A stretch of 48,579 nucleotides of DNA from an uncultured Eubacteriales bacterium (GCA_949289125.1 CASEME010000017.1:1-48579), one strand, 5' to 3'. Numbered from the stretch's first letter, positions 1 through 48,579 are shown. The notes: generated from the sequence alone by a model not told the origin. Translations and numbers: made by a program.

Positions 1-33
1 GCGCTCTTCTATGGTAAAATGGCGGTAGTTCAT
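1..33 (-). CDS. N-terminal 11 codons (MNYRHFTIEER) of an ORF that runs off the left edge; the H-x-T-x-EER start resembles the HTH start of IS30-family transposases, which is weak evidence
   Basis: ATG at 33..31 is preceded by GGAGAC (40-46 on the minus strand). The reading frame is open to the window edge. Confidence 0.25.
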   Translation of the reverse strand, partial: MNYRHFTIEER

Positions 34-144
34 ACAAGTCTCCTCTGGTGTAAATTTTGTTTCGCAACTCTATTTTACCACAGATTTGTATGAACTCCTT
101 TTTTTCTCTCATCTGTTGCACTTAATAGTATAATTCACCACGTA

Positions 145-184
145 CAAAGGCGGTAGTGCAACTTGTGTTGCACTACCGCCTTTG
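145..184. terminator. Rho-independent terminator downstream of the Mrp-like gene (GC-rich 14-bp stem, T/A runs on both sides)
   Basis: caaaggcggtagtgca...tgcactaccgcctttg is a perfect inverted repeat. Confidence 0.7.
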
Positions 185-223
185 TAATAGTTAGCATTAT
201 GATGCTTTCAATATATCAACTTG

Positions 224-1039
224 TTATTTGCTTTTTACTATAGTGTCCACAACAGGCTTTAGTTCGGGCTGTTCTATCATTTCCAACTGTCCGTTGTCTG
301 CCATATATTGCAGTTGCGAGTTGATGGGCAACTTTGCCACAACAGGTATATCAAACTTTTTGGAAATCTCATCCACATGACTTTGACCAAAAATGTTGTG
401 ACGGTTGTTGCAATCGGGGCATATCCAATAGCTCATATTTTCCACAATTCCTATTACGGGTACGTTCATCTTGTTAGCCATATTTACCGCTTTTTCTACT
501 ATCATAGCAACAAGGTCTTGCGGTGTAGTAACAACTACTATGCCTTGAAGGGGCAACGATTGAAACACTGTGAGGGGCACGTCGCCCGTTCCAGGGGGCA
601 TATCCACAAACATATAATCAACGTCCTGCCACAGTACATCCTGATAAAACTGTTTGACGGCGTTGGCAATCACCGGTCCGCGCCACAGTACAGGATCGGT
701 ATCGTGTTGGGACAACAAATTGATGGACATCACTTTGATACCCGTTGTGGTAGTAACAGGCACAATGCCTTGTTTTACTCCGTATGCATTGGTGTGCAGT
801 CCAAAGCAGTGCGGTATGGACGGACCTGTAATATCTGCGTCCAACACTGCCGTGTTGTATCCTTGCCTTCTCACAGCAGCTGCGAGTAGCGAAGTCACCA
901 TAGACTTGCCTACGCCGCCTTTGCCCGAAACAACTGCTACAACATTGCGTATCTTTGCGCCTGTGTTGGATTGCAATTTGGTCTGGCGTTGTGCGCAGTC
1001 TGCCGCACATCCTTCACAGTTGTGGTTGCACTCTGTCAT
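224..1039 (-). CDS. Mrp/NBP35 (ApbC) family iron-sulfur cluster carrier ATPase
   Basis: Deviant Walker A SGKGGVGKS, N-terminal CxxC-rich segment. Start set at the internal Met (MTECNH...) because AGGAGG lies 6 nt upstream; the ORF-track start at 1102 has no SD. Confidence 0.85.
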   Translation of the reverse strand: MTECNHNCEGCAADCAQRQTKLQSNTGAKIRNVVAVVSGKGGVGKSMVTSLLAAAVRRQGYNTAVLDADITGPSIPHCFGLHTNAYGVKQGIVPVTTTTGIKVMSINLLSQHDTDPVLWRGPVIANAVKQFYQDVLWQDVDYMFVDMPPGTGDVPLTVFQSLPLQGIVVVTTPQDLVAMIVEKAVNMANKMNVPVIGIVENMSYWICPDCNNRHNIFGQSHVDEISKKFDIPVVAKLPINSQLQYMADNGQLEMIEQPELKPVVDTIVKSK

Positions 1040-1159
1040 ATTTGCCTCCTGCAATAATTGTATTTGCGCACATATTGTATCACTCGCCGTGTGTGTTGGC
1101 AAGTAAAAGCGATAGACTAATGCTTTTGTACGCTATTGCGCCAAACATAGCAACAGCTA

Positions 1160-1188
1160 TTGACTTTTGCCGTGTAAGACAGTATAAT
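1160..1188 (+). promoter_or_regulatory. Sigma-70-type promoter (TTGACT-17-TATAAT) for the lipid kinase gene
   Basis: ttgact at 1160, 17-nt spacer, tataat at 1183. Confidence 0.5.
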
Positions 1189-1220
1189 ATACAAAAACAA
1201 AAAATCAAGGCAGTTTTTTT

Positions 1221-2099
1221 ATGTTACATCTGATAATCAATCCTATAGCAGGACGTACCAAGGCCAAACGCGCTTTGTGTAAGGTGGAAAAGATACTTAC
1301 AACTAAAGGTTTGCCGTACGAAGTGCATTATACTCAGCACAAGCAACACGCCACCGAGATAGCACGTGAGCTTTCGCACGTAGCCGACAGTGACATTGTT
1401 GTCATTGGCGGTGACGGCACGCTCAATGACGTTTTGCAAGGTATAGATAACTTTGACAACGTGCGTTTGGGGCTAATACCGTGCGGTACGGGCAACGACT
1501 TTGCTCGAGTGCCCCCTTTGCCCACCGACACAACCAAGGCACTCAATATTATTCTCAACGGCCACACTCAATATATAGACTACATTCAGGTAGCTGACGG
1601 CAGACGTGCAATCAACGTGACAGGCGCAGGTATGGACGTAGATACTCTTGTCAAGTATTCGGAGATAAAGCGTATCAAAGGTAAGCTCAAATATTATTGG
1701 GCACTTTTGTGTGTGCTTGCCAAACTCAAGTTTCACAAAATACGCCTGACGTTAGACGACAAAGAGTACGACCGCACAGTCTTTATGGTGGCTATTGCCA
1801 ACGGTAGATACATAGGTGGCGGTATGCCCGTTTCTCCTTTGTCAGAACTGTCTGACGGACTGCTCAATGTTGTGGTTATCAACGAAATAAAACGTAGCAG
1901 GGTGTTGTCTATGCTACTCAAGTTTCTCAAAGGCAAACATATAGGCAAACCGGGCGTGGAGCAGTTTTATTGCAAAAATGCCAAATTGGAAGTGCTGGAC
2001 AACGGCAGAACGGAAGTGGACGGAGAAGTCTCGCAAAATCAAGTGCTCGATTGCCAAATTGTTTCCAACAAGTTGAGATTGTTTTGCAACCGCAAATAA
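1221..2099 (+). CDS. Diacylglycerol kinase family lipid kinase (YegS/DagK-like)
   Basis: Motifs INPIAG and GGDGT, C-terminal accessory domain. Confidence 0.8.
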   Translation: MLHLIINPIAGRTKAKRALCKVEKILTTKGLPYEVHYTQHKQHATEIARELSHVADSDIVVIGGDGTLNDVLQGIDNFDNVRLGLIPCGTGNDFARVPPLPTDTTKALNIILNGHTQYIDYIQVADGRRAINVTGAGMDVDTLVKYSEIKRIKGKLKYYWALLCVLAKLKFHKIRLTLDDKEYDRTVFMVAIANGRYIGGGMPVSPLSELSDGLLNVVVINEIKRSRVLSMLLKFLKGKHIGKPGVEQFYCKNAKLEVLDNGRTEVDGEVSQNQVLDCQIVSNKLRLFCNRK

Positions 2100-2163
2100 T
2101 AGTTGAGCAAGTAGAATATCAACTGTTAGTTGACATATCTAAGTTATATTACTATTATCCCAA

Positions 2164-2204
2164 ACAAACAACCGCCTGAAAATACTTTCGGGCGGTTTGT
2201 TTTC
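2164..2204. terminator. Bidirectional intrinsic terminator between two converging genes
   Basis: aaacaaccgcctgaaaatactttcgggcggtttgtttt: 9-bp stem with flanking A and T runs. Confidence 0.75.
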
Positions 2205-2224
2205 TACTCAATAGTTTAGCAATA

Positions 2225-2995
2225 TTATTGATTGCGGGCAATACATCTGCGTTCATAGCGCATATTGCGGTACTTGTAGGGAGTGTAGCCTGTCACTTTC
2301 TTAAAGCACTGTATAAAGTGGCTTTGTGAGCAAAATCCCAAATAAGGACCAACTTCGTTGCAAGGCATAACGTCGCTGTCAATCAGGTACAACGCTTCGT
2401 TTATTTTTTGTTGCAACACAAATTTGGAAAGATTGGTGTTGAGCTCGCTCTTAAACAGGCGTGCAAGATATTGTTCCGAACAGTTAGCAACTTTTGCAAG
2501 GTCGCTTGAAGTAATGCGTTCGGTAAGATGGTCGTGTATATAGTTGGTAATTTTGATAATGATAGGCGATTCTACATTTTTGATGTTAGATGTTGCTACC
2601 AACTGTGCAAAGCCTTTTACACAGTCTACGCCGCACTCTACAATCTCATAAGTAGAGTTAAGCGTATCTACACTGTTGAGTGCTTTGTTGGCAATGTTAA
2701 GTGCGTCTGTTTCATACACGCCGCACGAAATTGCCGCTTTGCAGGCAATGCCTACCATAATTGCTACCGAATATTTTATGCGTTGCAGTGATTCTTTGTC
2801 CACTTCACTTAGTTTGCCGCTTTGTTTGTAACTTTCAAAAAGTTGACCTATCTCATCTACTTTTCCGTTTTCTACAAGTCGTGTCAAATCCTTTACTGCG
2901 CTAAATGGCATAGAGCCTAACAGCGGTGAAGCTGCTTTGGCTGAAGTATCTTCTGTTTGTGTTTTTACGTTGAAATCATCCATATAGTTTTTCAT
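2225..2995 (-). CDS. AraC family transcriptional regulator
   Basis: C-terminal AraC-type double HTH (LSKFVLQQKINEALYLI..., FCSQSHFIQCFKKVTGYTPYKYR). AGGAG RBS. Confidence 0.8.
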   Translation of the reverse strand: MKNYMDDFNVKTQTEDTSAKAASPLLGSMPFSAVKDLTRLVENGKVDEIGQLFESYKQSGKLSEVDKESLQRIKYSVAIMVGIACKAAISCGVYETDALNIANKALNSVDTLNSTYEIVECGVDCVKGFAQLVATSNIKNVESPIIIKITNYIHDHLTERITSSDLAKVANCSEQYLARLFKSELNTNLSKFVLQQKINEALYLIDSDVMPCNEVGPYLGFCSQSHFIQCFKKVTGYTPYKYRNMRYERRCIARNQ

Positions 2996-3283
2996 AACAA
3001 CTCCTAAAACTTTTCCGACAGGATAAATTATAACTTATAATTATTAAAGCATAAACTTGCAAATTAGCAAACGATTTTAAACTATGATTATTCAATATTT
3101 GCTATTGGGTTTTCAATCATAATATTATTTAATTTTTATAAAAAAAATTGTTACTAAACATTGTCAAATTTTGGCAAAATATGTATATGAGTATGTCTAT
3201 AACAAATTATTAGCAATATATGTTTGTAAAATACGTACAAATGGTGTATAATATCTCTGAAAAACAGCTATGGGAGTGTAATA

Positions 3284-4432
3284 ATGACAATAACAAAGGA
3301 TGTAATTTTTGTAGGTGTAGACGATACCAAATGCACAACGTTTGAAGGACAGTACCCTGTCAGCGGTATGACTTACAACAGCTATGTGATAATGGACGAC
3401 AAAATTGCTATTATGGATACTGCCGACGAGCATGTGTCGGAGGCATGGCTTGCCAACGTCAAAAAGGCATTAAAAGGCAAACAGCCTGATTATCTTGTGG
3501 TACATCACTTAGAGCCCGACCATTCGGCAGGCATCAAAATGCTTGCAGAGTTGTATCCTGATATGAAAGTTGTAGGCAACGACAAAACTTTTGCAATGTT
3601 GCCGCAGTATCACAATGTAGACCTTACCGATAGAAAAATAGTGGTTAAAGAAAACGACACTTTGTGCCTTGGCAAGCATACGCTCACATTTTTGATGGCA
3701 CCTATGGTACATTGGCCCGAAGTAATGGTGTCTTATGACAGTTGCGACAAAATACTGTTTTCTGCAGACGGCTTTGGCAGATTTGGAGCAATGGCTGATA
3801 AAGATTGGGCAGACGAAGGCGCAAGATACTACTTCAACATTGTTGGCAAATACGGTATGCAAGTGCAGTTGTTGTTGAAAAAGGCAGCCAAACTTGACAT
3901 ATCCATCATCTGTCCTTTGCACGGTAATGTCCTTAAAGACAATTTGGCATACTATATCAGTTTGTACGATACTTGGAGCAAATATCAGGCAGAAAAGCAG
4001 GGCGTGTTTGTAATATACTGCTCAATGCACGGCAACACAGCCAAAGCTGCCAACACCCTTGCCGACATTTTGCGTCAAAAGGGTTGTCCTGTTGAAACAG
4101 AGTGCATTGTGTGCAAAGAAAGCTCGTTTGCACTGTCCAACGCCTTCAGATACGGCAAAATAGTGCTTGCCGCTCCTTCCTACAACGCAGGCGTTATGCC
4201 TCCTATGGAAGACCTTTTGCATCACCTCAAAGGCAAAAACTTCTGCAACAAAACGGTGGCTTTGATAGAAAACGGTTCGTGGGCACCAAGTGGTGCTAAT
4301 ACCATGAAAGCACTGCTTTCCGATATGAAAAACATTACAATAGTAGAACCTGTTGTTACAGTGTGTGGCGCACTCAAAGATGCAGACGTTGAGCACCTTA
4401 TAGCGCTTGCCGACAAGCTAATTGAGCTGTAA
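3284..4432 (+). CDS. FprA-family flavodiiron protein (metallo-beta-lactamase-like domain plus flavodoxin domain). O2/NO reductase family.
   Basis: Di-iron motif HHLEPDHSAG (H-x-E-x-D-H). C-terminal flavodoxin-like segment VFVIYCSMHGNTAKAANTLA. Confidence 0.8.
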   Translation: MTITKDVIFVGVDDTKCTTFEGQYPVSGMTYNSYVIMDDKIAIMDTADEHVSEAWLANVKKALKGKQPDYLVVHHLEPDHSAGIKMLAELYPDMKVVGNDKTFAMLPQYHNVDLTDRKIVVKENDTLCLGKHTLTFLMAPMVHWPEVMVSYDSCDKILFSADGFGRFGAMADKDWADEGARYYFNIVGKYGMQVQLLLKKAAKLDISIICPLHGNVLKDNLAYYISLYDTWSKYQAEKQGVFVIYCSMHGNTAKAANTLADILRQKGCPVETECIVCKESSFALSNAFRYGKIVLAAPSYNAGVMPPMEDLLHHLKGKNFCNKTVALIENGSWAPSGANTMKALLSDMKNITIVEPVVTVCGALKDADVEHLIALADKLIEL

Positions 4433-4723
4433 AATAATTGCGTTGCTATATAGTAATGTTGTGAGCAAATAATTATATTGTTGCAACAGTCAACGCCAAA
4501 TTTAATAAACAGAGTAAAATACCGCAGTCACTTTGGCTTGCGGTATTTTTGTTGTTTTGGTATTTTTATAGGCAGTTGGTGGCAGCAACTGCATAGTTGG
4601 TGTTGCAAACCTCAACAAAAAACATTTTCACTGTACTTTACATATACAAATTGTAGTTTGTCACACCAAGTAGGTGTGTAGCTTTTTGCATAGGTAATTG
4701 GTTGCTTGTGCTGACGTGCTGTG

Positions 4724-5362
4724 TCACAGCAGTTTGCTTATTGCAAGTGCGATAAGTATAATGCCGCTTACCCAGCACAGACCGTCTTTAGTTTTTTGCG
4801 TGGCAGTGTTGCCTGTTTGTTGTCCTACAAGCAATGCAGTTGCGCCTATTGCAAGTGACAATATCAACAGATACACGCTGTTGACGCCCGATATTCCCGC
4901 CGAAAAACCTACTGCCAAGCCGTCTAAAGATAATGCAAGTGCCAACGAGATTGCCTCTCTTGCAGACAGCACCTTGTCTTTGTTGTTGTCTGCAGCTTGT
5001 TCGTCCTCAAACACCTTTAGTATAAAGCGCACATCAAACAGTTTGAAAGTAAGTTGCCGTGTGACTCGTCCTTTGAGCCACAGTTTGACGGCGTTTTCGC
5101 ACACTTTCAACAGCCCCATCACAAGCAGTATGCCAAATGACAACAATTTGACGGCATAGGCGTCTATATATGGCGCAACAATACTGCCTGCAATAAGAGT
5201 AAAGCCAAGCGTAATACTGCACACCAAGGACACTACAAGTGCCGAGCGCACGGGTATTTTGATATGTGACGCGCCATAAGCCAACCCGCAAGCAAAGCAG
5301 TCCAACGACAAAGCAAGTGCTATGGCAAGTGCTTCAGTAAGATATAATATGGAAAATTGCAT
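4724..5362 (-). CDS. MntP/YtaF-type (DUF204) membrane protein, putative manganese efflux pump
   Basis: Two internal repeats with ALALSLD motifs and about six TM segments. Confidence 0.55.
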   Translation of the reverse strand: MQFSILYLTEALAIALALSLDCFACGLAYGASHIKIPVRSALVVSLVCSITLGFTLIAGSIVAPYIDAYAVKLLSFGILLVMGLLKVCENAVKLWLKGRVTRQLTFKLFDVRFILKVFEDEQAADNNKDKVLSAREAISLALALSLDGLAVGFSAGISGVNSVYLLILSLAIGATALLVGQQTGNTATQKTKDGLCWVSGIILIALAISKLL

Positions 5363-5542
5363 AGCGTTGTATCAACCTCAATAGTACATAATATGCCGAT
5401 ACTCAATTTGCGGCGACAATGTAGCACTGCTAAATAGATTGCTATGCAGTCGAAATATTAGTGTGTTGCAACAAATTGTCCTTGCAGACAATTAAGAGTA
5501 GTAGTTGTAAGTTTGGGATATTAGTTGCAATAGAGTAAAATA

Positions 5543-5590
5543 AAAAAGCTCCCGCATCTTCCTAAGTGGAAGTGTGAGAGCTTTTATTTG
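5543..5590. terminator. Intrinsic terminator downstream of nrdD
   Basis: agctcccgcatcttcc taagt ggaagtgtgagagct hairpin with flanking A/T runs. Confidence 0.55.
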
Positions 5591-5613
5591 GTTTGTTTAA
5601 CGTTGAGTAAGCG

Positions 5614-7989
5614 CTATACGGCTTTTTCTACTGCTTTGCGTATTTCTGATGCGTTGCAGAACTTTTGCATTGTGTTGCCGTTGACTATCACCAACGTGGG
5701 TGCTTGCAGTATGCCAAATTGCTTTGCAATGTCAGGTTGTTTGTCAGCAACAATCTCTTCGTACTTGATGCCTGCTTGCTTGAGTATTGTCTTTGCCGTG
5801 CGGCAATTGGGGCAAGTGGAAGTGGTAAACAGCAATGTGCGTTGTTGCGTATTGTCACAAGCTGTTTTGTCGCGCTGTTTGTTGTCGGCAACAGCCTTGT
5901 TCTTTTGATGTTTCAACTTGGAGTGCGCAATATCATACGTCTTTCTGTCCTCAAACTCCTGCAACTTGCCGTCGTTCCAGTTTTGTACAGGACGGTAGTA
6001 ACCGGTAATACGGCTGTACACTTCTGTCTTTTGTCCGCACTTGGGGCAAGTGTAGTGTTCGCCTGTGATATATCCGTGGTCCTTACATACCGAATATGTG
6101 GGCGACATCGTGTAGTAGGGCAGTTTGTAGTTTTCTGCAATTTTGCGTACCAACGATGCAGCAGCCTTCCAATCGGGCAACTTTTCACCCAAGAAAGCGT
6201 GGAACACAGTACCGCTTGTGTACAATGTCTGCAATTCGTCTTGTATATCCAATGCGTCAAATATGTCCGAAGTAAAGGATACGGGCAAATGACTGCTGTT
6301 GGTGTAGTAAGGTGTGCCGTTCATGTTGGCAGTGATGATATCGGGGTAACGTTGTTTGTCGTGCTTAGCAAGACGGTATGTTGTAGATTCTGCCGGTGTT
6401 GCCTCGAGGTTGTACAAGTCGCCATACTGTTCCTGATAGTCGGACAGTCTTTCGCGCATGTGATTGAGCACTTGTTGTACAAACTTTTGTGTTTCGGGGT
6501 GGGTAAGGTCTTTTCTAAGCCACTTTGCGTTGAGTCCTGCTTCGTTCATACCCACAAGACCAATGGTGGAGAAGTGGTTGTTGAATGTGCCAAGATAACG
6601 CTTTGTGTAAGGATACAGACCTTCGTCCAACAACTTGCTAATAACCGTACGTTTTACTTTCAAAGAGCGAGCCGATACGTCCATCATTCTGTCCAAACGG
6701 TTGTAAAAGTCTTTTTCGTCCTTTGCAAGATATGCTATACGGGGCATATTGATTGTAACAACGCCTACAGAACCTGTGCTTTCGCCGCTTCCGAAGAAGC
6801 CACCCGACTTTTTGCGCAGTTCTCTCAGGTCAAGACGCAATCTGCAGCACATACTTCTTACGTCGCTCGGTTGCATATCGCTGTTTATATAGTTGGAGAA
6901 GTACGGTGTGCCGTATTTTGCAGTCATTTCAAACAACAGTTTGTTGTTTTCTGTTTCCGACCAGTCAAAGTCACGAGTGATAGAGTATGTGGGGATAGGA
7001 TATTGGAAACCTCTGCCGTTAGCGTCGCCTTCTATCATAGTTTCAATAAAGGCTTTGTTGACCATATCCATTTCTTTTTTGCAGTCTTTGTACTTAAAGT
7101 CCATCTCTTTGCCGCCCACTATACAGTTGAGCTCTGCAAGGTCGTTGGGTACTGTCCAGTCAAGTGTAATGTTGGAGAACGGTGCTTGTGTACCCCAACG
7201 GCTGGGAGTATTGACGCCATAGATAAAGGACTCAATGCAACGCTTAACTTCGGTGTAAGAAAGGTTGTCTGCTTTTACAAAGGGTGCAAGGTAGGTGTCA
7301 AACGAACTGAACGCCTGTGCGCCTGCCCACTCGTTTTGCATAATACCAAGGAAGTTGACCATCTGGTTGCACAGACTTGCAAGGTGCTTAGCAGGTTTGG
7401 AAGTAATTTTGCCTGTAACGCCGCCCAAACCTTCTTTTATCAGTTGCTTTAGTGACCAACCAGCGCAGTAGCCTGTAAGCATAGAAAGGTCGTGCAAGTG
7501 AATATCTGCGTTTCTGTGTGCGTCAGCTATTTCTTTGTCGTATATTTCGCTAAGCCAATAGTTGGCTGTTATTGCGCCGCTGTTGTTGAGTATCAGTCCG
7601 CCTACAGAGTAGGTAACAGTGGAGTTTTCTTTTACACGCCAGTCGGTTACTTTTACATAGCTGTTGACCAACTCTTTGTAGTCCAATATGGTGGACTTCA
7701 TATTACGTATCTTTTCTCTGTTTTTGCGGTAAAGGATATAGGACTTGGCAACGTCTGCATAGCCTGCTTCGCTCAAAACGGCTTCCACACTGTCTTGTAT
7801 ATCTTCTACAGAAATAGCATTGTCCTTTATTTTGTTTTCAAAGTCCGCCGTCACTCTCAGCGCAAGCATATCAATAACAGAGGGGTGATATTGCTTGTGT
7901 TCTGCCTCAAATGCTTTTGTAATGGCAGTGGAAATCTTTTTGATGTCAAATTCGGCTTTCGCGCCGTCGCGTTTGATTACTTGATACAT
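5614..7989 (-). CDS. nrdD: Anaerobic ribonucleoside-triphosphate reductase (class III RNR) with a C-terminal glutaredoxin/NrdH-like CPxC domain fused on
   Basis: N-terminal ATP-cone, C-terminal Zn-ribbon CPKCG followed by glycyl-radical motif RITGYYRP, then about 100 extra aa containing TCPNC. Confidence 0.9.
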   Translation of the reverse strand: MYQVIKRDGAKAEFDIKKISTAITKAFEAEHKQYHPSVIDMLALRVTADFENKIKDNAISVEDIQDSVEAVLSEAGYADVAKSYILYRKNREKIRNMKSTILDYKELVNSYVKVTDWRVKENSTVTYSVGGLILNNSGAITANYWLSEIYDKEIADAHRNADIHLHDLSMLTGYCAGWSLKQLIKEGLGGVTGKITSKPAKHLASLCNQMVNFLGIMQNEWAGAQAFSSFDTYLAPFVKADNLSYTEVKRCIESFIYGVNTPSRWGTQAPFSNITLDWTVPNDLAELNCIVGGKEMDFKYKDCKKEMDMVNKAFIETMIEGDANGRGFQYPIPTYSITRDFDWSETENNKLLFEMTAKYGTPYFSNYINSDMQPSDVRSMCCRLRLDLRELRKKSGGFFGSGESTGSVGVVTINMPRIAYLAKDEKDFYNRLDRMMDVSARSLKVKRTVISKLLDEGLYPYTKRYLGTFNNHFSTIGLVGMNEAGLNAKWLRKDLTHPETQKFVQQVLNHMRERLSDYQEQYGDLYNLEATPAESTTYRLAKHDKQRYPDIITANMNGTPYYTNSSHLPVSFTSDIFDALDIQDELQTLYTSGTVFHAFLGEKLPDWKAAASLVRKIAENYKLPYYTMSPTYSVCKDHGYITGEHYTCPKCGQKTEVYSRITGYYRPVQNWNDGKLQEFEDRKTYDIAHSKLKHQKNKAVADNKQRDKTACDNTQQRTLLFTTSTCPNCRTAKTILKQAGIKYEEIVADKQPDIAKQFGILQAPTLVIVNGNTMQKFCNASEIRKAVEKAV

Positions 7990-8054
7990 AGTTCTACTCC
8001 TTTATTGTAAAGGCGTTGGTGGGGCTTGCCTGCCCTTTGCGCCAAAGTGGTTAC

Positions 8055-8125
8055 ATTATAACACATATTCAGTGTTTGTCAATATGTTGTGTCAAATTTC
8101 TCACAAAAAACACAATATGTTGTGT
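8055..8125 (-). promoter_or_regulatory. nrdD promoter (TTGACA-16-TGtTATAAT on the minus strand) overlapped by two tandem NrdR-box-like 16-mers
   Basis: acacaatatgttgtgt at 8110-8125 and tgtcaatatgttgtgt at 8077-8092, 33 bp centre to centre. The -35 element (8077-8082) lies inside box 1 and the -10 is at 8055-8060. Confidence 0.55.
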
Positions 8126-8188
8126 TTTTCATTTTTACCAAAAACGAACGAACAATGCACGTTAGGCATTTTTGTGGGGAAATAGTGC

Positions 8189-8229
8189 AAAAAACCGCCC
8201 TTTTTTCGTCAAAAAGCGCGGTTTTTCGT
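8189..8229. terminator. Large near-perfect palindrome with T/A runs: terminator after nrdG, insulating nrdD
   Basis: aaaaccgccctttttt cgtc aaaaagcgcggtttt. Confidence 0.65.
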
Positions 8230-8405
8230 ACTATGTGGTTCATAACGGGCAATATAGCGAACGTGTTTTGCTATATTTTGATAGCAATTAGTCGTATTGG
8301 GCAAATACTATATGTTGTGTTGGCAATGTTGTGCGGTGCAATTCCCAACCATATTGAGGGTGCATACTATATTTTATAGTGTGTCTTGCCTGTTGTGTGC
8401 TACGG

Positions 8406-9107
8406 TTAGTCTATGCCTCTTAGCTGTGCTTGCGGTATTATCTGTTGTACTGCTTTCAACATATCGTGCATTTCATGTTCGGAATAAGCAGACAGCCCGT
8501 TGGGCGCTATCAGCTCGCCCGAATCCACAAACTGTTGCAAGTAGTAATGCGGGCAACCCTTTATCCACTGCGCGAGTTGTACAAGCGACTGTGTTGTATG
8601 CAAGGGACATACTACCGTAGTGCGGTATTCGTAGTCTACCTTGCCTTGTGCAAGTATTTGCATGGTGGCATTGAGAGGCGCAAGGTCTATATCGGGTATG
8701 CCCACCGTTTTGCCATACAAGTCCTTACTGTTTTTTATGTCCACGGCAACATAATCTGCCAACTTTTTGTGCAGTATGTTGTTTAGTCTGTCGGGGAAAA
8801 AGCCGTTGGTGTCCAACTTAATTTTGTAGCCAAGTTCTTTTATGGACGTCATCAGCGTTTCGCATTGGTCATCAAGTAACGGTTCACCGCCTGTGATGCA
8901 TACACCTTCCAATATGCCACGTCGTTTTTTGAGAAAGGCTAATATTTCTTCTACTGTTATGTAAGACTGTTCAATAGTTGTTACAAGACGAGAGTTGTGA
9001 CAAAAAGGACAGCGTAGATTGCACCCTTTGAGAAAAATTGTGCACGCTGTTTTGTCGGGATAGTCCAACAAAGTTAATTTTTGCAAAGCAAATATTCGTG
9101 TCGTCAT
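8406..9107 (-). CDS. nrdG: Anaerobic ribonucleotide reductase activating protein (radical SAM)
   Basis: CNLRCPFC (CxxxCxxC) radical-SAM motif, GGEPLL. Size and neighbourhood fit. Confidence 0.85.
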   Translation of the reverse strand: MTTRIFALQKLTLLDYPDKTACTIFLKGCNLRCPFCHNSRLVTTIEQSYITVEEILAFLKKRRGILEGVCITGGEPLLDDQCETLMTSIKELGYKIKLDTNGFFPDRLNNILHKKLADYVAVDIKNSKDLYGKTVGIPDIDLAPLNATMQILAQGKVDYEYRTTVVCPLHTTQSLVQLAQWIKGCPHYYLQQFVDSGELIAPNGLSAYSEHEMHDMLKAVQQIIPQAQLRGID

Positions 9108-9222
9108 AGTGTATTTTCCTTGTATTAGTGGTGTTGAATACTAAGGCTTTGCCGCACCTTATGGCACGCCAAAGCCTATGTTGTATTATCATAGTTGCAG
9201 TTTACTAATATTGTGGTATTAG

Positions 9223-12200
9223 TTATGCTTTGATGTATTTGCCGCTTGCCGTACGCAACAACGCATTGTGCGTAACGCCATATTCCATAGCGGTAGTTAG
9301 TGCAGTGGTCAGTGCAGGGCTGGTCTTTGCAAAGCCCAACTTTTGCAACGTTTCTTTGATAAGGTCTGTTGCCGTCATAGATATACCTTCGTCCAATACA
9401 CTTCGCATAGCGGCTACCGCTTCATAAGGCGGTATGTCTTGCGGTTCTACTTTCATAACAGTCATTTTGCGGTAACTGTCGCAGTTAAGACATTCGTCTG
9501 TTGCACGCAAAAACTCTTTGCCGTCTATCGTTTCCCGTTTGACAGGCAGTTTTTGTAGCAGTGTGTTCATACGTGCGTTTATCTTGGGGGTGGAACGCAT
9601 AACGCCATACGAGTTGAGCGTACGTTGCAACAAGAAGTTGCCCGACATCGGTTCTTCTTTTTCTACAATGGCAGTCATACGTTGAAGTATTGCCTTTTCG
9701 TTTGCTGCGTCGGTCAACCAATCGTTGTGCACGTTTTCTGCACGAATGTTGGCGGTAGTGTAACTGCGCAGATACTTATCCTGCGTTTTGGATTTTGCAG
9801 TGTCTGTAGTGGGCGCGGTCAACTTGTTGATATAGTCTTTTATGCGACGTATCTCACGTTTGGGGTTGTGATAGAAGTTCAATGTCCACACACGCATTAC
9901 GTTCCAATTAAGCCGTTTCAACGTTTGAGCTTGCAACAGATACTTGTCGCGTGCAGACCTGTCTGTAGAGCCGTCTGCCAATACTGCCAACGCATAACGC
10001 TTTTTGTTGCGTGGATCGACCACTGCTACGTCAATGCGGAATCCCGATACACCGAGGTCGTATCGACACTCAAAGCCCTGTTTGCGCAGTTCTTTGGCTA
10101 TGTACTTGCCAATGCCTGCTTTGTGCATAGCAATGTCGTTGGAGTTCAATGCAAGCATAGTGCGTCCGCTTGTTGCAAATTCCAAAAACTTCTTAAGGCC
10201 TATTACGCCCTTGCTGTTGGTGCGTGACATATCTATCATAGCAGAGGTCATACAAGAGAATACTATCATTTCTTCTCTTGCACGCGTTACTGCAACATTT
10301 AGACGCCTCCAGCCTGCGCTCTGGTTGAGCGGTCCGAAGTTTAGCAAAAGGTTGCCGTGGCTGTCCGGTCCATAACCTACCGAAAACAGTATAACGTCAC
10401 GTTCGTCACCCTGTACGTTTTCCAAGTTTTTGACAAACAACGGTTCGGGGCGGTCGTAAGCTACATTTTCCAACTTGTATTTTACCAACATAGCATTGAG
10501 CTGGCTTTCCACAGCGTCTTGTTGTGCGGTACTAAATGTTACTATACCAATAGACTGATTGCACGTAGCTTTGTCGGTTAGGCGCTTGCGCACTTCTTCC
10601 ACCAATGCTTCGGCTTCCTTTTTGTTCTGTTTGGTATTGCCTCTGTCGTATGTAGCGTCGGGCAGGTATCGCATAGTAACCTTGCTTTCCATAGCGTCGG
10701 GCGATGGGAAGGTAAACAGGTTGTTGCCATAGTACATAAGGTTGGAAAAGGCAATAAGACTTTCGTGCTTGGAGCGATAGTGCCACAACAAGTGCTTTTC
10801 TGTCATACCAAGTGCCATACAGTCGTCCAACACGCTTTCAAGGTCCTCAAGGTCGAGGTGTTCTTCGTCCACGTAGTCACTGCTAAAGAAGGACGTAGGC
10901 GGCAACTGCTTGGGATCGCCCACAACAACTACGGCTTTGCCGCGTGCTATTGCGCCTATTGCTTCGGCTGTAGGCAACTGCGACGCTTCGTCAAATACAA
11001 CAAGGTCAAATCTATTGGCTTGCGGTGCAATGTATTGAGCAACCGATATAGGGCTCATAAGCATACAGGGTGCAACGAGTGAAAGCAAGTGCGGTATGTC
11101 GTCAAACAACTTGCGCAAGGTGTAACTGTGTGCCATACTCTTTGCCGTTTTTTGCAATGCTACAATTTCTAATGACAACTTACCCTCTGTGTCGAGGTCG
11201 GGCAGACGTGCAATCAGTCTTGCGCGTATTTCCTCTCTCGTCACTCTTTGCAGTTCTTCGTTTATCTGACGGAAGCGCTCTATTTTGTCTTCCAACTGTG
11301 CGCTGTTAAACTCTCTTAGTACTTCGTCTTCCTTGCTTATTGTATCTATATAATAGGCATATATCTTCTTGCGGAAGCAAGACAGCAGTGTATCGCTGTT
11401 AAGTTTGCCCGAAAGCAACGGTTCAACGGCAAAGGATAGTCCCATGTCGGACAATTTTTGCTGTGAGCTGTAAAAACTGCACCAATTTGCCAACAGGTCG
11501 GAGTTTTCGTTCAAAGCAGTGCACTTTGCAGTAAGAAAGTCGAGGTAGTCCTCGTCCAACACCGAATAGTCGCCCATAATGTTGAATTTGTCAAAAAAGG
11601 CGTTGACTGCGTCTTGCATCTGCTCGTATGCCTGCAAAAATCTGCGTGCCGTCACAATGTTGTCGTTGCGGTAAAAGTCTGCGCATGCCTGATTGAACAG
11701 TTGACTGTCATATTCGGCAAATATATCTGTACCAACATCGTACAGCTGTTCCATACGTTGTACAAAAGTATTGAGCTTGTCTTGCGAACGGCGATTGAAT
11801 TTTAACGCAGTTGCAAGTTGCTGAGCAATATCTTCGGTCTGTTGTTGCAACTCGTGCACAGTAAGTGCGGTGTTGGTAAGTTTTATCAGTTGTTTTTCGT
11901 CTATGCTGTGCAGGCAATAGCGTTGTATACGCTTAGCAAAAGCGGCACATTTGGACTTGCCGTTGACGCCCGTGTTGTCTAACTCGTTGCGCAACTGCTG
12001 TAGCTTTGCTGTAGGTTCGGGCAAAACTCTGCAGTGAGAGGAGTACTCGTTGAGCAGTGTTTCACGCTTGCTACGTAGCTCCGAATACTTGTTGATAAGG
12101 TCTGCCGTTTGTCTGTCGGCATTGCTGAATACATTGTAATAGTACTCGTTTTCATTGCACAAAGTCTGTGTCAACGTGTACAACGAGTGCAGTTTGTTTT

Positions 12201-14889
12201 TTGTAAGTGTACGCACTTTGTGACGATATACGGGCAAAAGCAATGCTATGTATTGCTTAAGGTGGCGTATCTGCTCGCACACAATGTCGCAGTGCGTGCG
12301 TAGCGCCATATCCAGCCCTTCGGTGTAGTTGCCGTTGAGCATATCGTTGAAAGGTGAGCTGTGCACTTCGCCACACTGACGTGCGTATGCGGCAAGCTCT
12401 GTCAACGCATTTTCGTACTCGTCAAGCATCTCTGCTGTCAAACCGTCGCAAAATGTACTGTCTATATCCATCACATCGGGTGCGGATATGTTTTGCTCGT
12501 ATTGCAGTACCGCCTGATACAGCGATATGCCAAGATAGTGAGGCGTGTGCAATGCGTCTGTTATTTGCGTAAGACTTTTGCGCACTGCCTGATATTTGTC
12601 GGCTACTGCGTTGAAGTCTGTATCTGCTTTGTACTTGTTGAGTGCAAGCGTATTGAGCAGTCTGTCGGTAACATCGGCTTTGTCTGCCTTGTTGGAGTGC
12701 AATTCTATGCAAAACTCACCTATGCCGATATTGTCCAAACGTTGCTTAACTACCGACAAAGCTGCCATTTTTTCGGCAACAAACAGTACTTTTTTGCCAC
12801 GAGCTACCGCATTGGCAATGAGGTTGGTTATAGTTTGCGATTTGCCTGTTCCCGGTGGACCGTGCAATACAAAGCTCTGCCCTGCGCCTGCAGATACAAT
12901 GGCGTCCAACTGCGAAGCGTCCGCCACTATGGGCAAAAATACGTCTTTGGTGTTGATATCTGCCGTTTTGGCACTTTTTTGCGGCAACAGTTCGGGTTGC
13001 AGTCTGTTGTTGATAAGCGATTTGACAAGTGCATTTTGTGCAAAGTCGTCTATGTGGTATCGTATGTCGCTCCACATAAGATAGCGAGTGAAGCTGAAGT
13101 TCGCCAAGTGCATATCTTCCACAACGTCCCAACCGTGCATACTTACTATTTTGCTACGTACCGACGCCAAAATGTTGTCAATATTCAGCTGTTCACTGTC
13201 CAAGTTGTCCAAACCGCGCAGTTCGATGTTGAATTCCTGTTTCAAAAATTCAAACAAGGTAGTGTTAATTTGCAATTCGTCTGCGCGCACGTCAAGCGAA
13301 TAGCCCTTTCCACCTTCTTTTTTGACCAAAGTGACGGGTATCAATGTGAGCGGTGCGTATTTGGGGAAAAGGCTGTCTTCGCGCTCGTACCATTTGAGAA
13401 AGCCGCCTGCAAGATACAGCGTATCTACACCCATCTCTTCCAAAGCGGTGCGTTCGCGTCTGTACAATGTGTTGAGTGTGGCTTTGAGCTTTGTTTTGTC
13501 CACAAAGGTGCGCAGACGTTTGTTTTTGAGCTCTATTGTGTTGAGTTCTGCCACGCCCTTAAGACTTGCTTTGGTGTCAAAGTTGCGTGCTTTGGCTATT
13601 ACGCCTCCTATGTCGGGAGGGGTGTCGTTGACAGAAAAAGTCTTTTTCTCAAACAGGTATTTTACCGTCTCCGCCAAGTCGCATACCAATATGTGTAGTG
13701 AGCTTACAGACGGACGGAAGTGCAACAGCATATTTTTGAGCGAGAGGTCGAGCAAACGTCTTTCCCATTGTTTTTGTCTGCTAACTGCCGTTTGCGTGGA
13801 CAAAACTTTGCCCTTGCTTAGCAGTTGCGGTGCGCTCTCTACGTCGGTGTCCGATTCGTAAAACAGTTGCGCGCCGTCCTCGCCTACTATTCTTTCGGGC
13901 AAAGGTTTGACGCCACCTGCTCTACAGCGTTTGATGTCTACGCAGTACTCAAAGGCTTGTCCTTTGGCAAGTGCTTGCGAATATGCTTTTTCTGCGCCCG
14001 TATAGTTGAGATTGGCGTCAAAAATGCACTGTGCGTCAAACAAAGTGATGTCGTTGACGCCGTCGCTTGCAAGTTTGCGTACAAGTTCTCTGTCGTTTAC
14101 ATAGCTGTCCGTCATACAGTTGTCGTACAGCCACAAGCCTGCATGCGCGTTGTTTTTGTCTATTATTACTATAGGGTTGAGCCCGCAACTTTCGGCTACC
14201 GAGCAGTACAACAGACAGGCTTCGAGCATAGTAGCACTGCGTGTACGCAGTATGTCACCGTAACTGCGTATGGTACTTGCCTTGCTGTTTTCTTTTTCCT
14301 CTATCTTTTTTAGTTTGAGTGCCTGCAAGGCGGTATATATTGCTGCGGCTATACTGCGCACACTGTTTTTTGTGCTGTCGGCATATCCGCTGAATTGTAC
14401 AGGCATCTTCCAATCTCTAAGTATGTTTTGTACGTCGTTTTTCAGTCTTGCAACTTCTGGGTGACGTGGGCGTACAAAGCCTGCCAACAAGTCCACATAT
14501 TCTCCCTCGGGATTCCAACAGTCAAAGGGGAGCAGAGTTACGCTACAGTCTTTTTGACAGTGTTTCTTTTTGTCTGTGGATATTGTTACGCTAACGGTAG
14601 CTTTTTGGTTGGCATTTACGTTTTGCAAATAGTAGGGTGACAGCGTAACGCCTGTAGTGTCTATCTCTACAGTGCTGTCTGCCGGCAGTTGTTCTATTGT
14701 TTTTACAAAAGGCAGCAAAAATTCGGGCTGACTTTCTATAGTTACGGTTACGCCGTCAATAGGTTCGATGGAGTTGTTTTTTACATACAATCGTTGCACA
14801 AAAGGCACATTGCTTTTGCAATACGCATAGTTGACAGCTTTGCGTACGGCAAGTTCCATTTCCAATACAGATTTTGTGGTTTGCGCCAT
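9223..14889 (-). CDS. 1888-aa multidomain protein: N-terminal DUF4011 / transglutaminase-like (Cys...His...Asp) region, SF1 Upf1-like helicase (AAA_11/AAA_12), Vsr/DUF559-like PD-(D/E)xK endonuclease domain, C-terminal DUF3320
   Basis: Helicase motifs: Walker A GPPGTGKS, Walker B DEASQ, motif QLPP, motif WHYRS, arginine finger VAVTRAR. N-terminal TGase-like CLLYCSVAESCGLNP...HAGLWLYD. Start set at MAQTTK (AAGGAGA RBS) rather than the ORF-track start 15051. Confidence 0.8.
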   Translation of the reverse strand: MAQTTKSVLEMELAVRKAVNYAYCKSNVPFVQRLYVKNNSIEPIDGVTVTIESQPEFLLPFVKTIEQLPADSTVEIDTTGVTLSPYYLQNVNANQKATVSVTISTDKKKHCQKDCSVTLLPFDCWNPEGEYVDLLAGFVRPRHPEVARLKNDVQNILRDWKMPVQFSGYADSTKNSVRSIAAAIYTALQALKLKKIEEKENSKASTIRSYGDILRTRSATMLEACLLYCSVAESCGLNPIVIIDKNNAHAGLWLYDNCMTDSYVNDRELVRKLASDGVNDITLFDAQCIFDANLNYTGAEKAYSQALAKGQAFEYCVDIKRCRAGGVKPLPERIVGEDGAQLFYESDTDVESAPQLLSKGKVLSTQTAVSRQKQWERRLLDLSLKNMLLHFRPSVSSLHILVCDLAETVKYLFEKKTFSVNDTPPDIGGVIAKARNFDTKASLKGVAELNTIELKNKRLRTFVDKTKLKATLNTLYRRERTALEEMGVDTLYLAGGFLKWYEREDSLFPKYAPLTLIPVTLVKKEGGKGYSLDVRADELQINTTLFEFLKQEFNIELRGLDNLDSEQLNIDNILASVRSKIVSMHGWDVVEDMHLANFSFTRYLMWSDIRYHIDDFAQNALVKSLINNRLQPELLPQKSAKTADINTKDVFLPIVADASQLDAIVSAGAGQSFVLHGPPGTGKSQTITNLIANAVARGKKVLFVAEKMAALSVVKQRLDNIGIGEFCIELHSNKADKADVTDRLLNTLALNKYKADTDFNAVADKYQAVRKSLTQITDALHTPHYLGISLYQAVLQYEQNISAPDVMDIDSTFCDGLTAEMLDEYENALTELAAYARQCGEVHSSPFNDMLNGNYTEGLDMALRTHCDIVCEQIRHLKQYIALLLPVYRHKVRTLTKNKLHSLYTLTQTLCNENEYYYNVFSNADRQTADLINKYSELRSKRETLLNEYSSHCRVLPEPTAKLQQLRNELDNTGVNGKSKCAAFAKRIQRYCLHSIDEKQLIKLTNTALTVHELQQQTEDIAQQLATALKFNRRSQDKLNTFVQRMEQLYDVGTDIFAEYDSQLFNQACADFYRNDNIVTARRFLQAYEQMQDAVNAFFDKFNIMGDYSVLDEDYLDFLTAKCTALNENSDLLANWCSFYSSQQKLSDMGLSFAVEPLLSGKLNSDTLLSCFRKKIYAYYIDTISKEDEVLREFNSAQLEDKIERFRQINEELQRVTREEIRARLIARLPDLDTEGKLSLEIVALQKTAKSMAHSYTLRKLFDDIPHLLSLVAPCMLMSPISVAQYIAPQANRFDLVVFDEASQLPTAEAIGAIARGKAVVVVGDPKQLPPTSFFSSDYVDEEHLDLEDLESVLDDCMALGMTEKHLLWHYRSKHESLIAFSNLMYYGNNLFTFPSPDAMESKVTMRYLPDATYDRGNTKQNKKEAEALVEEVRKRLTDKATCNQSIGIVTFSTAQQDAVESQLNAMLVKYKLENVAYDRPEPLFVKNLENVQGDERDVILFSVGYGPDSHGNLLLNFGPLNQSAGWRRLNVAVTRAREEMIVFSCMTSAMIDMSRTNSKGVIGLKKFLEFATSGRTMLALNSNDIAMHKAGIGKYIAKELRKQGFECRYDLGVSGFRIDVAVVDPRNKKRYALAVLADGSTDRSARDKYLLQAQTLKRLNWNVMRVWTLNFYHNPKREIRRIKDYINKLTAPTTDTAKSKTQDKYLRSYTTANIRAENVHNDWLTDAANEKAILQRMTAIVEKEEPMSGNFLLQRTLNSYGVMRSTPKINARMNTLLQKLPVKRETIDGKEFLRATDECLNCDSYRKMTVMKVEPQDIPPYEAVAAMRSVLDEGISMTATDLIKETLQKLGFAKTSPALTTALTTAMEYGVTHNALLRTASGKYIKA

Positions 14890-15199
14890 ATTTTTATCTC
14901 CTTTGCATACAACGGCAGGCAGTGATATTTTTGTATGCCTTGTGCCGTTGCACATCAATATATACCTTACCACACTTTTGCTTTGTTGTCCATACGTGAC
15001 AGCCAACAACATAATTTCTACAACAGACTTTTTTGTGTACCAAACGGTCAAATTGTCAAAAATACGTGAAAAATGTATTGAGAAAGGGATTTTTTTACAA
15101 TTAGTTATTTTACTTTCCTTTTTTGCGCATATGTGGTATAATTACACCAACTTTTGTAAACTTCAACACCTATTGAGATTTACGTTAAGGGAGGTTTTT

Positions 15200-16546
15200 A
15201 TGTACATTATGTTAAGCATTTTGATTGTTGCTATGTGCGGCGCAATCTATTTTGTACAACGCAACAAGCAAAAACGCAACAAGGCAGTATATACATATTC
15301 AGCATTGCCTTTGGCATTGGCGTTTGTGTTTGAGACATGGCACTATGTAGTATTGGCACTTGTTGGAGTAATAGTTGTCGTATCGGTTATTTCCATAGCC
15401 GTACGCGCTGCAAAAAACAAAAAGAAAGGCACTCATTATTCTGAGCGTTCGGAGAGCGTTCAACAACTTGAGCCCGAACACACTAAGGCAGAGTTTATAC
15501 AGCAAGAGCCTCAACAGCAAGCTCAACCTGTTGCCCAACCTGTAGTGCAAGAAGTGCCTACTGTTCAGCACAGTGAGACTGTAGTGCAAGAGAGCACTGT
15601 AGTAACAACTTCTACAGAGGTTGAACAGCAAGAACAGCCAAAGCGCAAGATAGATCCGCTTGCCGAAAAGATTTCCAAACCGCTCAATGGTTCGGACGAT
15701 ACTCTTATAAGATACAACAAGTCGTTTACAGCAAAAATTGTGTTGGGCGACGAAGAGTTGCGCGACCGTTACAACGAGATCAAAAACTTCATTCTTAGCT
15801 TTGAAGGCGTTAAAGCACGTATGAGCTGGAGTAACGAAACTTTCCGCTACAAGCGTCAACCTGTAGCCAAGTTGGCAATAAGAGGCAAGTCTATCACAAT
15901 GTACGTTGCGCTCAATCCGCAACAGTTTGAGGATAGCCCCTACAACGTGGACGACTGTTCGGGAGTAAAGCGTTATGTGGATTTCCCCTCTGCGGTCAAA
16001 CTAAAAGGTCCGCGTGTAACAAACTTTGCAAAAACAATGGTAACAACGCGTCTTGAACAGCTTGATACATACAGCATGGCTATGTATGAGCCGCAGGACT
16101 TCCGTTTGCCTTACCGCCCGTTTACAACATTGTTGCAGGAAAGACTTATCAAAGAAGTAATAGTGCACAAGGGTACAAGCGGCATCAAACGTCTTGCAGG
16201 CGTTGGCGAACTTATTTTGCAACGTGTAGAAGCTGAGGAGGCTGACGAGTTGATGGAAGACGAAGTTGCAGCAACACTTGTCGAGACAAGACATCTCGGC
16301 ATTGCGGCAACGGGCAAAAAAGGTATTATCAATATCGGTGACCTTACCAAAGTGTACAAAGACGGCGACACAGTAACATTGGACGACCTCAAAGCCAAAA
16401 AGATGGTACAGCGTGATGTTGAACGTCTCAAAGTGCTTGCTGACGGCTATTTGGACAAACGTCTTACTGTAGAAGCACAGGACTTCAGCTTGGACGCAGT
16501 TAAGATGATATTGCTAACAGGCGGCAAAGTGGTAGAAGTAGACTGA
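15200..16546 (+). CDS. Membrane-anchored hypothetical protein with a Q/P-rich linker and a C-terminal uL15-like domain
   Basis: AAGGGAGG RBS. Single N-terminal TM helix. C-terminal 70 aa aligns with the ribosomal protein L15 C-terminal domain (KVLADGYLDKRLTVEAQDFSLDAVKMILLTGGKVVEV). Confidence 0.5.
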   Translation: MYIMLSILIVAMCGAIYFVQRNKQKRNKAVYTYSALPLALAFVFETWHYVVLALVGVIVVVSVISIAVRAAKNKKKGTHYSERSESVQQLEPEHTKAEFIQQEPQQQAQPVAQPVVQEVPTVQHSETVVQESTVVTTSTEVEQQEQPKRKIDPLAEKISKPLNGSDDTLIRYNKSFTAKIVLGDEELRDRYNEIKNFILSFEGVKARMSWSNETFRYKRQPVAKLAIRGKSITMYVALNPQQFEDSPYNVDDCSGVKRYVDFPSAVKLKGPRVTNFAKTMVTTRLEQLDTYSMAMYEPQDFRLPYRPFTTLLQERLIKEVIVHKGTSGIKRLAGVGELILQRVEAEEADELMEDEVAATLVETRHLGIAATGKKGIINIGDLTKVYKDGDTVTLDDLKAKKMVQRDVERLKVLADGYLDKRLTVEAQDFSLDAVKMILLTGGKVVEVD

Positions 16547-16693
16547 TAGCACTATTACACAATATTACTTTGCATAAGCTAATTGCCAATACATATTGCG
16601 ACAGGCAAAAAGTTGAGCAAAAGCTATGCAAATGTCACCAACTTGGCACTTGGTGTGCACAAGTACCGTATTTGATTATTACAATACAACAAA

Positions 16694-16730
16694 TAAGGAC
16701 TGTAAGCGTATGCTTGCAGTCCTTTTGTTT
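16694..16730. terminator. Bidirectional intrinsic terminator
   Basis: aaggactgtaagcgtatgcttgcagtcctttt. Confidence 0.7.
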
Positions 16731-16788
16731 TGTAAGTATTTTGTTGTTTGTAATGCAACTGTGTTTGGTTGCAATTTGGTTTGGCGTA

Positions 16789-18312
16789 CTATTCTACACG
16801 CACTGCAATAAAGCTTTGTGCGCCCAACTTAATTTTGTTGCCATCAACTGTTGCATTATTGATAGTAAGCAATGTTTTTGCGTTGGACGGAAGTTTGTAA
16901 GTAGTAGCTTTTGTGCGAGGATTGATAGCGATGTACACGTTGCCACGCTTCAATACGCAAGGAGCATTGCAAACAACTTCGAGGTTGGTATTGTCTTGAA
17001 GCTCGGGTGTTTCGTGGCGCAGTTTGAGCAAAGCACGCACAGTATTTAGCAAAGAGTTGGCGTCTTTTTCTTGTTTCTCTACTGTGGGAGCGTCAGCCGA
17101 ACTGTCGGTAGGCAAATAGAGTGCGTCTGCTGCTGCCTTAGAAAAACCGTAGTTTTTGCTGTTGTCCCATTGCATAGGTGTGCGAGAACCTGTACGGGTG
17201 TATCCGCCCTCTTTGGTAGGCAGTTGAAGGAACTTCATACCTATTTCATCACCATAGTACAGGAAGGGTACGCCGGGCATAGTGAATAAAAATGCAAATG
17301 CCAACTTGCGTTCTTCGGTAGTAAGGTTGAAAGCAGTGCGGCAAGTATCGTGGTTGCCTGTAATAAGTGATATATAGCCGTTGTTTTTGACTGCTTCGTA
17401 TTGTTCGAGGTATTGCTCCATAAAGCAAGATATATCTCTGTCGCTGTCTGCTTTGAAGTAGCTGTTATCTTTGTGACCGTGATAGTCGCGCATAAGCAGG
17501 TTGTATGGGTTGCCTCTCCAATCAAGCAAAAAGTCCATATGAAAACCTGCAGGTATAGCTTGTTTGGGCACGCCCCACTCTGATACAAGAGCGCATTCGG
17601 GATATTCTTCGTCCATCATCTTTCTGATGTCCTGCCATATAAGAGAGGTAGCCACTTTGTCGTCGTCGTTTTTGACAAGTGAGTTGGCCATATCCACTCT
17701 GTATCCGTCACAGCCTTTGTCCATCCAAAAACGCATTATGTCTTTCAAAGCCTCGCGTGTTTTCAAACATTCGGGGCTGTCATAGCGTTGTTGCCAAGGC
17801 TGTCTTACTTCGTAGTAGCCGTAGTTGAGCGCAGGTTGACATTTGAAGAAGTTGACAATGTAAGTGCCGTTGCGTGGACATTCGCCGCCTATATGGGGCA
17901 TACCGTCGCCGCCAACAATCCAGCTATCTGTCCATATATATCTGTCCGAATATTCGTTGCGCTCTGCTTTGCCACTTTGCACAAACCATTCGTGTTCTTC
18001 AGAAGTATGTCCCGGTACAAGGTCCAACAAAACTTTTATGCCCTTATCGTGCGCACGTTGGAACAAGCGAACAAGGTCGTTGTTTGTGCCGTAGCGCGGA
18101 GCAACCTTTTTGTAATCGCGTACATCGTAGCCTGCGTCTTTGAAAGGCGAGTCGTAGCAGGGGTTGATCCACAGCGCATTGCAACCCAACGACTTGATGT
18201 AATCCAACTTTTCGATAATACCGTTGATGTCACCAATACCGTCGTTGTTGCTGTCATAAAAACTTTGCGGATAAATTTCGTAAAAAACCGCGTCTTTTAG
18301 CCAATTTGGCAT
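16789..18312 (-). CDS. GH13 alpha-amylase-family glycosidase (oligo-1,6-glucosidase / alpha-glucosidase-like)
   Basis: DAVFYEIYPQSF, GIGD, LGCNALWINP, GIKVLLDLVPGHTS are GH13 conserved regions I-II. Confidence 0.85.
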   Translation of the reverse strand: MPNWLKDAVFYEIYPQSFYDSNNDGIGDINGIIEKLDYIKSLGCNALWINPCYDSPFKDAGYDVRDYKKVAPRYGTNNDLVRLFQRAHDKGIKVLLDLVPGHTSEEHEWFVQSGKAERNEYSDRYIWTDSWIVGGDGMPHIGGECPRNGTYIVNFFKCQPALNYGYYEVRQPWQQRYDSPECLKTREALKDIMRFWMDKGCDGYRVDMANSLVKNDDDKVATSLIWQDIRKMMDEEYPECALVSEWGVPKQAIPAGFHMDFLLDWRGNPYNLLMRDYHGHKDNSYFKADSDRDISCFMEQYLEQYEAVKNNGYISLITGNHDTCRTAFNLTTEERKLAFAFLFTMPGVPFLYYGDEIGMKFLQLPTKEGGYTRTGSRTPMQWDNSKNYGFSKAAADALYLPTDSSADAPTVEKQEKDANSLLNTVRALLKLRHETPELQDNTNLEVVCNAPCVLKRGNVYIAINPRTKATTYKLPSNAKTLLTINNATVDGNKIKLGAQSFIAVRVE

Positions 18313-18512
18313 GTTTTAATACCTCCAGACTTTGTTGCTGTATTTGTAATAGTTACGCATGTGTGTGCCACAACATGGCGTCCGCAACCGCAAATACGCA
18401 AACGGTTGCAGTAATCGTTAAAATTATAAAGTGACTGTACAAAAAAGTCAATAACAAAATTTGCTTTGCGACTAAAAAAAGCAAAAATCTACCATAAAAA
18501 TTTTAATTTGGT

Positions 18513-18546
18513 ATTGACAAATCGTTAAAGTGTGATATAGTTTTAA
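18513..18546 (+). promoter_or_regulatory. Promoter for malQ (TTGACA-16-TGaTATAGT)
   Basis: Sequence match. Upstream at about 18386-18409 there is a LacI/cre-like palindrome, gcaaccg n10 cggttgc. Confidence 0.4.
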
Positions 18547-18610
18547 GTGTAATCATTTTGATGCTGTTTTTCTCAACGAAGACAGCACTTATGTAGTACG
18601 GAGGGAATAT

Positions 18611-20119
18611 ATGGAAAATACTCGTAGTGCAGGCATTTTGATGCCTATCTCTGCGTTGCCCGGCGATGGCGGCATAGGTACTTTGGGTACTTCTGCCTAT
18701 CGTTTTGTTGACTTTTTGAGCAAGGCAAAAATGTCTATTTGGCAAATTTTGCCCCTTGTTCCCACCAACTATGGCGACAGTCCATATCAGTCTTGCAGTT
18801 CTCTTGCACTCAATTATTACTTCATTGACTTGCCTACGTTAGTTGAGCAAGGTCTTTTGATGCAGGAAGATGTAGACAATGCTGATTTGGGCGGTAGTGG
18901 ACGTCGTGTCGACTACGGCAAATTGTTTAATAATAAAATAAGTTTGCTGCGAAAGGCTTTTGCTCGCTTTGACAGGGAGCAAGAGGACTTTCGCCGTTTT
19001 GTTAAAAAGGGCGAATATTCAGACTTTGCAATCTTTATGTCGATAAAAAGCCGCTTCAACCACGTTTCGTGGAAAGAGTGGCCGGAGCCTTACCGCACTT
19101 ATGATGCAAAGGTTATCAAACAGTACGTTAAGGACAATTTGGACGATATAGAGTTTTGGCACTTTACACAGTACATTTTCTTGGGACAGTGGACTAAACT
19201 CAAACAATACGCTAAGAAAAAGCACATTCTCATCATGGGCGATATGCCTCTATATATAGCAGAAGACAGCGTAGAGTTTTGGAAGTATGGCAAAGAATTG
19301 TTCCAAGTGGACGAAAACAACAATCCCGTTGTAGTGGCAGGTGTTCCGCCCGATTGTTTCTCTGCTGACGGACAGCTTTGGGGCAATCCTATATACGACT
19401 GGGAAAAGATGCAAAAGGACGGCTTTAAGTGGTGGAACAATCGCTTGAAAAAGTCACTCAAACTGTTTGATATTTTGCGTATAGACCACTTTAGAGGTTT
19501 TGACAGATATTACGCTATCAATGCAGGCGAAGCTACTGCACGTTATGGCGTATGGCGCGATGGCCCAAAAGCCGAGTTGTTTAAGGACAAATTGGATTGG
19601 AACATTGTAGCCGAAGACTTGGGTACTCAGGACGAAAGTTTGGCGCAGTTTATGCGTGAAGTGGGCTACCCCGGTATGAAAGTGTTGGAATTTGCCTTTG
19701 ACGGTGCTCCCGACAATACGCACAGACCTACTTTCTATACGGCAAACTCCGTTGTTTATACGGGCACGCACGACAATATGCCATTGAAACAATATATAGC
19801 AGATTTGTCGCAGGATCAGTACAACACCTTTTTGAGAGAGTTGTACAACGAAGCTCACAACCTTGTTGAGACAGACTTTACCGACCTTGACGCAGTGTGT
19901 GACACCGTTATTCGCTTGGGATTTGCGTGCGTATCCAATACGTTTATCGCACCTCTGTCGGATATTTTGAAATTGGGTGGTGAAGCTCGTATCAACGAAC
20001 CGTCCACAGTAAAGACAGAAAACTGGAGCTACCGCTTTTTGGAAGGCGACTACGACGATGCTTTGGCACAACGTCTTGCAAAATTGGTGGTACAATACAA
20101 CAGACAGCCCAAAAAGTAA
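18611..20119 (+). CDS. malQ: 4-alpha-glucanotransferase (amylomaltase, GH77)
   Basis: Motifs SAGILMPISALPG and LPLVPT, typical GH77 length. Confidence 0.9.
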   Translation: MENTRSAGILMPISALPGDGGIGTLGTSAYRFVDFLSKAKMSIWQILPLVPTNYGDSPYQSCSSLALNYYFIDLPTLVEQGLLMQEDVDNADLGGSGRRVDYGKLFNNKISLLRKAFARFDREQEDFRRFVKKGEYSDFAIFMSIKSRFNHVSWKEWPEPYRTYDAKVIKQYVKDNLDDIEFWHFTQYIFLGQWTKLKQYAKKKHILIMGDMPLYIAEDSVEFWKYGKELFQVDENNNPVVVAGVPPDCFSADGQLWGNPIYDWEKMQKDGFKWWNNRLKKSLKLFDILRIDHFRGFDRYYAINAGEATARYGVWRDGPKAELFKDKLDWNIVAEDLGTQDESLAQFMREVGYPGMKVLEFAFDGAPDNTHRPTFYTANSVVYTGTHDNMPLKQYIADLSQDQYNTFLRELYNEAHNLVETDFTDLDAVCDTVIRLGFACVSNTFIAPLSDILKLGGEARINEPSTVKTENWSYRFLEGDYDDALAQRLAKLVVQYNRQPKK

Positions 20120-20266
20120 TTTGCTTTTACTTTGTATGCCGCGATATCGTTGTATCTTAGTTTGGATAGTGTTGTTGGTATCGGGTAAATATTTGCAGTA
20201 CTTACAAAATTGCAAAAAAATGGTTAATTGGCGTGCACATACAATGTAGCACGATTGGAGAAAGTG

Positions 20267-22135
20267 ATGTACAACAATAGTTGTGCGTTAGGCGCACAAT
20301 GGAATACAGACAATACAGTGTTTGGTGTATTTGCGCCTTATGCAAACAATGTGACGGTCAAAGTGTACGGTACCGACGCAACAACGCTTGTCAATAGTTG
20401 CCCGATGACAAAAGGCGAGGACGGTACTTGGTCGGCAACAGTCAACGGCAATCTTGACGGCTGTTATTATCTATATGATATAGATGGTTTGACAACGGTA
20501 GATCCGTACGCAAAGTCTTTTAATGCTAATACCCAAAAGGGTATGATATTGGACCTTAGCCGTACCAATCCCGAAGGGTGGGAAAGCGACCACTTTGAAG
20601 CAAAACCTGCTATTATTTGGGAAGTACACGTAAGGGACTTTTCCTCAGACGAGTATCTTGAGCTTCCGTATCACGGCAAGTATGCCAATTTTGTATCCGG
20701 TGTTAGGACGCCTAACGGCAAAACAGCTTTGGTGGACTACTTGGCAGAGTTGGGAGTAACATATGTACATTTACTTCCTATTATGGACTTTGCTTGTACC
20801 AACGAACTTGACTGCAAGCAATATAATTGGGGATACGATCCCGTCAGTTACTTTGCCCCCGAGGGCAGTTACGCAACAGACGCTCAAGACGGCACTGTGC
20901 GTATCAGAGAGTTGAAGCAATTAGTACAAAATTTACATAAAGCAGGTATAGGCGTGATATTGGACGTGGTGTACAATCACACTTATACGGCAGAGGGCAA
21001 TGCGCTCAACAACTGCGCGCCCGATTATTACTATCGTCACGACAAGGACGGCAACCTTACCAACGGTTCGGGTTGCGGCAACGATACGGCAAGCGAACAA
21101 CCTATGTTCCGCAAGCTTATGATAGACAGCGTGACGTACTGGACTAAGGAATATCACATAGACGGATTCCGCTTCGACCTTATGGGGCTTCACGATGTAG
21201 ACACTATGAACGCTATCCGTGAAGCGCTGGACAATCTCTATCCCGACGGTAGAGGCAAAGACGTCATTATATACGGCGAACCTTGGTACTGCAAAGAGCC
21301 AACGGAAATTGTATCAGCCAACATACGCAACGTCAAAAAGCTAAGTGACCGAATAGCAATATTCAACAGCACAACTCGTGACGGCATACGTGGCAGACAC
21401 TTTGGCGGTTTGCGCAAAGGTTTTGTTGAAGGCAAACTTTCTTCATTAGAAAACGCCCTCTGCGGTATAGCAGGCGGCACAGTGGGAAGCAAAAGCGACA
21501 AAGATGGATTCGAAATCAATGTTCCGTCCCAACAGGTACTGTATTGTGCTTGTCACGACGACTATACATTGTTTGACCACATAAGCGCAGTGACGGACAA
21601 AGATTTTGACGTAAGACGTGCACAGCACATGGCAGGTTTTATGTTGATGTCGGGTATCGGAATGGTGTTTATGCAGGCAGGTGAGGAATTTTTGCGTACC
21701 AAGTATATGGACGGCAACAGTTACCGCTCACCGGATAGCATTAACAAGTTGGATTGGAAACGTCGTGAGGACAATGACGATACGGTAAGTTACTACAAAG
21801 GACTTATTGCCGTGCGTAAGAGCAACAGCGTGTTTGACAATCTGACAGATAAGTCGGTAGTTGACAACTTCCGCCTTGTTCCCTCAAAAAAAGGCTCGGC
21901 AGTATATACTGTCGGTAATATATTGTATTGTGTCAACAATACAGAGTACGGACTTAATGTTAAGTTCGACGGCACGGGCGTATTGCTTGCAGACATAGAG
22001 CGAGCAGATGTCAACGGCTTGGGCGAATTGCACGGCGGTTTGAGGGTTGCTCCTCATAGTGTCGCTGCAGTACGTCTTACAGACAACAATGTCTCATCCG
22101 TAACTTATGTTACGAAGAATATCAAACATTATTAA
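20267..22135 (+). CDS. pulA: Type I pullulanase (GH13 with N-terminal CBM41/48-like region)
   Basis: YGYDP, GIGVILDVVYNHT, GFRFDLMG and the YGEPW region. Start moved to ATG with GGAGAAAG RBS. Confidence 0.85.
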   Translation: MYNNSCALGAQWNTDNTVFGVFAPYANNVTVKVYGTDATTLVNSCPMTKGEDGTWSATVNGNLDGCYYLYDIDGLTTVDPYAKSFNANTQKGMILDLSRTNPEGWESDHFEAKPAIIWEVHVRDFSSDEYLELPYHGKYANFVSGVRTPNGKTALVDYLAELGVTYVHLLPIMDFACTNELDCKQYNWGYDPVSYFAPEGSYATDAQDGTVRIRELKQLVQNLHKAGIGVILDVVYNHTYTAEGNALNNCAPDYYYRHDKDGNLTNGSGCGNDTASEQPMFRKLMIDSVTYWTKEYHIDGFRFDLMGLHDVDTMNAIREALDNLYPDGRGKDVIIYGEPWYCKEPTEIVSANIRNVKKLSDRIAIFNSTTRDGIRGRHFGGLRKGFVEGKLSSLENALCGIAGGTVGSKSDKDGFEINVPSQQVLYCACHDDYTLFDHISAVTDKDFDVRRAQHMAGFMLMSGIGMVFMQAGEEFLRTKYMDGNSYRSPDSINKLDWKRREDNDDTVSYYKGLIAVRKSNSVFDNLTDKSVVDNFRLVPSKKGSAVYTVGNILYCVNNTEYGLNVKFDGTGVLLADIERADVNGLGELHGGLRVAPHSVAAVRLTDNNVSSVTYVTKNIKHY

Positions 22136-22148
22136 GGAGGAAAGAAAG

Positions 22149-23396
22149 ATGAGAAAGAAGATAGCTATATTAGCACTGTTCCTTGCATTGGTAATGGTGT
22201 TGCCTATGGCTTTGGCAGCTTGCGATCCTACAGGTACTACTACTACAAACAATGAAATGATTGTTTGGGGACCTGAAGCACAAAAAACTATGGTAGAGCA
22301 GATGTTGGCTTCCTTTAAAGAAGAAAACAAAGACGATGAAGAGATCTCTGCTATCACATTTAAGTACAACATTGTATCCGAGGCTGACGCTTCCGGAAAG
22401 ATCACAACAGACGTTGAAGCAGGCGCAGACGTATACGCATTTGCTAACGACCAGTTGTTGGTACTTTTGAGAGCAGGCGCTCTTGCAAAAGTTGGCGGTG
22501 ACTACGAAACAGCCGTTAAGACAGAAAACAGCGCAGCAGCTTTGGAATCTGTTACATTCAACGGTGGCGTTTATGGTTATCCTTATGCAGCAGACAACGG
22601 TTACTTCTTGTACTACGACAGCACTGTTCTTGGTGCAAGTGATGTTGCAAGCTTTGAAAACATGATCACTAAGCTCAAAGAAACAAGCAAAAAGATTTAC
22701 ATCGACATAGACAACTCTTGGTATGCAGCTGGTTTCTTCTTTGGTGCAGGTGCAAGCTACTCTGCAACTTATGACGAAAAAATGCAACTTAGCTCTGTAC
22801 AATGCGACTTTGCTTCTAAAGGAAAACCCGGAGCAGAAATTATGATGCGTCTTGTAGAAGAAGGCGTTGTTCTTAATGGTGACGATACTGTTCTTAGCAC
22901 AGGTTTGGAAGATGGCACTGTTGTTGCAGCTATCTCCGGTACATGGATGGGTGAATCCGTAAGCAAGGCATTTGCTGATGGTTACTCCGCAACAAAATTG
23001 CCCGAATGGACAACAGAAGGACAGAAATATCAAATGGGATCTTTCGCAGGTTTCAAAGTGTATGGCGTCAACCCCAAATCTGATCACTTGGGCGTAGCTC
23101 ACAAATTGGCAGCTTACTTGACAGGTCAAGCTATGCAGACAAAGCGTTTCAACGATATGGCTGTTATGCCTACCAACTTGGCTGCTTACGAAGCATTGGA
23201 AACACAAATCAACGCTAACGTAGCACTTGCAGGTCTTGGTGCACAAACATTGCACTCCACAGCACAAGGCGCAGTTCCCAGCGGTTTCTGGACAGCAGTA
23301 GAATCTTTTGCTACTGACGTTGCTAACAATGAAATCACAGACGTTCAGACTGCACTTCAAACTATGGAAGATACTATTAAGGCATCTGAGAGCTAA
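22149..23396 (+). CDS. Maltodextrin/sugar ABC transporter substrate-binding lipoprotein
   Basis: AGGAGG RBS. Signal peptide with lipobox LAAC. Family-1 solute-binding-protein-like sequence. Confidence 0.8.
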   Translation: MRKKIAILALFLALVMVLPMALAACDPTGTTTTNNEMIVWGPEAQKTMVEQMLASFKEENKDDEEISAITFKYNIVSEADASGKITTDVEAGADVYAFANDQLLVLLRAGALAKVGGDYETAVKTENSAAALESVTFNGGVYGYPYAADNGYFLYYDSTVLGASDVASFENMITKLKETSKKIYIDIDNSWYAAGFFFGAGASYSATYDEKMQLSSVQCDFASKGKPGAEIMMRLVEEGVVLNGDDTVLSTGLEDGTVVAAISGTWMGESVSKAFADGYSATKLPEWTTEGQKYQMGSFAGFKVYGVNPKSDHLGVAHKLAAYLTGQAMQTKRFNDMAVMPTNLAAYEALETQINANVALAGLGAQTLHSTAQGAVPSGFWTAVESFATDVANNEITDVQTALQTMEDTIKASES

Positions 23397-23492
23397 TACA
23401 AGTTTGTATTAGTAGCTTATATAGCTTAACAATGGGGTTCAGTGGGGGACAACTTGTTTGTCCCCTATGACCTATTAAACAGGAGAAATAAA

Positions 23493-25001
23493 ATGGCTAA
23501 TCTTGAATATTTGAAAAAGACAGGTTGGCAAAAGTTCTGCTATAATTTTGTTAATTTTTTCAAAAATTTGCCGCATGCTTTGGCTAACTTTTTCAAAAAG
23601 ATACCTCTATGGTTCAAGATGCTTGGAAGACGAATAGCGTCTGTGTTCTTAGAGGTATATTATGCGGCAGCACGAGGGGATTGGAAAACACGTATGTCTT
23701 TTGTCTTTATGGGCTTTGGACAGTTGTTCCGTGGCCAAGTACTGCGCGGCATAATGTATTTGTTGTTTGAGGTCGTTTTCATACTTTATATGGTCTTTTT
23801 CGGTTGGAAGTATCTTGCTCAGATGGGTTCTTTGGGCGAAAAGGCTATGGAAGAAGTATGGAATCCGGACAAAGGTATTTATGAGTATGTATATTATGAC
23901 AACAGTATGTTGATATTGTTGTATTCTGTACTTACAATTTTCTTTATTTTGGCATTTGTGTATGTATGGTATCAAAACTTGCGTACCAACAATATCTTGC
24001 AAGAAATGAAAGAAGTTGGCAAAAAAGTGCCTGGCACAAAGGACGATATACAATCTCTTGCCAACGACCAATACTACAAGACATTGTTGTCCATACCTAT
24101 GTTGGGACTTGTTGTATTTACCATAATACCTATAGTATTTATGATATTTATAGCGTTTACCAACTACGACCAAGCGCACATGCCCCCCAGCCAATTGTTT
24201 GATTGGGTAGGCTTTGACAACTTTGCAGATATATTGGGCGGTGGAGTTTCTGCCAACGGCGCACGTTTTGCGTACACTTTCCGAGCAGTATTGCTTTGGA
24301 CGCTTATTTGGGCGGTTTTTGCAACATTTACCAACTACATACTCGGTATGATTGTTGCAATGCTTATTAACAAAAAGGGCATACGTTTCAAAAAATTGTG
24401 GCGTACAGTTTTGATTTTGACAGTTGCTGTTCCCTCATTTGTATCATTGCTTTTGATGAGCCAAATGCTGTCCGTCAATGGTATTATCAATAGTACGTTG
24501 ATGAGTTGGGGTTGGATAAAAGAACCAATACCTTTCTTGACTAACTCTACTGTTGCAAAAGTTACTGTAATTGTGGTCAATATCTGGATAGGTATTCCGT
24601 ACACAATGTTGATGATTACAGGTATTTTGATGAACATACCTTCCGACTTGTACGAGTCAGCCCGTATTGACGGTGCAGGCCCGGCTAAGATGTATTTCAA
24701 GATAACCTTGCCTTATATGTGGTTTGTTACCACTCCCTACCTTATCAGCACCTTTGTTGGCAATATCAACAACTTCAACGTCATATTCCTTTTGACGGGC
24801 GGTGCTCCGTTGACTCAGTCATTTGAGGAAGCAGGCGGCACAGACTTGTTGATTACTTGGCTGTACAAACTTACATTCAATGAGCAAAACTACTCTATGG
24901 CAGCCGTTATAGGTATATTGGTGTTCATTGTCATTGCTGTTATTTCCTTGATTGTTTACAACAAGTCAAATGCAGTAAAGAACGAGGAGGTGTTTGGCTG
25001 A
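23493..25001 (+). CDS. Sugar ABC transporter permease (MalF-like, long N-terminal region)
   Basis: EAA-loop region ESARIDGAGPAKMYFKITLP. Multiple TM segments. Confidence 0.85.
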   Translation: MANLEYLKKTGWQKFCYNFVNFFKNLPHALANFFKKIPLWFKMLGRRIASVFLEVYYAAARGDWKTRMSFVFMGFGQLFRGQVLRGIMYLLFEVVFILYMVFFGWKYLAQMGSLGEKAMEEVWNPDKGIYEYVYYDNSMLILLYSVLTIFFILAFVYVWYQNLRTNNILQEMKEVGKKVPGTKDDIQSLANDQYYKTLLSIPMLGLVVFTIIPIVFMIFIAFTNYDQAHMPPSQLFDWVGFDNFADILGGGVSANGARFAYTFRAVLLWTLIWAVFATFTNYILGMIVAMLINKKGIRFKKLWRTVLILTVAVPSFVSLLLMSQMLSVNGIINSTLMSWGWIKEPIPFLTNSTVAKVTVIVVNIWIGIPYTMLMITGILMNIPSDLYESARIDGAGPAKMYFKITLPYMWFVTTPYLISTFVGNINNFNVIFLLTGGAPLTQSFEEAGGTDLLITWLYKLTFNEQNYSMAAVIGILVFIVIAVISLIVYNKSNAVKNEEVFG

Positions 25002-25002
25002 T

Positions 25003-25875
25003 ATGGCAGAAAAGATTAAAAAGTTCCGTAGCAAACGCAAAGCGGAAATTACTACCAACGTCATCGTTTACATTATCCTCATATGTATCAGCGTGGTGTG
25101 GTTGATACCTTATCTGTACTTGGTTGCACAGTCGTTTAGAGGCGAAAGTACCGGCGTTGTAGGTTATATGTTCCCCAAAGAATGGACTTTTAACAATTAC
25201 ATACAGTTGATTACAGATACGGATACGCTCAATTTCCCAATGTGGTATCTCAATACACTTATTGTATCTTTGGTAACGTGTATTATTCAGACATTTATAG
25301 TGCTTGCAACAAGCTACTGTTTGTCACGTATGCGTTTTAGGGGTAGAAAAGGTTTGATGAACCTAATGCTTATTTTGGGCATGTTCCCCGGCTTTATGAC
25401 AATGACGGCAATTTACTTTATCTTGAAGCAAATTGGTCTTACGGGCAACCTTGCAGGTTTGGTACTTGTATACGTTGCAAGCTCAGCAATGGGATATTAC
25501 ATCAGCAAAGGTTTCTTTGATACAATACCCCGTTCGTTGGACGAAGCAGCAAAAATTGACGGTGCAAGCCAGCACACAATTTTCTTAAAGGTTATTTTGC
25601 CTTTGGCAAAGCCCATTGTCGTATATACAATCTTGACATCTTTCCTTGCACCTTGGGGAGACTATATGTTTGCTTCTCTTATGATGCTTGGCGAGACAGA
25701 CAAATTTAACGTAGCCGTAGGTCTAAAAGAAATGCTTACGCGTGAAAATCTGCCCAAGTACTTTACAAGGTTCTGTGCAGGTGCAGTAGTAGTATCTATT
25801 CCTATTGCCGCATTGTTTATATGGTTGCAACGCTTCTATGTTGAAGGTGTAACCGGTGGTGCGGTTAAAGGTTAA
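25003..25875 (+). CDS. Sugar ABC transporter permease (MalG-like)
   Basis: EAA motif DEAAKIDGASQHTIFLKVILPLAKP. Translationally coupled to the upstream permease. Confidence 0.85.
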   Translation: MAEKIKKFRSKRKAEITTNVIVYIILICISVVWLIPYLYLVAQSFRGESTGVVGYMFPKEWTFNNYIQLITDTDTLNFPMWYLNTLIVSLVTCIIQTFIVLATSYCLSRMRFRGRKGLMNLMLILGMFPGFMTMTAIYFILKQIGLTGNLAGLVLVYVASSAMGYYISKGFFDTIPRSLDEAAKIDGASQHTIFLKVILPLAKPIVVYTILTSFLAPWGDYMFASLMMLGETDKFNVAVGLKEMLTRENLPKYFTRFCAGAVVVSIPIAALFIWLQRFYVEGVTGGAVKG

Positions 25876-25926
25876 CAAAAGATCGACAACAATGCTTGCG
25901 GATAAAGAGACGTTCCGCATTTATCG

Positions 25927-27405
25927 GTGACAACAATGAGTACTTCAAAAAGCAGTAAAAGTATACATTCCGACGCTATTGCCAACAGAGAATTTGACAA
26001 CTACTACGAGATATTTGTCTATTCGTTTTGTGATTCAGACGACGATGGTGTAGGCGACTTTCAAGGTGTGGAGACCAAATTGCCCTATATCAAAGAAATG
26101 GGTTATACAGGTATATGGCTTATGCCGATATGCCTTTCCCCCTCCTACCACAAGTACGACGTGCAAGACTATATGTCTGTAGATCCGCATTATGGTACTA
26201 TGCGCGACTTCGAACATCTTGTGGACGAGGCGCACAAGTTGGGCATCAAGGTTATATTGGATCTTGTGCTTAATCACACATCGGACAAACATCGGTGGTT
26301 TTTGGAAGCAGTAAAAGATGCCGAACGTGGCAACAAACAGGGCAAGTACTACAATTACTACAACTTTAGCGATTACAACGAAGCAGGTTATTCCACAGTG
26401 GGCAACAGCGAGTTGTTTTATGAAGCACAATTTTACGGCGGTATGCCCGACCTCAACTTGGACAACCCCGAAGTGCGCGACGAGTTGGACAAAGTAATTA
26501 AGTTTTGGCTAAGTAAAGGTGTGGACGGCTTCAGGTTGGACGCTTGTACCAACTTCTATACAGGCGACACTGTCAAAAGCGCACAGTTTGTAGGTTGGGT
26601 AAAAGCAACTTGCAACAAATACAAAGCTGATACTTTTATAGTAGGCGAGTCTTGGACAACAAGTGGCAACATAGCTGAGTTTTACAGGGGCGGCGGAGAT
26701 AGCTTTTTCTACTTCCCTATGGCAAAAGATGACGGATACATCAATCAGACCTTGTATGCAGACAATCCGTCCGATTACTTCTACCATGCAATGGTAGAGT
26801 TGGTGGACATAGCTCAGGGGCATATCCCTGCACCGTTTTTGGACAATCACGACACGCCTCGTATAGCAGGAGTGTTCAAACGTGACAGTGCTATGATAAA
26901 GTTCGGTTACGGGTTGCTCAATACGTTGAACGGCAACGTGTTTACCTACTACGGTGACGAGATAGGCATGGTAAGTTTTTACAACGATCCCGACAAACGT
27001 ATCGGTATGTTGTGGGACAGCAACCAAAAGCGCAAAATTGCTCCCCCGGGCGTATCCAAACAAGAATACGTCTTTGGCGGTGTCAAACAGCAACAAGCGG
27101 ACGCCAATTCTATTCTCAATTACTACAAGGCATGCAACCATATGAGGCTCAATTATCCGGCTATAGCTTTGGGTGAACAGCAACGTGTGGATTATCCCGA
27201 CAAGCAAGTACTTATTGTACAAAAACGTTACAAACAGCAAGAAGTAGTTGTTGTTATCAACTTTGCAACACAAAGCAAAGCGGTGAGATGGACAAAGGGC
27301 GGCGACCTCGTTGTCAGTCTTACTGTGGATGGTCACAAAATCAGTATGGACAACGGCGTTATTGATATGCCGCGCAATTCCATAGCACTTATCAAATTAA
27401 AATAA
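25927..27405 (+). CDS. GH13 alpha-amylase-family enzyme (intracellular alpha-glycosidase)
   Basis: GIWLMPI, VILDLVLNHTSDKH, GFRLDA. No signal peptide. The start could be the ATG 9 nt downstream. Confidence 0.8.
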   Translation: MTTMSTSKSSKSIHSDAIANREFDNYYEIFVYSFCDSDDDGVGDFQGVETKLPYIKEMGYTGIWLMPICLSPSYHKYDVQDYMSVDPHYGTMRDFEHLVDEAHKLGIKVILDLVLNHTSDKHRWFLEAVKDAERGNKQGKYYNYYNFSDYNEAGYSTVGNSELFYEAQFYGGMPDLNLDNPEVRDELDKVIKFWLSKGVDGFRLDACTNFYTGDTVKSAQFVGWVKATCNKYKADTFIVGESWTTSGNIAEFYRGGGDSFFYFPMAKDDGYINQTLYADNPSDYFYHAMVELVDIAQGHIPAPFLDNHDTPRIAGVFKRDSAMIKFGYGLLNTLNGNVFTYYGDEIGMVSFYNDPDKRIGMLWDSNQKRKIAPPGVSKQEYVFGGVKQQQADANSILNYYKACNHMRLNYPAIALGEQQRVDYPDKQVLIVQKRYKQQEVVVVINFATQSKAVRWTKGGDLVVSLTVDGHKISMDNGVIDMPRNSIALIKLK

Positions 27406-27421
27406 AAGGGAATAAATCACT

Positions 27422-29443
27422 ATGGCAAATTTAAGTTTGAGACACATTTATAAAGTATATCCCAACGGAGTCAAGGCTGTTAATGACTTCAATATGGATA
27501 TTGAGGACAAAGAATTTATTGTATTTGTAGGACCTTCCGGTTGCGGCAAATCTACCACTTTGCGTATGATTGCCGGTTTGGAAGATATATCAGCAGGCGA
27601 GTTGCGTATAGGCGATGTGGTGGTCAATGACGTAGAGCCTAAGGACAGAGATATAGCAATGGTGTTCCAAAACTATGCGCTTTATCCTCATATGTCCGTC
27701 TACGAAAACATCGCATTTGGTTTGCGCATACGCAAGATGCCCAACGAAGAAATACACAAGCGTGTAACTGAAGCCGCAGAAATACTCGGTATTACCGAAT
27801 ATTTGGACAGAAAACCCAAAGAAATGTCCGGTGGTCAGCGTCAGCGTGTATCTTTGGGACGTGCAATAGTGCGTGAACCCAAAGTAATGCTTTTGGACGA
27901 ACCTTTGAGTAACTTGGACGCAAAATTGCGTACACAGATGCGTGCAGAGATATCCAAACTGCACAAAAAGTTGCAAACAACGTTTATTTACGTTACCCAC
28001 GACCAAGTAGAAGCTATGACAATGGGTACTCGTATCGTTGTTATGAAGAACGGTTTTGTTCAACAGATTGACACACCGCAAAACTTGTATCGTTACCCCG
28101 GCAACAAATTCGTGGCAGGCTTTATAGGCACTCCTCAGATGAACTTCTTTGAAGGTACTCTTACCAAGAACGGCAACAAAGTGGACATCAAATTTGAGTA
28201 CAGCGACGCTATGATAACTGTTCCGTACGAAAAGTTGCTAAAAGCACGTCCGCATTATCTTGACGGCAATCATCCTGTTTACATAGGTTTGCGTGCAGAA
28301 GACGCAAGTTTGGATCCCGAAGTTGTAGCAAACAGCAAATACAAAGTAAAAGTTGTTATTTCTCACATAGAAGAGTTGGGCAACGAATCTTTGGTATATG
28401 CAGACATCAATATGCACGGCGACGGTTACACCGAAAGCTCCACACGTATCATTATCAAATCGCAGACAGCCAACCAATACACCCCTGGCGAAGTGTATGA
28501 CTGTGCACTCGATGTAGATCATCTTCACTTGTTTGACAAAGAGACCGAAGAGTCCATTATACCTCGTATCCCCGAAGTCAACGAGATAGAGTGCAAAGTA
28601 AAAGACGGCAAATTGGCATTCCTCAACAGTCTGTTGCAACTTCCGTCTGCAATCACCTGCCCCGAGGGCAAAGGCACAATGTTGTTGCCTACCAATGCTA
28701 TCGTATTTGGCGGCAGAGCAACTGCCAACGCAGTAGAGTGCGAAGAAATCGGTGGCAAATATCTTGTATCGTTGGACGTAGCAGGCAGGAGATTGTTTGC
28801 AGTGTCTGAGAAACCTGTCAAATTGGGCGAATGCAACATCAGCATAGATATGAAACGTATCTCGTTGCACATAGAAGATACTGTTGTTGAAGCTATGAAC
28901 GAGAAAGTTGCTTTCAATGGTACCTTTGACAAACAGAAAGTAGTAGAAGACGTTGCTATTTTCAAAAAACCCAAAAAAGACAAAAAACAAGCAGAGGAAG
29001 TTGTTGCAGAGCAAGCTACCGACGAACAACCTGTTGCAGAGCAGGTTGAGCAACCGTTGGAAGAGAGTGAACAACCCGAAGTTGTTAAATACAAAAAACG
29101 CAAGGTTATTCATTTCTATCTCAACATTGCAGGCACACGCTTTGACGCTCCCGATGACATAGCGCAAAAGATATTTGCAACATTGCCTCCGCGTACAGTA
29201 TTCTCCACACCTTTCCGTTATGAGTTTACTCCTTATGACTTCACATTGGCAGACAGCGGTATACCTGCTAAGGTGGAAAGAGTGCTTGACTATGGCAATG
29301 AGAAATTTGCTGTAGTACGCATAGACGAAAACACGGTTATCAATGTTTTTGTTAAAGACAATGTTTGGGGAGACGTTTATCTGCAACCCGACATCTCCAA
29401 AGTAGGCGTTGTAGAGACAGTAAGAGATATCCGTCTTGCATAA
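27422..29443 (+). CDS. MalK/MsmX-type sugar ABC transporter ATPase, unusually long (673 aa) with about 300 extra C-terminal residues forming two further TOBE-like beta-domains separated by an acidic K/E-rich linker
   Basis: Walker A GPSGCGKST, Q-loop, signature LSGGQRQR, Walker B LLDEP, H-loop. Canonical TOBE ends near aa 378; the extension contains repeated beta-rich segments. Confidence 0.85.
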   Translation: MANLSLRHIYKVYPNGVKAVNDFNMDIEDKEFIVFVGPSGCGKSTTLRMIAGLEDISAGELRIGDVVVNDVEPKDRDIAMVFQNYALYPHMSVYENIAFGLRIRKMPNEEIHKRVTEAAEILGITEYLDRKPKEMSGGQRQRVSLGRAIVREPKVMLLDEPLSNLDAKLRTQMRAEISKLHKKLQTTFIYVTHDQVEAMTMGTRIVVMKNGFVQQIDTPQNLYRYPGNKFVAGFIGTPQMNFFEGTLTKNGNKVDIKFEYSDAMITVPYEKLLKARPHYLDGNHPVYIGLRAEDASLDPEVVANSKYKVKVVISHIEELGNESLVYADINMHGDGYTESSTRIIIKSQTANQYTPGEVYDCALDVDHLHLFDKETEESIIPRIPEVNEIECKVKDGKLAFLNSLLQLPSAITCPEGKGTMLLPTNAIVFGGRATANAVECEEIGGKYLVSLDVAGRRLFAVSEKPVKLGECNISIDMKRISLHIEDTVVEAMNEKVAFNGTFDKQKVVEDVAIFKKPKKDKKQAEEVVAEQATDEQPVAEQVEQPLEESEQPEVVKYKKRKVIHFYLNIAGTRFDAPDDIAQKIFATLPPRTVFSTPFRYEFTPYDFTLADSGIPAKVERVLDYGNEKFAVVRIDENTVINVFVKDNVWGDVYLQPDISKVGVVETVRDIRLA

Positions 29444-29487
29444 TCTTCAATGTAGTTTACAATCAGTCACATTATTAAAGTTTTACA

Positions 29488-29529
29488 ACACCCCTCAACC
29501 GCATGCGGTTGAGGGGTGTTGTTTGTTTT
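29488..29529 (+). terminator. Strong intrinsic terminator ending the maltodextrin operon
   Basis: cacccctcaaccgcatgcggttgaggggtg followed by a T-run. Confidence 0.85.
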
Positions 29530-29932
29530 GCAGTCAATAAATCACTGTACACAACTATATTGGAGACAATATAGCTCCAATCAAAACGGCTTGGCAGCGA
29601 TGTGTGACAGCAAGACAAGATAGTTGCAAGACAACATAGAGCAGTTGCCTTATCCGTACAGCGTGGTATTGTCGTTGCGTTACATACAATGTATGCGCTT
29701 TGAACGTATAGCACTGAAAATGGGGTATTCATATCGTAGTATTACCCGAATACATAATCGTGCGTTGCTTATGTACTCACAAAATTTTATTGTTGGCAAG
29801 TAAAGTTGTCCTAAAATGTCCTATTTACCTATGCTATAATGCTATTGTCAAAGAATATCAAAGGGGGCGACCACGACAGTAGCGGTTGTCCCTTGTTTAA
29901 TATTGACAGTATAGCAGCAAGGTGGTAAAATA

Positions 29933-30976
29933 ATGGCAGAGGATAAATACAACGGCACAACGGGTGGAAAAAATTCTAACTTTGACGAAAGCAAGCACCC
30001 AAGAGATAAAGACGGCAAGTTTACTGACAAGGGGGCGGGCAGTAGTCATTTAGTACGAGCGGTATATAAAAGTCAAGGTAAAGAGTTACCCAAAGACGCA
30101 ACAGCATTGCAAGCGTTGAAAGAGTTGGAAGAAAAGGACGTCGACCCGAGCTATGCTTACAAAAAAGCATTAGAAAATAATGTAAAAAAAGAAAAAGAGG
30201 GTAAAATTGCTATTGACACGCCCGAAGCGAAAGCGGTTTACGATAAAATATCCAAAGGCAATTACTATTCGTTAGAGGAGCTTGACAAGTTGCCTATCTT
30301 TCAAGAGATTGAAAAGGAAATAGTAAAGGCACGAGAAAGAAACGGCAAAAGACTTGGTGTCGAGAGTGGTTATACATACAAATTGGCAACACCGACAAGG
30401 GAAAAACAAAGAGCGGAGTGGGTAGAAAACTTTTTGCAAGGTAAGGGCGTTGATACTTTACCCAAAACACCATTGCAAAAAGGTTACAAAATGACAGTTG
30501 TAGTTGGTTTGCCTGCTTCTGGAAAGTCCACAACAATAGCGACACCATTGAGCGAAGAACAAGGAGCGTTCATATTCGATAGTGATGAAATGAAAAAGCT
30601 CATAGATGGTTTTGACGGTGGCAAAAATGCGGACGGTGTTCATGATGAAAGCAAAGAACTGCTTGAAAAAGCACAAGAACAATTTATTAACGGCAAAATG
30701 AAAGGTACTAATCTTGTTTACCCTATTATAGGCGACAATAGCGCAAAGACGATTAAGAAATTGCAGCCTTTCATTGACGCAGGATACAATATTGAAATCG
30801 CTTATAAAAAAGCTGAAACAACGGAAAGTATAAACAGGGTACTTGGCAGAGCAATTAAGACAGGTAGATTTATACCCAAAAATGTAGTGATGAAATATAG
30901 CAACGAAGCGATAGAAAAAGCATATAATGAAATGCTAAAACAAGGCATAAAGCGTTCAAAATATAGCGAAAAATAG
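29933..30976 (+). CDS. P-loop kinase of the zeta-toxin / AAA_33 (polynucleotide-kinase-like) superfamily with a 190-aa Lys/Gly-rich N-terminal extension
   Basis: Walker A VVVGLPASGKST, DSDE Walker-B-like, RVLGRAIKTGR. AAGGTGG RBS. An alternative TTGACA-17-TAAAAT promoter would make the transcript leaderless. Confidence 0.55.
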   Translation: MAEDKYNGTTGGKNSNFDESKHPRDKDGKFTDKGAGSSHLVRAVYKSQGKELPKDATALQALKELEEKDVDPSYAYKKALENNVKKEKEGKIAIDTPEAKAVYDKISKGNYYSLEELDKLPIFQEIEKEIVKARERNGKRLGVESGYTYKLATPTREKQRAEWVENFLQGKGVDTLPKTPLQKGYKMTVVVGLPASGKSTTIATPLSEEQGAFIFDSDEMKKLIDGFDGGKNADGVHDESKELLEKAQEQFINGKMKGTNLVYPIIGDNSAKTIKKLQPFIDAGYNIEIAYKKAETTESINRVLGRAIKTGRFIPKNVVMKYSNEAIEKAYNEMLKQGIKRSKYSEK

Positions 30977-30988
30977 GAGGAAAATTAT

Positions 30989-31231
30989 ATGACGCATTCT
31001 GAAAAGGTACTAATACATAAAGAGAAGGTTTTATCGCAACTTGCAGAATTGTGTAGAAAATACGGTATTGTTAGTAAACCGGAACATTTGCTCACAACCG
31101 GTATGTTGTTGAATTTTGATGAGGACGGAAATTTTGAACAGTATGCAATAGAAGATTTTGAAAAAGGCAAAAAGTGGGCGTTTGGTGATAAGGCAAAAGA
31201 GGAGTGCTGGGCTTCGCATTTAGGCGATTGA
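30989..31231 (+). CDS. 80-aa hypothetical protein co-transcribed with the kinase (candidate antitoxin/immunity partner)
   Basis: AGGAGG RBS 7 nt upstream. 12-nt gap after the kinase stop. Terminator immediately downstream. Confidence 0.45.
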   Translation: MTHSEKVLIHKEKVLSQLAELCRKYGIVSKPEHLLTTGMLLNFDEDGNFEQYAIEDFEKGKKWAFGDKAKEECWASHLGD

Positions 31232-31250
31232 ATTTAATAACAAAATAATG

Positions 31251-31278
31251 TAAGGCAGTTTAACAACTGCCTTTTCTT
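31251..31278 (+). terminator. Intrinsic terminator ending the kinase cassette
   Basis: aaggcagtttaacaactgcctttt. Confidence 0.8.
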
Positions 31279-31424
31279 ATACCCTTTTGTAGGGTAACAA
31301 CTTAATACAAACAACAGTAAGGACAGCCCGATTATTCGGAGCCGTCCTTTTTTAATGCAAAAATTTAACAAGGGGGTGGCGGACAATGGCACAACTCAGA
31401 AGTGGTGCGACAATAGTGTAACTA

Positions 31425-31463
31425 AAAAGATTGCCGCCTTAAACAAGGCGGCAATCAGTTTTT
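31425..31463. terminator. Bidirectional terminator downstream of the minus-strand lipoprotein gene
   Basis: gattgccgcc ttaaacaa ggcggcaatc with A-run before and T-run after. Confidence 0.8.
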
Positions 31464-31517
31464 ACGGAATTATTTTGTAAATATTTTTGATTGGTTAACA
31501 GTTGTGTTGATTGATGA

Positions 31518-32687
31518 TTAACCGATAGTCCACATTTGTGTTACTTTAAGTACAAATCTTACGTAAGTAACGCCTTCGGGAAGAGTTTTGTTATCTCCTA
31601 CAGGCGAATTGTTGCTCATCATAGATTGTTGTCTGTCGAGTTCGAGTACCAATCTGCAATCGAAGTTACGTGTGCCTGCACCCATCTTGTCACTGCTTGT
31701 AGGATTGTATTCATATACAACCAACAATGCTTTGTCTGTTGCAAGCAAGTTGTGTACTGTATCTTTTACTGTTACTGTTGCGGATACATAGTAAGCACCG
31801 TCTTTTTCGGTAATTGAGCCCATACCGTAGATAGCAGCGGTCATATTGCCTTCAGCATCCTGAGTAATCAAAGTTTTGCTGGACAAAGAGTTGCCATTCA
31901 TAGAGATGGAGTAATCTTTGCCGTCATTGGGGAATTCAGCACGTATGTACTTAGCGTTGGGAAGTGCAGCTGCTTCTTGAAGCGTTTTTGCTGTTACGCC
32001 TTCCTGAGCTTGCTTAGCCTCTACCCATGTTACAGAGTAGTAGTACTTCATAGCAAAACGCTTAGCCATATATTCGTATGTTTGATAACTACCGGCACCG
32101 GGGTAATAGTCACTGTCTGGTCCGCTTGCGCCTGTTACTACGTCAACGTCTTCGGGAGCAACTTCGCCTTCAGCCTCGTAGATAGGTGCATTGGGATCTT
32201 CATAAGCGTGTACGGATATGCCTGCAGCCTCACATTGTTTGAGGAACAAGTCTTCGCCTTGGTCTGTTGTGAAACCGCTACCGCCTTCCTGAACAGGCAA
32301 TTTGCCGTTAAGTGCATTTTGTACTGCTTCTACCATGAGGTTGGAAGATATAGTTGCGCCTGTTACCACATTTTCAAGTGTGTTGGAATTCTCGTCGTAA
32401 CTTACTTTCAATGCTTTTACTTCTTCAACTGTCTTGCCTACAAGAGTGTCTGCAAAAGCCTGCGCGCCTGCTTTGAATGTGTCTGTAAAACTTGCCGTAG
32501 AACCTGCATTGTCTGCGTCAACAATTTCTATCTTTGTCAACTTATTGTTGCTTACGGTAACCTTTACCTCTACACTTATCAAAGTGTCGTGATATGTTGT
32601 TTGTGCTTGTCCGACATAAATATAATTGTCGGAAGAATTACATGCTGCCAACAATGTGACGGTGGTAAATGCTAATGCCAACGTCAA
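31518..32687 (-). CDS. FMN-binding-domain lipoprotein (PplA-like extracellular flavoprotein candidate). The natural start appears frameshifted in a homopolymer, see findings.
   Basis: Lipobox LLAAC. FMN_bind-like region ending ENVVTGATISSNLMVEAVQNAL. ATG at 32719 with AAGGAGA RBS lies in the -1 frame. Confidence 0.6.
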   Translation of the reverse strand: MTLALAFTTVTLLAACNSSDNYIYVGQAQTTYHDTLISVEVKVTVSNNKLTKIEIVDADNAGSTASFTDTFKAGAQAFADTLVGKTVEEVKALKVSYDENSNTLENVVTGATISSNLMVEAVQNALNGKLPVQEGGSGFTTDQGEDLFLKQCEAAGISVHAYEDPNAPIYEAEGEVAPEDVDVVTGASGPDSDYYPGAGSYQTYEYMAKRFAMKYYYSVTWVEAKQAQEGVTAKTLQEAAALPNAKYIRAEFPNDGKDYSISMNGNSLSSKTLITQDAEGNMTAAIYGMGSITEKDGAYYVSATVTVKDTVHNLLATDKALLVVYEYNPTSSDKMGAGTRNFDCRLVLELDRQQSMMSNNSPVGDNKTLPEGVTYVRFVLKVTQMWTIG

Positions 32688-32839
32688 TACTACGGCAACA
32701 ATTTTAGAGATTTTTTCATAATACTATTCTCCTTAACTAATTCCGTAATTATATTATGACAGCTTGGACAACTAAAGTCAAGGCAACGTAAAACTGAACG
32801 CCTATACACTTTTGTTTGATTGCCTATAAATTTTAATTA

Positions 32840-33859
32840 TTATATATTGCTATCGCCGTTGATTTCATTATTGGCTTGACTATTGACATTGGTGTTTGCG
32901 GTATCAGTGGTGTTGTTTGTTGGCAAACTTATATTGTCTGGCGGTGTATTTTTGTTACTTTTCTTGCGTCTGTTAATTTTGAGACTACTGCCCAACGAGT
33001 CGGTAACATCGTTGATAACAATAAATGCTTGACTATCTGCCTCAATAACAGCCTCTTTCATTTTGTTTACCTCAAAGCGGTTGACAACGCAGTACAACAC
33101 TGTTTTGTCTGATTTGGAATAATAGCCTTGCGCTTCCATCACCGTGACGCCTCTGCCAAACATAGAAGACAAAGTGTCTGCGACAATTTCGCCTTTGTCT
33201 GTTATTATAAATGCCGACTTTGCTTTGTCGAGACCGTCAATAATAAAGTCTACCGCTTTAAGACCTACTGTGTAGGCAACTACCGAATACAACGCGGCTG
33301 CCCAATTACCCGTCACAATGCCTGTAGCAACGTATAGCAACACGTTGTACGACATTACAAAAGAACCTACAGTCATACTTAGGCGCTTGGCAAATATTAC
33401 TGCCATTACTTCTATGCCGTCTATTGCTCCGCCAAAACGTATAGTCATACCGCTGCCTATACCCGAAATAACGCCTCCGAATAGCGCACAAAGCAACATA
33501 TCTTGTCCTGCTATGGGCGAGCCGTTGGAAAAGTCTATGCCAAATACGTCTTGAAAAAGGAAGGCAAAGATAGAATATATACCTATCGTATATATAGAAT
33601 ACAGTACAAAGGACGCCCCCAACTTTTTGTAGCCGAATATAAAAAAGGGAAAGTTGATTGCCACCAAAAAGATACTCATATTGATAGGCGTCAGTTCGGA
33701 CAAAAATAGCGATGTCCCCGAAAAACCGCCGTCATACAACTGAGTGGGTGCAAGAAACAGTGTTACGCCTACCGAATTTATAATGCCTGCCAAAGTGAGA
33801 AACAAAAAATTGATAGGACGTACCAAAGGTTGACGTTTTGTAAGTGTTTTTTGTGTCAT
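32840..33859 (-). CDS. YitT-family (DUF161/DUF2179) membrane protein
   Basis: Multi-TM N-terminal region plus C-terminal DUF2179-like domain. AAAGGAGA RBS at the internal Met. Confidence 0.75.
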   Translation of the reverse strand: MTQKTLTKRQPLVRPINFLFLTLAGIINSVGVTLFLAPTQLYDGGFSGTSLFLSELTPINMSIFLVAINFPFFIFGYKKLGASFVLYSIYTIGIYSIFAFLFQDVFGIDFSNGSPIAGQDMLLCALFGGVISGIGSGMTIRFGGAIDGIEVMAVIFAKRLSMTVGSFVMSYNVLLYVATGIVTGNWAAALYSVVAYTVGLKAVDFIIDGLDKAKSAFIITDKGEIVADTLSSMFGRGVTVMEAQGYYSKSDKTVLYCVVNRFEVNKMKEAVIEADSQAFIVINDVTDSLGSSLKINRRKKSNKNTPPDNISLPTNNTTDTANTNVNSQANNEINGDSNI

Positions 33860-34036
33860 ATTGTCTCCTTTTAAACTTTTGCCAAGCGAGATTAAAAGTA
33901 GCACAAATAGTGCAACAGTGTTTTATCGCTAAGACATCGAATAATACAAAAACACTACGATGCAATCAAATACCCTTATACATCGTAGTGTTGAAAATAA
34001 CAGTTTGGTGTAAAAGCCGTCTGCAACAAATAATTT

Positions 34037-34681
34037 TTACTTTTTGCTTGTAGTCGGTTTGTCATCCGCAGAGGGCTGTTGCTCCTGCGGTAGTTGTTTG
34101 TACAAGTCTACAATAATGTCTGCACATTTTTCTATGCCTATTACGCCGCTGTCCAAAGCTACGTGATAATTTTGCACTTTGCCCCATTGCATATCGGTAT
34201 AAAATTCGTAATATGCGGTACGACGTTTGTCTTTGTCTTTAAGACGTTTTTCGGGGGAGTTTTCCGTTTCGCCATACACTTTGACAATACGTTCGGCACG
34301 GCTTTGCATAGATGCGTGTATAAATACTGTTAGCAAGTCTTCAGTATCTCTCAGTATATAGTCTGCACAACGTCCTACAATGACGCACGGACCTTTTGCG
34401 GCAATATCAAGTATTATTTTGCGCTGTATTATCCACAGATAGTCTTGGTTAGATACGCCGTTGATTGTTCTGCCCGAAAACACGTTGGACAGCCAAGACG
34501 AATGCGGTGTGTATTCGCTGTGTTCTTGCACATATTCGTGGGTAAAACCGCTTTCTTCGGCAAGTTTTTCAATAAGTTCTTGGTCGTAGCACGGTATGCC
34601 CAACTTTTGTGCTACCAACTTACCTACGGTACGACCGCCGCTACCAAACTCACGGCTTATTGTTACTATTTTATTTTTCAT
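34037..34681 (-). CDS. Cytidylate kinase-like family protein (P-loop)
   Basis: ISREFGSGG motif and size typical of the CMK-like family. Confidence 0.7.
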   Translation of the reverse strand: MKNKIVTISREFGSGGRTVGKLVAQKLGIPCYDQELIEKLAEESGFTHEYVQEHSEYTPHSSWLSNVFSGRTINGVSNQDYLWIIQRKIILDIAAKGPCVIVGRCADYILRDTEDLLTVFIHASMQSRAERIVKVYGETENSPEKRLKDKDKRRTAYYEFYTDMQWGKVQNYHVALDSGVIGIEKCADIIVDLYKQLPQEQQPSADDKPTTSKK

Positions 34682-34903
34682 ACCCTACCTCCTGAAGCAA
34701 TTTGTCATTTTAGCTTTGAGCTATATGCAAATTGCAACCACAGTTTTTACACCAATATAATAGCAAAATTTGCAAAAATAATCAATGTGTTTTGCAAAAA
34801 AGTAGGCAATCAGTTAAATTTTTTTTGATTGTACAACAGTCAAAAAAGGTATAAAAAGCTATTGCTTACTATTGTTGACAAACTGACAAAATGGTCGTAA
34901 AAT

Positions 34904-36232
34904 ATGCGGGTAAAAAATGAGTATGGTAGTGAAAAGGGTATGAAGACTGACAAACAACAAGCCGACAAACAGCAAAGTGCTTGTGAAGAACAAACAACAG
35001 CTAATGCCAATTTGCAGGCAGAACAGCAACAGCAAGATGGGGGCAGTCAATCAAATAATGTTAGCTCATCCAATGGCGGTAGCGTAGCAAAGGCAGGTCG
35101 CAATGCATGGCGCGAAAACAAAGTAGTTCACTTTGTGCGTGCACATTTGGTATTGTTTATCGCCATTGTGGTTGCGGCAATAACGTGCTTTTTTGTGCCC
35201 TTTGACCAACAGTATTTGGACTACTTCGATTGGGGTACGCTTACCTGTCTGTTTTGTACGCTTGCCGTTGTTGCGGCATTTAAGAATATACGCTTTTTTG
35301 TGTGGCTTGCCGACAAAATAGTGCGCAAGTTTGTATCGTTGCGCACGGTAGTAATAGCCTTGGTGTTTATCACCTATATAGGCTCTATGGTGATGGCAAA
35401 CGATATGGCACTTGTCACTTTTTTACCTCTTGGCTACTTTGTGCTCGAGTCGTGCAATCAAAAAAAGTACATGGCCTTTACCTTTATTATGCAAAATATT
35501 GCGGCAAACTTGGGCGGTATGTTAACACCGTTTGGAAATCCGCAAAACTTGTATTTATATTCCTATTTTGCCATTGACGCGGCAGAGTTTTTCAAAATAA
35601 TGGCTTTGCCCTTTGCAGCCGCATTTGTGCTGATATTGGGTGTATGTTTTTTTGTCAAACGTGAGCCCGTTGTTGTTACTACGCCCCGTCGCAGTACGCC
35701 TTCGTTGTGGCGTAGCATTGTGTATGGTCTGCTATTTGTTTTGTCCATACTGATAGTGTTTAGAGTATTTCCCTATTACTACGGATTGGCAGTAGTGTTT
35801 GTCGCGTTGCTGATATTAGACTACAAGGCTTTGTTGCACGTAGACTATGCGTTGCTGTTGACATTTTGTGCCTTTTTTGTGTTTTCGGGCAATATGTCAC
35901 GAATACCTGCCGTACAAAGTTTTCTTGGTGGGCTTATGGGTAAAGATCCGTTGCTGTTTGGAGTATTGTCCTGTCAGGTGATAAGCAACGTACCGTCGGC
36001 AGTATTGCTGTCGAGGTTTACCACCGATTACGCACGCTTGCTTGTGGCTGTCAATTTGGGCGGATTGGGTACGCCTATTGCTTCACTTGCAAGTCTTATC
36101 ACACTCAATAGCTACAACACTGTTATGCCCAACGACGGCAAACGATATATATTGCTGTTTTTGGCAATCAACTTTGCATTTCTGATTGTGTTGACTTTGG
36201 TTGGATATGCCAACTGTCTGTGGGTGTTGTAA
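34904..36232 (+). CDS. ArsB/NhaD-superfamily anion permease (citrate/arsenite transporter-like) with a Q-rich N-terminal extension. Start uncertain.
   Basis: TPFGNPQNL motif and about ten TM segments. Confidence 0.6.
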   Translation: MRVKNEYGSEKGMKTDKQQADKQQSACEEQTTANANLQAEQQQQDGGSQSNNVSSSNGGSVAKAGRNAWRENKVVHFVRAHLVLFIAIVVAAITCFFVPFDQQYLDYFDWGTLTCLFCTLAVVAAFKNIRFFVWLADKIVRKFVSLRTVVIALVFITYIGSMVMANDMALVTFLPLGYFVLESCNQKKYMAFTFIMQNIAANLGGMLTPFGNPQNLYLYSYFAIDAAEFFKIMALPFAAAFVLILGVCFFVKREPVVVTTPRRSTPSLWRSIVYGLLFVLSILIVFRVFPYYYGLAVVFVALLILDYKALLHVDYALLLTFCAFFVFSGNMSRIPAVQSFLGGLMGKDPLLFGVLSCQVISNVPSAVLLSRFTTDYARLLVAVNLGGLGTPIASLASLITLNSYNTVMPNDGKRYILLFLAINFAFLIVLTLVGYANCLWVL

Positions 36233-36352
36233 GTAGAGTTTTGCATACTTGTAGCGTAGTTGGTGTACTTAACTAAGCAGTTGGTTCAATCAAATATAGC
36301 ATTTGCAGTACAAAAGGGTACAGTGTAATTGTTGCGAGTGCTTGACAATTAA

Positions 36353-38038
<1,686 letters not shown>

Positions 38039-38157
38039 TTGTTTAACGACTATATTTTGTTGCAAAGCATATTTAACGACAAGTATTTGTTGTTTACAGC
38101 ATAACAGTATTACACTGTACAAGCTGTCAAATACGTTATGAGAATTTAATATTTCAT

Positions 38158-38197
38158 TCACCCGACAGGTAGTTTGCTACTTGTCGGGTGTTTCTTT
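38158..38197 (+). terminator. Intrinsic terminator after pyrG
   Basis: cccgacaggtagtttgctacttgtcggg plus T-run. Confidence 0.8.
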
Positions 38198-38440
38198 ATA
38201 CAGGGCAATTCAATTTTTAGTTGAATATTGAAAAATTTAGTTTAACCAATCATAGTGGACAAAAGTGTACTTTGTCGGGAAGAAAAAAAGTTTTTTTGCC
38301 AATTATTTGTACCTAATAAAGCAAATACAACTAAAAGTATAAAAATTCAACTGATTGTTGAGTGCAAAAGTAGTGCATTGACCATTGCAATGTGTTATCA
38401 TAACAACGTACTCAATATGTATTTGGGAGGTTTAATTTTA

Positions 38441-39292
38441 ATGGTCGATTATGGACAAATTATTGCAAGGTTGAGAAAGGAAAACAACCTCACTCAATCC
38501 GAACTGGGTGCAAAACTCAATGTTACCTGCCAAGCCGTAAGTAAGTGGGAAAACAATCAGTCGCAACCGGATTTTGGCACAATGGTGCAGATAGCAGATT
38601 TATTCAATGTTCCGCTGTCTATATTTAAGGACAACGGGGCAACGGACGCAACTGCGGCAACAACTGTTCAGCAGAGCAACCGCATAGATGAGATTGTCGG
38701 TTACTGCAAAGATTGTGGCAATGCGGTAACTGAAGACAATCTTGCTCAGCAACGCCCGGTGCTTTTGTGCAAAACGTGTATGGAACAGCGCAAAAAAGCT
38801 GAACAAGAAGCTGAAGCGCAACGTCAAGCCGAAGTGGAAAAAGCCAATAGAGAAGCAAAAGCGAAGCGCATTACACAATACAACAATGCTATGCATGCAA
38901 GAAACAAAGGTTTTATTTGGGGAAGTGTGGCCGCTGCTGTTGCACTTGCCGTTGCTATCTATCTGGCAACATTAGGCGAATTGCACATCTATATTAAGAT
39001 AGTACCCTTTGTTGCTGTTATAGGTTGGTTTACTTTTGTATCTCAGCTGTTTTGGGACGGATTTGTATTTGAGACAGTTTTGTTTGGTGGCAAAATAGTA
39101 GGTATGCCCGGTGTAATATTCTCATTGGATTTGGACGGAATTATTTTTCTTGTAGGCGCCAAAATATTGCTTGCTTTGCTCAAGATGCTTATATTTGTTG
39201 CTACATTTTTACTTGGTGTTGTAATTGCTTTTGTAGCAAGTTATTTCACTTTCATTCCGGCACTTCTGCGCGTCAACAGAGGCGAATTGTAA
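38441..39292 (+). CDS. XRE-family HTH regulator with central zinc-ribbon (CKDCGN...CKTC), coiled-coil and C-terminal transmembrane segments
   Basis: LTQSELGAKLNVTCQAVSKWE HTH. Start moved to the Met with GGGAGG RBS. Confidence 0.6.
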   Translation: MVDYGQIIARLRKENNLTQSELGAKLNVTCQAVSKWENNQSQPDFGTMVQIADLFNVPLSIFKDNGATDATAATTVQQSNRIDEIVGYCKDCGNAVTEDNLAQQRPVLLCKTCMEQRKKAEQEAEAQRQAEVEKANREAKAKRITQYNNAMHARNKGFIWGSVAAAVALAVAIYLATLGELHIYIKIVPFVAVIGWFTFVSQLFWDGFVFETVLFGGKIVGMPGVIFSLDLDGIIFLVGAKILLALLKMLIFVATFLLGVVIAFVASYFTFIPALLRVNRGEL

Positions 39293-39312
39293 AATTTTAG
39301 GGGGTTATTAGT

Positions 39313-40878
39313 ATGAAAAAATTGTTAGTAATTTTGTTTGTTGTATTGGCACTGTCTTTGTGCGGTGTTCTTGTTGCATGTGGTGAGCCCAACGATAGTA
39401 CAGGCGGCAACGACGATGACACGTTGTTGCAGTTTAGCGGCATTACTTTTGAAGATGGTACGTTTGTCAATACAGGGGCAGAACATTCTATTGAGGTACA
39501 GGGCACACTGCCTCAGGGAACTACGGTAAGTTATGTAGGCAACCATCAGACTCAGACGGGCGTGTACAATGTAACGGCAACTGTGCAAAACGAAAAGTAT
39601 CAAACATTAGTATTGCAAGCAAAGTTATATATTTATGACCTTGCAGATATATTGCAAGCAATGCACGAAGCACTCGCTATGCCACAACCTTGGTCATATT
39701 TGCCAGAGAGCCTTTACGAACAATCACTTGTGTATGACAGTTTGCCGTCCACAGACTTTACTACAAATGTATCTGTTGGCAATATAGGTAAGACATTTAT
39801 AGGTGTACAGCTCAATGTTGTGTACGAACTGATGCAAGGCGTACAAAGTGCACTCAATATGTCAAATGTAGTATTTGCCGCAGCTGATACAATCGCTACA
39901 ACATATCAGGCTTTTGTCAATAGCAATCCCAATTTGGAAGAAGCGTTTGAAGGAGAAATAACATTGCTCGGCGTCAAATTTTCTGCCCTTATGAAGATGG
40001 ACGGTACTGTATTTACTTTGCTTGCGGGCAATGGCACTGTCAATGTGGAACTACAAGCAGATATCGATAGTGGCACAAGAGAGGGTAGAATACAGGTTAC
40101 TGACGGCGTTGTGTTGAAATATGCGGCTACGGATAATAGTTTGCAACTTGCTGTGCAAACGACAGTAGGCGGTGTAGGATATGTAAGACAAGTGTTGTTT
40201 ACAAGAGATAGCCAAAGCGGTGACGTGGCAGGACATCTGTACGAATTTATGGGAGTTGGCACAACAGGACTTAAAACAAGTGCACTGATATACAGCAACA
40301 GCCAATATACCTATATTACCGCAAACAAGAGAGAGTCTGACGACTTGATTATCAATGCTTATCAGGAAGTATATCGTTCGTCTGACGGTCGTTTTGTAGG
40401 TGCGGAAGTGGCAGAAACAGTGGAACTTGTAGACTTTGACACAATCTGGGTGCCTCTATATGACATCAGCGGTATAGATAGCATCAAAGTCATAGTAGAC
40501 GAAAAAGAGGGCGAGCTGGTATATGTCAATGGTAGTAGTGAACAATTTGTGGCTGCAAAAGGTCTCAATTTGTCTCGCAAGTACGATATTGAACTCAAAC
40601 AAGTGTACTATGTGACAGCAGTACAGGACGGGGACAATGTTACTTACCAACGTCAACAGGCATATATACCTATGATGTTTGTGCAGAAAAAGTTCATCTC
40701 GTCTTTTACCGACGACGTCAATGGAAAAAACAGCTATATCAACGCAACTTTGCCTTTAACAACATTTATTACTCAGTATTTTGAATCTAATATGGATACA
40801 TACTTGCAGTTAAAAGAGGTTGTTACTCGTGACGAAGTACTCGCTTTTATTGGGCAAGCAAATTCCTTTTTTGACTGA
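39313..40878 (+). CDS. Lipoprotein of unknown function (521 aa)
   Basis: Signal peptide plus lipobox LVAC. Translationally adjacent to the HTH gene. Confidence 0.6.
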   Translation: MKKLLVILFVVLALSLCGVLVACGEPNDSTGGNDDDTLLQFSGITFEDGTFVNTGAEHSIEVQGTLPQGTTVSYVGNHQTQTGVYNVTATVQNEKYQTLVLQAKLYIYDLADILQAMHEALAMPQPWSYLPESLYEQSLVYDSLPSTDFTTNVSVGNIGKTFIGVQLNVVYELMQGVQSALNMSNVVFAAADTIATTYQAFVNSNPNLEEAFEGEITLLGVKFSALMKMDGTVFTLLAGNGTVNVELQADIDSGTREGRIQVTDGVVLKYAATDNSLQLAVQTTVGGVGYVRQVLFTRDSQSGDVAGHLYEFMGVGTTGLKTSALIYSNSQYTYITANKRESDDLIINAYQEVYRSSDGRFVGAEVAETVELVDFDTIWVPLYDISGIDSIKVIVDEKEGELVYVNGSSEQFVAAKGLNLSRKYDIELKQVYYVTAVQDGDNVTYQRQQAYIPMMFVQKKFISSFTDDVNGKNSYINATLPLTTFITQYFESNMDTYLQLKEVVTRDEVLAFIGQANSFFD

Positions 40879-40908
40879 TAGTCTTGAGATTTAATTTTAT
40901 AGTTTATT

Positions 40909-40948
40909 GCAACTGACTTGGTGTAACCGCCAAGTCAGTTTTGCTTTT
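40909..40948 (+). terminator. Intrinsic terminator
   Basis: aactgacttggtgtaaccgccaagtcagtt plus T-run. Confidence 0.8.
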
Positions 40949-41126
40949 GGTGTAGGGTTAGTCAAGTGGTAAACGCTTAGTGCAGCGTTGTATTTGGTTG
41001 TAACTGAAATTTGGGTTTTAATCTCGATATATCTGTACGTTAGCTTGCAATTTTTGTTTTGGGTATTGACTTGTAATAACAAAAAATGATAAAATACTTA
41101 AAGTAATTATTAAAGGACATTGTTGT

Positions 41127-48579: not shown

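Follow-up and report, generated by a model that had tools for sequence, protein, structure and literature searches.

The window, which is the whole stretch of 48,579 nucleotides that was analysed, carries on its minus strand a gene of the ProA family (9223..14889, 1888 codons and a TAA stop), as seen from the ORF list and the translation. An ORF of 1888 aa in DNA of 44% GC is not a chance product, and that it is real follows also from the existence of 418 full-length homologues of about 1870-1900 aa, which share a common Pfam set and align over 97-100% of the query. The first-pass annotation had placed the ORF at these positions, with its own Shine-Dalgarno sequence, a divergent upstream region of about 310 bp and a location next to the nrd locus, and all of this holds: start, stop and Shine-Dalgarno sequence are found as listed in Table 1, the divergent region measures 313 bp, and the genes of NrdG2 and NrdD lie downstream, both scoring above the NCBIfam cut-offs. 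The promoters of the ProA-family gene and of the plus-strand gene opposite to it are presumed to lie in the 313-bp region; a promoter scan of the minus strand gave no strong sigma-70 consensus, and the promoter itself is putative. The hairpin that precedes nrdG has a folding energy of -31 kcal/mol (z = -3.9), and none of 200 shuffled sequences folded equally well; its U-tract is poor, and no terminator was called there by the scan.

Genes of the maltodextrin and glycogen metabolism are found further out in the window. Within five genes on either side there is no defence gene and no mobile gene, and a PADLOC search of the ten flanking genes returned only generic matches. Among these, the match of pVip (viperin) to the neighbouring radical-SAM gene was dismissed, as it is generic and as NCBIfam identifies this gene as NrdG2. 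The third-position GC content (GC3) of the ProA-family gene is 0.52, compared to 0.45 +/- 0.05 in the neighbours, and equals that of nrdD; the composition is thus typical, and the idea that the window copy was acquired horizontally in recent time was rejected.

Table 1. Features of the ProA-family gene and its surroundings in the window. Residue numbers refer to the encoded protein.
Feature	Position	Strand	Remarks
NrdD	5614-7989	minus	NCBIfam, above cut-off; downstream of the ProA gene
NrdG2	8406-9107	minus	NCBIfam, above cut-off; downstream of the ProA gene
GC-rich hairpin, possible terminator before nrdG	9144..9177	minus	between the ProA stop and nrdG
Longest ORF of the region	9223..15051	minus	from the ORF list
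TAA stop of the ProA gene	9225-9223	minus	read from the sequence
C-terminal tail, DUF3320-like region	9226..9726	minus	residues ~1722-1888; predicted two winged-helix domains
Vsr-type PD-(D/E)xK nuclease domain	9820..10122	minus	residues ~1590-1690
SF1 helicase core, part 2	10255..11049	minus	residues 1281-1545; AAA_11 (1289-1333), AAA_12 (1354-1545)
Insert between helicase motifs Ia and II, ~540 residues	11050..12678	minus	residues 738-1280
SF1 helicase core, part 1	12679..12969	minus	AAA_11, AAA_30 and AAA_19 matches (~658-718)
DUF4011	13243..13758	minus	residues 378-549; Pfam PF13195, 129 bits, E = 2e-37, full profile coverage
Transglutaminase-like / papain-like fold domain	13846..14505	minus	residues 129-348; apparently without conserved catalytic triad
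Ig-like beta-sandwich domain, N-terminal	14533..14865	minus	residues 9-119
ATG start of the ProA gene	14889-14887	minus	preferred start, 8 nt after AAAGGAG
Shine-Dalgarno sequence AAAGGAG	14898..14904 (14904-14898)	minus	8 nt 5' of the ATG, read directly
Divergent intergenic region, 313 bp	14890..15202		between the ProA gene and the plus-strand gene 15203..16546
Membrane-anchored protein with L15-like C-terminal domain	15203-16546	plus	across the divergent region

From the N- to the C-terminus, the protein is composed of an Ig-like sandwich, a transglutaminase-like fold, DUF4011, the two parts of an SF1 helicase of the Upf1 type, a nuclease of the Vsr type and a tail of two predicted winged helices in tandem. 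The Pfam matches of DUF4011, AAA_11, AAA_30, AAA_19, AAA_12 and REase_MTES_1575 are all above the gathering thresholds, in agreement with the domains that had been read from motifs before, and the helicase and nuclease motif strings quoted at that time are all present at the expected positions of the translation. DUF4011 of the ProA protein contains family-invariant motifs, such as WERRLLDL. In the helicase, the SF1B Upf1-like motifs I, II, III, V and VI are all intact: the Walker A motif GPPGTGKS at residues 677-684, within a stretch (673-688) that is invariant in 31 sequences, motif II DEASQ (1300-1304), motif III GDPKQLPP (1324-1331, with QLPP at 1328-1331), the WHYRS motif (1369-1373), motif V QGDERD (1493-1498), and motif VI RRLNVAVTRAR (1528-1538, with VAVTRAR at 1532-1538). 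Residue conservation was taken from a MAFFT alignment of 120 sequences and from an alignment of 31 sequences, and they show no or almost no variation in GPPGTGKSQT, DEASQ, GDPKQLPP, WHYRS, QGDERD and RRLNVAxxRA across the homologues. As the AAA_11 matches flank the insert of about 540 residues, the SF1 core is split. The insert itself is moderately conserved, and a Pfam scan of residues 738-1280 gave nothing significant and no recognisable domain. The solved structure nearest to the first part of the helicase is IGHMBP2, and the second part has profile matches to Sen1, Upf1 and DNA2; these four match via the motor alone, and there is no close relative with a solved structure.

The nuclease domain is matched by REase_MTES_1575 at residues 1597-1686 with 68 bits (cut-off 38), and as judged from this profile, from the matching fold and from the conserved acidic residues it is of the Vsr / DUF559 type. 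The nuclease strings recognised in the first-pass annotation are located at residues 1609-1625 and 1647-1668, and D1620, D1625, D1639, D1648, K1658 and W1662-N1663 are invariant or nearly so. Inactive or missing catalytic residues, which had been named as a finding that would refute the first-pass proposal, were not seen in the alignment, neither in the helicase motifs nor at the acidic positions of the nuclease. In the tail, DUF3320 (PF11784) matches weakly, with 12.3 bits against a gathering cut-off of 25 (E = 0.17), the alignment comprising profile positions 4-49 of 50 and residues ~1726-1771; this domain scored in a few homologues, in the 63%-identical one weakly. The predicted winged-helix tail resembles dsDNA-binding modules.

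For the N-terminal module, a profile of residues 1-372 found only a chance match among PDB sequences and nothing relevant, and a fold comparison was therefore used, by which the core fold of transglutaminase-like or papain-like proteins was recognised. It had been proposed earlier that this domain carries a papain/transglutaminase Cys-His-Asp signature and is a putative peptidase, and an active cysteine peptidase or transglutaminase could in principle be the effector or activator of a protease-coupled conflict system. The fold would agree with this, and Cys225/Cys229, His249 and Asp256 of the window protein are in the right general region, but the catalytic positions are not conserved. His249 is a histidine in 3 of 120 homologues, most of the others having Ser, Thr, Ala or Gly there; Cys225 is replaced by Ala in 86 and Cys229 in 83 of the 120, and the sole frequent cysteine of that helix, Cys231 (104 of 120), is a valine in the window protein. 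In papain-like and transglutaminase-like enzymes it is usually the nucleophile that caps the central helix at its N-terminal end. In the modelled domain this helix begins at residue 221, and the cap position 220 is Thr/Ser, residues having been mapped to canonical triad positions by the secondary structure of the model and not by superposition. Moreover, the Pfam Transglut_core and peptidase models have no match in the N-terminal domain even at E = 10, and an activity dependent on these residues could not be shared by the family as a whole. Since the Cys-His-Asp signature is not conserved among the 120 homologues, an active peptidase is extremely unlikely, and in the model the transglutaminase-like domain is best read as a degenerate, non-catalytic fold. 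The module as such is widespread: its profile finds 3383 clusters at 50% identity, 873 of them at E <= 1e-30, and as these are mostly proteins of 1850-2300 aa, it can be regarded as a hallmark of the ProA-type architecture.

With respect to the family, the protein scores 1663.3 bits with the NCBIfam equivalog model NF058533, 'anti-phage protein ProA' (cut-off 1500), and the alignment extends from residue 20 to 1855 of the protein and from position 1 to 1903 of the 1903 positions of the model. The PADLOC model PDC-S37 matches with 1103 bits (residues 371-1877, model positions 9-1538 of 1550). The models of Hhe give another picture, as NF042953 reaches 750.9 bits, well below its cut-off of 2000, with the best stretch at residues 1083-1737, and the PADLOC model PDLC02194 reaches 511 bits and covers residues 941-1691. 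Also the Mokosh models MkoA and MkoC match the helicase part. By these profile scores, the window gene belongs to the ProA family as a divergent member, being recognised by the ProA and PDC-S37 models and not by that of Hhe; its protein is at most 63% identical to anything in 5.8 billion clusters. Since the two Hhe models align with the C-terminal half alone, NF042953 below its cut-off, ProA is on these alignments a family beside Hhe, as its sister, and distinct from Hhe proper. That the family has no assigned function, as had been stated earlier, no longer holds, as curated libraries label it anti-phage and as Hhe serves as a working defence system in phage screens. The anti-phage label of ProA rests on the name of the NCBI model and on a candidate status at PADLOC, as no primary ProA publication was found: a full-text literature search for ProA as a defence protein retrieved nothing but the proline-biosynthesis gene proA and words without relation to it, and PDC-S37 is mentioned in none of the papers searched. 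The evidence for an activity is second-hand.

Experimental data have been published for the sister Hhe only, which has been used in two phage screens (10.1101/2024.10.10.617714; 10.1101/2024.04.14.589459). Expression of Bas63 g40 impaired growth of hhe cells and not of controls, seven T7 genes (g1.4-g2, g2.8) of a Class II DNA-metabolism cluster were found as potential triggers, and NAD+-regenerating phage genes as well as gp130 counter Hhe (10.1101/2024.10.10.617714). In the separate screen, a phage was sensitised to hhe by the loss of one of its ORFs (10.1101/2024.04.14.589459). The set of T7 triggers suggests that Hhe senses a process rather than one protein, and the effect of Bas63 g40 points to a replication-linked process, possibly with self-damage. 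To carry these findings over to ProA is an extrapolation by analogy.

Relatives of the gene were detected at no less than 596 loci in contigs of one genome per species, 80 of which were kept for the analysis of context. The 80 loci span Christensenellales-like Clostridia, Lachnospiraceae, Ruminococcus, Bacteroidota, Paenibacillus and Collinsella, and they include also Nitrospira, Planctomycetota, Proteobacteria and Methanospirillum, so that the phyletic spread is patchy. In none of the 80 are nrdD or nrdG nearby. The homologues with the highest identity, 63% and 56%, are found between PTS/PEP-utilising genes and between genes of giant LRR/Big_2 surface proteins, respectively. A tblastn search of plasmids gave 465 matching records, 32 of them with a coverage of at least 80%, and on an IncFIB/IncFII conjugative plasmid of Raoultella the gene lies between IS26 and repA, near a GNAT/DUF1778 toxin-antitoxin pair. 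The best plasmid match, from B. finegoldii, was rejected as evidence for mobility, as this record carries rpsA, ftsK and glutamine synthetase and is probably a chromosomal fragment. Among phage genomes there was only one partial match, on an unannotated record of 11 kb. Whether the homologues cluster in defence islands had been raised in the first-pass annotation, and the answer is mixed: in about 40 diverse loci, scattered defence-type neighbours occur within two positions on either side, including Cas1, Cas4, type I-U, HsdR (type I R-M), an RT-protease, and MkoA-like and mad8-like genes, but this association is weak and patchy, and most of the neighbours are metabolic. There is no conserved partner gene, and recurrent neighbours reflect only lineage-specific housekeeping synteny.

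In one clade the gene behaves differently. At 15 loci, all from uncultured Clostridia of the Christensenellales type, it is located immediately or one ORF upstream of comEC-holA-cdaA, with the exception of one locus (L080), where comEC-holA-cdaA lies about ten genes upstream of the ProA gene. Two alternative contexts occur further upstream in these genomes, either a HelD-like gene with guaA and guaB, or infB with nrnA. Across the 15 species the identity of ProA is 48-87% with a median of 54%, compared to medians of 43% for holA and 47% for cdaA, and it correlates with the identity of holA (Spearman 0.67) and of cdaA (0.76). As ProA identity is above that of the adjacent holA and cdaA and correlated with both, the pattern in these sequences indicates a vertical descent under strong constraint across a deep divergence. 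The fixed position and a conservation higher than that of holA are core-like and unlike typical defence cassettes. It had been stated beforehand that a defence role would be contradicted if homologues were conserved core genes without association to mobile or defence contexts; this is approached in the one Clostridia clade, where the gene is vertically inherited.

It is because of this core-like behaviour that a maintenance function is credible, in which a housekeeping, DNA2-like helicase-nuclease acts on stalled forks, recombination intermediates or transforming DNA and is vertically inherited and not primarily immune. In line with this, the context of the window copy is housekeeping and its composition typical, DNA2 is among the profile matches, and a DUF4011 gene is core in every isolate of P. 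aeruginosa, where it flanks the defence hotspot cDHS1 (PMC10250203). Nevertheless, NCBI and PADLOC label the family anti-phage, the window gene and its closest relatives are found at three unrelated positions, relatives reside on conjugative plasmids beside IS elements, the spread is patchy across phyla and into archaea, and a core-like conservation is compatible also with an immune role. A primarily housekeeping enzyme is therefore unlikely. In a narrower and distinctly unlikely version, the ProA-type enzyme of gut Clostridia of the Christensenellales type would be no shuffled defence cassette but an ancient, vertically inherited and strongly constrained protein of genome surveillance, with a core innate function next to comEC and holA. 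The dead transglutaminase-like domain and the Ig-like domain would form a sensor that licenses the helicase-nuclease, and the copy in the window would belong to this lineage and have moved elsewhere. If this were true, the function of a family with an anti-phage label would be housekeeping or dual, in DNA uptake, replication or repair.

The reading preferred here, with a probability of roughly 65%, is that the gene encodes a single-polypeptide helicase-nuclease which would by itself protect the cell from phages and perhaps also from other invading DNA. A stand-alone helicase and nuclease of an immunity type had been proposed already in the first-pass annotation, and NF058533, PDC-S37 and the lack of a conserved partner gene support it. 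In this proposed system, the Upf1-like SF1 motor, the motifs of which are intact, would load on nucleic acid and move along it, and sensing or binding as well as autoinhibition may fall to DUF4011, the insert, the winged helices and the N-terminal module with its Ig-like and transglutaminase-like domains; for the N-terminal module, it is the fold together with the loss of the catalytic triad that suggests a sensor. The sensing surfaces would hold the enzyme quiet until it meets intermediates of phage replication or recombination, or a phage protein, and the Vsr-type nuclease, of which the fold and the acidic residues are conserved, would then be licensed to cut DNA, either that of the phage only or also the host chromosome in an abortive infection, and to stop phage replication. 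The gene is probably transcribed alone from the divergent 313-bp region, and as no conserved neighbour exists, it is likely that no partner gene is needed.

It may be asked whether the target could be RNA instead, with a 5'-3' RNA helicase of the Upf1/Sen1 type that surveys phage transcripts or R-loops and a nuclease that cuts RNA or RNA:DNA hybrids. The closest solved helicase cores, IGHMBP2, Sen1 and Upf1, act on RNA, and the Mokosh models, which match the helicase part, could be seen in the same light. However, the nuclease belongs with Vsr, I-Bth0305I and DUF559, a type of which the characterised members cut DNA, the tail resembles modules that bind dsDNA, and among the Upf1-like SF1B enzymes DNA2 and IGHMBP2, for example, act also on DNA. 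An RNA target is for these reasons very unlikely.

By the window gene, a divergent member from gut Clostridia, with at most 63% identity to known sequences, is added to a family of helicase-nucleases assigned to defence. The domain map goes beyond Pfam, as the first ~350 residues are Ig-like and transglutaminase-like without a conserved triad and the 'DUF3320' tail appears to be a pair of winged helices, and in view of the deep vertical conservation within one clade it may be asked whether ProA/Hhe-like enzymes are purely immune or function also in genome maintenance.

In comparison with known systems, the protein is most similar to the ProA proteins of NF058533, with which it shares the length of about 1900 aa, the domain order and an end-to-end match, whereas the window copy is divergent and lacks the common Cys231 of the family. 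PDC-S37 likewise consists of one gene, and its model is matched over almost its entire length, but this model lacks the first ~370 residues with the Ig-like and transglutaminase-like domains and has only candidate status in PADLOC 2.0. Hhe, a single-gene defence of E. coli, follows the same plan, with DUF4011, an SF1 helicase of the Upf1 type that is likewise split, and a nuclease of the Vsr type on one polypeptide of about 1800-1900 aa; the C-terminal half aligns well (residues ~940-1740 only), whereas the N-terminal third and the insert differ. The gene of a large DUF4011 protein at cDHS1 of P. aeruginosa behaves as a conserved core gene, as do the syntenic orthologues of the Clostridia. With Upf1-like SF1B helicases and DNA2 the protein has in common the helicase motifs and the RecA-like core, and only the motor is homologous; DNA2 also joins a PD-(D/E)xK nuclease to this motor, but here the nuclease is C-terminal and of the Vsr type, ~540 aa are inserted into the core, and the accessory domains are unrelated. 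The Vsr, DUF559 and I-Bth0305I nucleases are small mismatch or homing endonucleases, whereas here the nuclease is a domain of a giant helicase, and of the transglutaminase-like peptidases the window protein has the fold but not the chemistry.

In the window, the divergently transcribed neighbour of the gene for the helicase-nuclease ProA encodes a protein with an N-terminal transmembrane segment, followed by a linker rich in Gln, Glu and Pro. For the protein's C-terminal domain, Pfam gives a 42.9-bit match to ribosomal protein L15/L27A; the NCBIfam model rplO matches the product partially and under its cut-off. An L15-like domain on a membrane anchor is an odd combination. On the other side of the ProA gene, the anaerobic ribonucleotide reductase NrdD carries a C-terminally fused glutaredoxin domain (residues ~719-758), and the stretch between nrdG and nrdD holds, close upstream of the latter, a promoter-like site that matches TTGACA/TATAAT perfectly. 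About 15 kb away from the ProA gene, a Zeta-toxin/AAA_33 gene, for the product of which NCBIfam gave no match, is followed by a small ORF, and the two could form a toxin-antitoxin-type module.

Coordinates of features in the window and at loci encoding ProA relatives
Feature	Position	Strand	Remarks
nrdD	window 5614-7989	-	
Promoter-like site	window 8082-8055		
Divergent neighbour of ProA gene	window 15203-16546	+	447 aa
Zeta-toxin/AAA_33 kinase-like protein	window 29933-30976	+	347 aa; Pfam 49.5 bits
Small ORF	window 30989-31231		80 aa
Reverse transcriptase family protein	15837-16967		L083 (NZ_OY725931.1)
ProA homologue	~10001-15600		most of the 15 comEC-holA-cdaA loci

Within the ProA family, a subset of 2100-2400 aa (P0150, P0155, P0173, P0178, P0205, P0208 and similar entries) has an extra ~200 residues before the Ig-like and transglutaminase-like module. 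In Bacteroides finegoldii (locus L083), a gene for a reverse transcriptase family protein and a ProA-like gene (34% identity) are arranged tail-to-tail; the record is a plasmid by label, but it encodes rpsA, ftsK and glutamine synthetase and is therefore probably a chromosomal fragment.

In nine loci (L009, L010, L012, L017, L018, L020, L021, L022, L077), the ProA homologue is directly preceded by a gene for a UvrD/HelD-like helicase of ~790 aa with the Walker A motif GSGKT, and in L069 such a gene lies two genes downstream; in total it is adjacent or near in 14 loci, one of them from Lachnospiraceae. This proximity may be plain lineage synteny, and a functional link to ProA is possible.

In 15 deeply diverged Christensenellales-like species, comEC-holA-cdaA adjoins the ProA orthologue at a fixed position (L001, L002, L004, L005, L008, L010, L012, L023, L030, L031, L045, L072, L076, L077, and L080, where the block lies ~10 genes upstream). 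Among these species, the median identity of ProA (54%) exceeds that of the adjacent cdaA (47%) and holA (43%), and ProA distances correlate with those of both holA and cdaA. Although the family is labelled anti-phage, the ProA orthologue of these 15 species is core-gene-like.
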